Shown piece by piece: positions 1 through 64,000 of a DNA stretch of 64,000 nt. The stretch is from an uncultured candidate division Zixibacteria bacterium (GTDB lineage Bacteria; Zixibacteria; MSB-5A5; GN15; FEB-12): contig CAVTJJ010000006.1 of assembly GCA_963735035.1 (NCBI GenBank), positions 224,001-288,000 on the forward strand, read 5' to 3'. Within the stretch, counting starts at the first letter, position 1; every line of letters starts with the position of its first letter. The position numbers and the translations under genes were made by a program. Below the pieces are notes generated by a model. That model saw nothing but the letters and a program-made list of their open reading frames with translations, searched no databases and was not told where the DNA came from.

Positions 1-156
1 TGTATCGGTGAAAGCCGACACAGTCAGGTCCTCAATACGTGACGGTGTGGTGGTGTCTGATTTGACAACGTTGCTCTCGTCCTTGCACGATATCATGCAC
101 GAAGCGATAACAGAGCCAAGAAGCAAGATCCCATTAACTTTCGAAGAAATGCTCAT
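1..156 (-). CDS. Putative lipoprotein, N-terminal part only (runs off left edge); possibly fibronectin type III-like
   Basis: Manual translation from ATG at 156: MSISSKVNGILLLGSVIASCMISCKDESNVVKSDTTTPSRIEDLTVSAFTDT, open to position 1. Hydrophobic signal with lipobox-like MISC. Confidence 0.6.
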   Translation of the reverse strand, partial: MSISSKVNGILLLGSVIASCMISCKDESNVVKSDTTTPSRIEDLTVSAFTDT

Positions 157-202
157 ACCACGGAAATAATATATACAGGGCCACGATAAGTCAAGCTCCG
201 TT

Positions 203-476
203 GGTCGAAACCAGGCCGCCGAAGGCGGGTGGTTCGACATCTTCGCGTGTGAACCAACAACGGCAGGCCCGGAGGCCTGCCGATCATATTTGTGGGCACC
301 GGTCAAGCCGAAGGAAGACAAATAGAAACCCGGCAGATGTGGACATCTGCCGGGCACTTATTGACAACCCTTGGTTCCCCGCCTTCGCGGGGATGACGTT
401 AGGGCGCGGGGATGACAAGCTACGTGGGGCAGACGAGGACCCCGATCAAGTCGGGGGCAAGCTCAGCCGCCCACAC
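203..476. repeat. Cluster of REP-like palindromes
   Basis: cggcaggcccggaggcctgccgatca, cccggcagatgtggacatctgccgggcac, cccgccttcgcggggatgac and ggggcagacgaggac...gccgcccaca; each recurs in other intergenic regions of the window. Confidence 0.8.
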
Positions 477-480
477 GATC

Positions 481-1227
481 TTATTTCGAACTCGTCGTCG
501 CGCGGAGGAACTCACGGTTCATCTTGGCGATCATCGAAACCCTGATCTCCTTCGGACAAACCGCCTCACACTCATACTGATTAGTGCAGCCGCCGAACCC
601 CTCGACGTCGGCCTGAGCCATCATCGCCCGCACCCGCTTCTCACGTTCCACCCGCCCCTGCGGAAGATACGCGAACTGCGAGACCTTGGCCGACACGAAC
701 AACATCGCCGACGCATTCTTGCACGCCGCCACACATGCTCCACAGCCGATACAGGCCGCGGCGTCCATCGCCTTTTCGGCGTCATACTTAGGAATCGGGA
801 CCGCGTTGCCGTCGGGCGCGCCACCGGCGTTGATTGTGACAAACCCGCCCGCCGCCATGATGCGGTCGAACGCGGTGCGATCAACCACCAGGTCCTTGAT
901 GATCGGAAATGCCTTAGCGCGGAACGGTTCGATAAAGATCGTGTCGCCGTTCTTGAAGTGCCGCATATGAAGCTGGCAGGTAGTAGTTGCCACTTCTTTA
1001 CCGTGCGGGATGCCGTTGATAACGAGCGAGCAGGCGCCGCAGATTCCTTCGCGGCAGTCGTGGTCGAAATGAATAGGATCATCACCCTTCTTGATCAGAT
1101 CTTCGTTGACCACGTCGAGCATCTCGAGGAAAGACATATGTTCGCTGATATCTTTCGCTTCGTAAGTCTCTAGACGCCCATTGTCGAGGGCGTTCTTCTG
1201 ACGCCAGACTTTGAGTGTGAGATTCAT
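481..1227 (-). CDS. sdhB: Succinate dehydrogenase/fumarate reductase iron-sulfur subunit
   Basis: CREGICGAC 2Fe-2S motif, [11 protein letters not shown] and [12 protein letters not shown]; directly follows the flavoprotein gene. Confidence 0.95.
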
Positions 1228-3140
1228 TATTTGTAGCTCCTTGTGGCCAGTTTGATGTTTTCATACACCAGCGGTTCTTTGTGCAGCTCCGGCTTGACGC
1301 CTTCGCCCTTGTACTCCCACGCGGCGACGTACGCGAACTTCTCGTCGTTACGCTTAGCTTCGCCATCGGGGTGCTGGTGTTCTACCCGGAAATGCGCGCC
1401 GCAGGATTCATCCCGCTCGAGTGCGTCGTAGCACACGACCTCGGCGAAATCGAGGAAATCAGCCACGCGGGCGGCCGTTTCCAACGTCGAATTCATTTCC
1501 ACGACGCTGCCGACGATCTTGACGTCCTTGTAGAATTCCTCGCGCAGGGCCGGGATTGCCTGAAGCGCCTTCCGGAGCCCTTGATCGGTGCGGGCCATGC
1601 CGCAGAACTCCCACATGATCTTGCCAAGGCGACGATGGAACGCATCGGGCGTCTGCTTGCCGCCGATAGCCAGCAGCTTGTTCAGACGCTCCTCGGTCTG
1701 TTTCTCGACATCCTTGAACTCCGGTCGGTCAGTCGAAATCTTTTGTGCACCGACCTGTGCGAAGTAGTTGCCGATCGTGTACGGGATAACGAAATATCCG
1801 TCGCCCAGGCCCTGCATGAGAGCCGACGCCCCCAGACGATTGGCGCCGTGGTCGGAGAAATTGGCTTCGCCGATCACGAACAGTCCTGGGATCGTGCTCA
1901 TTAGATTGTAATCCACCCAGAGCCCGCCCATCGCGTAGTGCGAGGCCGGATATATACGCATCGGGACCGTGTACGGATCTTCGTCCGTGATGCGCTGGTA
2001 CATATCGAACAGGTTGCCGTACCGTTCTTTGATGATATTCTTGCCGAGCCGCTTGATGGCGTCGGCGAAATCCAGATAGACTCCGAACCCGCTCGGGCCG
2101 ACCCCGCGACCTTCGTCGCACACTTCCTTGGCCGATCGCGATGAAATATCACGCGGGGCAAGGTTCCCAAAACTCGGATACTTGCGCTCCAGATAGTAAT
2201 CGCGCTCGTTTTCGGGAATTGAGTTGGGAGCTCGCTTATCGCCTTTGGCTTTCGGCACCCAGATACGACCGTCGTTACGTAGCGATTCCGACATGAGAGT
2301 CAGTTTCGACTGATACTCGCCGGTGTGGGGGATACAGGTCGGGTGAATCTGCGTGTAGCAGGGGTTGGCGTAGGCCGCGCCCCGGCGATACGCGCGGAAG
2401 CAGGCGCTGACATTCGCCGCCAAGCCCATAGTCGATAGATAGAATGCATTGGCATAGCCACCGGTGGCCAGCACGACCGCATCGGCGGCGTGCGACGAAA
2501 TCTGACCGGTCACCAGGTCACGAACCACGATGCCTTTGGCGTGACCGTCAATCAGGACGACATCCAGCATCTCGGTGCGCGGATACATCTTGACCGTCCC
2601 AGCGCCGATCTGACGAGAAAGCGATGAATAAGCGCCGAGTAGCAACTGCTGTCCCGTCTGGCCGCGAGCGTAAAACGTGCGCGAAACCTGGGCGCCGCCG
2701 AAAGAGCGGTTATCCAGCAAGCCGCCGTACTCGCGAGCGAACGGTACACCTTGAGCCACGCACTGATCTATAATGTTGGCCGACACCTGGGCCAGGCGGT
2801 AGACGTTTCCCTCTCGGGCGCGGAAGTCGCCGCCTTTAATAGTGTCATAGAACAGGCGCATAACCGAATCGCCGTCGTTCTGATAATTCTTCGCGGCGTT
2901 GATGCCGCCCTGCGCCGAAATCGAATGGGCGCGGCGGGCGGAATCCTGAAAGCAGAAGGCTTTAACATTATAACCGAGTTCGGCCATGGTGGCGGCGGCT
3001 GAGGCGCCCGCCAGGCCGGTGCCGACTATGATCGCGGTGTATTTGCGCTTGTTGGACGGATTGACCAGCTTCATTTCGAAACGGTGCTTGTCCCACTTCT
3101 GTTCGATTGGGCCGGATGGAATTTTGCTGTCGAGATTCAT
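1227..3140 (-). CDS. sdhA: Succinate dehydrogenase/fumarate reductase flavoprotein subunit
   Basis: GTGLAG FAD motif, [12 protein letters not shown] covalent FAD-His motif, [24 protein letters not shown]. Confidence 0.96.
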
Positions 3141-3141
3141 C

Positions 3142-3867
3142 TTACTTTCCTCCTGCCACTAACTGGGTACAGCCGCCGATAACGGCAGCCGGGATCGATG
3201 CAAAACCAACAAAGAGAATAACCGTCGCCAGCCAGGCGAGGCGGTGAAGCCGCGTCTGCCATTTGTCCGAACTGAGTCCCAGCGACTGAAACATGCTCGC
3301 CACCCCGTGGCTTAGATGATAGCTGAGCAGTCCCACCGCCAGAATGTAGAATATCGATACGATTGGATTCGAGAATCCCTTGATTACCATAGTGTAGACG
3401 TCCGGACGACCCATCGAGTCGGTCAGATTGGCCAGCTCAGGATTGGTGACGCGAAACGTGTAATGCAGCAGGTGATAGACCACGAAGCAGAAGATCGTCA
3501 GTCCGGTCCAGATCATGGTGCGCGACGCCAGGGTGGCTTTCAGAGTGTGGACGCTTCGGTAACCCACCGGGCGCGCCGACCAGGCCTCCAGTTTCAACTT
3601 GATGCCGAACCAGATGTGAACAACGAAGATCGTCAGGACGAAGATGCGTAACGCCCAGAGGAGGGGACCGAGCGCCTGGAGTTTTTCGGCATAGGTGTTC
3701 ATCTGATTCTGGCTGATGAAGATCTGCAGGTTGCCGAGCATGTGACCACATACCCAGCCGAAAACAATCAGACCGGTGACGGCCATCAGAATCTTCTTGC
3801 CTATGCTGACATCCAGCAGGTGGGCGGGGATGCCGACGGGTGGTTTACTAGACACGGTAATATTCAT
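3142..3867 (-). CDS. sdhC: Succinate dehydrogenase cytochrome b558 subunit (5 TM)
   Basis: [12 protein letters not shown], His-containing TM helices (GHMLGN, VHIW, YHLLH, YHLSHG); first gene of sdhCAB. Confidence 0.92.
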
Positions 3868-4179
3868 ATCTTTTGTTCCCTTTCGATTGTCCGCCGAAAA
3901 TAGGCCCTCAGGCTGGAGTCGTCAACGGAAAAAGCCCGCTTTTCTTCAATGCGGATATGTCGGTCTTAGTTATCGGGTAGTAACTAGATGCGGCCGTAGT
4001 GAGTTAGAAGTGTATAACGTTGGAAGTGCGCCGAACTCGCCAGGTTTCGTTTTGGCAACCAGGCCGTGAGATCTGACTCATTAAGATTGACACCGCACTG
4101 TGAACGCGATATGTTATAAGGCTTATCACTGGCAACAGTATAGTAGAGAAGTTAAATATAGTACTTTTTGCAGGAGAAG

Positions 4180-4770
4180 ATGATGAGTTATCTGCGTGTC
4201 CTGATTGTGGTTGTGGCGCTGGCGCTGGTATGGGCCGTCTCGGCTTCCAGTCAGACAACTATATCGCTGGGTCTGTCCGGGCCGGGTGCGGTAAATGACA
4301 GCACGATCAAGGTTGGTCAGCCGGTTTCGGTTGACATCTACTGGGAAAATAAGGACCCTGATCGCCGCGGTTTTACGACCGGTTTCCAAATCTACTCGCC
4401 CACGATTAAGACCATCGTTCACGTTGCGGACAGCGGCAAGGGAATCGACCCTGCCGGTGATCTGAAAGCGTTCGGCGGTTGGGAAGGTACTAGTACGTGG
4501 GATTTCACCGGTATCAGATCTGTTCTTAACGACTGGGACGGTAAGTTGCCTGACACGGTCGGGTTTGGCGGTCTGCGGGCGAAAATTGAATACACTGCCC
4601 ATCCAAAAAAGAAAGTCTTGTCGATGACCATTCTCGTCCCGGAAGCGGGTGTGATCGTGGTCGACTCGTCCTTCTACCGCCCCGGCGGGATCTGGGTCAT
4701 TGCAACTCCAGACGGCAAGGAAGTTCCGCCGGTCTGGAAAGGCCCCTACAAATTCAAAGTTATTCAGTAA
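4180..4770 (+). CDS. Secreted beta-rich protein of unknown function (possibly cohesin/Ig-like)
   Basis: AGGAG RBS at 4172-4176 before ATG 4180/4183; Sec signal ending ASS-Q; followed by a terminator. Confidence 0.7.
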   Translation: MMSYLRVLIVVVALALVWAVSASSQTTISLGLSGPGAVNDSTIKVGQPVSVDIYWENKDPDRRGFTTGFQIYSPTIKTIVHVADSGKGIDPAGDLKAFGGWEGTSTWDFTGIRSVLNDWDGKLPDTVGFGGLRAKIEYTAHPKKKVLSMTILVPEAGVIVVDSSFYRPGGIWVIATPDGKEVPPVWKGPYKFKVIQ

Positions 4771-4777
4771 CTTCGAT

Positions 4778-4810
4778 GAGAGCCCGCCCTTAAGCGGGCT
4801 CTCTTTTTTT
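4778..4810 (+). terminator. Rho-independent terminator
   Basis: gagagcccgc-ccttaa-gcgggctctc perfect 10-bp stem followed by T7. Confidence 0.85.
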
Positions 4811-4822
4811 CGACCATCCCCA

Positions 4823-5626
4823 ATGATAGCGCTCGCACCCCTGCTCTTACTGATCCACGTCCTGGCGACTACACCGTCGAGTTCACCGCCTCGGCCATCA
4901 ACAGACACCGTTGAATCCGTAGCGCCGACTTCGGCCACTATTTTTGACAGCGCCGCCCAACAGGCCGAACACAAGCCTCATGTGATCTTGAGCATCGATA
5001 CGGTGACTGTTACCGACAAGATGCTCTACGACACGCTGAATCTGATGCTGACGGCAGTCGACGTAGTGCCGGCAGGGTTCTCATTGAAAGTGGCCGCCGA
5101 AAGCGGACTAGTTGACATCATAGAGATACTTCCGGGTGAGATTATAGACTCCTGCCACTGGGAATTATTCAACGCCCGCGAGATTTCGTCAGACGAACCC
5201 AACCTAGGACCCGCTGAGATCTGGCAGATAGTTGCGTTGGCCCAGCAGGTATCGAACAAGAAATCGCTTCTCTGTTACGGCCTGAAGCGACCTGCATCGC
5301 TGGCGCGTCTCGTAGTTTCGAGCGCTCACATGGCCGAAGTACCGGATACGACCGTGGGCATCTTCTTCTATTGGGAATCGTGTCGTGACAACAGCGTTTC
5401 GGATCGACGGGGATCAGTGAGTCTAATGTCGGCTTCGGTGGAAGATCGGTTGCCGGTTCGACTCACGGTGCGTCACACAGGATTCCCCACGCGCGCGGGC
5501 GCACCCAATGAATGTGTAAGCAGCCGTGTAGCGAATCCGCCGAAGCGGGCGGTGTCGTTCCAAAACGGTGGTGTGGTGTTCAAGTATGCACCTACATCAG
5601 TGGACAGTGTGACGACGCCTCGTTGA
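4823..5626 (+). CDS. Secreted Cys-containing protein, possibly cohesin-like
   Basis: ATG 4823 gives a hydrophobic N-terminus, a S/T/P linker, then a beta-rich domain with 4 Cys (SCHWELF, FYWESCRDN, FQNGGV). The ORF-track start at 4700 overlaps the previous gene and terminator. Confidence 0.6.
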   Translation: MIALAPLLLLIHVLATTPSSSPPRPSTDTVESVAPTSATIFDSAAQQAEHKPHVILSIDTVTVTDKMLYDTLNLMLTAVDVVPAGFSLKVAAESGLVDIIEILPGEIIDSCHWELFNAREISSDEPNLGPAEIWQIVALAQQVSNKKSLLCYGLKRPASLARLVVSSAHMAEVPDTTVGIFFYWESCRDNSVSDRRGSVSLMSASVEDRLPVRLTVRHTGFPTRAGAPNECVSSRVANPPKRAVSFQNGGVVFKYAPTSVDSVTTPR

Positions 5627-5769
5627 GTATCATACTTCTTTTCCTCTTGCATCACACAGCGGCGTAAGTTATTCTACCTAGCAGGAGAAAGCATCCCCTG
5701 TACCTTGAGGGTTCCGGCACGACACCGCGTTAATTGTATTCGGCAGTCAATTGTGATCGGCAGGCAATT

Positions 5770-5845
5770 GTGATCGGCAGGGTTCCATCCCTGCCGGACC
5801 AAAGTCATGCTGAGCCCTGAGCTTGTCGAAGGGTCGAAGCATGAG
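5770..5845. repeat. REP-like palindromes
   Basis: gatcggcagggttccatccctgccg and gtcatgctgagccctgagcttgtcgaagggtcgaagcatga; related copies at 8318+ and 54875+. Confidence 0.7.
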
Positions 5846-5890
5846 CTTGTGAAGCATGAAATGGGTTGTCCGTTGACACAAGAGCGATTG

Positions 5891-8308
5891 ATGGTGCGGA
5901 TCAAACTCCTGCAGATTGCGGCAATCGTGATCTTCTCGCTACTACTGTTCTCAGCTTCGCCTCTTTGTCAAGAATCATGGTATCGGCGAGCACACAATCA
6001 GGGGAACATCGAGTTGACGGTCGAGCCGGGGGGCTGGGGTAAGTTGACTGCTAGTGGAGTGACATACATTCCACAGTTCGATCCGATTACCGGCGATTCG
6101 GTATATGGTAGCGCCTATCCGAGAGGCAGCCGCAACATGTACCTGGAAGGTGAACTGACCGTAGGCGCCGTTCAGGGCCGTGATACGATTGCTACTTGGT
6201 TTTACGGCCTCTCATACGTTGATCGGTCTTCTCTGTGGCAAATCAGGAGTTTGGACAGGAGTAGTCCCTACTATTCGCCGGTCGCCCACTCTAATCTGGA
6301 TCTGCAGTCAGAGTTTACCGATACTGCACAATCTTCAATTTTGTGGCGGGATTGGGAGTGGGTGTTTCCCGTGCCCCTGGAAATTGTTGGAAGTCAGCGC
6401 TCAATGGCGTGGAGCGGGGCGACCGTGGATGACTTCGTGTTGTTCGATTATGAGATCACTAACGTAGGTACCAAACCACTGCGAGATGTCTATGTCGGTC
6501 TTTGGTGCGACAGTTACTATTCGGAGGCGGTTGGTACCGATCACCTGACTGGTTTCCTGAAGCAAAGTCCTTCGCAAGACCCCTGCGGCAATACTGACCT
6601 GCTCAATATCGGTTACTACATGGACGAAGACGGCGATCCAGTGAACGACGCGTTCACGAGTCAGTCGCGCCGAGGGGCGGTTGGAGTAATGTTGCTTGGC
6701 AGCTCGTCGGAATCCGCTGAAATCGGATATAACTGGCTGGTTTGGAATGCTGACGGTACTCAGGATTGGGGACCACGGCGACAGCCAACGGTCGACGAGC
6801 CATTTCGCTCCTTCAATCCTTACTTCGCCTGGCCAGGTTCGTATGAGAATCTGTACTATGTTATGAGCCGTCCGTACGTTGCGTACGACCAGATGTTCGC
6901 AACGGTAGAACATTTTGGGTGGATGTCATCGGGGCCGCTTGCTGTAGTTGCAGCCGCAGGATGGCCCAGCCAAATGTTCTATTATTTCGGACCTTTCGAA
7001 ATTGGGGTGCGCGAGAAGATAACTTTTTCATATGCGGTCGTCGGTGGCGACAATGTCCACACCAATCCGTATGCCTATTTCGATCCGACCGACCCGCAGG
7101 GGTATTACGATCAGCTCGATTTCTCGGAACTTGCTACCAATGCCCAGTGGGCGCAATGGGTGTATGACAACCCTGGAGTTGACACCGACAGCGATGGCTA
7201 CTTCGGCGAGTACCGCGTCTGTGAAGGTGAGACGACCTGGTACAAAGGGGACGGCGTCCCCGATTTCCGTGGCAACAACCCGCCTCCGATTCCGTTCACC
7301 CGGTACGAAACCGAGCCCGGGAAGATCATTGTCCGCTGGAACGGGTATCTCTCCGAGACCACCAAAGACATCTTCTCGAATCTGATCGATTTCGAGGGGT
7401 ATCGCGTCTACTGCGGACTGGATGATCGCAAGACCAGTTTGGCTCTATTGACCAGTTACGACAAACAAGATTGGTTGCGCTGGAAATACAACGAACAAGG
7501 ATCGGGCGAGAGCCGCTGGTTCAACGACGATCCGCCGTTCAGCCTTGATTCGTTGAGGATACTACATCCTGACCCCAATTTCAACCCGGACGACTACCCC
7601 CGCCAACGACCATTGTTTCAAGGCGACAGCGCTTTCTATTTTTCCGCCGTCGACGAGAACGTGTACAGCCTAACTACACCCAACGGCATTCACAAAGCCT
7701 ATCCTGACGCCGTCAACCCCGGCACCGACTCTACCCTCTGGACAGAAAATGACATTACGACTGAGCACGACGGCCGCAAACTACCCAAATACTACGAATA
7801 CGAATACATCATTGACAATCTTCTGCCGACCGTGCCATATTTTGTCGCGGTAACAGTTCTTGACTTCGGTTACGCCGGCGGACGCGGTAACATGCCGCCC
7901 GACGAAACCAACCCGCTGAATAACATCACTGAATGCTACGCGCAGACTTCGTCAGAAACGGTCGAAGAAGAAAACCTCGACGCCTATGTCTATCCCAATC
8001 CATATCGGGTTGATGCCAACTACGAAGACGGCGGCTTCGAGAACCGCAAAGGGAACATCATTCCGGACCGGGCGCGCTTGATCCATTTCGGCAATCTTCC
8101 TCGGGTGTGCAAGATCAGAGTGTATTCACTCGATGGCGATCATATTGGCACAATCGATCACAATTTCCCCGAGGGCGGTCCGGAGTCGATGCACGATTGG
8201 TGGAACTTAGTGAGCCGTTCCGGTCTGGCGGTGGAGTCGGGGCTGTATTATTGGGTGGTGGAATCCACCACCCGCACCCAGATCGGGAAGCTGGTCATAT
8301 TGAAGTAG
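5891..8308 (+). CDS. Large secreted protein with T9SS C-terminal sorting domain (paralog of 8958-11546)
   Basis: Signal peptide from ATG 5891; C-terminus VYPNPY...IRVYSLDG...W.L......SGLYYWVV...GKLVILK; acidic DTDSDGY/DGVPDF motifs. Confidence 0.8.
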   Translation: MVRIKLLQIAAIVIFSLLLFSASPLCQESWYRRAHNQGNIELTVEPGGWGKLTASGVTYIPQFDPITGDSVYGSAYPRGSRNMYLEGELTVGAVQGRDTIATWFYGLSYVDRSSLWQIRSLDRSSPYYSPVAHSNLDLQSEFTDTAQSSILWRDWEWVFPVPLEIVGSQRSMAWSGATVDDFVLFDYEITNVGTKPLRDVYVGLWCDSYYSEAVGTDHLTGFLKQSPSQDPCGNTDLLNIGYYMDEDGDPVNDAFTSQSRRGAVGVMLLGSSSESAEIGYNWLVWNADGTQDWGPRRQPTVDEPFRSFNPYFAWPGSYENLYYVMSRPYVAYDQMFATVEHFGWMSSGPLAVVAAAGWPSQMFYYFGPFEIGVREKITFSYAVVGGDNVHTNPYAYFDPTDPQGYYDQLDFSELATNAQWAQWVYDNPGVDTDSDGYFGEYRVCEGETTWYKGDGVPDFRGNNPPPIPFTRYETEPGKIIVRWNGYLSETTKDIFSNLIDFEGYRVYCGLDDRKTSLALLTSYDKQDWLRWKYNEQGSGESRWFNDDPPFSLDSLRILHPDPNFNPDDYPRQRPLFQGDSAFYFSAVDENVYSLTTPNGIHKAYPDAVNPGTDSTLWTENDITTEHDGRKLPKYYEYEYIIDNLLPTVPYFVAVTVLDFGYAGGRGNMPPDETNPLNNITECYAQTSSETVEEENLDAYVYPNPYRVDANYEDGGFENRKGNIIPDRARLIHFGNLPRVCKIRVYSLDGDHIGTIDHNFPEGGPESMHDWWNLVSRSGLAVESGLYYWVVESTTRTQIGKLVILK

Positions 8309-8317
8309 CCATCTTCT

Positions 8318-8935
8318 TGATCGGCAGGGTTCCAGCCCTGCCGTGCGCATTCCGGCAGGCACAGACGCCTGCCGATTAAAGCAAATACTGCTGACTAAAG
8401 CACAAGTAGGTCGGGTTACGCGCATGGATTTGTTGGGCGCGCAACCCGACATCGTGTCAAGTAACGGGCTGTGTCGGGTTTCCTGCGAGACTCGCTTCGC
8501 AAGCCTCTCGAAAACACCGACCTACAAGACTTTTCTGATCGGCAGGGTTCCAGCCCTGCCGTGCGCGTTACGGCAGGCACAGAGGCCTGCCGATCAAAGC
8601 AAGTACTCAGCTACGCACGGTACCTCTGCTGGGTGGGGTATCGAAGACACTAAACTGTCTTGCCCCGCTTTAGGTGTGGCACCCAGGGGTTGTTCTTTGT
8701 GTGCCCGGCAGATGCCCACATCTGCCGGCTCGTACTACTACCGCCCCATGTCTGTCTTGCCCAGCTTCAGGCGGGGCATCCAGGGATGCGACACTTTTCT
8801 GATCGGCAGGGTTCCAGCCCTGCCGTGCGCGTTACGGCAGGCACAGAGGCCTGCCGATCAATGTGAATACTGCTGATTACGGAATAGCGACGCTTGATAA
8901 GATCGATCAATATCCCGCCCGCTGGGCGGGGTACC
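8318..8935. repeat. BIME-like REP array with three 61-bp copies (8318-8378, 8536-8596, 8800-8860) interleaved with other palindromes
   Basis: tgatcggcagggttccagccctgccgtgcgc(g/a)tt(a/c)cggcaggcacaga(g/c)gcctgccgat(c/t)a x3; GTAG-type gtaggtcggg...cccgac; tgtcttgccc...ggca x2. Confidence 0.9.
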
Positions 8936-8957
8936 GAAGATAACTCGCCGGGTGTCA

Positions 8958-11546
8958 TTACATGATCACAACCAACTTGCCGACCTGCGAATTGCCCTGA
9001 TCATCCTCCACCACCCAATAGTACAAGCCGCTTACCACAAGCTGGAAGTTCTTATTGATCAAATCCCAGGTAGCGTGATTGGCCAGGTAGTCGTTCGGAT
9101 CGCCGTCGTGGTGCAACTCCCGAACGAGGTCGCCGTTCAGCGTGAAGATGCTGATCGTGCATTTCGGCGGCAGGTTGGCGAAATGCACGAGACGCTTCTT
9201 GTCAGGATCGGAGATGTGCCACTTGCCTATTCCCTCGTAACCACGATCGAGGTAATCCTCGTCGATCCGGTACGGATTTGGGTAGACGAAGACTTCAAGC
9301 CCCTCAGCGGCTATCACCTCCGACGACGGCAGTGGATAGACCGCCCTGGCCTTGCTTGACGGATCACCTTCGAGACCGGCCAGGCCCAGACCGGGATAGC
9401 CGTGATCGAAAGCCGTGACATTGACATAGTACGGAACCGTGGCCAGCAGACCATCGAACACGTATTCATACTCGTAGTACTTGAGAAATCCGTCCGGGGT
9501 AAAATAGGTTGTATCACTGCGGTCGGGATAGTTGACATCAAGCGAATCAAGGTTCAAGAACGGTGGTGCGGGGGCGTCGGGATAGACTCTCTTGATGCCG
9601 GAATTGGCCATCAGTGGGTTGTCGGCCATGATCGACCGGTTCGCGCCGCACGGTTCAAAGTAATACACCCGGGGATCAACTTTGGGTCCCCCCGGTATGA
9701 TCAGCGGATTGTCCCGTGTGTAGAATTCGGGCCGCCAGGTAGTATCATTGCAGTTACCGGCAAAAGTACATCGCAATTGCCCAAGCGTATACGGTGTGGC
9801 CGCGCAAACAAAGCTTCGCGACTCTGTGTTCCATGTCCAGCGAAACCAGTTCTCTTTATCATAAGTCGTCACGAGTCCGAAACTCGACGGGCGCGAGTCG
9901 TGAGCGAGATAGACAGCATACCCTTCGAAATCGTACTGGTGCGAGAACGGATCTATGGTCGCTTCAGTGGCGGCGCCGTTCCAGACCAGACGAATCTTGC
10001 CGACCTCCGGATAGACCCGCAGAGCCGGGATCGTGTCGCCGTTCTCGTTGACGTAGTTATAGACCGCCGGATTGGGAGGCGGGAAAGCCCCGCGAAAGTC
10101 AGGCACTCCGTCGCCGCTCCGCCAAACCGTGTCGCCCACACCATAATCCCAGCGACATAGTTCGTAACTCGTGTCGGGGTCGGCCGTGGTGTCCACAAGT
10201 GTGTCGCACTTCCAGACCGAATCGTCCGGATGGCAGATCAGAAATTCTCCGGCGTAACCGTCACCGTCAGTGTCGATTCCGGGATTGTCATAAATCCATT
10301 TTGCCCACATGGCATTGCGGGCCAGTTGATCGAAATAGACGTGCTGGTACCAGCCGTACGGATCGTATGGCAGCAGGCGATCTATATAATTGTATCGATG
10401 AAAACTCTTACCCGCCACGAAGGCAGTCGTGAACTTGATCGTCTGGCCGGGGTCGAGGCCAAACGGTCCGACTGATACCATATAGCGAGGGTCCAGTCCG
10501 GTCAGGACCGAATCCATCTCGTCCTCCGGTGGCAGAACCCAGTCAGGATCAAAACTCAACATGGTGCTCTGAAAAGCCTGGTCGTAGTCCCGCTCACCGT
10601 TGCTCAGGAAATGGTACCACTCTTCATTGGTATAGGGAACACCCAGACCGCCTCGCACCAACGGTCGATAAGTGATACGCTTCTGTGGGCCAAAGTTTCT
10701 GAATTCATCTCTCCATGAACCCGACCACCAGTTGAAAGTAACGGTCTCGGAATCTCTGGGAGTTCTGATGAACATCAAGCCGGTAATATCCAAAAGATGA
10801 ACTTCCTGCTGCGGCCTCCTCATGTTACCGTCGTTGTCCGCCGTCCAGGCAATGTTGAAGGCATCGGTATCGGGCGGGCAGCCGTCGGGCAGATAAGTGG
10901 CGGGAAATTTCTCCAAGAGCCCGACCATGTCATCGTCGGCGCCGTTTGGGTCCATCCCGGGCGCCCGGGACATGACATCACCATCGGCATAGACGCCGAT
11001 GTAAACCCGACTGAGGCGCTGGGAACCGACGTTCTTGACAGCATAGTCAAAGAGCACCAGATCCTGAGCGTATTCATATACCCAGGAACGCGAGCGTTCC
11101 CGGACTTCGACATTCAGCGGATGATAGTTGCCACAGTTGGTACAGGTGTCATAGTAGATCGCCATGCAGTCTTGATGGGCCGACGTACTGTCATACCACG
11201 GGAGGTTAGGATCCATGCTGGAAGTTTCGATGATCTTGCCATGGGGTGCGGCAGCCGGCTCGAAACTTTGAACGACCAGGGTGTCGCCCCCCTGAACGGC
11301 TCCGATTACCAGGTTGGCGCCGGAAAGGTAGAACTTGTACGATCCTTTGGGATACTCGGCTCCGTTGAACGAACCATCGTTGGAAACCCACAAGCGTAAC
11401 CGGCCGAGTCCATGCACGGCTCCGTCGTAGTCCGGCTCCCCGTCTGCCTGTATTCCAGAACTGGCGGGCGCAGGTGTCCGCGATCCGGCTCCGAACACCG
11501 TTCCAGTCAACGCCAATAACAAAGCAAACCAACGATGCATTCGCAT
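8958..11546 (-). CDS. Large secreted protein with T9SS C-terminal sorting domain (paralog of 5891-8308)
   Basis: Signal peptide MRMHRWFALLLALTGTVFG; shares WxYDNPGxDTDxDGY, GDGVPDFRG, DFEGY, KYYEYEY and VYPNPYR...GKLV with its convergent paralog. Confidence 0.82.
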   Translation of the reverse strand: MRMHRWFALLLALTGTVFGAGSRTPAPASSGIQADGEPDYDGAVHGLGRLRLWVSNDGSFNGAEYPKGSYKFYLSGANLVIGAVQGGDTLVVQSFEPAAAPHGKIIETSSMDPNLPWYDSTSAHQDCMAIYYDTCTNCGNYHPLNVEVRERSRSWVYEYAQDLVLFDYAVKNVGSQRLSRVYIGVYADGDVMSRAPGMDPNGADDDMVGLLEKFPATYLPDGCPPDTDAFNIAWTADNDGNMRRPQQEVHLLDITGLMFIRTPRDSETVTFNWWSGSWRDEFRNFGPQKRITYRPLVRGGLGVPYTNEEWYHFLSNGERDYDQAFQSTMLSFDPDWVLPPEDEMDSVLTGLDPRYMVSVGPFGLDPGQTIKFTTAFVAGKSFHRYNYIDRLLPYDPYGWYQHVYFDQLARNAMWAKWIYDNPGIDTDGDGYAGEFLICHPDDSVWKCDTLVDTTADPDTSYELCRWDYGVGDTVWRSGDGVPDFRGAFPPPNPAVYNYVNENGDTIPALRVYPEVGKIRLVWNGAATEATIDPFSHQYDFEGYAVYLAHDSRPSSFGLVTTYDKENWFRWTWNTESRSFVCAATPYTLGQLRCTFAGNCNDTTWRPEFYTRDNPLIIPGGPKVDPRVYYFEPCGANRSIMADNPLMANSGIKRVYPDAPAPPFLNLDSLDVNYPDRSDTTYFTPDGFLKYYEYEYVFDGLLATVPYYVNVTAFDHGYPGLGLAGLEGDPSSKARAVYPLPSSEVIAAEGLEVFVYPNPYRIDEDYLDRGYEGIGKWHISDPDKKRLVHFANLPPKCTISIFTLNGDLVRELHHDGDPNDYLANHATWDLINKNFQLVVSGLYYWVVEDDQGNSQVGKLVVIM

Positions 11547-11701
11547 GCAGTTTACGCTCCTGGTTCAATCTAAACGACCGTTGGTGGAGAGTAAAGGCCT
11601 ATCGGGCGCTTTCTTTACCAGTTGACAGGACCGCCCAATCCGCTTTCTTGAGCCAAAACCGACTCGCGCGATGATACAATTCTTCCAGCAAGGATGACCG
11701 T

Positions 11702-12895
11702 ATGCGTTTGTATGAATTCGAAGGCAAAAGACTCTTCCAGCAATTTCACATTCCCACTCCGCAAGGACGAATCGCCGCAACTCCCGATGAGGTTTACGAC
11801 ATAGTAAAGACCCTCGGCCCGGCGGTGCTCAAATCGCAGGTTCTTACCGGCGGACGCGGCAAGGCCGGCGGTATCAAAGTCGCCGACGATCCCGATCAGG
11901 CCCGAACTCTGGCGGAACAACTCTTCAAACTGACCATCAAGGGCTTTCCGGTCGAACGGCTGCTGATCGAGCCGAAACTCGACATCGCCCATGAATACTA
12001 CCTCGGCGTCACGATTGACCGCGCCAACTACAAAATTGTCGTGATCGCGTCCGGCGAAGGCGGGATGGATATCGAAGAAACCGCCGCTAAACATCCGGAC
12101 AAGATCGTACGCATGTCGTACTCGATCCATGAACCGCTCTACGGTTTCGATGCGTACAGCATCGCCCGGAAAATCGGCATCCCGGCCGAACTGACCAAGA
12201 CCGCGAGCACGATCATTCAGAATCTGTTCACGCTGTTCAAAGCGTACGACGCCAAAATGGCCGAGATCAACCCGCTCGTTTTGACCAAAGACGGCAAGCT
12301 GATCGCTGCCGATTCGCGCATCTCGCTCGACGACGACGCTCTGTTCCGCCATCCCGAGCTCAAAGAGCAGGGGATCGAGAAGCGCCACGAAGAAGGCGAG
12401 CTGACCCCGCGCGAAAGACAGGCGACCGAGTGGGATATCCCATATCTCGACCTCGACGGCGATATCGGCATGTTTCCCGGAGGGGCGGGATTTGGCATTA
12501 TGGGGAACGACTTCATACATTACTATGGCGGCAAGCCGGCCAATTTCATGGATTCCGGCGGTGGACCGTCCCCGGAGAATATTGCGAAGATGCTGGTGTT
12601 GCTCGATGAAAATCCGAACGTCAAAGCGATCTTTGGCGCCCGATTCGGCGGTATCAGCCGGTGTGACGATTTCGCCAAGGGCGTGGTCATGTTCCTCAAG
12701 AATCATGGTCTGTCCAAGCCGATGGTAGTCCGGATGACTGGCAACATGTGGCAGGAAGGCGTACGGTTGTTCGACGAGGCAAAAAAGGAGAATCCCAAAC
12801 TGATGGAGAAGATCGAATTTCACGGCATCGAGACGCCGATCGAAGAAATCTCCAAACGGGCGGTCGAGCTGGCGCGGATCGAAAGGGGTCGGTAA
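11702..12895 (+). CDS. sucC: ADP-forming succinate--CoA ligase beta subunit family (divergent)
   Basis: LYEFEGK, KSQVLTGGRGKAGG, EINPL, DDDALFRH, GGKPANFMDSGGG. Confidence 0.85.
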   Translation: MRLYEFEGKRLFQQFHIPTPQGRIAATPDEVYDIVKTLGPAVLKSQVLTGGRGKAGGIKVADDPDQARTLAEQLFKLTIKGFPVERLLIEPKLDIAHEYYLGVTIDRANYKIVVIASGEGGMDIEETAAKHPDKIVRMSYSIHEPLYGFDAYSIARKIGIPAELTKTASTIIQNLFTLFKAYDAKMAEINPLVLTKDGKLIAADSRISLDDDALFRHPELKEQGIEKRHEEGELTPRERQATEWDIPYLDLDGDIGMFPGGAGFGIMGNDFIHYYGGKPANFMDSGGGPSPENIAKMLVLLDENPNVKAIFGARFGGISRCDDFAKGVVMFLKNHGLSKPMVVRMTGNMWQEGVRLFDEAKKENPKLMEKIEFHGIETPIEEISKRAVELARIERGR

Positions 12896-13761
12896 TGGCT
12901 ATCCTGGTTGACAAGAAAAGCAAAGTGATCGTGCAGGGGATCACCGGCGGCGCGGGCAAGTTTCATTGCGAGCGGATGCTTGCTTATGGCACCAACATTG
13001 TCGGCGGCACGTCGCCGGGTAAGGGCGGCCAGAAAGTGTTCGACAAGCCGGTGTTCGACACGGTCGAGGATGCCGTCAAAGCTACCGGCGCGGATACGTC
13101 GGTGATTTTCCTCCCGGCGCAGTTTGTCAAAGAGGCGACTATCGAAGCCATCCGCGCGGGGATTAAGTTCCTCGTGGTCGTGCCGGAACACATTCCTATT
13201 CAGGACATGCTGGTGGTGCGCGAAGAAGCGATCAAGCACAACGCGACGGTCATCGGCGGCAACACCGCGGGGATCATCACGCCGGGCGAGGCGAATCTCG
13301 GCATCATGCCGGATATCGCGTTCAAACCCGGACGGGTCGGCACGGTTTCGCGCTCCGGCTCGATCACGTACTATGTGGCCGACACGCTCACCCGCACAGG
13401 CTACGGCGAGACCACCTGTGTGGGGCTGGGCGGCGACCCGGTGCTGGGATCGACGTTCGCGGAAATCCTCTGGAAGTTCGAGCAGGACGACAAGACCAAA
13501 GCGGTGGTGATGACGGGCGAGATCGGCGGCGTCTATGAAGAACAGGCGTGCGATACGATTCGCAAGATGAAAACGCCGGTGCTCGCGATGATTGGCGGCA
13601 TCTATGCGCCGCCCGGAAAACGGATGGGCCACGCGGGTGCGATTGTGGAAGGGAAAATGGGGACGGCGCAGGAGAAGCTGGACGCGTTGTCGGCGGCCGG
13701 TGCGCACGCCTGCCGCACGTTCGAAGACATCCCCAAGACGCTGAAGAAGATTGGGGTGTAG
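12895..13761 (+). CDS. sucD: Succinate--CoA ligase alpha subunit
   Basis: ATG overlaps the sucC stop (TAATG); [23 protein letters not shown], phospho-His RMGHAGA. Confidence 0.9.
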
Positions 13762-13858
13762 GTGGACGCGCAAAGAGGTCCAGAGACAGAAATCTTGACA
13801 AACCGAGTCTCATGTCCAATATTGGGTAGAACTTGGTTGAGTTGACGGGGAAAGATCG

Positions 13859-14458
13859 ATGGATGAGCAGAATCTACCGAAGGGAATGAGTCTCGAAAGG
13901 GAATTCTCGGAGTTTATGGTGCGACGGCTTGGCTATGATAGTGTGAAGCTCCGAGTCCCAGTAACAGGGCGCGTTGCTCAGAGAAATTACGAAGTTGACG
14001 TGAAGGGGATGAAATATGAAAGGCGTTGGGAGCCGCTTACACGGGTGGGGATATTCCTGCTGTTAGTGGCTATCGCGACTCTCCTTTTACCCAAGGAATT
14101 TCGAGCTGTAAGCACATTCTTCGAAGGCCTGATTGGCGGCATTAATCCTTCGCTTGCTGCATACGCAATGTTCATAGTGGGAGCTCTCGCAATTGTCCTG
14201 GCTTATGCGGGAAAGCGCCAGTCGGAAGTCTTTGCTTGGGTCGAATGTAAAGACAGACAGTCCAATGTGAAGAGAGCTCAAGTTCAGAAGTTAATATCCT
14301 CGTCTGAGGATGTAATTGAGAATGAGGGCGCCAAATGGAAGCCGTCAATCCTCATAATGGTCAGCGGCTCTGATTTTGATGAGGATGCACTCAACTTCGC
14401 TGAAGAGCACGACATTCAGTGCTTCAGGCGGAAGGGGAAAAGCTTCGAAGAAATCTAA
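13859..14458 (+). CDS. Mrr-like PD-(D/E)XK restriction endonuclease fold with two internal TM helices
   Basis: LEREFSEF, YEVDV, two hydrophobic helices, WVECKD, VKRAQVQKL, VSGSDFDEDALNFA match the Mrr_cat motif order. Confidence 0.65.
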   Translation: MDEQNLPKGMSLEREFSEFMVRRLGYDSVKLRVPVTGRVAQRNYEVDVKGMKYERRWEPLTRVGIFLLLVAIATLLLPKEFRAVSTFFEGLIGGINPSLAAYAMFIVGALAIVLAYAGKRQSEVFAWVECKDRQSNVKRAQVQKLISSSEDVIENEGAKWKPSILIMVSGSDFDEDALNFAEEHDIQCFRRKGKSFEEI

Positions 14459-14486
14459 TCATGATGACAGGTCAAAGGACGTGTGA

Positions 14487-15026
14487 ATGAGTGATTTTCT
14501 GTCGCTGATCAGTAGGCTCTTGCTATTCTGCACGATTATGCCAGGTGCGACGGCTTTCCTACTAATTGTTCTACTCTACCAAAATTGTTTTCGCTCAGAT
14601 ATCCCCGCTATTGAAGTAGCAGGGTGGATTTGGGGATTGGGAATTATCGCGAACGGACTCGGGCACGCCCTTGAACAGTTGCTTGCTCGCTGCAAAAGGT
14701 GTAGGTGTTGCAACGGAAAGGGTTGGGAACACTATGGATGGCATTTTGCTAAGATGCGCAAGGACGGTTCGCCTGGCGCGGAAAGGCTTCGCACATATAT
14801 AGACTATGCAATTCTAACCCGCATTTGGTACTGGAATACGGCTGTAGGCATTGCTTTTGTTTTACTGGCGAGGGCTGCTGATTCGTGGTGGAACTGGTCA
14901 AGCGGATCTATAAGTGGTTTCTGGACAGTTGTATCGCTATCCATTGTTCTTCTGGTTTCGCTCGGATATTCCGCCTTAGGCATGGGTAGGAGAGCACGTA
15001 AACTGGTCGAAATGGTTGCAAAGTAA
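14487..15026 (+). CDS. Hypothetical 4-TM membrane protein
   Basis: AAGGA RBS; four hydrophobic segments and a Cys-rich loop (CKRCRCC); more AT-rich than flanking core genes. Confidence 0.6.
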   Translation: MSDFLSLISRLLLFCTIMPGATAFLLIVLLYQNCFRSDIPAIEVAGWIWGLGIIANGLGHALEQLLARCKRCRCCNGKGWEHYGWHFAKMRKDGSPGAERLRTYIDYAILTRIWYWNTAVGIAFVLLARAADSWWNWSSGSISGFWTVVSLSIVLLVSLGYSALGMGRRARKLVEMVAK

Positions 15027-15029
15027 GAC

Positions 15030-15185
15030 TGGTAGCCCACAGCTCTGCTGTGGGTAGCTCGATTCGAATCGGGAAGGGGCAGACGAGGACGTCTGCCGCC
15101 CACAAATACGACGAGGCCCCCCGATCAAGTCGGGGCAGGCTCTGACGCAACCACCATCGGCCGGTGGCCAACCATTTATGGTGGG
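15030..15185. repeat. REP-like palindrome cluster
   Basis: gtagcccacagctctgctgtggg, ggggcagacgaggacgtctgccgcccaca, ccccgatcaagtcgggg. Confidence 0.75.
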
Positions 15186-15265
15186 TCTCCCATATGCCAC
15201 ACAATTTCATACTTGCTCCAACTGAGCGCCCCTCTATAATTCGTATCAACACAAAGGAGGAAAAG

Positions 15266-15757
15266 ATGTCCAAGAAAAATTGCAGTCTGATCGCGGTGGC
15301 CGTCCTCGCTTTCATCCTCGTTGCACAACCGATTCTGGCGCAGGAAAAGCCGATCCAGCTTTCGTTGTTCTCGCCGGTTCAACTTGTTCCGGAGGCTTCG
15401 GCCATAGCAGGTGTCCGGCTTAGTCTGATCTACGGAAAGAACACGCATGTCACCGGCCTGGATTGGGGGCTGGTCAGTCATTGTACGTCAGGAATGTCCA
15501 AGGGTGTGCAATTCGGGCTGGTCGGTTTTGTCGAAGCGGACTTTATGGGTTGGCAGAATACGGTGGTGAACTATACGAAGGGGAATTTCGAGGGATTCCA
15601 GTGGGGTTTTGTGAACTACGCCGGCCACGCCAACGGATTTCAACTCGGATTTGTCAACTATGCCATGACCATGCACGGTCTGCAGATCGGATTGGTCAAC
15701 ATCATCAAGCAGGGCGGTCAGTTCCCGGTCTTTCCTATAATCAACTGGTCGTTCTAG
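15266..15757 (+). CDS. Secreted beta-solenoid repeat protein (LA_2272/VC2662-like)
   Basis: AAGGAGG RBS, signal peptide, repeated GxQxGxVN units, C-terminal FPIINWSF. Confidence 0.8.
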   Translation: MSKKNCSLIAVAVLAFILVAQPILAQEKPIQLSLFSPVQLVPEASAIAGVRLSLIYGKNTHVTGLDWGLVSHCTSGMSKGVQFGLVGFVEADFMGWQNTVVNYTKGNFEGFQWGFVNYAGHANGFQLGFVNYAMTMHGLQIGLVNIIKQGGQFPVFPIINWSF

Positions 15758-15769
15758 AATAGAAACCGT

Positions 15770-16135
15770 CTCGGCAGGTGGCCCACCCTTTGGGTGGGAT
15801 GCACTCCGCTCTCTGTCTTGCCCCGCTTTAGGCGGGGCACCCATCTTCGATTGGGTGGCCCACCAGTTGTGTAGGATTCGCGTTTGACCTGAAGTTTCAT
15901 ACGCATGACTATGGCGGCTTTGAGGCAAATCCACCCTACTATTTCAAACGGTTCGTAGCACCGTCATTCCCGCCCGCCGCGGCGGGGGAATCTATGTCCA
16001 CTCGCGATTGCGAGCAAGCAAGTGCCACACAGTGGAGACAATGGGCGTCAGGTCACATTCCCGCTTGCCTTCTGCAACCGGGAACAAGACCCGACGCAAC
16101 CACAACGGCGGGTTTGAAGCAGCACCGCCCTACTA
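15770..16135. repeat. REP-like palindrome cluster
   Basis: tgtcttgccccgctttaggcggggcaccca, gtagg...caccctac, gtcattcccgcccgccgcggcgggggaatc. Confidence 0.7.
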
Positions 16136-16249
16136 TTACTAATTAAGTACTATTATTTATGAAACAATATGCTTGACCTTAGCGTAGAACTTGGTAAATA
16201 GTATCGTAAACCCCAGTCGGGCCAGGCTGGAAGGCCCGGAAGTAGATAT

Positions 16250-16624
16250 ATGACGCTACCAGACAACGAGTTAATAGATAGAAAGTTCCAGAAGGAACTC
16301 AACTCCGGCACCGCCGCGCTGGTCCTTCTGACCGTTCTGGGTCAGGCGACTGAACCGATGTACGGCTACCAGATCGCCAAACATCTAGATACAGGCAGTG
16401 ACGAGGTCCCCGTCAAGCAGGGGGCGTTATACCCGGTTCTCCGGTCGCTTGAGGCAGGCGGTCTCTTGGAGAGCCGGGTGGAGCCATCGGTGTCGGGGCC
16501 GCCGCGTCGCTACTACCAAATCACCCCGGCGGGGCGAGACACGCTGCGACAATGGATCGAAATCTGGAACCGTACCAGGACTTTTGTGGAATCGACTTTG
16601 GAAGGAATACGACATGACGAATAG
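16250..16624 (+). CDS. PadR family transcriptional regulator
   Basis: MYGYQIAK, GALYPVLRSLE, RRYYQITPAGR. Confidence 0.92.
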   Translation: MTLPDNELIDRKFQKELNSGTAALVLLTVLGQATEPMYGYQIAKHLDTGSDEVPVKQGALYPVLRSLEAGGLLESRVEPSVSGPPRRYYQITPAGRDTLRQWIEIWNRTRTFVESTLEGIRHDE

Positions 16625-17513
16625 CATTGGCGAATACTTGAGAGAGCTTCGTCACGAGTTGGCCGGGGCCGATCCGGCTACGATCGTCGACGCTCTTACC
16701 GATACCGAAGACCATCTGACCACGGCCCTCGCCGGGGCGCTGGCCGAACGACCGGAGATGTCGGAAGTTGACGCAGTGGCGCAAGTAATCGCCCGATACG
16801 GCACGCCGGCCGAGATAGCGGCCGCCTATCGCGACGTCGAAGGGCGCACCCGCCCGTCGCTGGCCGTGCCGGAGAAATACGACGAGCGCTCGGCGAGCTC
16901 GCGGTTCTTCGGAATCGTCTATGATCCTCGCGCCTGGGGGGCGCTCTTGTACATGTTCATTTCCATGATCACCGGGATTATCTATTTCACCTGGGTGTCT
17001 ACGGGTATCTATCTGTCTATTGGTATGCTGATTCTTATTATTGGCCTGCCCATTGCCTACTTGTTCCTCATGTCTTTCCGGGGAATCGCGCTGGTGGAAG
17101 GGCGGATCATCGAAGGTCTGTTGGGGGTGCGGATGCCACGCCGCGCGATTTTTTCACAGCCAGGTCTTAAATGGTGGGTTCAATTCAAGATTCTGGCGAC
17201 CGACAAGCGGACGTGGACGACGGTTGCTTACATGATGCTCCAGCTGCCGCTAGGTATAGTCTACTTTACGATCACGCTGGTACTTCTGACATTCTCGCTG
17301 ACACTGATTGCCAGTCCGATTCTGCGGTATGCGTTTAATATGCCGTTCATTACGCTCGAGCACTACCGGATTTATATGCCCGACAACCTGATGCCGGTCG
17401 CGGTATTTTTAGGTGTGATCCTCTTTGTGCTTCTGATGCACGCTGCTCGCGGTCTGGGGGGACTTCATGCCCGTCTGGCGCGCGCGCTGCTGGTAGGCGA
17501 GCAGGCGGGGTGA
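16614..17513 (+). CDS. HAAS-domain/putative-sensor membrane protein, PadR partner
   Basis: EYLRELRHEL...YGTPAEIAAAY N-terminal domain followed by 4 TM helices; overlaps the padR end. Confidence 0.8.
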   Translation: MTNSIGEYLRELRHELAGADPATIVDALTDTEDHLTTALAGALAERPEMSEVDAVAQVIARYGTPAEIAAAYRDVEGRTRPSLAVPEKYDERSASSRFFGIVYDPRAWGALLYMFISMITGIIYFTWVSTGIYLSIGMLILIIGLPIAYLFLMSFRGIALVEGRIIEGLLGVRMPRRAIFSQPGLKWWVQFKILATDKRTWTTVAYMMLQLPLGIVYFTITLVLLTFSLTLIASPILRYAFNMPFITLEHYRIYMPDNLMPVAVFLGVILFVLLMHAARGLGGLHARLARALLVGEQAG

Positions 17514-17533
17514 CGAGGGGCGCTTCAGTGAAG

Positions 17534-17562
17534 TCGGCAGATGTGGACATCTGCCGGGCACG
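17534..17562. repeat. Single REP-like palindrome
   Basis: cggcagatgtggacatctgccgggcac, identical core to the copy near 330-358. Confidence 0.75.
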
Positions 17563-17696
17563 GTGACAAGCCTCCTGATCTAATTTCCTCTTCTCGATTA
17601 CAACCACTCTCATAATTGCTGGTTGACAGCGATCATCACATCCGCTATTTCACACCCGGAGCGGATTGCCGCGCAACAAAGTTCCAAGGAGGGCGT

Positions 17697-18560
17697 ATGG
17701 CACTCACTATTCAACAAATCCGGGCGATGGCGCCAATTCTCAAACTGCACCCCAATGAAACTTGCTGGCCGATGGATCCAATAGAGTTCATCAAACAGTC
17801 CCGTTTTCGACACCATCAAGGTCTCGGTGCCGATCAGGGGTACAACAAGCGAGTCAAGCAGTGGATCGACGGCGACAAGGACGCTCCTGAATATTATGAC
17901 ATCCCGGTGGATTTCATCAACCGGTACACGGTCTGGAAGAACGACGAGAACCGAAGGCCGCGCGACTGTAACCGTGGTAGTCATTGGAATGTCTTCCTGG
18001 AACCGAAGGGCAAGCCGTCCGGTCATCCCGATCCAACCGGAAATGTGCCCGTGTTTTACTACCAATGTGCGGTTGATACCTCGAAGATTCCCAAGAAAGA
18101 GCGTGACCTTTTCGGCATCAAGGTCGAACAATTTCAGAGGATCAGCTACTGGTGGTTTATGGGCTACAACGAAGCGCCTGCCACGATTGATCATCAGGGC
18201 GACTGGGAGCATGTAACGATGAGATTCGAAAACGACAAGATTATCGGCGTGCACTTCGCCCGTCACGAAGAGCCGGTGAATTTTCTACCTGTGGATCAAC
18301 TCAGGACGTTGGGTGACAAAGTAATTGTCTTCTCTGCTAAGGGAACGCATGCTTCCTACCCGACGCCCGGTAATCGCAAGCTGATTCTGGGATTCGAGGA
18401 CGAAGTAGTGGATGGCGGTTATGCCTGGGATACATCGCAGAACCTGGCCAGTCTGCTTTCCCAACCCTGGCGCGACTATGCGGGTGCCTGGGGCAGAGTA
18501 GGAGAGACGGCGGCGACCACTGGTCCGCTGGGCCCGTGGCACAAACGACACAAAGCGTGA
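17697..18560 (+). CDS. Vps62-related protein
   Basis: AAGGAGG RBS; APILKLHPNE, SYWWFMGYN, HQGDWEH, FARHE, SAKGTHASYP, YAGAWG, GPLGP. Confidence 0.7.
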   Translation: MALTIQQIRAMAPILKLHPNETCWPMDPIEFIKQSRFRHHQGLGADQGYNKRVKQWIDGDKDAPEYYDIPVDFINRYTVWKNDENRRPRDCNRGSHWNVFLEPKGKPSGHPDPTGNVPVFYYQCAVDTSKIPKKERDLFGIKVEQFQRISYWWFMGYNEAPATIDHQGDWEHVTMRFENDKIIGVHFARHEEPVNFLPVDQLRTLGDKVIVFSAKGTHASYPTPGNRKLILGFEDEVVDGGYAWDTSQNLASLLSQPWRDYAGAWGRVGETAATTGPLGPWHKRHKA

Positions 18561-18607
18561 TGTAGCTCGTCCGAGATGATCTTGAACTTGCGATGAAGGT
18601 GGCTTGT

Positions 18608-19933
18608 ATGTCTCCCGAACAAAATTTGAAGGCGGCTCCAAAGACAGTGACATTGATTATTCACGGGACCTTTGCCGCTGGTGAGACCTGGTGGCGCTTG
18701 GGAGAGGGCGAGAATAGGACATTCGCCGACCGTCTGGAAGTCGCGCTCGCCAAACGCGGCCTTCAGGGAAGTGTGTGGAAACCGTTACTGGATTGCGGAT
18801 TCGGATACGATGCTTTCAGTTGGTCGGGAGAGAATCGCCACAAGGCGCGACAGACCGGCTCCCGAAAATTGATTGCCTCCCTGAAACTAATGGCCGACCA
18901 GTGCGAAGCCGAAGGGCGCGGACGCTTGCGGGTCAATCTGGTAGCTCACTCCCATGGCGGCAATGTAGTGCTGGAGGCTTTGCGACGGTTTCCCGACAAG
19001 ATCGAAATTGGCCGCGTGATCCTGCTTGGGACTCCGTTGCTGGCAGTAAAACCATCTCTTCGTCTCCTGCGTCTGGTGGTGGCCTATGTAATGCTTACTA
19101 TCATCCTGCTTTTCGGATCTTACTTACTGATTCAGGGTGTCATTTCTGCTCTGCAGTTGGCTGGCCTGACTACGCCAACCGCCCCGACTGCCGGTGCAGA
19201 GTTTTCGGACAAGTGGATCGCGCCTGCGATACCCCTGATCATCATCTTCTATGGCTGGCTTTTCTATTTGCTGGCGGAGGTGGGGGATTTCGTGTGGCGT
19301 GTCGCCGTGGCTCCGTTTTCGATGATGACCGGGCGATGGGCCGGCCAGGTATATGGACCGAGAGCTGCGACCGCTCGAAAGATTCTTCGAAATCATCCGG
19401 CCGTATTGTTCACAAGTCATTTCGACGAAGCCGCTCTGCTTTTATCTGTCTGTTCGGCGCCACGTCAACTCTACGTGGAATTTGTTAGCGCCAGGCTAAG
19501 CCCGGTTCGACTATTTCTGGAACGGCTGCTCTTTCGACCTATCGCGGTGGGACTGATCCTCAGGTGTGTGGAGGTCGTGTTGGAGCGGGCAGCGCTCGGT
19601 TTTGCGAAAACCAAACTCTTGTTCTTCGATTATGAGATGGCCGATCTGGACAAAGGTCGCGAGTATCCAAAGTCGGTTGTTACGCGGAGAGATGTCACCG
19701 AGGAGCTTCGGCCGTCGATCCAAAAGAAACGTCTTAGCCTCGCTCTGGCTACAGCTCAGCCGGTCGAGTTGAAAGAGGCTGCACCGGGTGAAGACCGGCA
19801 TGTGGCGTCGCTCAAGAACGCTCTGGAAACGGCGGGCCGGGATTTAATGTCTCAGGTTCGGCTTCGACATTCGCTATACTATGACAATGATGTCATTACG
19901 GAACTGATCGCTGAGGAATTGACGGCGAAATAG
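18608..19933 (+). CDS. Membrane-associated alpha/beta-hydrolase (lipase-like)
   Basis: IHGTF, FSWSG, nucleophile elbow AHSHGG, LLGTP, internal TM helices, C-terminal HSLYY. Start 18593 or 18608. Confidence 0.7.
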   Translation: MSPEQNLKAAPKTVTLIIHGTFAAGETWWRLGEGENRTFADRLEVALAKRGLQGSVWKPLLDCGFGYDAFSWSGENRHKARQTGSRKLIASLKLMADQCEAEGRGRLRVNLVAHSHGGNVVLEALRRFPDKIEIGRVILLGTPLLAVKPSLRLLRLVVAYVMLTIILLFGSYLLIQGVISALQLAGLTTPTAPTAGAEFSDKWIAPAIPLIIIFYGWLFYLLAEVGDFVWRVAVAPFSMMTGRWAGQVYGPRAATARKILRNHPAVLFTSHFDEAALLLSVCSAPRQLYVEFVSARLSPVRLFLERLLFRPIAVGLILRCVEVVLERAALGFAKTKLLFFDYEMADLDKGREYPKSVVTRRDVTEELRPSIQKKRLSLALATAQPVELKEAAPGEDRHVASLKNALETAGRDLMSQVRLRHSLYYDNDVITELIAEELTAK

Positions 19934-19979
19934 CCCGTGTACGGGCGCCTTCGCTAATAGCGCAACCGGGCGGGACCAA

Positions 19980-20333
19980 ATGGCTACTGAACTCCATCAA
20001 CGTACGATTGCTGTTCTAAAGAAAGTCCCCCGCGGGAAAGTTGTGACTTACGGGCTGGTTGCGGCGATGGCGGGAAACCCGCGTGCCGCGCGACAAGTAG
20101 TGCGGACGCTCAATACGGCATCGGAGAAAGAGAATCTGCCCTGGCATCGGGTGATTAATTCTCAGGGGAAGATTTCGCTGAAGCGGGGACAGGGGTATGA
20201 ATTGCAGAAAGTGCTGCTCGAAAGAGAGGGGGTGAAGTTCGGAAATGGAGGGCGGATCGATCTCGCCAAATATCTCTGGTCGCCCAAGAAGCGCATAATG
20301 GCTCGCAAGAAAACCACTATCGATCGTGGTTGA
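19980..20333 (+). CDS. Alkyltransferase-like protein (ATL/YbaZ, MGMT family)
   Basis: PRGKVVTYG, AARQV, PWHRV (Trp in place of the catalytic Cys). Confidence 0.9.
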   Translation: MATELHQRTIAVLKKVPRGKVVTYGLVAAMAGNPRAARQVVRTLNTASEKENLPWHRVINSQGKISLKRGQGYELQKVLLEREGVKFGNGGRIDLAKYLWSPKKRIMARKKTTIDRG

Positions 20334-20369
20334 TCTTGAATCGGGGAGTGCATTGATTGCCGGGTATAT

Positions 20370-20480
20370 GTGTGGGCGGCACACGTCCTCGTGTGCCCCA
20401 TTTCAAGGGGCAGACCAGGAGGTCTGCCGCCCACGGAGTTGAGATCGCCACGGCCGCCAAGGCGGCCTCGCGATGACGAT
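20370..20480. repeat. REP-like palindrome cluster
   Basis: Inverted pair gtgggcggcacacgtcctcgtgtgcccc / ggggcagaccaggaggtctgccgcccac; gagatcgccacg...ctcgcgatgac. Confidence 0.75.
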
Positions 20481-20679
20481 GTAGGGGACTTTCAAATCCC
20501 CAAACGAACACGGTTGATTTTTTTTGCTGAACACATTAGATTCCCGGCAATGGTTAGCGTATGTAACAAGCTTGAGTATCTGGCACTGGAGTACCATCGG
20601 CGCCGGGTCAAAGAAATCACTTAAGAGTCTCTCCTGAACCCTAGGTTGGTACACTATCTAACCCGGAAAGGAGAAACTC

Positions 20680-22083
20680 ATGAGCAAACATCGCCAACCA
20701 TCCGAACCTTATCGCATCAAGGCCATTGAGTCGATCAAGCTGCGCTCCCGTGACGAACGCGAGAGACTGATCGCCGAGGCCCATTACAATCTCTTCAAGA
20801 TCAACGCCGAAGACATCTACCTGGATTTGCTGACCGATTCAGGCACTTCCGCCATGTCGAATCGCCAGTGGGCGGCGCTTATGCTCGGCGACGAGTCATA
20901 CGCCGGAGCAACGTCGTTCCATAAGTTCGAAAACGCCGTTCGCGGCATCTGGGGCAAACGGTTTGTCATCCCCTGCCATCAGGGACGAGTGGCCGAGAAT
21001 CTGGTCTTCAGCAACTTGATGAAGCCGGGTCAGTACGTCCCGAACAACACCCATTTCGATACCACCAGGGGCAACTGCCTGCACAAGGGCGGCATTCCGA
21101 TCGACTTGCCGTGCGCTGAAAGCAAATCTGATGAGCCACTTCCTTTCAAGGGAAACATGGATACGGTTGCGCTGGAGCAGTTCATCCGCGACAAAGGAGC
21201 GGACCAGATCGCCATGGTGATCATGACCGTCACGAACAACTCTGCCGGGGGCCAGCCGGTGTCCATGGCGAATATCCGCGAGACTTCAGCGATATGTCAT
21301 CATCACGGTATTCGGTTCTATTTCGACTGCGCCCGATTCGCGGAGAACTGCTATTTCATCAAGCGCGACGAACCCAGCTATGCGGGCAAGAGCATTCGCG
21401 AAATCGCGGTCGAGATGTTCTCGCTGTGCGACGGCGCCATGATGTCGGCCAAGAAGGACGGCCTGGCGAACATCGGCGGGTTCATTACGCTCGATGACGA
21501 GCCGGCTTACGAGAAGTTGATCCAGAATCTGATTCTGATCGAGGGTTTTCTGACGTACGGCGGTCTGGCGGGACGCGATCTCGAGATTCTCGCGGTCGGT
21601 CTGGAAGAAGTCCTCGAATTCGATTACCTCGATTTTCGTATCGAACAGATGCGCTATTTTGGTGAACAGATCAAAGAAGCCGGGATGCCTATTATCGAGC
21701 CGACCGGCGGCCACGCCGTGTTTGTCGATGCAGGGCGATTCCTTCCGCACATCCCGCCCGGCCGATTCCCCGGTCAATCGCTGTCGGTTGAATTCTATTT
21801 AGAGGGTGGAGTCAGAACGGTTGAAATCGGCAGTCTGATGTTCGGTGGAGTCGATCCTCAAACCGGCAAGGAATTCTATGCACCCAAAGAGTTGGTGCGG
21901 ATGTGTCTGCCGAGGCGGGTGTATACCAACTCTCAAATCGACTATATCGCCGACTGCGCCGAAAGAATCGCTACGCGCAAGTCGACTTTGAAGGGATATC
22001 AGGTGACAAGACAATCGCAGTACCTTCGCCACTTCACCTGCGATCTCGACGTCTACCAACCGGAGGGAGTGAAGGTCGGATGA
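20680..22083 (+). CDS. tnaA: Tryptophanase (beta-eliminating lyase)
   Basis: DLLTDSGT, GDESYAG, HQGR, MSAKKD PLP lysine, TYGGLAGRD; C-terminal LRHFT (His, as in tryptophanase, versus LRFFT in tyrosine phenol-lyase). Confidence 0.88.
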   Translation: MSKHRQPSEPYRIKAIESIKLRSRDERERLIAEAHYNLFKINAEDIYLDLLTDSGTSAMSNRQWAALMLGDESYAGATSFHKFENAVRGIWGKRFVIPCHQGRVAENLVFSNLMKPGQYVPNNTHFDTTRGNCLHKGGIPIDLPCAESKSDEPLPFKGNMDTVALEQFIRDKGADQIAMVIMTVTNNSAGGQPVSMANIRETSAICHHHGIRFYFDCARFAENCYFIKRDEPSYAGKSIREIAVEMFSLCDGAMMSAKKDGLANIGGFITLDDEPAYEKLIQNLILIEGFLTYGGLAGRDLEILAVGLEEVLEFDYLDFRIEQMRYFGEQIKEAGMPIIEPTGGHAVFVDAGRFLPHIPPGRFPGQSLSVEFYLEGGVRTVEIGSLMFGGVDPQTGKEFYAPKELVRMCLPRRVYTNSQIDYIADCAERIATRKSTLKGYQVTRQSQYLRHFTCDLDVYQPEGVKVG

Positions 22084-22676
22084 CAAAGCGAAGCTTCTTC
22101 TTGTTCTTTCTGATCGGGTTGACCGGAATGTTTGTCGGATGCAGTGCCGTGCACATTCAAACCGGACCAATGACTGACACTGAAGTCACGCAGCAGTCCG
22201 AAGATTCCGGTCGACGTTTCAAGACCACGTGGGCCGACCGACTTCAATCCGCCACCCCCGTGCAGCAGGCCGATATGCTCAAGACCTTCATGGACAGCAC
22301 CACGACGCGTTTTCTCAGGTACGGCGAACAGGTCAACGGGTCCTGGCGTGACGAAAGCAAGCGCCGGGGCTCTCAGGTTCCGGTGGAAGAGATCCGAGCG
22401 ATGGTCGAACGATCGACCCAGGTTGATCTGCCCATGCTGGAAGCGTACGAGGACGTTCTGGAGTATGGTGTCAGTCTGATTCATGATACCAAGTCGCTCG
22501 ACTCGGGCGCGGAGGACAAACTTACGAAATACCGAGACCTGTATCTCGAAATCTACAGCGCCGTATTCTATCCCAACGGCACGAGGGATGAGTTCGAGAA
22601 CCAGTTGCAGCTTTTGGGGAATAAGGCCCAGGACGCCAGCTTGGAGTTGGAAACTGAACTAAAACAGTCTCGTTGA
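22080..22676 (+). CDS. Putative helical lipoprotein
   Basis: ATGA overlap with the tnaA stop; MTKRSFFLFFLIGLTGMFVGC lipobox. Confidence 0.7.
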   Translation: MTKRSFFLFFLIGLTGMFVGCSAVHIQTGPMTDTEVTQQSEDSGRRFKTTWADRLQSATPVQQADMLKTFMDSTTTRFLRYGEQVNGSWRDESKRRGSQVPVEEIRAMVERSTQVDLPMLEAYEDVLEYGVSLIHDTKSLDSGAEDKLTKYRDLYLEIYSAVFYPNGTRDEFENQLQLLGNKAQDASLELETELKQSR

Positions 22677-23055
22677 GAAATACTTAGGGGCCGTTTGTGC
22701 AGACTTCTGCAGAGAAAGCGGTTGTTGGGCATTCGGGGGAGGCTTTCTCGGCGGTTTTGTAACTGCAACCCCCGCAACCGCTTTGGCCGGCGATCTGGAG
22801 AATTCGATTTGATACAATTTATTATGGCCGCTCAATTGCTAGTTGCCTACTGAGATTTCCCGACTGATCGGTTGACAGAACGACGGGAACTTCATATACT
22901 AACGAGGTTTATACTGACTGAAAGGAGTCCGATCTATAGTCCTACGGTTAAAGCTTTGATTGTGTAGTTGAATAAAGCTAAAGAAGGCTTGAAACACTAG
23001 CCCGTTGACCGTGGTTGTAGATCGACTCGGTTCCAGGGCTGGGATTTGTCCCAGT

Positions 23056-26000
23056 ATGGAAATCATTCGGTATAAGACGTTTGCATTCATTTTCGTATCG
23101 CTATTCTATCCCATCATAGTCTGGGGAGCAGACACCAATCTCACCGTTTTGTCTTCTTCGGAAAGTGGCTTTCGATTCACCTATTCCTTTGAGTCCGATC
23201 TGGCTGCCCGTCTGGCAGACAGTGGCTCGGTCAATACAGGGGATCTCGCTCGGACTATCCAAATCGCCGTTCCTTGTGGTTCTTCGGCCCGAGTGCTGTC
23301 GGCGGTGGGAAGCAATCCGCATCAACTGATTGTAGAGGCCTCGTCCGCTTCTGAAAATGCTAATTCGGTTCTGGCCGAAGTGTCACGTCCGGTGGTAACG
23401 CGCGGCCGTCAAACGGTCGGAGTCAATCTCCAGCCGGTTTCCGGCGGTGGAGTGTACGGGCAACTGGAAGTCGAGATCGGATTTGACCGTGTGGGTCAGT
23501 CGGCGGCTCTGAGCACTTCGAAAGATCCGGCATTCGAGAAAATCTGGGCGGCATCGCTGGCCAACTACGAAGTTGCTCGTAGCTGGCCGGTGGAGTACCG
23601 TCGGAGTCAGTCCTCTGCCATGGGGCTGGCTGCGGCTCCGGGTGATTTCACGGCCGCGGCTGAATGGTACAAAGTTACGGTCAGTCGTACCGGTCTGGTT
23701 CGCATTACAGGAGCTCAACTTCAGACAGCCGGAATTTCGCTAAGCGGTTTGAAGTCCGATTCGATCCGGATATTCAATGCGGGAGGGCTTCCCAATTCAG
23801 TGGAAAACGCCGACCCACGGCCGCAATTCACGGAAATTTCTCTGTTGGTGCTCGACGGTGGTGATGGAGACTTCGGTTCTACCGACCAACTCTTCTTCTA
23901 CGGTGAAGCGCCCAGCCGCTGGACTTACGAGGCTGATGGAACGCCAAAGTATGTAAACAATGTCTACACCACACAGAATGTGTACTGGCTGGCGGTATCG
24001 GGGAATTTCAGTTCGTTACCGCAGCGCATGGCCGAGATCGGCGGAGCCCCTGCTGGGGGCGATCTAGTAGATCAGTGCTGGAATAACGTGCATCTCGAAC
24101 AGGACAATTTGATTGGCGTGGAACCCGACGGACATATCTGGGACTACTACAATTGGTATTGGAGCTCCGAGACCAGTGTCACTATGCAGGTGGCCACTCC
24201 AGGCGCGATCGATTCCGATTCGGCCTATGTCTATGTTGTAGGCAAGAACGGCCAGGGGATCGATTTGTCGGTCAACAGTGTTCCAGCTACTGAAAATGGC
24301 TGTCTGAGCACATCTTGCCGGTATGACACACGCGCTCTTATCGGTGGGACTCCCGGTCTTAATCGATTCGATCTGCAATTGACGCCGGTATCAGGAACCA
24401 TCTCGCCGTTTCTTGATTACGTCGAAGTTTCTTATCATGGTTCGATACAGCCTGTTTCCAATCGCATAGATTTCGCTCTGAGTGGGGTTGGGGGAGAGGC
24501 CGATGTCCAGGTTGTCGATGCTTTCGTTTCGACACCGACGGTTCTGAAAATATCTGACCCGTTGCATCCGTCGGTCATTACCGGTTTCCAGCGTTCTGGC
24601 GGCTACCTGACTTTTCATACCGCATTGGCTCTAGACAGCACGAATCGATTCTACTGTGATCTTCTGAGCCAGGCCGCTGCACCGGAACAGATTCAGCGGG
24701 CGGCAGTGACCGAACTTCGCGTGGCCTCACACCAGACCGATCTGATCATAGTGACTGCCCCCGAGTTCGTTTCGACTCTGGCCGATTATGTGGCTTATCG
24801 CGAAGCCGGCGGCACGAGCATCCAGGTGGTATCGGTTCCCGACATCATCGATAATTTCTCCTACGGTCTTTACGACCCGACCGCGATTCGCGACTTTCTC
24901 AAATACACTTACGAAAACTATCCCTCCCCGGCACCATCCGGAGTTCTGTTTGTCGGCGACGCCACCTATGACTATCTCGATCGTCTCGGCACCGGCATTA
25001 CCAACTGGGTGCCGTCGTTCATCCGTCCGACCGACCGTACTTACAGCGATGACAACTACGTCTACTTCGGCAGCTACGGCATTCTCGACTCTGATCACGA
25101 TCACGGCTACGACATGATGACGGCGCGCTGGCCGGTGCGGACGACCACGGAGATCGACGATATCATGGCCAAGATTCGCGGATACGAGTCATCGACCGGT
25201 TTTGGAACCTGGCGGACCAGGATCACGCTGGTTGCTGACGACGAACATTCCGGCGACCGGGATAACGAGACCTTCCATACGACCCAGACCGAAACGCTTG
25301 AAAAGGAGTACGTCCCCCGGCTGCTCAGCCGTGAAAAGATCTACCTCTGGGAATACCCGTTTGTAAATCGCGAAAAGCCGGCGGTCAATGACGCTATCGT
25401 CGGGGCCTTTAACGACGGCACGTTGATCGTCAATTATGTCGGACACGGTAATCCGGATGTCTGGTCCCATGAACATGTCTTTCAACGGTCCGCCGACCTG
25501 CCTCGCCTCACCAATATCGATCGTCTCCCGCTGGTATATGCCGCCTCATGTGATATTGGCTTCTTCGACGATCCGCAGGGCGAGGGGATGGGTGAAGACC
25601 TGCTCAAGATGGCGACCGGTGGAGCCATCGCGGTTATTTCGGCCACCCGTCTCGTTTACGCCGCTGATAACGCCCAGTTCAACCGCGCCGTCTACGAGGC
25701 TCTATTCGGCAACTCCGGACTCTCGATCGGCGAGGCGTTGTTCACTGCCAAGGTGCGACGCCAGTATCCGAACCCATCGGACTCGATTCCTCGTCGGGTC
25801 GACAACGATCGCGCCTACACCTTGTTTGGCGATCCGCTGCTCCGTCTGGGTCTGCCTCGGTACCGGGTCGAGTTTGCAGAGGCACCGGACAGTCTCGTGG
25901 CGCTGCAATTGGCTACTCTGCAAGGTCGAATAGTCGATGAATCCGGTACACCTTACAATGGGAACGGTGACTTGTTCCTGACAGTCTATGATTCCGAGCG

Positions 26001-26913
26001 ACAGCACTCATATCATCTGGTCAACGATACCAATATGATTCGTTACTGGGTGGCCGGTCCGGCGATTTTCCGGGGTACGGCAACAATTGAAGACGGACAG
26101 TTCCGTCTGCAGTTTGTTACTCCACTGGATATCGGCTACCGTGGCGTCAGTGCGCGCGTTTCGGCCTATGCCATCCTTGGCGGCATTGACGCCGCGGGAA
26201 TTGTCGACAGCCTACCGGTAAGCGTTCGGCAGAGCCAGGTGGCTGACGCAGAAGGACCGGAGATCATTTGCGGGTCGACTAAGCGCGGGTCAATACGCGA
26301 CGGCGATTTTCTTGATCTGGGTGACAGTCTCTTGGTTCGACTGACCGACAGCTCCGGGCTGAATTTGGCGGGCGCGATCGGTCACGGCATCACTCTGGTA
26401 ATCGATGATAAGCTGGACGAGAGCTATAACCTGAACGGCTTGTTCGAATTCGACCGCGACAGTTACACGACCGGTCGGCTGATTTTTCCGCTGGCGACGG
26501 TTGCTCCCGGACGGCATCAGTTCAAGATCAAGGCCTGGGACAATGTCAACAACGCCTCGATGGTCGAATTTTCCGCGGAAATAGGCACTTCCGATCAATT
26601 GGCTCTCCGGGACTTGTTGAATCACCCCAATCCGATGAATGCCTCCACGACCTTTTATTTCGAGCTGACAGAGTCGGTCGCGGAGCTAAATGTCAGCGTT
26701 TACACGTTATCCGGTAAGAAGATATGGACAACCAGCCGATATGATCTAAAGGCGGATCGGTACCCCAACGCGGCCACTGGAATAGTCTGGGATGGTCGCG
26801 ATAATGAGGGGGACCGGGTTGGTGCCGGAGTTTACATATATCGCGTGGTCGCTTCCCGTGCGGCCGCAGGTGACGATGTCGAGAAGTTCGGTAAGCTGGT
26901 GGTGCTGAACTGA
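23056..26913 (+). CDS. porU: Type IX secretion sortase PorU (C25 gingipain family)
   Basis: WYKVTV..GLVRI, DPTAIRDFLKY, LFVGDA.YD, NYVGHG and ASC catalytic His/Cys, FGDP, KAWD..NN, CTD NHPNP...WDGRD...GVYIYR...KLVVLN; directly upstream of porV. Confidence 0.9.
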   Translation: MEIIRYKTFAFIFVSLFYPIIVWGADTNLTVLSSSESGFRFTYSFESDLAARLADSGSVNTGDLARTIQIAVPCGSSARVLSAVGSNPHQLIVEASSASENANSVLAEVSRPVVTRGRQTVGVNLQPVSGGGVYGQLEVEIGFDRVGQSAALSTSKDPAFEKIWAASLANYEVARSWPVEYRRSQSSAMGLAAAPGDFTAAAEWYKVTVSRTGLVRITGAQLQTAGISLSGLKSDSIRIFNAGGLPNSVENADPRPQFTEISLLVLDGGDGDFGSTDQLFFYGEAPSRWTYEADGTPKYVNNVYTTQNVYWLAVSGNFSSLPQRMAEIGGAPAGGDLVDQCWNNVHLEQDNLIGVEPDGHIWDYYNWYWSSETSVTMQVATPGAIDSDSAYVYVVGKNGQGIDLSVNSVPATENGCLSTSCRYDTRALIGGTPGLNRFDLQLTPVSGTISPFLDYVEVSYHGSIQPVSNRIDFALSGVGGEADVQVVDAFVSTPTVLKISDPLHPSVITGFQRSGGYLTFHTALALDSTNRFYCDLLSQAAAPEQIQRAAVTELRVASHQTDLIIVTAPEFVSTLADYVAYREAGGTSIQVVSVPDIIDNFSYGLYDPTAIRDFLKYTYENYPSPAPSGVLFVGDATYDYLDRLGTGITNWVPSFIRPTDRTYSDDNYVYFGSYGILDSDHDHGYDMMTARWPVRTTTEIDDIMAKIRGYESSTGFGTWRTRITLVADDEHSGDRDNETFHTTQTETLEKEYVPRLLSREKIYLWEYPFVNREKPAVNDAIVGAFNDGTLIVNYVGHGNPDVWSHEHVFQRSADLPRLTNIDRLPLVYAASCDIGFFDDPQGEGMGEDLLKMATGGAIAVISATRLVYAADNAQFNRAVYEALFGNSGLSIGEALFTAKVRRQYPNPSDSIPRRVDNDRAYTLFGDPLLRLGLPRYRVEFAEAPDSLVALQLATLQGRIVDESGTPYNGNGDLFLTVYDSERQHSYHLVNDTNMIRYWVAGPAIFRGTATIEDGQFRLQFVTPLDIGYRGVSARVSAYAILGGIDAAGIVDSLPVSVRQSQVADAEGPEIICGSTKRGSIRDGDFLDLGDSLLVRLTDSSGLNLAGAIGHGITLVIDDKLDESYNLNGLFEFDRDSYTTGRLIFPLATVAPGRHQFKIKAWDNVNNASMVEFSAEIGTSDQLALRDLLNHPNPMNASTTFYFELTESVAELNVSVYTLSGKKIWTTSRYDLKADRYPNAATGIVWDGRDNEGDRVGAGVYIYRVVASRAAAGDDVEKFGKLVVLN

Positions 26914-26957
26914 TGAACAAGATGAACAGTAACCGTAGATAGGTGGAGAAGCATTTG

Positions 26958-29741
26958 ATGAACATCAAGCCTTTAGTATTGGTGACAGCAATCCTGGTTC
27001 TTGCTCTGGGCCTCGCGGGCGACGCGCTGGCGAGCATTTCCAATGCTGCCGTATTATTCCTTAGAATCGCACCGGGATCTCGAGCTGCCGGCATGGGTGA
27101 AGCTTATGTGGCGATCGCCGACGATGCCACCGCCACTCACTGGAACCCGGCGGGACTCGGCAACTACCCGCTTTCCGACACCTGGATCGAGGCCAATATT
27201 CCGGCCGCATTCAGGCCTATCAAAGGATTTGCGCCACTGAGTACCGGCGGCACCCGCAACTATCTCGACTATGACATCTGGGCCATAACTCCTCAGGGTC
27301 TGATCCGGTACAACAACAAGCGCTGGAACACCGAAGAAGTGTTCGCCACCAAGACCAGTCAGACGATTGAAGAAATCGTCAAGGGCTACATCAGGACTAC
27401 TGATGAAGCCCGGTTGAAGTCAATTGTGGAGCGTGTTGCTGTGCTCAACAGTCAGGGCACTCTGGCCGAGTTGGAGTCGTTGAGGGACAGTATCATGTCT
27501 GCGCTGCCCGAGAAATACGATTCCCGTGAGAGCATCTCTCTTGATCTGGATTCACTCGTGGCCAGTTTCGCAACTTGCCGCGTGAACTGGACCCGGGTCG
27601 CCGAGGTGCGGGGTCATTTGAAGGACGGTTTGAAAGACGGGACTCTGAACAGTACCGAGTGCGATCGTTTGGCAGTTTCTTTGGAGCGTTCGCGCGCCCG
27701 CTACCTGCCGGAGATCTTACGCGTCCCTTACAGCGTGATATTTGCCAGCGAACCCACTACGATTGCCTCCACGGGAGAAGTGCTTCTTATCGGCTCCTCT
27801 GACGGACTGGCGCGATTCAACGGTCGGTATTGGGAGATGGTATGGACGTCGGACAGTCAGCCGGTCGGCGCCGTCAGTTGCATGTACCTGGCCGGTGGCG
27901 CAATACTCGTTGGCTATGATAAAGGCGTCGGGATCTTCCGTGGTCAGAGCCTGAGCCCCCTGACTACCGCAGACGCCGGTCTGCCCGCCGGAGCGGTGCA
28001 AGCCGTAGGCGGAGGATCACTGACCGATCTCTACGCCGTGGTTGACGCAAATCTGTACCATTTTGATGGCCGCATGTGGAGCGACGCGGTCGACTACACC
28101 GTGGCCGTGGATGATTCCATAGAGCGGATCGCCGCGCGGTTTTCGCTCTATGGCGGCTCAATCGATAAGCAACGTTTCATCGACCGATACAAGGTCACCC
28201 AGGCTCCGATTCTGTCGGAAGCAACAGCCGATACGACTGCGGCCATTTCGGATTCGACCCGGACCGCGACCGTAGACAGCACGTCGGTTGGCCCCGATTC
28301 ATCTCGGACCGCAACCGCCGACAGCGTATCGATTGTGCCTGATTCGACTCAGATGGCCGAGGCCGTTGTCCCGCCCACGCCTGACCCGGCAACCCCAGTC
28401 GCCGCGGGTGTGCCGGGGATAGATACTCCGTTGCAGCCGGGAGCCGTGATTCGCGTGCCGCTGGCAGCGAGTGTCAAGGGCCAGGTGACCGCCATATTTA
28501 CCGACCCCCAGAAACGTCTCTGGCTCGGCACCAGCTACGGTATCTTTTGCTTCGACGGATCCCACTGGATCGCTCCGGGATATTCCGACCACGTTGTCGC
28601 GTCGGGCGAGAGCCTCGATTCGCTCGTCAGCCGTCGTACTTATCTGAATGAGGAACAGCGCGCCATTTATCGCGCTCTCTTAACCGATGTGAATGATTTG
28701 GGTGACGGGACGCTGGCCGAAGGATCATCAATCAAGCTGTACGCCCGCCCGTCAGCTCAGCCGGTCAATGGTATCGGCGGTGACGGCCGAGTTGTGTATT
28801 TCGCCACCCAGAACGGTCTAATTGAATTTGACGGCCGCCGCTGGGCACGAACGTCGCTGCGCGGACTCACTCGTGATAATATTGTTGGAGTTAGCCTGCT
28901 TGGAAGCGAGAGCTGGATCGCGAGCAACGAAAAGCTGGTCATTAAAGGACGCGGCCACTCCGAGTTCTCCTTCATGTATGTCAAGTGGCTGCCGGAATTG
29001 GCGGACGACCTCTATTATTCGTTCCTGTCGTTTGTTTCCCCCAAGGAAGGGTGGGGTACTTTCGGCGGAAATATCACGCTGATTTCCTACGGTAAGTTTA
29101 CCCGCACCGGTGAGACGGGCGAAGATCTCGGTACTTTTGAGTCGTACGACATCGCCGCGAGCGCATCGTGGGGTACTCAGCTCAGCAACAAGATCAAGGG
29201 CGGTGTGTCATTCAAAATTATCTATTCACGTCTGTCACCGCAGGGTGCCGGGGCCGAGCAGGGCAGCGGCACGGCGACCGGCGTGGCTCTCGATCTGGGA
29301 CTGCTTTGGAACTTGACGGAACGTCTCACCTTGGGTACGGCGATAACCAACCTCGGTCCGAAAATGACCTATATTGATGCTGCACAGTCGGATGACTTGC
29401 CGCGTAACCTGGCGATAGGTGTCGCCTATCGATTCCTCCGCTCAGAATACACCAGCCTTATTGCCACAGTAGAAGCGAACAAACTACTGGTAGGGTTGAA
29501 GAACAGTAAGGACGACCTCAAAGAGTTGATCTTCAACGGGGGAGCGGAGTTCTCTTATGCCAATCTCTTTGCCGCCAGGGCCGGTTACATCTACGATCAG
29601 GAAGGTTCAATCAAGACCCCGACCCTCGGATTTGGCTTGTCCCCGTTCGCCTGGGGCAGTATGGACTTCGCCTATATTCCCAGTCAGAAGGAATTTTCAT
29701 TGGCTAATACCTTGCGTATCTCCATGCGAGTCATATTTTAG
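26958..29741 (+). CDS. porV: PorV-family outer-membrane barrel with large inserted beta-propeller/LysM region
   Basis: N-terminal FLRIAPGSRAAGMGEA...WNPAGL; C-terminal KWLPELADDLYY, IYSRL, NLGPK, RAGY, DFAYIP, NTLRIS, terminal Phe. Confidence 0.85.
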   Translation: MNIKPLVLVTAILVLALGLAGDALASISNAAVLFLRIAPGSRAAGMGEAYVAIADDATATHWNPAGLGNYPLSDTWIEANIPAAFRPIKGFAPLSTGGTRNYLDYDIWAITPQGLIRYNNKRWNTEEVFATKTSQTIEEIVKGYIRTTDEARLKSIVERVAVLNSQGTLAELESLRDSIMSALPEKYDSRESISLDLDSLVASFATCRVNWTRVAEVRGHLKDGLKDGTLNSTECDRLAVSLERSRARYLPEILRVPYSVIFASEPTTIASTGEVLLIGSSDGLARFNGRYWEMVWTSDSQPVGAVSCMYLAGGAILVGYDKGVGIFRGQSLSPLTTADAGLPAGAVQAVGGGSLTDLYAVVDANLYHFDGRMWSDAVDYTVAVDDSIERIAARFSLYGGSIDKQRFIDRYKVTQAPILSEATADTTAAISDSTRTATVDSTSVGPDSSRTATADSVSIVPDSTQMAEAVVPPTPDPATPVAAGVPGIDTPLQPGAVIRVPLAASVKGQVTAIFTDPQKRLWLGTSYGIFCFDGSHWIAPGYSDHVVASGESLDSLVSRRTYLNEEQRAIYRALLTDVNDLGDGTLAEGSSIKLYARPSAQPVNGIGGDGRVVYFATQNGLIEFDGRRWARTSLRGLTRDNIVGVSLLGSESWIASNEKLVIKGRGHSEFSFMYVKWLPELADDLYYSFLSFVSPKEGWGTFGGNITLISYGKFTRTGETGEDLGTFESYDIAASASWGTQLSNKIKGGVSFKIIYSRLSPQGAGAEQGSGTATGVALDLGLLWNLTERLTLGTAITNLGPKMTYIDAAQSDDLPRNLAIGVAYRFLRSEYTSLIATVEANKLLVGLKNSKDDLKELIFNGGAEFSYANLFAARAGYIYDQEGSIKTPTLGFGLSPFAWGSMDFAYIPSQKEFSLANTLRISMRVIF

Positions 29742-29750
29742 GACCTACGC

Positions 29751-32700
29751 ATGATCAAAGTCATTGGAAGACTATCGTGGGCCTCGCTTTTGATCGGGGC
29801 CGTACTCTGCCTTGGTTCGGTTGAGAATGGGCGGTGTGTCGATGGCCGACTCCTGGTGCCGAAGAGTCGCTCGATCGATTCTGCGGCCACCCCCAATCTT
29901 GTCCGCCACCGCTGCCTGACGCCCGAAGGCAACGACCAGCGTCTAGTCCCCACGACGACCGACCGCTGGAAGATGCCGTCACAGGCTCTCGCTGCGGACT
30001 TCGACACTACCATCCACTGTCTCGTTCTGCGATACAATTTTCAGTACGAGACCACCGATGATCCCAATACGACCGGTCGTGGTGTCATGGACCTCTCGCG
30101 CCCGCTCGATACGCTTACGGACTCCGAGTATGTTGTCCGTGAAGGTTATCTGATTGATCCACCACCGCACGATTCGCTCTATTTCGATGCTCACATGAAG
30201 GCGCTGAACCGGTACTGGGAAACGGTGTCGGGCGGGAAGATTCATATCGCCTGGGATATCTATCCGCCCTATCGCGATTCCGTTTATCAGTTGCCGCATC
30301 CCATGAGTTATTACGGTCGCTGCGAATTCTCGCAGGTGGTGGGCGGTCTGGAGAATTTCTTCGTCGACTGCATCAAGATGGCGGATACGCTCGATCCGGA
30401 AATCGACTTTTCAAAATATGAGTCGTTCTTTCTCTTTCACGCCGGTTCCGACGCGCAGAATGATATTGGTTTCCCCAGGACCTGTCTCGACCTGTTCAGC
30501 GGCTACATCAAGTTCGGCGACACGGTCTGGGTAGACAACGACAGCAACATGGTACGGTCCGGCCTGATGATGCCGGAAACCACGGTACAGGACGGCAGAA
30601 TCACAGCGCTAAATGCCGTATTGGCGCACGAATTCGGCCACCAGCTTGGTCTGGTGGACCTTTATGACACCGAGAATTTCTTCACTCAATTGGGTGACTT
30701 CTCGCTGATGGACAATAACGGCTTTGGCACCGGGATCGATTTCGGATTTCCCGCCGGCAAGGTCTTCGGTGCTCTGCCGGTGTTTCCCGATGCCTGGTCG
30801 CGCGGTTTCCTGGGAATTGATGAGGTCGTTGATTTTCGCGCGGACACGGTCGGAGTCGATCTGGTCGCAGCTGAGTTGACAACCGAGCCCGGGCTCAAGA
30901 TTGCGCGCCTGCCGATTTCCGAAAGCGAATACTATCTGATAGAGAACCGAATAGACGAGATCGACGGGAAGACCACTAACATTCTCGCCGACCAGCAGAC
31001 CAGTGTCATCCAGGGACCCATCGACGCGGACCGGAACTTTACGGGTGAATACGATTTCCTGATGCCCGGATCGGGAGTGCTGATCTACCATGTGGACGAG
31101 GAAGTGGCAGGCGCTGGACTATGTTGGCGACGGACGGAACAACTTTGCCGATAACCATTTGCAGTGGCTCCGTGATGATCGCAAATTCATAAGCCTGGTG
31201 GAAGCTGACGGGATCGTTCATTTTGGCGGGAACTATTACGCCGGGTATGGTGATCAGGGTGATTTCTACCGTGACGACCAGGCCCATGCGTTCACCCCCA
31301 ACTCCAATCCACAGACGATCGACAATACCGGCAACCAGACCCATTTCTATGTCGAGAATATCGGTCGGCTGCCCATCCCCGGCGGTCACGATCGGCAACA
31401 CGCCACATTCGATTTCTCACCGGACCTTCAGGTCAAGGGATTCCCGGTTCGTGCCGGTTTCCCGCAGTTGTCTCTCGCGCCGATTGCCGACGATCTTGAC
31501 GGCGACGGGACCGATGAGATAATCATGGCGGCCGGAAGGTATTTGTCGGTGATGACAAGTAGTGGCGAAAATTTCGTTCGATCGAAATACCCCTGTCCGG
31601 CCTGTCCGCTCGTTTACGATACCGTGCCATCTTCGGTGAACGTTGGGTCTTCGGATAACCCCGCGGCCGTCCAGCCGGTGCCGGTATACGATGTGGTGCC
31701 TATCCTGATTACCGCCGGTCCCGTGACCGGCAGTCTGAATTCTTCCGACACCACGAAACTCGTGGCCGTAGGCTACCCGCATGCCGTTATTCCAGGAGCT
31801 GGCTGGGTAACGTTGTATGAGCCGCTTGACGAAAACGGAAACGCACGGGCCGACAAGCTCGATTCTCTCGGTACCCAGGGCCTGCCGGTAGCCTTATCGT
31901 TCGGCGATTCGATTCTCTACGCTCTCACCGAAACCGGTTACGTTCATCGATGGGCGGTGGCTGCCAATGTCCGGACATCGGGGGCCCTTCCGCAAAGAGA
32001 TCTCTATCGTGGTGTTTGCAGACTGGGGAACGATCTCGTCGTGATCGCGTGTGATACGGCGGCGGACGCTTCCGATGATTCAACCTGGATATATCTGGTC
32101 ACTAAGACCGAACCCAATTCTTATCTGAGCATCTTCAGCGATAGTCTCGCTGGCCTTTATGTTTGGGGACCGGTGGCGGCCGATATGAATCTTGACGGCA
32201 ACTATGAAATCGCGGCCTTCACGCCCACCGGTGAAGCGATTCTGATAACCGTAAATCGTAGCGGCGCTACTCCATCGTTCAGCGTTCTCAGCCATCGCGA
32301 GACCGACCATATGATTTTGAGTCAACCCTCAGCGGGAGATATTGATCTCGATGGCTATCCCGAAATTGTGGTGGGTGGTCTCAATGAATTGCTGGCCTTC
32401 AATGCCGACTTGATCTACAAAACCGATTTTCCGCTCATGGTCGATGACCGGTTCCCCGACGCCAATATTATTGCCTCTCCGATGATCGCGGATATAGGCT
32501 CAGCGCATCGCCCGGCCGTGGTGGCCCCGTCGAGCCGTGGTAATTTCTATTCGTTCGAGCCCGGTCTGAGCTTTGGTTTCCCGCTGTCCAGCGGGGAGCA
32601 AAGACAGCCTCTATCAGGCACTACGTCCGTTCTGTTTAGGGATTCCACCGGCGGCAAGCTAGGCTGGCTGGGCGGCGACGGATGGTTCTATGCGTGGGAA

Positions 32701-33093
32701 GTCAACGCCGACTCGACCACCAACTTCTGGCCGATGAACGGCGGGGGCCCGGGCGGAACGTTTGCCCTAAACACGGGCAAGCTTCCGGACGTTACTCCCG
32801 GTTCGACTGTGTTCGATGACGCCCGGTTTTACAACTACCCCAACCCGGTGCGCGGGGATGAAACCACCATCAGGTACTATCTCGGCGACGACGCCAACAG
32901 CGTGACGCTCAACATTTTCGATCTGTCGGGACGGCGCGTCGCACAGCTTGAAGGCAAGACACGCGGGGGAACAGACAACGAAGTTATTTGGAATTGCAGT
33001 AGTGTAGCCACCGGCGTCTATCGTTGTGTTATCAAGGTCAATTTCGCGGGCGACAGTAAGACCGCGTTTACAGATATCGCAGTGATCAAATAA
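29751..33093 (+). CDS. M6 (immune inhibitor A-like) metalloprotease with FG-GAP repeats and T9SS CTD; one frameshift near 31110
   Basis: HAG, HEFGHQLGLVDLY, EYYLIENR, GVLIYHVDE in ORF 29751. Continues LDYVGDG...SLVEADG, DLDGDGTDE repeats and YNYPNP...IFDLSGR...TGVY in ORF 31090. Removing one G at gaagtggcaggcgctg joins them. Confidence 0.8.
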
Positions 33094-33104
33094 GGGATAT
33101 TGGA

Positions 33105-34073
33105 ATGAACAAGTGCTTTTTGTTGGCAGTAATGACATGTGTGGCTCTGTTGGGAGCCGTCTCCGGAGTCTCGGCAATCGAGCTGAAGCAATCGGCTCTG
33201 GAACAGGAATTTCATCAGGTCAGATTTGAAGGTGTCACTTCGGCTCTGAAGAGCTCCAGCAGCGGGTTTGCTGCGGCCGGTGAGGAAGGAATCGGTGACC
33301 CGGGGGCTTCCGATCAGACCGATAAGACTCTCAAGCCGAAATCACCGGCGAAAGCCTTCCTGTTTTCGGCCATACTCCCCGGAGCGGGTCAGTTCTACAA
33401 TGGCAATAGGATCAAGTCGGGTGTCTTTCTCGGCTTCGAAGCGGCTTCCTGGATATTGCATTTCAAGGCCAACAGCAACGGAGACAAGGCCACTACTGAT
33501 TTCCAGAACTACAACCAGGTCCACTGGTCGGCATATGCTTTTCAGGATCTGACAAGTCCGGGGGATTCGCTCACCAGGTATGGTCAGTACCTGTATTGGG
33601 CATACGGTGTGACAACAGATGATACCCTGTCTGGACTTACTCATCACCTACCCAAAACCCGTACCCAGCAGTACTATGAAATGACCGGCAAGTATGATCA
33701 ATTCGCGTGGGGTTGGGATGACGCAACGAGAGACAGCCTTAGTCTTCAGCAATATTATATCGATTCGTGTACCACCGGAAGTGATCTGAGGATCAGTACT
33801 GGAAACAGTGTCCCGATATCAGCGCATAGGATTGTATACGAAGGAAAGCGCAAGCGCGCCAATGACTATTACAGCACGGCGGATACCTGGCTGATCGTTA
33901 CTATCGCCAACCATTTGATCAGCGGTTTTGAGGCGTATATTTCGGCTAAGAAACACAATCGAAGCATAGCGGAGTCTGATCTCGAATTCTCACGTGTCGA
34001 TGTAAACGTCTCGCTAAAGTCGTATCACGCTTTTCGCGACACGCCTTATCTCAAAATGTCCTATAAATTCTGA
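33105..34073 (+). CDS. DUF5683-like secreted/membrane protein
   Basis: Signal peptide; KSPAKAFLFSAILPGAGQFY; YYEMTGKYDQF; terminal YKF. Confidence 0.65.
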   Translation: MNKCFLLAVMTCVALLGAVSGVSAIELKQSALEQEFHQVRFEGVTSALKSSSSGFAAAGEEGIGDPGASDQTDKTLKPKSPAKAFLFSAILPGAGQFYNGNRIKSGVFLGFEAASWILHFKANSNGDKATTDFQNYNQVHWSAYAFQDLTSPGDSLTRYGQYLYWAYGVTTDDTLSGLTHHLPKTRTQQYYEMTGKYDQFAWGWDDATRDSLSLQQYYIDSCTTGSDLRISTGNSVPISAHRIVYEGKRKRANDYYSTADTWLIVTIANHLISGFEAYISAKKHNRSIAESDLEFSRVDVNVSLKSYHAFRDTPYLKMSYKF

Positions 34074-34088
34074 GATGGACCTGAACAC

Positions 34089-34907
34089 ATGGTGAAGCAG
34101 ATTTTGATGGTTCTCATTTTGGTCGCGGCTCTGACCGGGGTCGTTTCGGCGGTGGAGTTGGCGGACACTCCGGTGCACGAAGCAATGCGGGTAGCGATAG
34201 CCGGGGTTGACGTGCCCACTTCAAATGTCTGGGCCGACAAGAGCGGCGATGAATTCGGTGACGATCAAAAGATCGGGAAACCGGCAGATAAGATGGCGAC
34301 TGAAGGAAAAGGCGGAAAGTCAGTTTTGAAAGCCGGCCTGTTGTCAGCCCTTGTCCCCGGTGGCGGCCAGTACTATCTGGGTCGCCGACGCACCGCCAAA
34401 TTCTTTTTTGCCGCGGAAGCGGCTACCTGGGTGGCGTACGTCTCCTTCCACACTTATGGAAATTGGAAGAAGGCCGATTACATAGGATACGCCGCCGAGC
34501 ACGCTCACGCGCAGTTGGCCGGCAAGAGCGAGAACTTCCTCAACTGGGTCGGCTTTTACGACAACCTCCGGGAGTTCAATACCATGGGGCGGGTTTCTGA
34601 CCCGGATCGCCCCTATCTCGAAAACACTCCGACGAATCACTGGGAATGGCAATCCGAGAGTGAACGCCGGATGTACCGCGACTTGAGAAACGGCAGCAAA
34701 GAATCGTATCGTCGCGCTGATTTCATGATCGTCGCTGCGGTGGTTGACCGGATTATTTCGATTGTCGATGCGGTTCGCAGCGCCTCACGCATGAGCCGGG
34801 AGATTGAAGGAGACGAGTTCTCAATGCAGTCGAACCGTCGGTTCAAATTTGCGGTCGATCCGCTTGCTTCGCGGCAGGTATGTCTTACAGTTTATCCCGG
34901 CTTCTGA
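34089..34907 (+). CDS. DUF5683-like protein, paralog of the preceding gene
   Basis: KSVLKAGLLSALVPGGGQYYLG; RIISIVDA helix matches HLISGFEA in the paralog. Confidence 0.65.
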   Translation: MVKQILMVLILVAALTGVVSAVELADTPVHEAMRVAIAGVDVPTSNVWADKSGDEFGDDQKIGKPADKMATEGKGGKSVLKAGLLSALVPGGGQYYLGRRRTAKFFFAAEAATWVAYVSFHTYGNWKKADYIGYAAEHAHAQLAGKSENFLNWVGFYDNLREFNTMGRVSDPDRPYLENTPTNHWEWQSESERRMYRDLRNGSKESYRRADFMIVAAVVDRIISIVDAVRSASRMSREIEGDEFSMQSNRRFKFAVDPLASRQVCLTVYPGF

Positions 34908-35875
34908 GTCTCGCCGCAGGGTTCGTCCCGATCGCGGCCGTCTTGATGGCGGTGGCGGGATGCGGCGGCCCGGCTGCCGTTAGAACCGAGTCTGTTTCAG
35001 ACACTCCTCCGACCGAACTCCTTCTCGAAAGAACTATCTCAGGGACAGTACTCGGACGTCCCATGGGACGTTTGACTTCGCTGGCCGTCAGTGATCGAGG
35101 ATCGATCTACCTTCTGGACGCCGACAATAATCGTGTCATCTGGTTCGGGCGAGACCTGCTTCCGCTGAGAGATTATTCGGGCCGGGGTGACATTGCCGCC
35201 ACTTTCAGTGACCCCCGTTCCATTACCGTTGATGCCGACAACAATGTCTGGATCAGCGACTTTGGTCACCGACGATTGATCCGAACCAACGACCGCCTGG
35301 AATTGACCGGGGAGATAGACTGCCGAAACGACACGGCTTTTGGGGGCATAGGGCGTCCGGGATGTATGGCCGTCACCGGTTTTGGCGATATCTGGGTCGT
35401 TGACGTTGACAACCAGCGGATCGTCGTTCTGGATGCAGTCGGCAACGCCGCCCAGACGGTCGGCGATTTTGGGCATCCGGGCGGCAAACTGGACCATCCG
35501 TCCAAATTGTTATGCGGGCCGGACGACCATGTCTGGGTATGCGATCAAGGGAACCGCCGGGTGATGGAATACGATGGTGAGGGTGGAGTGGTTCGTGAGA
35601 TCGGTATAGGGATCCTTGAGAGTCCCATCGCAGTGGCGTTGGATAGCCGCCGCCGGGTCTGGGTGCTCGAATCAGAGAGCGGAAAGATTCATTGTTTTGA
35701 CCACGAGGGCCGTTACCTGTCCACAATTGGTCCGGTCATATCCGGCTCTGACAAGCCGCTTCTGAAACCTTCTGATATAGCGTTCATGCCCGATGACCGG
35801 CTCGTCATCATTGACTCATACGGCCGTCTCCTGGTTTGTCGTCCTAGTTCGACCGCGTCTGTTTCAGGTCCCTAA
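34880..35875 (+). CDS. NHL-repeat beta-propeller lipoprotein
   Basis: VAGC lipobox; repeats such as PRSITVDADNNVWISDFGHRRL and VWVCDQGNRRV. Confidence 0.8.
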   Translation: MSYSLSRLLSLAAGFVPIAAVLMAVAGCGGPAAVRTESVSDTPPTELLLERTISGTVLGRPMGRLTSLAVSDRGSIYLLDADNNRVIWFGRDLLPLRDYSGRGDIAATFSDPRSITVDADNNVWISDFGHRRLIRTNDRLELTGEIDCRNDTAFGGIGRPGCMAVTGFGDIWVVDVDNQRIVVLDAVGNAAQTVGDFGHPGGKLDHPSKLLCGPDDHVWVCDQGNRRVMEYDGEGGVVREIGIGILESPIAVALDSRRRVWVLESESGKIHCFDHEGRYLSTIGPVISGSDKPLLKPSDIAFMPDDRLVIIDSYGRLLVCRPSSTASVSGP

Positions 35876-35895
35876 ATCGATTCAGCGGTTCAAAG

Positions 35896-35924
35896 TTGAC
35901 ACTCGAGGGAAGGGGTTCTATAGT
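35896..35924 (+). promoter_or_regulatory. Sigma70-like promoter, probably producing a leaderless mRNA
   Basis: TTGACA-17 nt-TATAGT, with the GTG start 5 nt downstream. Confidence 0.65.
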
Positions 35925-35929
35925 CGCAT

Positions 35930-36775
35930 GTGCAGCGATTCATTGACTGGCTGCGCTTGATCCGACTGGTCAACTGCCTGCTTGCTTCGGTGGGAGTCTG
36001 GATCGGCGCGTATCTGACCTGGAACAGCCCTGAATACTACGGCCCCGTGGTAGTGTCTCTCTCGGCCTTCTTGATCTGTGCGGCCGGGAATGTTCTTAAC
36101 GATCTGGTCGATATCCGGGTTGACGCGATCAACCGGCCGGAACGAGTACTGGTGACCGGACGAATTTCGCCACAGGCCGCCCGCAACGCCGCCATAGCTT
36201 TGGACCTAATCGCTGTCTTGATGAGTGCGGCTGTTTCATGGCCTGCTCTAGCGCTTGGCCTTGTCACGGTCGGAATTCTGACCGCCTACAATTTGAAGCT
36301 CAAGCGGGTACCCGTGTCAGGCAATGTGGCCGTGGCCTTGTCGGCCGGTTTGACTTTTATCGCCGGAGGTTTGGCCGTCGATCCCGTCCTTGCTTTTCGG
36401 CTCCCGGGGCCGCTGATAGGGGCTTTATTCGCTTTCTTCTTTCATCTCGTCCGCGAAATTGTCAAAGACGTCCAAGATATGGAAGGGGATGGGGCGGCCG
36501 GGCTCCGGTCGCTGCCACTGGTCGCCGGAGTACCTGTCGCAATGATGACCGCATTGGGGCTCTTTACGGCCATGGTTGTTCTGACTTTTGTACCGCTCTG
36601 GTTGCACTGGTTTGGCCGACCTTACGAAATTATCACCGTCTATGTTGTTGACCTGCCGCTATTGTTACTGCTGATTGGGTCTGGGCGGCATCCCAGTCCC
36701 CGGATGCTAAGAGTCGTTTCCGGAGCGCTCAAAATCGGCATGGCCCTGGGGTTATTGGCTTTGTTGCTCGGTTAA
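35930..36775 (+). CDS. UbiA prenyltransferase, DGGGP-synthase-like
   Basis: LIRLVN, GNVLNDLVDIRVDAINRPER, REIVKDVQDMEGD; multiple TM helices. Confidence 0.85.
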   Translation: MQRFIDWLRLIRLVNCLLASVGVWIGAYLTWNSPEYYGPVVVSLSAFLICAAGNVLNDLVDIRVDAINRPERVLVTGRISPQAARNAAIALDLIAVLMSAAVSWPALALGLVTVGILTAYNLKLKRVPVSGNVAVALSAGLTFIAGGLAVDPVLAFRLPGPLIGALFAFFFHLVREIVKDVQDMEGDGAAGLRSLPLVAGVPVAMMTALGLFTAMVVLTFVPLWLHWFGRPYEIITVYVVDLPLLLLLIGSGRHPSPRMLRVVSGALKIGMALGLLALLLG

Positions 36776-36901
36776 CACATTTTAACGAAACCTGTACCCA
36801 AAGTGTCAGTATAACTCCGATAAGCCGCATGTTGTGTCTGATCTAACTAAGAACTTGACAAACAGTTAACAGATTTTTACCAACACAGGCTGAGCTTCGG
36901 A

Positions 36902-37798
36902 ATGTTTGAGCAACTGGGCCTTATGAATCTACTGCGAACGGCAAGAACACTGGTTCTTACGGGCACTTTGATATTGGTCTTGTCACCCCTGGGACGGGCT
37001 GCTATTTCGGTATCCCAGTCGGTCGATCGCACCGATATGGCGTTTGCTGATACAGCCAATTTCAGGATTACCGTGACCTGGGACGGTCCCGCGTACGCCT
37101 ACCGGTTCGACAAGGCCTTCCGTCTGCAGTCGGATAGGTTGAAGGTCGCCCGGTTCTCGTCCTCGGTGCGTTCTACCGGCGTCGGGCCGAGTGAAATTAC
37201 CACCAAGATATTCGACTATCAGTTGACCCCGGCTCTATCCGGAGCGGCGACGGTCCAGCCTCTTATAATTGACTATACAACCTACCCGGATTCTACGACC
37301 GGCCAGCTCCAGACCGATGCGGTCACCATTTCGGTGGCCGAGCCGAAACCCTCGAAATCTCTGGACAAGGGCGGTTTCAGCGGCGGCTTGATCGCTCTGG
37401 TAGTCGTCTTTGCTCTCGGCCTGGCGGTTGGTCTCTATGCCATCTTCAAGCCCAAGGCGAAGAAAGAAATCATCAAGAGTCCGGTTGAGCTCATGCTTGA
37501 GAATCTGGATGCTGCTCGCAAAGACGCCGGCATGGATCTCAAGAAATTCCAGAGCGGTGTTACCCAGTGCCTAACTGGTTATATCCTGGCTCGCTACGGA
37601 ACGGACCTGACCGGCAGATCAGCCGCGCAGGCGGCCATGGAATTGGAAAGGGTCGAACCCAATCAAGCGACTCGCGAAGCTCTGGCCGGATGGCTGGCCC
37701 GCGCTGAGCGGGAGAAGTTCTCACCGTTAGCGTCGGCTCCCGGAGAAGTCTCACGACTGGAATCAGAAATTCGCGCCTTTTTCGAAAAGTTGAAATAA
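36902..37798 (+). CDS. BatD-like single-pass membrane protein
   Basis: Signal peptide, Ig-like SQSVDRT... domain, TM helix, helical tail (AEREKFSP); heads the MoxR/Bat operon. Start may be 36923. Confidence 0.6.
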   Translation: MFEQLGLMNLLRTARTLVLTGTLILVLSPLGRAAISVSQSVDRTDMAFADTANFRITVTWDGPAYAYRFDKAFRLQSDRLKVARFSSSVRSTGVGPSEITTKIFDYQLTPALSGAATVQPLIIDYTTYPDSTTGQLQTDAVTISVAEPKPSKSLDKGGFSGGLIALVVVFALGLAVGLYAIFKPKAKKEIIKSPVELMLENLDAARKDAGMDLKKFQSGVTQCLTGYILARYGTDLTGRSAAQAAMELERVEPNQATREALAGWLARAEREKFSPLASAPGEVSRLESEIRAFFEKLK

Positions 37799-37817
37799 GC
37801 GATAGTGTGGAGGATAG

Positions 37818-38816
<999 letters not shown>

Positions 38817-38819
38817 GCC

Positions 38820-39705
38820 TTGAGCCTGATCCCGAAAGAGATACTCAAGAAGATCCGGCGGATCGAGATCACGCACCAGGCGGCTGGTGAACGATCTCTT
38901 CTCCGGCGAATACCATTCCACCTTCAAAGGTCAGGGAATGGAATTCGAGGAGGTGCGCGAGTACCAGCCCGGGCGACGATATCCGTCTGATCGACTGGAA
39001 CGTCACCGCCCGGACCGGTTTCCCGCACATCAAGAAGTTCCGCGAGGAGCGCGAACTGTCGGTGGTGCTGCTGGTCGATGCGTCTTCGTCGGGGCGGTTC
39101 GGCACGCGCGAACGATTCAAAAGCGAATCGGCCGCCGAGCTGTGCGCCCTGCTGGCGTTTTCGGCGATCAAGAACAACGACAAGGTCGGTCTGATCATCT
39201 TCACGGATCGAATCGAGAAGTTTATCCCGCCCAAGAAGGGACGCGCGCACGTGCTTCGTCTGATCCGCGAGATGCTGTATTTTCAAGCCGCAAGGGCGTG
39301 GCCACCGATATTCGGTGGCGCCTGGAGTATCTCAACCAGGTGATCAAGCGCAAGTCGGTCGTGTTTCTGATGTCGGATTTCTTCTGTCGAGGGGTTTCTC
39401 AAGCCGCTCCAGATCGCCAACAAGAAGCACGATATCGTGGCGATCAAGATCAGCGATCCGCGCGAGACCCGGTTCGAGGATGTCGGCCTGATCGAACTGG
39501 AAGACACGGAAACCGGGGAAGTGATGCTGATCGACACCGGCTCGAGCCAGTTCCGCGCGAGTTTGCCGCCCGCGCCGACGAGGACTTGCAGAACCTGAAG
39601 CGGAATTTCAAGATAATCAACACTGATTTCATTAATATCCGCACCGATGAATCGTACATCGTGCCGCTGGTCAGTTTCTTCAAGATGAGAGAGAAGCGAC
39701 ACTAA
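38820..39705 (+). CDS. DUF58 family protein, multiply frameshifted in this sequence
   Basis: Pieces across frames: LIPKEILKKIRRIEI, GEYHSTFKGQGMEFEEVREYQPG, IDWNVTAR, REERELSVVLLVDAS, NNDKVGL, FLMSDF, FFKMREKR. Confidence 0.8.
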
Positions 39706-40628
39706 TGAGGATGGAAATGCTGAGAAAGATCGCAATGATCGGAATTCTGGCCGCAGGCGTCTTGTCGCTGGGGACGCTCATTGTGTCCTGCGGTCAGGGT
39801 AACGCCAGCGCCCAGATTGAAACGCACAAACGTCTGGCGGGCGAACTCGATAACAACAACCTCCCGCTGGCGGCAATCGAAGAATACGAGAAGGCGCTGG
39901 CTCTCGACGGATTGAGCGACCAGGAGCGCGGCAATCTCTGCTATTTGATCGCTCGTATCTACTACGATGGCGTGAAAGACTACAAGAACGCCGCCGCGTA
40001 CTACATCAGAGCCAAAGGTTACGATCCGCAGGGTTCATACGCTACCGAAGCGTCGCGCAATCTGGTCGCGTCGCTGGAGAAGCTGGGCAATGTGATCGAT
40101 GCGCGTCGGCATCTGGATGCGAGTACCAACATTGATCACAAAGCAGCCGATGGCAATGACGTAGTAGTAGCTCGCATGGGTGGGCGGGAAATCTGGCTGT
40201 CCGAAGTGGAAGATCAGATCCGGCTCTTGCCGCCCGAGGTTCAATCACAATTGACTAATCGACAGGCCAAGCTCGAATACGTGCACCAGTACGTGGGAGT
40301 GGAGCTTCTGTATGCGGCGGCCATGCGAGAAGATTATCTGTCGAAACCGGAGATACAGAAGCAGCGAGAGCAGCTTGAAAAACGTCTGGTGGTTGACCGC
40401 TTTGTCTCGGAGAAAGTCATGCCGGGGGCTCCGGTCGATACCGCCGACCTTCGCAATTTCTATCTGGCGAATAAAGACTCGCTCTATAAGGGAGCCGCCC
40501 TTGATTCGGTGCGCACCCAGGTGTGGCGCGATTATCAGAGCCGTAAGGCCGAAAATGCGTACAATGAATACATAATGCATCTGGCCCAGGCCGAAAAAGT
40601 CGAGTTCCTTGATCAGAATGTCAGGTAA
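39705..40628 (+). CDS. Lipoprotein with TPR region and SurA/PrsA-like chaperone domain
   Basis: LIVSC lipobox; AIEEYEKAL and AAAYYIRA TPRs; VVARMGGREIWLSEV...LLYAAA...LRNFYLANK...AEKVEF. Confidence 0.65.
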   Translation: MRMEMLRKIAMIGILAAGVLSLGTLIVSCGQGNASAQIETHKRLAGELDNNNLPLAAIEEYEKALALDGLSDQERGNLCYLIARIYYDGVKDYKNAAAYYIRAKGYDPQGSYATEASRNLVASLEKLGNVIDARRHLDASTNIDHKAADGNDVVVARMGGREIWLSEVEDQIRLLPPEVQSQLTNRQAKLEYVHQYVGVELLYAAAMREDYLSKPEIQKQREQLEKRLVVDRFVSEKVMPGAPVDTADLRNFYLANKDSLYKGAALDSVRTQVWRDYQSRKAENAYNEYIMHLAQAEKVEFLDQNVR

Positions 40629-40637
40629 GCCAAGACG

Positions 40638-41681
40638 ATGACAACCGGACGAAACATATTAGTAGTTCTGACGCTGGTTCTTGTCGCCGTCGGTGCGAGC
40701 GCCCAGCAGCCGGTTGATACGGTTGCGTCACTGTCCGGGATCGAAGTCAATACTTCGGTCGATCGGGCCGAGTCGTATGTCGGCGATTTGATTACCTACA
40801 CGCTGACGATCAAGTACGATTCCACCTGCCAGTTGATTCCGCCGCCGCTCGGGGCGAACCTGGGTTCGTTCGACGTCAAGGACTATAAGCCGGACATTGA
40901 AACCAAGCTCGATAACGGCCGCCTTCAGAGTCAGACGATCTTCGTCCTCAGCACCTATACGACCGGCGACTATGTAATTCCGCCGCTACCGGTACTCTTC
41001 ATCATGCCGGACAGCAGTCGCAAGATTCTGATGTCGGAATCGGTGCCGATCAAGATTCTGTCGCTGCTCGATCAGGCCGGAACCGATACGCTCGATATCA
41101 AACCGCTGAAGGCGCAGTACGAATTTCCACCTGATTATACCAAGTACTATCTCTACGGTGGTCTTGGTTTGGTGCTACTGTTGCTTGCTGCTGCCGCATT
41201 AGGCTACTGGCTCTGGAAGAGACGCCGCGCCCAGGGTGCGGTTGATCTTCGCTCACCGTGGGAGATCGCTTTCGAAAAGCTGGCCTATCTACGGGTGGAG
41301 TATCTCGAAAAAGAGATAACCGACCAGTTACAGGCGAAGGAGTTCTACTTCCAGCTTACGGAAGTAGTCCGTGAATACCTGGGTCGCATCTACGAAACCG
41401 ATGTTCTTGAAATGACCACCGAGCAATTTCTCGAAGCCTTTCTCAACAAGGAATTGCCTAATGACTCTTATGAGCTGCTCAGTGGTTTCTTCAAAGAGGC
41501 TGATCAGGTCAAGTTCGCGAAGCTCCTGCCCGAGCGCACGCGAATTGAAGACGATTTCCTGACCGCGCACGATGTCGTAGAAAAGGTAAGAGCCGATTAC
41601 GAGCGCCGTCGTCTGCAAGAAGTTCATACTGGCGAGGGACAGCCTGCCCCGACGCCGACCGCAGAGGAACAGAAGGTATGA
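40638..41681 (+). CDS. Bat-operon membrane protein (BatD-like N-domain, TM, helical domain)
   Basis: VDRAESYVGDLITYT, DIKP, TM helix, PWEIAFEKL, LTEVVREYL, EMTT, ADQVKFAK. Confidence 0.75.
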   Translation: MTTGRNILVVLTLVLVAVGASAQQPVDTVASLSGIEVNTSVDRAESYVGDLITYTLTIKYDSTCQLIPPPLGANLGSFDVKDYKPDIETKLDNGRLQSQTIFVLSTYTTGDYVIPPLPVLFIMPDSSRKILMSESVPIKILSLLDQAGTDTLDIKPLKAQYEFPPDYTKYYLYGGLGLVLLLLAAAALGYWLWKRRRAQGAVDLRSPWEIAFEKLAYLRVEYLEKEITDQLQAKEFYFQLTEVVREYLGRIYETDVLEMTTEQFLEAFLNKELPNDSYELLSGFFKEADQVKFAKLLPERTRIEDDFLTAHDVVEKVRADYERRRLQEVHTGEGQPAPTPTAEEQKV

Positions 41682-42724
41682 GCAATCTTCAGTTCTTCGG
41701 CCTTGGTATGAATCTGTTCGACGTCATTGACGTCACCATTCCGGCGTGGATAATCCTGGGCCTGGGCGTCCTCGTAGTGGCTACTATGATATGGTATTAC
41801 GCCCGGCGTCAAAGTGTGCGTTCGGCTGCGGTGAAATACTCCGACGTTAGAATTGTCAGCCGCGCCGCTCGTTCACATCGCCGCCGCTATCGCATGATCC
41901 TGCCGATTCTGCGCATTCTCGCGATTGCGCTGTTCTTCGTGGCGTTTGCTCGACCCCGCTCTGGAACCGAAGTGCGACAGATCAGTTCCAAGGGTGTGGA
42001 CATCATGCTCGCGCTGGATATTTCGTCCTCGATGCAGGCCGAAGACTTCAAACCGCACAATCGTTTGTACGTGGCCAAAGAAGAGCTCAAGAAGTTCGTC
42101 TCCAGGCGAGTAAACGATCGCATCGGCCTCGTGGTTTTCTCACGCCATTCGTTCACCCAGTGTCCGCTTACCGTCGACTATGGCGTATTGCTTCGGTTTG
42201 TCGATCAGATTGATGTCGGTGCCATCGAAGACGGCACCGCTATCGGTATGGCTATCGCTAATGGGGTAAATCGGCTCAGAGAGTCGGACGCGAAGTCAAA
42301 GATCATCATTCTTCTGACCGACGGTGAAAACAACGCCGGGGAAATTGATCCGATCACAGCGGCCGGTCTGGCATCGGCGTTCAACATCAAGATCTATACC
42401 ATCGGTGCAGGAAGACCCGGCAATGCGATGTACCCGGTGGACGATCCTCTGTTCGGAAAGCGGTATGTCTACCAGCCGACTAAGATTAACGAAGAATCTC
42501 TGCAGGAGATCGCCAAAGTGACCGGCGGCAAATATTTCCGTGCGCGCTCTGAAAAGGAACTGGAACAGGTTTACACTGATATCGACAACATGGAAAAGAC
42601 CGAAATTCAGGTATCGGCATCGATACAGTACAAAGAGCTCTTCCACTACTTTACTATTGCCGGATTGATCCTGCTGGCCCTTGAAGTTGTTCTGGCTAAT
42701 AGTGTGTTCCGAAAGTTGCCATAG
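41678..42724 (+). CDS. batA: VWA domain protein BatA
   Basis: FARP, DISSSM MIDAS, DRIGLVVF, GTAIGMA, LLTDGENNAG, IYTIG. Confidence 0.88.
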   Translation: MSNLQFFGLGMNLFDVIDVTIPAWIILGLGVLVVATMIWYYARRQSVRSAAVKYSDVRIVSRAARSHRRRYRMILPILRILAIALFFVAFARPRSGTEVRQISSKGVDIMLALDISSSMQAEDFKPHNRLYVAKEELKKFVSRRVNDRIGLVVFSRHSFTQCPLTVDYGVLLRFVDQIDVGAIEDGTAIGMAIANGVNRLRESDAKSKIIILLTDGENNAGEIDPITAAGLASAFNIKIYTIGAGRPGNAMYPVDDPLFGKRYVYQPTKINEESLQEIAKVTGGKYFRARSEKELEQVYTDIDNMEKTEIQVSASIQYKELFHYFTIAGLILLALEVVLANSVFRKLP

Positions 42725-42739
42725 GCAGGTTATTTAGTT

Positions 42740-43759
42740 ATGCGTTTTGCTGATCCGATATATTTCGCCTTGATCCTGGCCGTGTTGCTGCTGGGCGTCT
42801 ACGTCTTTTGGGCGATCAGCCGCAAGAAGAAGCTGCTGAACCTGTTTGGCGACCTGCCGTTGCTTCTCAAGAACGCGCCGTACATTTCGTTTGCGCGTCA
42901 GAGAACCAAAGCGGTGCTGGTGCTGATCGGGCTGGCTTTCGTTTGTATAGCTCTCGCGCGTCTGCAGTTCGGAACGCATCTTGAGAAGCTCGAGCGCGAA
43001 GGCATCGATGTCATCGTCGCGGTGGACCTGTCCAATTCGATGCTGGCACGCGACATGAAACCGAACCGACTGGAGAAGGCCAAGCAGGAACTGAGAAGCA
43101 TCATTGATCGCCTCAAAGGTGATCGTATTGGCCTGGTGGCGTTTGCCGGTGAAGCTTTCGTGCAATGCCCGCTGACTTTGGACTATGCGGCGGCGCGGAT
43201 GCTTCTCGGGGTCATGGATCAGAACACGGTTTCGGTGCAAGGTACCTCGTTGAGTTCGGCTATCGAAGCGGCCCAGAAGGCGTTCACTCAGCAGGAAAAG
43301 AAGCACAAGGTATTGGTCATCCTTACCGATGGCGAAGATCAGGGCGGTAATGCGGTTGATGCAGCAGTCGAAGCGCGCAAAGAAGGTATCAGGATCTACA
43401 CGGTCGGCATTGGCAATCCAGCCGGAGAGCCGATTCCGCTGTTCGACCGCCAGGGCAACCAGGTTGGGTTTAAGAAGGATCGCAACGGCGAAGTGATCGT
43501 TTCTAAGTTGGACGAGGCCACGCTCGAAAAGATCTCGCTCGAGACCGGTGGCAAATACTATAATGCGACCAGCGGCGAGCTCGAGTTGGATAAGATCTTC
43601 AACGAGATTTCCACGATGGAGAAGAAGGACCTGGAAGGGACCCTCGTAACTCGCTACGACGACCGCTACCAGTGGCCGTTGTTGCTGGCGATTGTCTTTA
43701 TTACGATGGAATTCTTCATCTCAGAGCGGAAGAAGCCTGAGGAGGCATCCGGTGAGTAA
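42740..43759 (+). CDS. batB: VWA domain protein BatB
   Basis: DLSNSMLARD, DRIGLVAFAG, PLTLDY, TDGED, VSKLDE, RYQWPL. Confidence 0.88.
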   Translation: MRFADPIYFALILAVLLLGVYVFWAISRKKKLLNLFGDLPLLLKNAPYISFARQRTKAVLVLIGLAFVCIALARLQFGTHLEKLEREGIDVIVAVDLSNSMLARDMKPNRLEKAKQELRSIIDRLKGDRIGLVAFAGEAFVQCPLTLDYAAARMLLGVMDQNTVSVQGTSLSSAIEAAQKAFTQQEKKHKVLVILTDGEDQGGNAVDAAVEARKEGIRIYTVGIGNPAGEPIPLFDRQGNQVGFKKDRNGEVIVSKLDEATLEKISLETGGKYYNATSGELELDKIFNEISTMEKKDLEGTLVTRYDDRYQWPLLLAIVFITMEFFISERKKPEEASGE

Positions 43760-44486
43760 GAAGAGAATGTCAGGTATCTGGCTGGCGTCCATGTTGACGT
43801 TTACAACCGTCTTTGCGGCTAATGTTTCGGATTTGGTCCAGAACGGAAACGACGCCTTCAAACTGCAGAAATACGATCAGGCGCTAGAAAAGTACCAGAT
43901 GGCCGAGACCGAGCGCCCGGAGTCACCTGAACTCGATTATAATATCGCTGGGGTGCTGTTCAATCAGCAGAAGTACGAAGAGGCCGTCGAGCGCTACAAC
44001 AAGGCGCTCAATACGCAGGATGCCACGATGGATCCGAAGATTCGCTACAATCTCGGCAACACGTACTACAAGATGGGCGACTATCCGAACGCGATAACTA
44101 ATTTTCAGAAAGCGCTTGAGGCCGATCCGACCGATCTCGAAGCCAAATTCAATCTGGAGCTATCGCGCAAGATGCTCAAAGAGAAACTGAAGCCGGAATC
44201 AAAGGACCAGAACCAGCAACAACAGAATCAGCAGCAACAAGAGAAGAAGGAACAGCCGAAGGATCAGCAGCAGCAAGACAAGCAGGAGCAAAAACCCCAG
44301 GATCAACAAAAGGATCAGCCGAAGGATTCAACACAGCAGCAACAACAGCAGCAGGTTCAGCAGAAGCCGATTTCGAAAGAAGATGCCGAGCGCATACTAA
44401 ATGCTCTCAAGGATGACGAGGAAGACGTTCAGAAGAAGATCAAGCGCGAAGTCATGGGTGGAGATTACAACGGCAATGACTGGTAG
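43752..44486 (+). CDS. batC: TPR protein BatC with Gln-rich linker
   Basis: GTG after GGAGG; TPRs (YNLGNTYYK, AKFNLEL); Q/K/D-rich tract at ~44200-44365; AERILNAL...NDW end. Confidence 0.85.
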   Translation: MSKKRMSGIWLASMLTFTTVFAANVSDLVQNGNDAFKLQKYDQALEKYQMAETERPESPELDYNIAGVLFNQQKYEEAVERYNKALNTQDATMDPKIRYNLGNTYYKMGDYPNAITNFQKALEADPTDLEAKFNLELSRKMLKEKLKPESKDQNQQQQNQQQQEKKEQPKDQQQQDKQEQKPQDQQKDQPKDSTQQQQQQQVQQKPISKEDAERILNALKDDEEDVQKKIKREVMGGDYNGNDW

Positions 44487-46305
44487 ACGTCGGCAGGCTC
44501 ATTGGTTCGCTATCATGGCGGTCGCGCTGGTCGCAGGAGTGATCTGTGTCGGCCATCTTGAGGCCCAAACGCAACCGATCCAGGTCAGCGTATCCCTAAG
44601 TCAGGATACGATCGGCATGGATGAGCAGGCGGTGCTGGAAGTCGAAGTTCAGGGCACGACTCAGGACATGCCCGATCCCAATATGCCGCCATTGCCGATG
44701 TTCGAGGTGTATTCGCAGGGGCGCTCGACCAGTGTTTCGATAGTCAACGGCCAGGTGCAGGCGTCGGTCAGCAATCACTATCTGCTCTTGCCGTCGCGCC
44801 CCGGTACTTATCCCATAGAAAATATCGCGGTGGTTTATCAGAACCATCGTTATGTGGGGAATACGGTCACGCTGACCGTCCTTGGCAGTGGTTCGGGTGC
44901 TCCGCCTCAGTTGGAGCAGCGCGTGCGCGGCGCCGACGGTACCAGCAAGGACTACCTGTTGGAAGCTTCGGTGGATAACGATAAACCGTACGTTAACCAA
45001 CAGATTACCCTGACTCTTAAATTTCTTATCGCCGTCCAATACTACGGTTCGCCCGAACTCGCCGAGCCCACTACGACCGGCTTTTGGACAGAGCTTCTGG
45101 GCACCAAGGGCCCCTATCAGCAGAGACTGAACAACCGCACGTACCGTGTGATCGAGCGCAAGTACGCTCTCTTTCCTACGGCAACAGGCGAACAAAGCAT
45201 CGGTCGGGCTACGATCACAGTAACGGTGCCGTCGCGCCAGCAATCTCGCCGGCAGGACCCGTTCGACATCTTTGGCATGCTGGGCGGCGGGGAACAGGCC
45301 CAGGTGAATTCGCGGCCGCTTACGGTCCATGTACGCCCTTTGCCAACGACCGGTCGGCCGGATGATTTCACTGGAACGATCGGACGTTTTACTTTCAAAG
45401 CGGTTCCCACTCGTCGCGACGTCGAAGTCAATCAACCGGTGTCGGTGAACTTTACAATCACCGGCGTGGGCAATATCAAATCGGTGGCTGAGCCGACTAT
45501 TCCGGATCTACCGGATTTTCGTGTCTACAAAGCTTCGAGCAACGAATCGGTGGCCAAGCAGGACGATCGTCTGGGCGGTACGAAGACTTTTGAAGAGGTC
45601 TTCATCCCCAAACGGCCCGGCCAGATAGTAATTCCCGCGCTAACTTTCAACTTCTTCGATCCTGAGGCTGAACGATACAAGACCGCGCAGACCGAAGCTA
45701 TCACGCTCAACGTGAGTCGCGGCGAAGGCTATGTAGCCGCGCCCGATGTGCCTTACACGGCGCCCGACGCCAAGATCGGAGCCGAAGCCCGCGACATTCG
45801 ATACATCAAGTCCGATCCGGGTGATCTGAGACCGGGGAAAGCACTGCTGTTGACGTCGCCACTCTACCTCGGGGTCAATGCCTTGCCGATTCTGGCGTTG
45901 ATTGCTACGGTAGTCATGCGGAAGCGACGGGAGAAGTTGACCGGTGATATCGGCTATGCCCGTTCTCGGCGCGCTTCCAAAGAAGCCCGCCGTAGGCTGG
46001 CTCGCGCACGCAGTCTGGCGGCCGTCAACACATCGGAGCAGTTCTTCCTGGAGGGCAGCTCGGCGCTATTGTCGTTCATAGGTGACAAACTGAATGTATC
46101 GCCGCACGGTTTGACGAGTGACAAGATCAGGGCGCTCTTGACGGAGCGGGGTGCAGAAGACCAGATGATTCAGGATATCATTACATTTCTGGATCAGTGC
46201 GCTTTCGCCCGATATGCGCCGTCGTCGGTGAGTCAACCCGATATTGACAAGGGCCTGGCCGACGCCGAGAACTTGATGGTGCGGCTCGAGGAGGTCAGGT
46301 TTTGA
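44476..46305 (+). CDS. batD: BatD family protein
   Basis: STSVSIVNG, PYVNQQ, YALFP, FTGTIGRF, ITGVGN, FNFFDP, DIRYIK, ARYAP. Confidence 0.85.
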   Translation: MTGRRRQAHWFAIMAVALVAGVICVGHLEAQTQPIQVSVSLSQDTIGMDEQAVLEVEVQGTTQDMPDPNMPPLPMFEVYSQGRSTSVSIVNGQVQASVSNHYLLLPSRPGTYPIENIAVVYQNHRYVGNTVTLTVLGSGSGAPPQLEQRVRGADGTSKDYLLEASVDNDKPYVNQQITLTLKFLIAVQYYGSPELAEPTTTGFWTELLGTKGPYQQRLNNRTYRVIERKYALFPTATGEQSIGRATITVTVPSRQQSRRQDPFDIFGMLGGGEQAQVNSRPLTVHVRPLPTTGRPDDFTGTIGRFTFKAVPTRRDVEVNQPVSVNFTITGVGNIKSVAEPTIPDLPDFRVYKASSNESVAKQDDRLGGTKTFEEVFIPKRPGQIVIPALTFNFFDPEAERYKTAQTEAITLNVSRGEGYVAAPDVPYTAPDAKIGAEARDIRYIKSDPGDLRPGKALLLTSPLYLGVNALPILALIATVVMRKRREKLTGDIGYARSRRASKEARRRLARARSLAAVNTSEQFFLEGSSALLSFIGDKLNVSPHGLTSDKIRALLTERGAEDQMIQDIITFLDQCAFARYAPSSVSQPDIDKGLADAENLMVRLEEVRF

Positions 46306-47057
46306 ACCTCGCAAAGTTCGTTACAATTTTGTTTTTGCTGATGGCACCCGGTGCAGCAACTTTGTCAGCGCCTGTCGACCAGTTCACGCTCGGGAATCGC
46401 TATTACGAACAGAAGAAATATGACAGCGCGGTGATCGCCTACACGGAGTTGGTTAATCAGCGGCTGGAGTCGGCGCCACTCTATTTCAATCTCGGCAATG
46501 CTTCTTTCCGTGCCGGCGATTTGGGCCATGCGATGCTGTACTACATGCGGGCCAAGCGACTTGATCCCACCGATCCGGACATAGCCGCCAACCTCGATTT
46601 TGCCCGCCGCTATACCTCTGTCCAGATGGAAGGGGTGACGCTCAATCCGGTAAGTTCACTGTTCGAGTCGATTGTTTCCCCGTATCGACTGAGCACGCTC
46701 GCCTGGGCTTCGACGTTGTTGTTCTTCGCACTATTTGCCTTCCTCATTGCTCGTTACGGTTTCGCCTGGCGCGGCGCTTTGATTGGGACCGGAATCTGGC
46801 TGACCCTTATCCTATTTCTGTCCGCGTCGCTTCTGACTACGATCAAGTATCACAGCGACTATATCATACGCCGGGCGGTTATTCTGGCCGAAGAGAGTGT
46901 TGTCCACACTGGACCATCGGACCTCTCTGAAAAAGAGCTGGACGGCGCCCCCGGCCTGGTCGTGGAAGTGCTGGCCGAATCCGGCGATTTCTACAACGTC
47001 CTCTTCGAAAACAAGCGGCGGGGCTGGATTCGCAAGGATTTGGTAGCGGTCGTATAG
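46302..47057 (+). CDS. batE: TPR/SH3 protein BatE
   Basis: LYFNLGNA...G.A...Y.RA..L.P TPR, two TM helices, C-terminal SH3b-like RGWI. Confidence 0.85.
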   Translation: MNLAKFVTILFLLMAPGAATLSAPVDQFTLGNRYYEQKKYDSAVIAYTELVNQRLESAPLYFNLGNASFRAGDLGHAMLYYMRAKRLDPTDPDIAANLDFARRYTSVQMEGVTLNPVSSLFESIVSPYRLSTLAWASTLLFFALFAFLIARYGFAWRGALIGTGIWLTLILFLSASLLTTIKYHSDYIIRRAVILAEESVVHTGPSDLSEKELDGAPGLVVEVLAESGDFYNVLFENKRRGWIRKDLVAVV

Positions 47058-47150
47058 ACCTTACGGCCTTCCGGGCCCGGTCTAATTTGATTGACACCTT
47101 CCGGTGGCCTGTCTATCTTGGTCGCTTATTGTTAACCCGGCAATGGAGTT

Positions 47151-48203
47151 ATGGCCGCATTCTGGAAGAAAAAGAAGTTCTGGGGCACATTGATCGGGCT
47201 GGTCCTGCTGGCCTACTGTGTCAAGGACATCAAGATCGCGGATTTGCGCCTCCTGCTCCAGCGGGTTAATGTCTATTACCTCCTCGCCGCGTTTACTTCG
47301 CCGGGTCATTCTTCCTATTTCTGAAAGTCGATCCGTTGGCGGATTATGGTTTCCCAGCAGAAGGTCATGTCGCTGCGCCGGGTCGTGACTTTGTATTCGG
47401 TCGGTCAAATTCTGGGGATGGTCATGCCGGCCCTCACCGGCCAGGTGGGACGCGTGGTCTGGTTTGCGCGCAAGGAAGGCCTGCGCAAGACGTATGTCTT
47501 CTCGATCCTGATTCTGGAGGTATTGTTCGACTCCATCAGCCTGATCTTCTTCATGTTTCTGACTTCACTAGCCTTTGTTTTCCCGAGCGAATATCGGTAT
47601 CTGAGCTTTGCCGTGGCGGGGGTGACGGGTGGTGTCGTGATCTTGCTATATATCATGCTCCATCAGCAGAATCGTATCGAGGAAATCGCCCGCCGCCGCT
47701 TGCGTGGTCGCTGGCCCGGATTCTATATCACCTGCAAGAAATTCATTCGTTCTTTTACCAAAGGGATCGAACTCCTTCGCTCCGGACAGGGAACCGTCGG
47801 GACCCTCCTCCTGTCACTCCTGTCCTGGGGCGCTCACATGATGGTGATCTGGTTTCTGATCCGGTCGTTTGGGCTGGCGCTTCCGTTTGCCGCGGCGGCG
47901 GTCATCATGATTGTCAATACGATCGTCCTCCTGGTGCCGATCAGCCCCGGCAATGCCGGTACATTCGAAGTGGCCGTGTCGACCTCGCTGGCGGCGTTTT
48001 CGATTGGACGGACCGACGCCGTACTGTTCGCGCTCGCCCTGCATATGATCGATCTCCTCCCGACCTTTGTTCTCGGATACCTTTTCCTGCACCTCGAGAA
48101 ATTGTCTCTACGTGATCTCAAGGCGATGCAGTCGGAGGACGACATGATCATCGACCGGATCGACGAGGAAGGCGCCTTCATCGAAGAGAAGGAAGAGGTC
48201 TGA
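47151..48203 (+). CDS. Lysylphosphatidylglycerol synthase TM/flippase-like protein (UPF0104); short indel-scrambled stretch near 47300-47325
   Basis: GGAG RBS; MAAFWKKKKFWGTLIG...IRWR in frame with ORF 47346; P...G...R, E..FD and PISPGNAGTFE motifs. Confidence 0.75.
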
Positions 48204-48284
48204 TCTCGTACTGGTCGTGGCGGTCGGAAACAATTCCGCGGCCCCGGTGTTTGGTGAAGCAACTGTGATCCGAAAGGAAGACCG

Positions 48285-49944
48285 GTGATGATAAAGGAGA
48301 CCGCCAGCCGTCATTCTGCGGCCGGCGTGACGCTCATACCCTCGCAATCGCTTGGCTATACGCGACTCTATCTGGATTTCGTGAAGGGGCAGCCATCGGT
48401 CGCTGATTTCTATCCGTCGCGCCAGACGGCATCAGTCGCCTCGGCTCTGGACAAGATTCGATTCGACCGTGGGACTATCGCGGACATTCTCGTTCGCCAG
48501 AATCGGGCGTTGGGAGCTGCCGACGCCACCTTGCAACAAATTGAGCGTCTGCGTGATCCCCGTTCGGTCTGTGTTTTCGCCGGACAGCAGGCGGGGCTGT
48601 TCTCGGGACCGTTGTTTACGATTATCAAAGCTCTCGGAATTGTTCGCCTGGCCCAACTTCACGAAGAACGCCTGGGTCGACCCGTGATTCCGATCTTCTG
48701 GATTGCCGGCGATGATCATGATTTCGCCGAAATAGACCATGTGGACGTCCTCTCGAGGACTGGCCAGATCGCTCGAATCGAATACGAGTCATCCCCGGCG
48801 TTACCTATTCCGGCTTCTGAGGCTAAGATCGATAACGAGGAAGAACTGGAGCGGCTTTTCGCCGAACTCGGAGAGTCTCTCGGCAAGACTGACCTCACGG
48901 CCGGAATGTTCGATCTTCTGAGGAAACGCTTACACAACCCAGGATACGATGGTGTCCTCGTTCGGCAAGCTCATGGCAGCTCTGACGAGCGAGTTGGGGC
49001 TGGTCTTGTTCAATCCATCGGATGCAGAAGTGAAGCGATTGGCCCAGCCGTTCTTTGTGACTATGCTGGACGAACAGCCGGCCATCCACGAGAGTCTAAG
49101 TCAGGCCAATAGCCGACTCACGCAGCGCGGTTATCATCTTCAAGTAGAGAAGAAAGATGATGCTGTTCATCTCTTCTGCAATCTCGACGGTCGCAAACCT
49201 GTCATGCGAGACGGTACCGCGTTTGTAGCCGGGAGTAAGCGATTCAGTCGGACCGAGATGGCTGGCCTGCTCACCGAGCGTCCGGAGGTTATTTCTCCCG
49301 ATGTACTTACCCGCCCGCTTATGCAAGCCTGGCTCTTTCCGGTACTGTTGCAGGTAGGCGGGCCGTCCGAGATTGCCTATTTCGCCCAGCTCAACGGTTT
49401 GTTTTCGTTAGTGAACCGTCCGGTTCCGGTCTATGCGGCGCGTCCGTCGGTCACGATCCTGGAGCGACGCATCGAGCAGGGCATGCAGGAATTGGGAATC
49501 TCGTTCGCGGATACTCGCGGCGATATTGAGCAGGCAGTCAACCGGGTATTAGCTGATACGTTCCCGGCTGATTTAGCGAAAGACTTTGCGAACCTTCGCG
49601 AGAACGTCACGAACCGGTTCCGTGAATTCTCCGATCAAGCACTTGGATTCGATCCCGGATTGAAAGAGACCGTTGAGCAGGTGCGGGGCAAGATCGACTT
49701 TCAGTTGAATGGGCTAGAAGCGAAAGTATTCGCGGCCCACAAGAAGAAGAGCCAGCAAACGCGCGAAAAGATCTATCGAATTGCCAATTCACTTTATCCG
49801 AATCGCACGCCCCAGGAGCGCTGTCTGAACGTTACCGGTTTCCTGGCCCGCTACGGTGTCGGATTTGTGCGTTATCTATATGAACACATGGACGCCGAGC
49901 AGACGGATCATCAACTTATCTCACTCGCGGAATTTGAGGCTTAG
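48285..49944 (+). CDS. bshC: Bacillithiol biosynthesis cysteine-adding enzyme; frameshift near 48925
   Basis: GQQAGLFSGPLFTIIKA, PIFWIAGDDHDFAEI; second frame SPDVLTRP, GGPSEIAYFAQL, PQER. Removing one A in ggaaacg joins them; adjacent to bshA. Confidence 0.85.
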
Positions 49945-51075
49945 ATGAACATAGGAATCACTTGTTATCCGGTCGCAGGCGGCTCCGGAATTGTCGCCAC
50001 TGAACTGGGTCAGCAACTGGCCGCGCGGGGGCATCAGGTCCATTTCATTTCCTACGCGCTGCCGTTCCGGCTTGATCGTTTTCAACCCAACCTGCTTTTT
50101 CACAGTGTCGACACCAGCGCGTATCCGCTTTTCAAGTTTCCGCCATATTCGTTGCCATTGGCCTCAAAGATGGCCGATGTCACCCGTGAGTTCAAGTTGG
50201 ACATCCTACACATGCATTATGCTATCCCGCACGCCACCTGTGCTTATCTGGCCCGCGAGATTCTGCGTGGAACTAATGTCAAGCTCCCGAAAATCATCAC
50301 CACTCTTCACGGTACTGATATTACCCTGGTCGGCTCAGATCCGAGCTTCTTCGATATTACGAAATTCTCGATTAACGCTTCGGACGGCGTCACGGCGGTG
50401 TCGCATTATCTGGCGGATGAGACAAAAGAAGTATTTAGTCTCGAACGGGACATCCGCGTAATTCATAACTTTGTCGATACAACTCGGTTCAAGCGCGGTT
50501 GCGGCGAGTGCCAGCGCAAAGACCTCGTCCGCGAAGGCGAATTCCTGATCACACATATATCGAACTTCCGCCCGGTCAAACGAGTGCTTGATGTCATCGA
50601 CATATTCGATCGCATTCAGGCCGAAGTCCCTGCCCGTCTGCTGCTGATCGGTGAAGGACCCGATACGGTCCTGGCGCGCCGTCAGGTGAAGAAGAAGAAA
50701 CTGGAAGACAAAGTCACATTCCTGGGAAATCAGGAACGAGTGGAAGCGATTCTACCCTGCTCGGATTTGTTCCTGGTACCGTCGGAAGAAGAATCGTTCG
50801 GGCTGGCGGCGCTCGAAGCGCTCGCCTGCGGCGTGCCGGTTATCGGTACTTCGGGCATAGGGCTTACCGAGGTGGTCGAGGACTATCGCAACGGATTCCT
50901 CCTGCCGGTGGGCGATACTGCGTCGATGGCCCGTGCGGCGTTGGCGCTTCTGAAAGACTTCAAACGCCTGCAGGATTTCAAGACAGCCGCCGCTGAAATG
51001 GCCGCGGCGAAATTTGGCGCCGAGCGAATAGTGGCCCAGTACGAGGCGTACTATCAGGAGGTTCTCGATGCCTGA
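49945..51075 (+). CDS. bshA: N-acetyl-alpha-D-glucosaminyl L-malate synthase
   Basis: IGITCYP..GGSGIVATELG, HYAIPHA, TTLHGTDIT, HISNFRPVKR, ESFGLAALEA. Confidence 0.95.
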   Translation: MNIGITCYPVAGGSGIVATELGQQLAARGHQVHFISYALPFRLDRFQPNLLFHSVDTSAYPLFKFPPYSLPLASKMADVTREFKLDILHMHYAIPHATCAYLAREILRGTNVKLPKIITTLHGTDITLVGSDPSFFDITKFSINASDGVTAVSHYLADETKEVFSLERDIRVIHNFVDTTRFKRGCGECQRKDLVREGEFLITHISNFRPVKRVLDVIDIFDRIQAEVPARLLLIGEGPDTVLARRQVKKKKLEDKVTFLGNQERVEAILPCSDLFLVPSEEESFGLAALEALACGVPVIGTSGIGLTEVVEDYRNGFLLPVGDTASMARAALALLKDFKRLQDFKTAAAEMAAAKFGAERIVAQYEAYYQEVLDA

Positions 51076-51844
51076 GCGCGTATCCTTGGATGTCCTGGCG
51101 ATAGCCGCTCATCCGGACGATTCCGAGATCACCTGCGGCGGTTTGCTTATCAAGATGATTCGCAAGGGGCGTAAAGCCGGCGTGCTTGACCTAGCGCGGG
51201 GCGAGATGGGCACCTACGGCGATGAACACGATCGTGCCGCCGAAGCTGCGTCGGCCGCGAAAATTATGGGGCTGTCTTATCGCGGTAATGCCGAGATGCC
51301 GGACGCGGGTGTTGAATTCACACAGGAAAATAAACTCACGATCGCCCAGGTCATTCGCGATACGAAACCGGAGCTGGTAATTCTGCCGCACTGGGAGCAG
51401 CGCCATCCGGATCATCTGGCCTGCAGCCGTCTTGGTTACGACGCTTGTTTTCTCGCCGGACTGGCCAAACTGCCGTTGAGCGGTGAGCCACACCGGCCAC
51501 GCAAGATCATCTATGCGTCATATTATCGAAACACTGACTATTCGTTCCTGGTCGATATCGGCGAGGTGTTTGAGCAGAAACTTCGCGCCATCGCCGCATA
51601 CGAATCGCAGTTCGGCGACCCGGCCTGGGTTGACGATGTCCTGAAGGGCAGCGCCGCGGCTGAGGCGGTGACTGCGGCCGGTCGTAAGGGTGTCTTCGCA
51701 CCGGGGGTTCATATATTCGATTTGCTTTACAGTCGATCTCGCACCTTGGGACAGACGGTCGGTGTTACCTTCGCCGAGGCGTATACGATCAAAGAGCACA
51801 TATTGATCGATGACCCGCAAAAGATGCCGGTCCGGTCGATCTAG
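51068..51844 (+). CDS. bshB1: Bacillithiol biosynthesis deacetylase
   Basis: AHPDD, GEMGT, RHPDH, AYESQF; in the bsh operon. Confidence 0.9.
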   Translation: MPERVSLDVLAIAAHPDDSEITCGGLLIKMIRKGRKAGVLDLARGEMGTYGDEHDRAAEAASAAKIMGLSYRGNAEMPDAGVEFTQENKLTIAQVIRDTKPELVILPHWEQRHPDHLACSRLGYDACFLAGLAKLPLSGEPHRPRKIIYASYYRNTDYSFLVDIGEVFEQKLRAIAAYESQFGDPAWVDDVLKGSAAAEAVTAAGRKGVFAPGVHIFDLLYSRSRTLGQTVGVTFAEAYTIKEHILIDDPQKMPVRSI

Positions 51845-51859
51845 TTGTTTTCGCTGACA

Positions 51860-52127
51860 ACAATGGTTGAGTCAGGTCTATCGACCCGTTTGCCGGATGC
51901 GAAGCGGGACGTGTGACCTGACGCATGTTATATCCAGCATACAACCAATCGGGAGTTTTGAAGAAGTCCTTTCCGCCGTCATCGCGAGTCTCGACTGCGC
52001 TTCGCAGGTGAGACTAGCGATCTAATTGTACGCTGTCACGACGAGCTTGAGATTGCCGCGCTACGCTGTCCCGCCTGGCGGCGGGCCATCTCCGCTCGCA
52101 ATGACGATTTGGCATGCTTTTCCAACA
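51860..52127. repeat. REP/MITE-like elements
   Basis: gtcatcgcgag...gagattgcc...ctcgcaatgac terminal inverted repeat (~51978-52105) containing cccgcctggcggcggg; gtcaggtc...gacctgac. Confidence 0.7.
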
Positions 52128-52241
52128 GGCGGAAGCGGGTGGAATCATTCGTCCACGGAACCGGTCGTAAGATTCCGTGTATCAAATCGTGAATATATCG
52201 GTGTTTGCATAATTCCGGGATCGTGGTAGATTAATACCATC

Positions 52242-53396
52242 GTGGAGACTTCGTCGCTTAAATCAGTCGCCCTGTGTCTGACCCACGCCTGCAACCTCCG
52301 CTGTCGCTACTGCTATGCGGGAGCGAAGGCGGGTCGGTCGATGACTCAGGATACAGCGCTGCAGGCGCTCAAGTTCCTGGCGCTACAGTCCAACGGTTCG
52401 TGCGCGGTCACGTTCTTTGGCGGCGAACCGCTCATGCAATTCGACCTTATCAAGGAAATTGTAGCTCGCGGCAAGTTGGAGTTTCCCGGCAAGTTCGCAT
52501 TCAGGATGGCCACCAACGGGACTCTGCTGACGACTGATACAATTGAATTCCTCAAGACTAACGGGGTGTACTTCTCGCTCAGTCTCGACGGCTCCCCCGA
52601 GCAGCAGAATTTCAACCGGGTTGATGTCTCGGGGCAGGGGTCATACGAACTGGTAGCGGCCGGTCTCGACGCTACACTCGCGTTCAATCCGTACACCGTG
52701 GCCGTCTCGGTTGTGACTCCGGAGACGGTGGAGTATCTGGCCGAGGGAGTGAAGCATCTGTTTGGTCTGGGTTTCAGGTATGTCGTCCAGACGCTGAACT
52801 ATTCGGCAGACTGGCATTCGGAAGACATCAAACGACTCAAGCGGCAGTATCAGGACCTCGCCGGGTTCTACTTCGACAGCCTCAAGGCGGGGAAGAAGCT
52901 CTACTACAGCCCGTTTGATTCGCGTATTCAAACCTGGGCGCAGAAGCCGATTGTTCCGGGTGAACTGTGCGACCTGGCCAACTCGCAGATCGCGATTGCG
53001 GTGTCGGGGCGGCTCTATCCCTGCGTTCAGTTTGTGGCTGAGGACGATGAGACAGCGCGGGCGAGTGCTATCGGCGACGTCTGGTCGGGTTTCGATCCGA
53101 CCCGGCGCGCCTGGTTTGTCGAGCAGAACCGTCAGGAGCCGGAAACGTGTGTCGGATGCACGCTGCACGGTCGCTGCGCTACGTATTGCGGCTGTGTGAA
53201 CTGGAAGACGACCGGCCATCTGAACCGGATTCCGCCGCTCATTTGTGAACACGAGCGGATGCTCATGCCGATTGTCGACCGACTCGCCAACAAGCTCTGG
53301 AAGGGCAAGGTGGAGTTGTTTAAGCGGAAATTTTACGACAAGACTTTCCCGATTTCGTCATATATTGAAGACTGTCTGATGAAGAAGGCGGAGTAG
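52242..53396 (+). CDS. Radical SAM/SPASM domain protein (anSME/peptide-maturase class)
   Basis: CNLRCRYC, FFGGEP, TNGTLL, SLDG; SPASM C...GRLYPC...CVGC.....C...C.C...C. Confidence 0.9.
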   Translation: METSSLKSVALCLTHACNLRCRYCYAGAKAGRSMTQDTALQALKFLALQSNGSCAVTFFGGEPLMQFDLIKEIVARGKLEFPGKFAFRMATNGTLLTTDTIEFLKTNGVYFSLSLDGSPEQQNFNRVDVSGQGSYELVAAGLDATLAFNPYTVAVSVVTPETVEYLAEGVKHLFGLGFRYVVQTLNYSADWHSEDIKRLKRQYQDLAGFYFDSLKAGKKLYYSPFDSRIQTWAQKPIVPGELCDLANSQIAIAVSGRLYPCVQFVAEDDETARASAIGDVWSGFDPTRRAWFVEQNRQEPETCVGCTLHGRCATYCGCVNWKTTGHLNRIPPLICEHERMLMPIVDRLANKLWKGKVELFKRKFYDKTFPISSYIEDCLMKKAE

Positions 53397-53397
53397 G

Positions 53398-53929
53398 ATG
53401 CTTCGGATCACACAGATCAGCCGGTACGATTTGCCCCGGTATCCACAGGGCGGGCAGTATGTGCACCCGCCTCGCTCGTCTGCAGCAAAGGTGCGTGACG
53501 CCGCCGCTCTGTCGATTCTGGCATACGCGCTGCGATCCTGCGGTCCTTGGATGGGAGGAAAACCTTTGCCACCCAAGTACGTAACGGAGATAGAGGCTCG
53601 GCTAGTCATTGGCGAAGTCTTCGCCGCACGAGGCATAAAGCTAGTAGCGGATCAGGCAGTGACCGTGCCGTTCAGTCAATCGGGTTCAGCAAAGCTGGTT
53701 GTCGATGGCTTCAATGATTCGCTACAGGTTGGCTATGAATATATCAGCATTGAAGACAAACCGATCTTCACGGACGACGTATGTCGTCGACTCGACAACC
53801 TGAATCGGGACGCCTCTCCGCATATCATTACTCTTCCAACCGAAGTAGAGGGAGAGGACGCTGAGGATACACCTCCGTCAGGTTGTAGAAGCTTTCCTCG
53901 TTTCACTTAAGACTCAGGGTGTAATATAG
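53398..53929 (+). CDS. Radical SAM-associated putative lipoprotein 1 (frameshift near 53865; corrected end 53929)
   Basis: YDLPRYP leader, h-region, LRSC lipobox. Removing one G gives ...HLRQVVEAFLVSLKTQGVI*, matching the paralog's HLQQVVNEFLDSLHAQGVI*. Confidence 0.75.
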
Positions 53930-53963
53930 GTCGCGGCAGTTATGAAGAGAAGGGCGGAATAGT

Positions 53964-54497
53964 ATGCTCCAGATTACCAAGATAACGCAATACGCGCGAC
54001 CGAAGTATCCTCACGGCGGGCAATATGTTTGTCCTCCCAGCACGGCCGGTGCGAGAGTGAGGGACGCTGCCGCGCTCTTGTCGCTTGTTGCTCTGTTGGA
54101 TTCGTGCGGCACGGAACCTACCGGAGGTGTGCCACCGCCACCGCAGCTCCTGTCGGAAGCCAGCGCGCGCCAGATTATCAAACAGGTATTTACCGCCCGT
54201 AGCATAACGCTCGATACCAGCCAGGTTGTTACCATTCCACTAAGTCCGACGGATACCTTGGAACTGAATCTCGACAGCTTCAATGATTCGCTACAAGTGG
54301 GATATGAGTATATCTACGAGGGTGACAATACGGAGTTCACTCCTGCCATACGCAATACGCTGGATAGCCTGAACGAGGAGTCCATGCCGCATATTCTCAC
54401 CCTTGATGCTGAGACTCAACGGGCGGCGGCCGAGGCGCATCTGCAGCAGGTCGTGAATGAATTCCTGGATTCTCTGCACGCCCAGGGCGTGATATAG
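53964..54497 (+). CDS. Radical SAM-associated putative lipoprotein 2
   Basis: YARPKYP leader, VRDAAAL h-region, LDSC lipobox; shares FNDSLQVGYEYI and PHI with paralog 1. Confidence 0.8.
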   Translation: MLQITKITQYARPKYPHGGQYVCPPSTAGARVRDAAALLSLVALLDSCGTEPTGGVPPPPQLLSEASARQIIKQVFTARSITLDTSQVVTIPLSPTDTLELNLDSFNDSLQVGYEYIYEGDNTEFTPAIRNTLDSLNEESMPHILTLDAETQRAAAEAHLQQVVNEFLDSLHAQGVI

Positions 54498-54499
54498 CT

Positions 54500-54925
54500 C
54501 TTGCCCGGCCCGCCGCGGCGAGCCCATATCTGCCGGTTGGGTGACCTGACGCAGATCCGCTGCGTAAGAACAATTACGGGGCGATAGCCCCGTAATTCCG
54601 GCGAAAGCCAGAACCCAGTTGTGGCTGCAGAATATATGCCTCTATGTTCAATCCAACCAAGCGAATGGAACAGCCAGACATTACGGAAATGATTCTGCGA
54701 TCACAACTGGGCCCCGGTTTACACCGGGGTGACGGCCTGGAGGCCGTCCTGTTCAGGTCAATCACGCCTCCGCCTTGTAGGTCGGGATGCTTGTCATCCC
54801 GACATTCTCGTTGTCAGGACCTCGCCTCGGCGAGCAGGCACAAGGGTCCCGACCCACAAGAGATGTTCCAATTCGTCACCCTGAGCCTAGCCTGACCAGA
54901 GCTTGACGCAGGGTCGAAGGGAGAT
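54500..54925. repeat. REP-like palindrome cluster
   Basis: attacggggcgatagccccgtaat, gtaggtcgggatgcttgtcatcccgac, gtcaggacc...ggtcccgac, gtcaccctgagc...gtcgaaggg. Confidence 0.7.
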
Positions 54926-55229
54926 GTCGCTCCCAAATCTCTTTCGTCAACTGCAGCAGCCGCTTGTACGGGATCGCGGTCCAGCTTTCCGCGACCGCCG
55001 CGCCGTGCGACCGGCTGATCAGCGACACTTTGGCGGCAGTTTCTTCGTCCGGCGCTTCGTAGATGTCCATGAAGTCATACTTGCCAAGAAGCGCATAGTG
55101 GGCGAGAAACTTCACCTTGGGGCATTTTTCGTGGACTTCGTCGAGCCAGACGGCGCCTATATCGGCGCGGTCTTTCATTCTGGCGGCCACGTCGGGCGCC
55201 AGCCGGGTCATGAGGATGAAGGTTTTCAT
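54876..55229 (-). CDS. GYD domain-containing protein
   Basis: AAAGGAGG RBS before ATG 55229; YALLGKYDFMDIYEAPD motif. The last ~15 codons run into a REP element. Confidence 0.8.
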   Translation of the reverse strand: MKTFILMTRLAPDVAARMKDRADIGAVWLDEVHEKCPKVKFLAHYALLGKYDFMDIYEAPDEETAAKVSLISRSHGAAVAESWTAIPYKRLLQLTKEIWERHLPSTLRQALVRLGSG

Positions 55230-55329
55230 CGGCGTGCCTCCTTTACATCTGTTTCGGCCTTTCGGCGATGTCATTCGGGCAGCGTGAAATTCAACTGATC
55301 GAACCTGAAATCGGAACATATCCGCTTTC

Positions 55330-55426
55330 TGGCGGAAGGGGTGGGAATCGAACCCACCGGGGACAATGCAATTGCCCCCCTCACGGCTTTGAAGGCCGGG
55401 ACCGCCACCAGACGACATCCGCTTCC
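55330..55426 (-). tRNA. selC: tRNA-Sec (anticodon UCA)
   Basis: Reverse complement GGAAGCGG...CTGGTGG...CCGGCC TTCAAA GCCG, long variable arm, GGTTCGATTCC, ends CTTCCGCCA; 97 nt. Confidence 0.92.
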
Positions 55427-55467
55427 GAGGTTATGATAATACACTATCGGTCGCCTGTAAATAACTC

Positions 55468-55605
55468 GTAGGTCGGGTTCACGAGGCGGTCACGGAGCGA
55501 GCGGCCGAGCAACCCGACAGCTTCGGCAGGGGTGGAACCCTGCCGATCACATTTTGGGCTGCCGATCATACATCTTGACTGCCGATTGGGGTAGAGCCCA
55601 CCCCC
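55468..55605. repeat. REP-like palindrome cluster
   Basis: gtaggtcgggtt...aacccgaca; cggcaggggtggaaccctgccgatca. Confidence 0.7.
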
Positions 55606-55649
55606 AAATTATGATTGACTCCGGGGCCGTTGCTTTGCACCCTTCACCT

Positions 55650-57737
55650 GTGGCCGAACTGAGACTCAATTCTCCGCTTCAATACGTCAAGGGTGTCGGG
55701 CCTAAGAAAGCCGAAGTGCTCGCGCACCACGGCATGAACACGGTCGAAGACATCCTTTACTACTTTCCGCGCCAGTACCTCGACCGAAGCAATATCGTCC
55801 GCATAGCCGACCTCAAGATCGACCAGCCTGCGACCATCATCGGCGAGGTCAAAGCGCACGGCATCCTGTATGGCCGTCGCAAGCGCTACGAAGTTATCCT
55901 CGCAGACGAGTCCGGCAACGTCTCGCTGATCTGGTTCGCGGGGGTCAAGTTCTGGGAGCGGTTGTTCAAGAAGGGGATGAAATTCGCCGCCACCGGCACC
56001 CCGAGCTTCTTCCAAGAACTGCAAATCATCCACCCCGACCTGGAACGGCTCGATGACTTCTCCGATCAACTGGTCCACTCCGGGCGGATTATCCCGATCT
56101 ACCCGCAGACTTCAGAACTGAGCAAGGTCGGTCTGTCCAGCAAGGGAATGCGAACGATCACCACGTTCATCTTCGAGCATGTCACCGAGCGATTGGAAGA
56201 GTATCTACCGGAGTCGCTGCTTCAGAAACATCAGCTTCTCTCACGCCATGACGCGGTCGCGCACACTCATTACCCCGAAACTCGGGAGCAAATCGAAGAT
56301 TGTCGCCGCCGGCTGGCCTTTGACGAACTGCTTCAGCTTCAGTATCTAGTATCCCGCAACAAAGGACGCAAGGCGACCATCTCGAAGAAGCATCACTACG
56401 CCGCGCCCGGACCGCATCTCACCCAATTCCGGAAAGCACTCCCATTTGAATTGACCGCCGAGCAGAAGAAGGTGGTCAAGGAGATCATCGCCGGAATGCA
56501 GGGCGAGAGACCGATGTCCCGCCTGTTGCACGGCGAAGTCGGTTGCGGCAAAACCGTAGTCGCAGTGATAGCGGCTCTGTATGCCGCCGAAAACGGCCTT
56601 CAGTGCGCTTTCATGGCTCCGACCGAAATCCTGGCCGAGCAGCATTTCCGAAATTGGGGTGCCCTCTTAACAGAGTGCGGTGCTCCCACCGCGCTTTTGA
56701 CCGCCAATTCCTCGGCGGCTCATAAGAAGAAGGTCGCGAAAGAATGCGCCGAGGGTGGCATCAGTATTCTGTTCGGCACCCACGCGCTGATATACGATTA
56801 TGTCAATTTCCGCCGGCTAGGTCTGGTCGTGATCGATGAACAGCATCGGTTCGGAGTGGAACAACGGGGACGACTCTACGCTAAGGGCGAAGACCCCGAC
56901 CTTCTGGTGATGACTGCTACTCCAATTCCGCGCACCCTGGCGTTGACTCTTTACGGTGACCTCGACATCTCTACGATCAAAGACGTTCCCCCCGGACGGC
57001 AGCCGATACGCACTGTCTGGCGGATGGCCGACGCCCGTGACAAAGTCTGGCAATTTATCCGCGAAGAGGCGGCGAAGAAGGGCCAGACCTATATCGTGTA
57101 TCCGCTGATAGAGAAATCAGAACAGTCGGAAATGGAGAACGTTGAGGATGCTTTCCAGGAATTGTCATCCGGTGCCCTGAAAGGGTTGCGACTCGGCATT
57201 GTTCATGGTCGGGTGAAGCCGAAAGAGCGCGACGAGATTCTCGCCGAGTTCCGGGCCGGAAGGATTGACGTGTTGCTCGCCACTACGGTTATCGAGGTCG
57301 GTCTCGACAATCCGAACGCCACGATGCTGGTAATTGAGCATGCGGAGCGGTTCGGTCTGGCGCAGTTGCATCAGTTGAGGGGGCGAATCGGGCGTGGTTC
57401 GCGCTCGGCCACGGCGATAGCCATCGCGCATGCCCCGGTGTCTCCGATTGCCCGTCAGCGGCTGGAGTATTTTGCTCAGCACTCCGACGGATTCTTGATT
57501 GCCGAAGCCGACTTGCAGTTGCGCGGTCCGGGAGAGATTTTCGGAGTGCGGCAGTCCGGTCTGCCGGAATTGCGGGTGGCCAATCTGTGGCGAGATCGTG
57601 ATCTGATGGAATCCGGTCGTGAAGTGTTGGAGCAGTTGATCACCCGTACGGATGAACTTGACAGCCCGCATCAGCGGCTTTATACCTACTTGCAGCGGGC
57701 CGCCGAAAAACGCGAAATTCATCTCGGCGGCGGATAA
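55650..57737 (+). CDS. recG: ATP-dependent DNA helicase RecG
   Basis: KGVGPK, RRLAFDE, GEVGCGKT, MAPTEILAEQH, IDEQHRFG, TATPIPR, LHQLRGRIGR, DLQLRGPG. Start GTG 55650 inferred. Confidence 0.95.
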   Translation: MAELRLNSPLQYVKGVGPKKAEVLAHHGMNTVEDILYYFPRQYLDRSNIVRIADLKIDQPATIIGEVKAHGILYGRRKRYEVILADESGNVSLIWFAGVKFWERLFKKGMKFAATGTPSFFQELQIIHPDLERLDDFSDQLVHSGRIIPIYPQTSELSKVGLSSKGMRTITTFIFEHVTERLEEYLPESLLQKHQLLSRHDAVAHTHYPETREQIEDCRRRLAFDELLQLQYLVSRNKGRKATISKKHHYAAPGPHLTQFRKALPFELTAEQKKVVKEIIAGMQGERPMSRLLHGEVGCGKTVVAVIAALYAAENGLQCAFMAPTEILAEQHFRNWGALLTECGAPTALLTANSSAAHKKKVAKECAEGGISILFGTHALIYDYVNFRRLGLVVIDEQHRFGVEQRGRLYAKGEDPDLLVMTATPIPRTLALTLYGDLDISTIKDVPPGRQPIRTVWRMADARDKVWQFIREEAAKKGQTYIVYPLIEKSEQSEMENVEDAFQELSSGALKGLRLGIVHGRVKPKERDEILAEFRAGRIDVLLATTVIEVGLDNPNATMLVIEHAERFGLAQLHQLRGRIGRGSRSATAIAIAHAPVSPIARQRLEYFAQHSDGFLIAEADLQLRGPGEIFGVRQSGLPELRVANLWRDRDLMESGREVLEQLITRTDELDSPHQRLYTYLQRAAEKREIHLGGG

Positions 57738-57778
57738 GATGATGAATGAGTAAGACTCGAGACAGGCAGGGTTCCGGT

Positions 57779-58114
57779 ATGAGCGATGCACAAGAACAAC
57801 AAGAACAAATCGATGTCATGTTCTATCAGTTGATATTGTCTATTCAAGCGTCAGTCATGCAGCATTTGGGGAAGGTTGTGTCACCGTTGACCGGCAAGAT
57901 CGACCGCAATCTCGAAGCCGCCCGATATAGTATCGACATGCTGGAAATGATCGGGCGGAAGACGGCAGGGAACCTCGCCGAAGAAGAAAAGCAGTTGGTC
58001 GAACATGTTCTCTACGAGCTTCGTCTGAACTATATCGAGGAAGTCAACAAGGGGGGCGAGTCAGAAAACCCGCCCGACGAATCTTCAGAGTCTGGTGGCG
58101 AGACGATTCACTGA
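57779..58114 (+). CDS. DUF1844 family protein
   Basis: F..LILS...HLG...P.TG...NLEAARYSIDMLEM...KTAGNL..EE...L.ELRLNY. Confidence 0.8.
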   Translation: MSDAQEQQEQIDVMFYQLILSIQASVMQHLGKVVSPLTGKIDRNLEAARYSIDMLEMIGRKTAGNLAEEEKQLVEHVLYELRLNYIEEVNKGGESENPPDESSESGGETIH

Positions 58115-58232
58115 TAAATTATGGGGACCGACCGACGGGGGCGAGTGTACAACCTACGAGCGGAGTAGATTTGTACCTCAGGAGAGACCCCTTTTCACTT
58201 GATTTTGAGCCGTCGGCGGTTATATTTTGACC

Positions 58233-59186
58233 GTGAAAATGGTTGTCCAACCGAAAGTTAGCAAAGACTGGCCGGCCGCCAAGCTGATTGAGGCATTTGG
58301 GGCCGGTTTGGAATTTTCGAGGGAAATGGCGTCGCTAACCAGCTATGAAACCGGTGGACCGGCCAGATATTTTATCGTAGCGAGATCAATCGACGATGTC
58401 ATTAGGGCCATCAAGGGAGCCGCCAGGCTCGAAATACCGGTTTTCGTAGTAGGGGGTGGCTCAAATCTGCTGGTCTCTGATTCGGGGTTCGATGGTCTCG
58501 TTATCAAGATGGAAATCATGGGGTTACGGCGGCTCGACAACAACCTGGTTGAGGTCGGTGGCGGCGAGCAGCTATTCGACCTGGTCAATTTTGCGACCGA
58601 ACAGGCTCTTACCGGGCTGGAATTCGCGGCCGGAATCTGGGGTAGTGTCGGCGGCGCCATTTACGGAAATGCCGGAGCTTTTGGTGGCGAAGTTGGCCGG
58701 GTGCTGGAAAAGGCTACCCTTGTTGATAATAACGGCTCCGTCAAAACGGTCACGCGGGACTATCTGAAATTCGAATACCGTCATTCCTACTTGAAAGAGA
58801 CGAAAGAAATCGTTGCCCAGGCCTATTTCCGCCTGGCTCTCGGCGATTCGGCCGCTATCGAGGCCGAAGTTGGCCGGATTTTGTCCCTTCGTTCGGAGCG
58901 CCATCCCGACCGCCGGACCGCCGGCTGTTTCTTCAGAAATATCCCCGATCCCACACAGGAACACGGCAAGATGGCCGCTGGAAAGCTGCTCGAAGAGGTA
59001 GGCGCCAAGGAATTGAGTGTGGGCGGTGCGCGAGTGTTTGCCAAACACGCCAACATTATCGTAAATTCCGGCGGTGCAACGTCAAAAGATATCAGACAAT
59101 TGGCCGATATATTGAAACAGAGAGTGTGGGACCGCTTCGGCATCGCGTTGCAAGAAGAGGTCCAGCAGCTCGGTTCATTTTCCTAG
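58233..59186 (+). CDS. murB: UDP-N-acetylmuramate dehydrogenase
   Basis: TGGPA, GGGSNLLVSD, GLEF, GGAIYGNAGA, YRHS, AGCFFRN, KHANIIVN, LQEEV. Start GTG 58233 or ATG 58239. Confidence 0.93.
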   Translation: MKMVVQPKVSKDWPAAKLIEAFGAGLEFSREMASLTSYETGGPARYFIVARSIDDVIRAIKGAARLEIPVFVVGGGSNLLVSDSGFDGLVIKMEIMGLRRLDNNLVEVGGGEQLFDLVNFATEQALTGLEFAAGIWGSVGGAIYGNAGAFGGEVGRVLEKATLVDNNGSVKTVTRDYLKFEYRHSYLKETKEIVAQAYFRLALGDSAAIEAEVGRILSLRSERHPDRRTAGCFFRNIPDPTQEHGKMAAGKLLEEVGAKELSVGGARVFAKHANIIVNSGGATSKDIRQLADILKQRVWDRFGIALQEEVQQLGSFS

Positions 59187-59250
59187 GAGAACGCGCCTAT
59201 CGAGTCTTTGGTAAAGAACTGAATCGGACTTGATTTACCCTGGTAGGCTT

Positions 59251-62200
59251 GTGAGCGTTCAATCGCACACCAAAGCTTTACTCTTATTCATTAGTCTGTT
59301 CCTGCAGGCCGGGTTGGTCTCTGCCCAGGTCGAAGAGCCACCCGCTCCCCAGCCTGAGGGGGTGGGCTTTCAAGCACGCCTCAATACACGTTCGCTCGTA
59401 GTGGCGCCCTATATCGAGCCGGACAACCGGTTCTCGGTCGCCCTGTCCCCACGGTCGTATTCGGTACTATCCGACCAACTTAAGTACACCCCTACGGTGT
59501 CTGAACGCGGCAACTTCGACAACAATTCCCTCTCGTTTGGTATGCAGATGCATTCGGGGGTCAAACTCGTACCGGTGTCGGTTGACGCCGCCCGGTACTT
59601 TGACTGGCGCGTAAGAACCAACATTTCGGAGCGCTGGCAGTCATTTGCCACCAATACGGTCACCCAGGCGCAGCAGGGTTCGAAATCGGAGGGACTGTCG
59701 ATCGGTGTCAACCTGCCCAAGCGGTTCGATCAAATGTTCGGCGAAGGTGGCGCCAACCTGCGTGTCTCGGGATACCGGCGCATTTCATTCTCCGGTCGGT
59801 CGCAATGGGACGATGCCGCCCGCTCCGGTATCAGGAAGCAGAGCAAGTTCCCGGCGCTGAACATGGAGCAGATCTCCCGCTTCAGCATTCAGGGAACCAT
59901 CGGCACCAAGATATCGGTCAGTGTGGCACAGGACAATCAGACCGACATACCCCTGGCCAATCGCCTGATCATTCGATACAAGGGTGACGACGACGACGTG
60001 CTTAAAACCCTTGAAGCCGGCAATACGACGCTTAATATTCCCAACACCCGTTTCGTCGGTTACTCCCAGCAGATTCAGGGTCTGTTCGGTCTCAAGGCCG
60101 AGGCCAAGCTCGGTAACCTGTCTTTCACGGCGATTGCCTCGCAGGAAAAAGGCTCCTCGGAATCGGCTACTGTTTCGGCGTCAGGCGAAGAGAACGCCGA
60201 ATACATTCGCGACAATCAGTACATGGACGGACGTATTTTCGACCTGGCCTATCCGGGCGAAATCGGTCCGTATGATAGTGTACAAGTCCAGGTCTGGGAG
60301 GAGGAGACCGACACTCGGAATCCGGACGCCAAGAAGATGTACATGGATATTGGCTCCAGCGCCAATACCTATGATGCCCAGGACGTGCTGATGTCACAAG
60401 TTACGGGCGACCAGTATGAACTGTTGTACGGACAGGACACCACCTATTGTCCGGTGGCTCTGGTGTTCTACAACGGCCGTCGCCGCGGGATTGGTGTCCG
60501 GATAGAAGTCACCCGCCATTTGGCTTCAGGCGCCCGCACGGGAGTGATCGACACTATCGGCTATTCTTCCGCAGACACCCTTGAGACCGTCAGAATCATC
60601 CAGTCAATCTCCAAAGACGATATTCCTGACAATCCGTCCTGGAGACTGATGTGGCGCAACTGCTACCGCATTCCCAAGAACGTTCAGATTGAAGACATTG
60701 ATATCAAAATACTCAAGGGGCTGACCGGAAGAGAGGGGACCGCGTCCTGTCTTGACTACCAGAAGACCGAAACCGTAGCGCAGAATTCGTACATCAAGAT
60801 TCTGGGACTCGATCAATGGAACAACAACCAGTCGAATTCCAAAATCCCCGATGGGAAGATAGATGATCGTGTGGAAGTATTCCGACCCGATTGGGGACTC
60901 GTCATCTTCCCGGATCGTGAGCCTTTCAATTCCAATCGCGTCTTTGAAGATGACAACAAGAATCGGACTGATACGCTGGCGGTCAAGATGCCCAATATCT
61001 ACCGGTATTCATCTTCGACCCAAAGAATGGAGAACAGCCAGTACTTTCTGCAGACTTCCACGAAATCGCGTAGCGCCAATATCCGGCTTGGACGGGCCAA
61101 CGTCATCGAGGGTTCGGAACGAGTCCTGCTGAACGGGCGTCCCCTCCAAAAGGGCCGCGACTACGAAATATCCTACGAGATGGGTCAGGTAACATTGCTG
61201 ACCGATGACGCCACCGACCCGAATAACGACGTCAAAGTAGAATTCCAATACGCTCCCTTCCTCGCTCTTCAGAAGAAGACTTTGCTGGGTATGCGGGCCG
61301 AGTACGAACACAGTGAAAATCTGAGAATTGGCACTACGGTTCTTTACAAGTCCGACAAAGCGCAAGAGCGAAAGCCGCGCGTGGGTCAGGAAACGTCGAA
61401 GGCCATGGTCAACGACGTCGACATCAGTTTCGGTCTCAATCCGCACTTCATTACCGATGCTATCGACGCTCTCCCTTTTATCAGCGCTGAGGCTGATTCG
61501 CGTATCAAAGTAACGGCCGAGGTAGCGCAGTCCCGACCCAATCCGAACGTGGAAGGGAATGCGTATATCGACGATTTTGAGTCGGCGGTAGAACTTCAAT
61601 CGATCGGCAACGTTCGCACTAACTGGACCCTGGCTTCGGAACCGTTGAAGATCAAGGAGTCGACGATCAAGAACTGGACGCGGGGCACGATTCGCTGGCA
61701 TAATCCGCCCCCGATTTCCAAGGAAGATGTCTATGCGGGAGACGTGGCGGCTGGCCAGGGAGCGCTGCAACCGCTGAGATTGATCTTTCGCCCGCATGGC
61801 TGGGAATACAATGGCCTCCCGGATTCACCGTGCACTTCGGTCACCCCGGCCCGATCCTGGGGCGGCATTATGCGCTATTTCGCCAACCGGATTGACGAAA
61901 ACCGCGTGCAACTCTTCGAGATTCGAGTGAAGGGCGGGCGAGGCCGACTGCACTTTGATTTCGGTAAGATCAGCGAAGACGTCAATGGCAATGGTAAGTT
62001 TGAGACGGAAGATCAAAGCGTCCCGCCGAATAATTCTCTCGATGTGACCAGCGGCGTCAATGAGGATACCGGACTGGACTTGAAGCTCGATGGTGAAGAG
62101 GTGAATGCCTGCAATGTTGGGGTCAACTCCAGTACCAATCCCGACCCCGCAGGCGACAACTGGTGGTACGAATATCACGGTAAGGGAATGGGCAACGAGA

Positions 62201-64000
62201 ACCGTCCCCCCATCCCGGAATCGATGTGGACCCCCGAGTTGAAGGCGAAGGTTGATGACGTCAACAACTGGGAGCATTATGAATGGGTCAACGGCACCGA
62301 GGGCAATATCGATGATGACGCCGTACAGGGCATCCCGGACCGCGAAGCTCTAAGCGGTTCTCCGGAACAAAACAACGCCTATTTCACCTTCTCGCTGTTA
62401 CTGAATCCGGACCCGAGTCCCACCGATTCTTTTCTGGTGGCTGAATCAGAGCGCAACGGCTGGTACACTTATCGTGTGCCGATCCGTGATCCTGGAGTAC
62501 TAACGACGGTCTCAGAGGGAGGGCTTCCAGTAAGCTGGTCAACCGTGAATCAGGTTCGCGTTTGGTTTGAACAGGACAAGACTCAGGCTGACAGCATGCA
62601 AGATATGGATTCGGTCTTGATCGCGGACTGGGGTTTTGTGCAGTCGAACTGGTCCGATACCCTGCTGACCACGGGTAACGATCCAATGAGCAAGTTCTTT
62701 GTAGCATCGGTCTCGGAAGACAACGGCACCTTTATACCTCCGCCCGGCGTGAAAGCATTCGTTGACAAGGTTAATAATGTCACGGAGTCTCAGCGCGGCC
62801 TGGGGTTGATATTCCAGAATTTTCGGAAAGGAGCTGAGGGTATCAGCCGCAAAGACCTCCTGACGGCCGAATCTTATTCCGGATATCGCACCCTTCAGAT
62901 GTACGTCCACGGCGATTCTGCACTCAATTTGACGGACAGTGTCATGCTCTATTTCCGGCTGGGGCGCGACAGCGCGAACTACTACGAATATCGCGGATTT
63001 GTAGAAGCCGGATGGTCGGAGCAGAACAACGTCGTCATAGACTTCAACGAGATGACAGCGCTCAAGGATAAGGCTGAGCAGGCCGCCAAGAGTTCCAAGA
63101 AGCCGATCGAAGACTCCACCGCGACTTATCGAGTGGTTGGCCGGCCGAATATCAACGAAGTGCTGTTTATGTCAGCCAGCATCAGGAACCTGGGTGAGAC
63201 CGCAGTAACGGGCGAAATCTGGCTGGATGAGCTGAGGGTGACCGATGTTCGGAAGGATGTCGGCACGGCCGCCCGCGTGACGGTCAATGGCTCGCTTTCA
63301 GATCTGATAACATATGGTGGCACGTATGAGCACAAGGATGCCTATTTCCGCGGTCTGGCCCAGGCCACGCGTGGAGGTTCTGTCGACAACCTGGGCAGCG
63401 GAAGTGAGTCGAACGATTTCAGTGTAAGCACAACCCTGAACGTGAACCGCTTCCTGCCGCGTTCGTGGGGCGCCCGACTGCCGGTCACCTACACGTACGC
63501 GGAAGCCGAAAGCGTACCGCTTCTCAGAAACAACTCCGACATTATTCTCCCGCCTGAAACCAGACAGGCGGAGAAGAGTACTACTCGGGCGGTAAAGGTC
63601 TCGGCCAATGAGTCTTTCACTCGCAAGGGCGGCGGATTGCTCTTTGACGCCTTTCTCAATCGCCAGAAGATTTCCGGCTCCTATTCAAGATCGCGTCAGA
63701 AGACCGTAAACAATCCGTTCATTTTCGCCGAGAGCTACAATTTCAAAGGCGATTTCGATATGGGGGTGATCAAGCCACCCGAGGCGCCGATCTTCTTCTT
63801 CACGAAATCCGTGCCGGTGCTCAAGAAGATCGCGGAGTCAAAGCTGGCGTTTTATCCTCGGAAATGGTTGTGGAGCGCGACGTTCAATCGGTCCTTGTCC
63901 GCCAAGGATGATATTGATTTCAATCGGACCTCGTCGTTCAGTCGCACCTTTGACGGGCGCATGGACCTGTCATACCAAATGTTCCCGAACCTTTCTTTCG
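59251..64000 (+). CDS. sprA: T9SS outer-membrane translocon SprA (partial, runs off right edge; absent from the ORF track)
   Basis: Frame from GTG 59251 with signal peptide, open wherever I translated it: RYKGDDDDVLKTLEAGNT, GLFGLKAEAKLG, GSERVLLNG..L..G.DY, AYIDDFE, DFGKISED, GWYTYRVP, YFRLG.D..NYYEY, GEIWLDELRV. Confidence 0.9.
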   Translation, partial: MSVQSHTKALLLFISLFLQAGLVSAQVEEPPAPQPEGVGFQARLNTRSLVVAPYIEPDNRFSVALSPRSYSVLSDQLKYTPTVSERGNFDNNSLSFGMQMHSGVKLVPVSVDAARYFDWRVRTNISERWQSFATNTVTQAQQGSKSEGLSIGVNLPKRFDQMFGEGGANLRVSGYRRISFSGRSQWDDAARSGIRKQSKFPALNMEQISRFSIQGTIGTKISVSVAQDNQTDIPLANRLIIRYKGDDDDVLKTLEAGNTTLNIPNTRFVGYSQQIQGLFGLKAEAKLGNLSFTAIASQEKGSSESATVSASGEENAEYIRDNQYMDGRIFDLAYPGEIGPYDSVQVQVWEEETDTRNPDAKKMYMDIGSSANTYDAQDVLMSQVTGDQYELLYGQDTTYCPVALVFYNGRRRGIGVRIEVTRHLASGARTGVIDTIGYSSADTLETVRIIQSISKDDIPDNPSWRLMWRNCYRIPKNVQIEDIDIKILKGLTGREGTASCLDYQKTETVAQNSYIKILGLDQWNNNQSNSKIPDGKIDDRVEVFRPDWGLVIFPDREPFNSNRVFEDDNKNRTDTLAVKMPNIYRYSSSTQRMENSQYFLQTSTKSRSANIRLGRANVIEGSERVLLNGRPLQKGRDYEISYEMGQVTLLTDDATDPNNDVKVEFQYAPFLALQKKTLLGMRAEYEHSENLRIGTTVLYKSDKAQERKPRVGQETSKAMVNDVDISFGLNPHFITDAIDALPFISAEADSRIKVTAEVAQSRPNPNVEGNAYIDDFESAVELQSIGNVRTNWTLASEPLKIKESTIKNWTRGTIRWHNPPPISKEDVYAGDVAAGQGALQPLRLIFRPHGWEYNGLPDSPCTSVTPARSWGGIMRYFANRIDENRVQLFEIRVKGGRGRLHFDFGKISEDVNGNGKFETEDQSVPPNNSLDVTSGVNEDTGLDLKLDGEEVNACNVGVNSSTNPDPAGDNWWYEYHGKGMGNENRPPIPESMWTPELKAKVDDVNNWEHYEWVNGTEGNIDDDAVQGIPDREALSGSPEQNNAYFTFSLLLNPDPSPTDSFLVAESERNGWYTYRVPIRDPGVLTTVSEGGLPVSWSTVNQVRVWFEQDKTQADSMQDMDSVLIADWGFVQSNWSDTLLTTGNDPMSKFFVASVSEDNGTFIPPPGVKAFVDKVNNVTESQRGLGLIFQNFRKGAEGISRKDLLTAESYSGYRTLQMYVHGDSALNLTDSVMLYFRLGRDSANYYEYRGFVEAGWSEQNNVVIDFNEMTALKDKAEQAAKSSKKPIEDSTATYRVVGRPNINEVLFMSASIRNLGETAVTGEIWLDELRVTDVRKDVGTAARVTVNGSLSDLITYGGTYEHKDAYFRGLAQATRGGSVDNLGSGSESNDFSVSTTLNVNRFLPRSWGARLPVTYTYAEAESVPLLRNNSDIILPPETRQAEKSTTRAVKVSANESFTRKGGGLLFDAFLNRQKISGSYSRSRQKTVNNPFIFAESYNFKGDFDMGVIKPPEAPIFFFTKSVPVLKKIAESKLAFYPRKWLWSATFNRSLSAKDDIDFNRTSSFSRTFDGRMDLSYQMFPNLSF

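Follow-up and report, generated by a model that had tools for sequence, protein, structure and literature searches.

Radical SAM/SPASM maturases usually come to light through their short precursor peptides, their RRE domains and the proteases or exporters dedicated to them. Their SPASM domains carry seven cysteines in the pattern CX9-15GX4C ... CX2CX5CX3C ... C, which hold two auxiliary clusters. PapB, the maturase of the ranthipeptide freyrasin, links Cys to Asp or Glu and, in the available text of the report, tolerates C-Xn-D spacings of n = 0-6 (PMC9413430). CrpC of Methanococcus voltae, another radical SAM/SPASM enzyme, is described in the accessible portion of its report as installing thioether cross-links in CrpA, a protein encoded beside it (PMC13692751). 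In bufferins, which are RiPPs modified by MNIO enzymes, the excerpts available state that a Sec signal replaces the classical leader and that the export machinery completes maturation (PMC11626156, PMC12452194).

The window (the whole stretch of 64,000 nucleotides that was analysed) encodes a radical SAM/SPASM enzyme next to two proteins that bear a conserved N-terminal tag ahead of an export signal. This uncharacterised pair of enzyme and tagged protein recurs in several bacterial phyla, and no description of a radical SAM enzyme paired with tagged lipoprotein precursors was found in full-text literature outside subscription journals. With no short precursor, RRE domain, dedicated protease or exporter, such a module would be missed by standard RiPP mining. 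Gene context, conservation and the structure-prediction model's own confidence make it, on balance, probable that the pair is a two-component protein-maturation module, in which the tag-docked enzyme modifies its precursor before export.

Organization of the locus

The features of the module are as follows.

52242..53396, plus strand: radical SAM/SPASM gene, putative maturase (GTG start, 384 aa)
52290..52313, plus strand: CX3CX2C motif (C17, C21, C24) for the radical SAM 4Fe-4S cluster, read from the translation and invariant in 15 orthologs
52968..53246, plus strand: SPASM region, read from the translation (C243, C261, C303, C306, C312, C316, C335 and an extra C318)
53259..53366, plus strand: C-terminal helices, residues 340-375, tag-docking site predicted by co-folding (D346-R-L-A-N-x-L-W353 and F360-x-R-K-F364-Y365)
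53398..53910, plus strand: paralog A, open reading frame of 170 aa with tag, hydrophobic segment, Cys48 and domain; C-terminus frameshifted
53488-53541, plus strand: hydrophobic helix of paralog A, ending L-R-S-C48
53849..53929, plus strand: C-terminal helix of paralog A, in the +1 frame only (frameshift or assembly error)
53964..54497, plus strand: paralog B, intact putative substrate of 177 aa
53964..54038, plus strand: N-terminal tag, paralog B residues 1-25 (MLQITKITQYARPKYPHGGQYVCPP); paralog A equivalent at 53398-53472
54048..54107, plus strand: signal-peptide-like hydrophobic helix of paralog B, ending L-D-S-C48 (AF2 helix at residues 28-46)
54108..54146, plus strand: Gly/Pro-rich tether, residues 49-61 (GTEPTGGVPPPPQ), candidate modification segment; G55 at least 90% conserved
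54147..54494, plus strand: folded domain, alpha-beta-beta-beta-alpha-beta-alpha (AF2 pLDDT 89.2, 57-row alignment)

The sequence-only reading of this DNA had described a SPASM radical SAM gene followed 1 nt later by two tandem paralogs, and the open reading frame list confirms all three genes and the gap of 1 nt before paralog A. The two paralogs share the N-terminal register, the hydrophobic segment and Cys48, as first read, but paralog A lacks an in-frame C-terminal helix. In the assembly, paralog A is frameshifted near 53860-53870, so that the helix typical of the family (HLRQVVEAFLVSLKTQGVI, then a stop) is legible in the +1 frame only. Paralog A is 50% identical to paralog B, and the alignment parts after about residue 156. 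Another frameshifted copy of the family protein occurs in genome G064.

Annotated genes around the module are LPG_synthase_TM, BshC (which also reads as frameshifted), BshA, BshB, GYD, RecG and DUF1844; as first read, no sulfatase and no PqqD/RRE gene is found among the genes flanking the module in the window, and no protease either. No third conserved gene was identified in the loci compared, where the neighbours vary and include no protease, transporter or RRE. Between 51700 and 55600, promoter-like and terminator-like sites are no more frequent than in shuffled sequence, and an Rfam search gave no match inside the three genes. The non-coding DNA on the 5' side of the radical SAM gene shows no conservation with two related loci (L003 and L004), in which a minus-strand GYD-type gene fills that space.

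The radical SAM/SPASM enzyme

The enzyme belongs to the radical SAM superfamily (PF04055, 2.9e-20, 73.5 bits against a cut-off of 29.5). Its SPASM region has the spacing C243-X12-G-X4-C261, C303-X2-C306-X5-C312-X3-C316, C335, which conforms to the seven-cysteine pattern, and all eight cysteines of the region, C318 included, are invariant among 15 orthologs. The Pfam SPASM model gives no match to the enzyme at E<=1, and alignment with SPASM maturases extends as far as residues 328-340. Because the CX3CX2C motif begins at residue 17, there is no space for an RRE of about 95 aa, and an N-terminal RRE domain is absent.

Among NCBIfam models the best match is PapB (NF047865), at 226.1 bits over profile positions 2-328 of 330 and under the cut-off of 340; relatives of the enzyme in other phyla score 183-250 bits with this model. 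Other matches are to the SCIFF maturase (142 bits) and, in fourth place, to QhpD (TIGR03906, 134 bits against a cut-off of 453). The enzyme is not an anSME, a placement that had been named as fatal to the initial reading: it scores 75.8 bits with TIGR03942, for which the cut-off is 349. Kinship with the catalogued radical SAM/lipoprotein pairs of TIGR04133 and TIGR04134 had been left open, and the module proves to be a different family, since the enzyme (G000:C6:276242-276781) scores 40.4 bits with TIGR04133 against a cut-off of 425 and neither paralog matches TIGR04134 (cut-off 39.8 bits) at E<=1; weak TIGR04134 matches in the genome, at about 15 bits, lie away from the module. The solved structure closest in sequence is 5wgg (112 bits, enzyme residues 4-340 against chain residues 94-440), which we take to be CteB, a SCIFF maturase, its entry title being 'Radical SAM domain protein'; the anSME structure 4k37 scores 60 bits.

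The C-terminal helices distinguish this enzyme clade. An aromatic residue at position 353 together with F-x-[RH]-[KR]-[FH]-Y occurs in all 10 of the aligned enzymes that have tagged neighbours, the window's own enzyme excluded, and in one of the 10 that have none.

Pairing of enzyme and tagged protein

If the module is real, homologs of the paralogs should adjoin orthologs of this enzyme, as the sequence-only reading proposed, and they do so in 6/6 related loci that include upstream DNA and in 11 further genomes. In those six loci the radical SAM homolog lies directly upstream; two other loci are truncated on the 5' side. Sixteen of 285 genomes of the phylum contain a match to the family, and in 14 of these a tagged full-length protein adjoins a radical SAM ortholog (58-69% identical). 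An independent scan with the radical SAM enzyme as query found orthologs in exactly the same 14 of 285 genomes, so that presence and absence coincide. The pairing is strict and is not due to chance. The phylum's single tag-less homolog (in G124; a case of one genome) has a plain lipoprotein signal and no radical SAM partner beside it or elsewhere at E<=1e-60, and a remnant of the family in G157 likewise has no such enzyme beside it or elsewhere (E<=1e-60).

The tag was also sought from the side of the enzyme, in 83 scorable loci of 90 centred on radical SAM relatives, the other seven having no radical SAM ORF by the rule applied (among them L016, which by eye has a variant of the tag). A tagged neighbour was flagged in 13/13 loci scoring 640 bits or more against the clade profile, in 4/7 loci at 379-412 bits (the other three show the tag by eye), in 5/15 at 240-300 bits, and in 0/48 below 240 bits, while none of 1798 opposite-strand control ORFs was flagged. 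The automated rule missed L017, L018 and L023, in which the spacer is long or the hydrophobic score weaker. As judged from these sequences, the tag beside relatives of the enzyme tracks one enzyme clade.

The N-terminal tag and its predicted docking

Residues 1-25 are MLRITQISRYDLPRYPQGGQYVHPP in paralog A and MLQITKITQYARPKYPHGGQYVCPP in paralog B, and in both translations they are followed by VRDAAAL, a hydrophobic run and Cys48, just as initially noted. Conservation of the YxxPxYP segment was essential to the original proposal, and no part of the family is more conserved, as the 57-sequence alignment and the motif logo of the clusters show. Among 57 family members, whose mean column identity is 35%, only four positions are invariant, Y10 and Y15 among them, and P16 reaches at least 90% conservation. 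This N-terminal conservation is far above chance. The tag, M-L-x-I-K-x-V-x-x-Y-x-x-P-x-Y-P, is present in 112 of 161 family clusters, counted as Y-x-x-x-x-Y-P with Tyr at residue 9-10. A Shine-Dalgarno-like GGAGG precedes Met1 in divergent loci, and the pattern of sequence conservation indicates that the tag is translated and constrained. The family comprises 12 clusters by word search and 315 by profile at E<=1e-3. Neither paralog has a Pfam or NCBIfam match at E<=1, and a scan of genome contigs with a pattern from the substrate alignment found no relative, all members having come from genome search and profile search only.

The enzyme was co-folded with three 4Fe-4S clusters, SAM and substrate residues 1-70. 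Scores were 0.74, 0.67 and 0.78 and the best of three controls scored 0.01; the mark used is reached by 116/157 solved complexes and 2/215 mismatched pairs, in a calibration run without ligands or user alignments. At least 63% of the contacts are shared between the runs, and the pLDDT of the partner is low (41-51). Substrate residues 11-20, 55-58 and 62-68 form the predicted interface. Tyr15 has its lowest-error contacts with enzyme residues 229, 232, 233, 346, 349, 350, 352, 353, 364 and 365, which places Tyr15-Pro16 on the clade-specific C-terminal helices, and residues 55-58 and 62-68 are placed against the barrel (interface residues 110, 112, 149-156 and 180-184). Docking of a leader on the enzyme, as proposed from the letters alone, thus passes its controls in the model, and the C-terminal helices are the predicted docking site.

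An unlikely alternative is that the tag is the core peptide and not a docking leader, the enzyme changing Tyr10 or Tyr15, for example by a cross-link; the change would then govern export, or cleavage would yield a modified signal-peptide fragment. Y10, Y15 and P16 are indeed the most conserved positions of the whole protein, Tyr15 is the residue packed most tightly against the enzyme in the co-fold, and the tag alone is common to all architectures found beside the enzyme (proteins of 177 aa, 300-500 aa and 99-136 aa). Enterococci offer a precedent, in that some of their bioactive peptides arise from lipoprotein signal peptides. However, Tyr15 meets the bridging region and the C-terminal helices (229-235, 343-374), whereas the barrel residues are listed with 55-58 and 62-68; a change discarded with the signal peptide demands an extra rationale; and in most lineages the mature domain is conserved together with the system.

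Export signal, tether and mature domain

A lipobox has the form [LVI]-[ASTVI]-[GAS]-C after a hydrophobic region. The lipobox assigned to both paralogs at first reading is partly upheld: Cys48 is present in both and positions -3 and -1 conform, but position -2 is atypical (Arg in paralog A, Asp in paralog B). A Cys follows the hydrophobic region in 105 of 117 tagged relatives, with S, G or A at -1 in 93 of the 105; 44 of the 105 have a canonical-looking lipobox and 31 an acid at -2. Distant members have canonical LSGC, LSAC and LTGC lipoboxes, and Cys48 is at least 90% conserved among 57 family members. The remaining 12 of 117 have no Cys and resemble signal peptidase I substrates. The exported proteins are probably lipid-anchored, although lipidation of the window's copies is uncertain because Asp or Arg at -2 goes against the usual rule and only 44/105 relatives look canonical. 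A Tat signal was rejected for the window's paralogs, which have no RR motif. Tat-like RR motifs occur in some distant relatives only, and in L072 the tag abuts such a motif (YPTRRQFL).

Cys48 is followed by CGPWMGGKPLPP in paralog A and CGTEPTGGVPPPP in paralog B. Most tagged members have G-x-P 10-11 residues ahead of E65, G-x-P precedes the first helix in only 56 of 96, and one subfamily has Cys at the place of G55. The modification site is thus weakly defined. A candidate site after Cys48 is suggested by the co-fold contacts of residues 55-58 and 62-68 and by the conservation of G55.

The mature domain was modelled from the 57-row alignment; a 15-row alignment gave pLDDT 43.7. Its conserved residues are E65, A68, R69, D104, G105, G113, Y114, E115 and Y116, of which E65 is invariant in 57 sequences. 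The best structural match to the model is the I-Bth0305I endonuclease domain (3r3p_B; Z 8.5, rmsd 3.2, 93 residues aligned), followed by RAP, VRR_NUC, Bax1, NGO0050, AbaSI and Vsr, and further endonuclease domains match at Z 6.5-6.7 (4qbn, 8gy8, 3hrl, 4par and 1cw0), while Foldseek found no PDB match to this model at E<=1e-3. A PD-(D/E)xK nuclease has an alpha-beta-beta-beta-alpha-beta core with acidic residues on alpha1, beta2 and beta3; here E65, D104 and E115 are conserved and no Lys follows E115. The model is therefore a borderline case of a restriction-endonuclease-like fold (Z 8.5), and the protein would be an unannotated extracytoplasmic one with a nuclease-like fold.

It is very unlikely that the enzyme instead forms a thioether of the PapB/QhpD type from Cys48 to D/E46 or E65, with Cys48 unlipidated and the hydrophobic helix an uncleaved signal anchor. 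The best family matches of the enzyme are thioether-forming maturases (PapB 226, SCIFF maturase 142, QhpD 134 bits), the Asp/Glu partners and C-Xn-D spacings (n = 0-6) accepted by PapB would suit such a link (PMC9413430, available text), Cys48 is at least 90% conserved and E65 invariant, and 31/105 members have the unusual acid at -2. Yet the same tagged family includes the 12 of 117 tagged relatives that have no Cys and resemble signal peptidase I substrates, and distant members combine canonical lipoboxes with no acid. Tag-less homologs also retain E65, A68 and R69, which indicates that these residues serve the domain and not the enzyme, and the invariant extra Cys318 of the enzyme is absent from a PapB-like enzyme (that of locus L050). 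Cys48 as a universal modification site was downgraded on account of the 12/117 tagged relatives that have none.

Proposed maturation route

The strict gene pairing, the conservation of the tag and the family placement of the enzyme are observed, and docking of the tag is predicted; we infer that a modification takes place, where and by what chemistry it does so, that Cys48 is lipidated, and what the mature domain does. In the proposed route, the cytoplasmic enzyme would recognize the new precursor by the N-terminal tag ahead of the export signal, binding it with its own C-terminal helices in place of an RRE domain. The segment just past the signal peptide (approximately G55 to E65) would be threaded into the barrel and would there receive a radical-mediated modification before export. 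The precursor would then exit by the general export route and be cut at Cys48 by a signal peptidase, which would be signal peptidase II if the Cys is lipidated. A single cut would remove both tag and signal, so that no dedicated leader protease or transporter is needed. Removal of the tag by signal peptidase II, part of the earlier reading, is inferred, given the atypical lipoboxes of the window and the 12/117 relatives that resemble signal peptidase I substrates. The product would be a modified protein, periplasmic or anchored at the surface, whose fold resembles that of restriction endonucleases. It runs against the module that the nearest characterised enzymes (PapB, SCIFF maturase and QhpD, by NCBIfam name) form Cys thioethers, whereas the substrate has only one conserved Cys, which is needed for lipidation.

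Autotransporters carry an extended signal-peptide region, the ESPR. That the tag is likewise an extended signal-peptide region tuning the export of unmodified proteins, with the enzyme linked in some other way, is highly improbable: conserved N-terminal extensions of signal peptides do occur without modification, and the tag of L072 abuts its Tat-like motif, but the tag is found beside one radical SAM clade only and the tag-less homolog has no enzyme, the C-terminal motif of the enzyme co-varies with the presence of the tag, the co-fold passes with controls at <=0.01, and NCBIfam names the radical SAM/SPASM enzymes of this branch as maturases of peptides or proteins.

The module reading may be extended, as a tentative proposal that falls a little short of probable, to a general, so far undescribed maturation logic in which the leader precedes the signal peptide. 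An RRE-less enzyme would hold the pre-lipoprotein by its extreme N-terminus, where the tag (Tyr-x-x-Pro-x-Tyr-Pro) spans about 16 residues, the tether just beyond the lipobox would be modified, and Sec or Tat export would be followed by one housekeeping cut. Should the tag function in this way, it would provide a portable recognition element some 16 residues long, removed automatically by the cell's signal peptidase. Leader removal would then have a new solution, and the tag would offer a route to radical-modified surface proteins in several poorly studied phyla. If the general logic holds, radical-modified surface proteins that current annotation does not predict may be expected in at least the Zixibacteria-like group, Krumholzibacteriia, Saprospiraceae, Verrucomicrobiota, Planctomycetota and Myxococcota.

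Comparison with known systems

PapB (NF047865) is the best family for the core of the enzyme, with the same radical SAM and SPASM layout and a substrate encoded by a neighbouring gene. In Paenibacillus (L050), the PapB-like enzyme has 474 aa, with about 95 extra N-terminal residues, whereas the window enzyme has no RRE, an extra invariant Cys318 (C-x-C) and a distinct C-terminal motif. The Paenibacillus locus has a Cys/Asp-rich precursor of 36 aa upstream; the window substrate has about 177 aa, a single conserved Cys and none of the CX3D repeats. A PapB system is marked by a short precursor in which Cys-X3-Asp/Glu is repeated and by a leader-binding domain at the N-terminus of the enzyme; the Paenibacillus example has both features and the window module has neither. 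The alignment with CteB begins at residue 94, past an N-terminal peptide-binding domain that the window enzyme lacks, and the window enzyme runs about 44 residues beyond the CteB-aligned end.

Like the anSMEs, the enzyme is an RRE-less radical SAM/SPASM protein that would act in the cytoplasm on a full-size protein before its export, but no sulfatase lies near the module and the paralogs have no C/S-x-P-x-R motif. The QhpD/QhpC system also joins a radical SAM/SPASM enzyme to a protein-sized substrate bound for the periplasm; the window module differs in having no amine dehydrogenase genes, dedicated protease or exporter. The enzyme of bufferins is an MNIO and not a radical SAM enzyme, and the available excerpts note no separate tag ahead of the signal (PMC11626156, PMC12452194). 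CrpC, in the accessible portion of its report, has a predicted RRE and a Cys-rich substrate (PMC13692751), unlike the window module with no RRE and one conserved Cys. The Bacteroides system of TIGR04133 and TIGR04134 embodies the same concept, an enzyme with a putative lipoprotein, in a different family.

Gene organisation and gene models

The window carries three co-directional ORFs, and the gene observation itself, a radical SAM (rSAM) enzyme followed by two tagged paralogs, is confirmed:

52242-53396, + strand: rSAM enzyme, 384 aa, GTG start (ORF translation)
53398-53910, + strand: paralog A (ORF beginning 1 nt past the enzyme stop)
53964-54497, + strand: paralog B (ORF)

Since orthologs align from residue 1, the enzyme probably starts at the GTG at 52242; its entry in the protein collection (P0013, 351 aa, 91% coverage) begins downstream, without the CX3CX2C motif. 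Both paralogs begin with MLxITxIxxYxxPxYPxGGQYVxPP (the tag), followed by VRDAAAL, a hydrophobic run, Cys48 and a Gly/Pro-rich stretch (the tether), and the translated ORFs have the identical register over the first 48 residues that the sequence-only reading described. Paralog A has a frameshift near 53860-53870, such that its last helix is readable in the +1 frame only. BshC just upstream (48285-49944, + strand) is also split, into overlapping ORFs (48285-49112 and 48949-49944) that span positions 12-206 and 214-379 of the PF10079 profile, and its ortholog in the related locus L004 is a single 551-aa ORF. The two disruptions suggest assembly indel errors or recent decay, and given the split of BshC, assembly error is just as likely as decay for paralog A.

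The pair is preceded by genes for an LPG_synthase_TM protein, BshC, BshA and BshB, and followed by a GYD-domain gene on the minus strand, tRNA-Sec, RecG and a DUF1844 protein. Annotation of the surrounding genes in the window revealed no sulfatase, PqqD/RRE, peptidase or transporter, which bears out the earlier statement that the first two are absent. The tRNA-Sec (anticodon TCA; 55330-55426, minus strand; Rfam 67.6 bits, with ARAGORN in agreement) separates the GYD-domain gene from RecG and is about 830 nt downstream from paralog B. Because the long GYD ORF (54876-55418, minus strand) overlaps the tRNA gene, the GYD protein must really begin further inside that ORF. In two close relatives (L003, 1217-1883; L004, 6127-6848), BshB and the rSAM gene are separated by a minus-strand GYD-type gene. 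The GYD gene of the window follows paralog B instead, a local rearrangement coinciding with the substrate gene's duplication. DNA-metabolism genes adjoin the pair in three contexts: RecG in the window (55554-57737), NAD-dependent DNA ligase in genome G060 (L012:2-1996), and an Exo_endo_phos protein with Tex in genome G050 (L013:4958-7965). Such neighbours are curious beside the nuclease-like fold of the substrate, but may be a coincidence.

Relation of the enzyme to known families

The enzyme matches PF04055 and possesses CX3CX2C at residues 17-24 and the full SPASM cysteine pattern (C243, C261, C303, C306, C312, C316 and C335), all invariant in an alignment of 15 orthologs. Scored against the anSME and TIGR04133/TIGR04134 models, as the sequence-only reading had proposed, the enzyme fell below the cut-offs (76 bits against 349 for anSME, 40 against 425 for TIGR04133) and neither paralog matched TIGR04134. 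PapB (226 bits, cut-off 340), SCIFF maturase (142, cut-off 425) and QhpD (134, cut-off 453) likewise fell short. Three other rSAM genes of the same genome (C3:943817-944782, C2:68946-69872 and C4:561407-562336) score 137-196 bits to TIGR04133, under its cut-off; two of the three have a second weak rSAM match about 1 kb upstream, and all are further uncharacterised rSAM loci.

Pairing of enzyme and putative substrate

A word-based search placed only 12 clusters in the substrate family; a profile search found 315 at E<=1e-3, with 83 of them reaching <=1e-10 and 43 reaching <=1e-30; most of the clusters align over residues 1 to 177. The association with an adjacent rSAM gene, which the sequence-only reading had named as a point to check, proved consistent. 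An rSAM homolog directly precedes the substrate gene in all six loci with upstream DNA (from metagenomes and two related genomes), two further loci that are cut at the 5' end being outside this count. In the phylum sample, 16 of 285 genomes have a substrate match, and 14 of these, the window's genome included, have the full-length tagged form adjoining an rSAM ortholog (58-69% identity); enzyme orthologs (E<=1e-60) were found in exactly those 14 of the 285. Tandem substrate copies occur in four of the 14 (the window, G110, G186 and G188). The two other genomes lack the enzyme: G157 retains only a C-terminal substrate remnant with a TAG stop codon (C287:11787-12011, L104), and G124 has a distant, tag-less homolog of the domain whose signal is that of an ordinary lipoprotein. 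Another decayed copy (G064:C3:328609-329144, L103/L109) is a frameshifted substrate gene still located behind an intact enzyme.

A contig scan with the enzyme alignment gave 79 loci, to which 11 from the phylum scan were added; 83 of these 90 were scored against an enzyme clade profile. Tagged neighbours were defined as same-strand ORFs within 1.7 kb in which a hydrophobic stretch follows the N-terminal motif.

Tagged neighbours by enzyme clade profile score
>=640 bits: 13 of 13 loci
379-412 bits: 4 of 7 loci by rule, the remaining 3 by eye
240-300 bits: 5 of 15 loci
<240 bits (including the Paenibacillus PapB-like enzyme): 0 of 48 loci
Opposite-strand control ORFs: tag flagged in 0 of 1798

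The tag thus follows one enzyme clade across phyla. The tagged neighbours differ widely as proteins. Those of the window and Krumholzibacteriia have about 177 aa, those of Saprospiraceae 440-540 aa (often in tandem), those of an Akkermansia-labelled MAG about 370 aa and those of a deltaproteobacterial MAG, which are acidic, about 300 aa; in Verrucomicrobiota they have 99-136 aa and the tag continues into a Tat-like YPTRRQFL. No Pfam or NCBIfam model matches any of the tagged substrates, and PapB is the best model for all of the enzymes beside them (183-250 bits, below cut-off). Since flanking genes vary between loci, the conserved unit is the enzyme plus one or two tagged proteins.

Tag sequence and export signals

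Y-x-x-x-x-Y-P is present within the first 70 residues in 112 of 161 clusters, the first Tyr occupying position 9 or 10, with the logo M-L-[KEQR]-[IVL]-[KR]-x-[VIL]-[KR]-x-Y-x-[VLI]-[PA]-[KR]-Y-P. Among the other 49, Y-x-x-P-x-F-P variants and fragments truncated at the N-terminus predominate, and a few have plain signal peptides. Shine-Dalgarno-like motifs precede Met1 in divergent loci, so the tag is translated.

The tagged set comprises 117 members when F is allowed at the second aromatic position. A Cys lies just past the hydrophobic region in 105, with S, G or A at -1 in 93 of these, a canonical-looking lipobox in 44 and an acid at -2 in 31; the 12 members with no Cys end in an Ala-x-Ala-like site. 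From these features, the tagged proteins are exported, most of them probably as lipoproteins. At the proposed lipobox of Cys48, the Cys follows a hydrophobic run in both paralogs, but the residue at -2 (Arg in A, Asp in B) is unusual, and the window's own copies are atypical as lipoproteins. In Verrucomicrobiota, Planctomycetota and Myxococcales MAGs (L028:2686-2982, L072:2542-2949, L016:2213-2989 and L040:2573-2998), a twin-arginine-like motif (RRQFL, RREVL or RREFL) follows the tag (…P-x-Y-P-[ST]) without a gap, and therefore some relatives probably use Tat export.

The mature domain and the candidate site of modification

The AF2 model (57 rows; pLDDT 89.2) is an alpha-beta-beta-beta-alpha-beta-alpha domain at residues 61-177. 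Foldseek gave no significant match to it. An independent structural search ranked endonuclease domains first, with I-Bth0305I (3r3p_B; rmsd 3.2, 93 residues aligned) at Z 8.5 (unmatched models commonly reach a best Z of 7-8), followed at Z 6.5-7.5 by a RAP domain, VRR_NUC, Bax1, NGO0050, AbaSI and Vsr. Owing to the borderline Z and the null Foldseek result, the predicted fold is termed restriction-endonuclease-like, a borderline assignment, and nuclease activity is not claimed.

E65, A68, R69, D-G-[FY] and G-[YF]-x-Y are also kept in tag-less homologs and therefore serve the function of the domain itself. Within the close family, at least 90% of sequences keep G55. Only 56 of the 96 tagged members have G-x-P, as do 4 of the 17 untagged sequences; in most members having it, the motif is located 10-11 residues ahead of E65. 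The most likely, though weakly indicated, candidate target of modification is the tether (about residues 53-65). A tagged subfamily with a longer spacer (…P-E-L-L-x-x-L-P-x-R-W…; P0228, P0245, P0247, P0279 and L016:2213-2989) continues after its signal with [IV]-F-x-H-G-x-G-x-G-x-x-G-C-x4-P-P-x-F-L-S-E-E, placing a conserved Cys at the position equivalent to G55.

Predicted docking

Co-folding of enzyme and leader, suggested in the sequence-only reading, predicted docking of the tag. With the enzyme alignment, SAM, three 4Fe-4S clusters and residues 1-70 of the substrate as input, scores were 0.74, 0.67 and 0.78, and those of three controls <=0.01. In a calibration set without ligands or user alignments, 116 of 157 solved complexes attained the mark for this score, as did 2 of 215 mismatched pairs. 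Runs agreed in at least 63% of contacts, with a partner pLDDT of only 41-51. The confident interface places substrate residues 11-20 (Tyr15 tightest) against enzyme residues 229-235 and 343-374; its second part involves substrate residues 55-58 and 62-68, and the enzyme side also takes in barrel residues 110, 112, 149-156 and 180-184. Docking of the tag on the C-terminal helices of the enzyme is thus a prediction. The C-terminal segment, which lies beyond the stretches covered by the PapB profile (to residue 328) and the 5wgg alignment (to residue 340), contains the motifs D-R-L-A-N-x-L-W and F-x-R-K-F-Y, both found in ten of ten aligned enzymes with tagged neighbours (excluding the window's own) and one of ten without; this co-variation is comparative support for docking on the C-terminal surface in place of an RRE.

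Comparison with known systems

Genomic context, conservation, co-variation and the controlled co-fold make a new maturation module of enzyme and substrate, with a docking tag at the N-terminus of the latter, a well supported reading; of the new maturation system proposed earlier, the pairing and the conserved tag stand and the docking is predicted, but the modification itself remains a proposal. The pair is classified, putatively, among rSAM/SPASM maturases with a genetically linked substrate, and the enzyme appears to work as leader-dependent members do. Bufferins are a precedent for RiPP precursors bearing Sec signals (PMC11626156, PMC12452194), and CrpC/CrpA are one for rSAM cross-links within proteins (PMC13692751). 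As with anSME and QhpD, the enzyme would take a protein-sized exported substrate. In contrast to PapB, SCIFF maturase, QhpD, anSME and TIGR04133, the recognition element lies ahead of a general export signal, binding is apparently via C-terminal helices rather than an RRE, and there is no dedicated protease or exporter.
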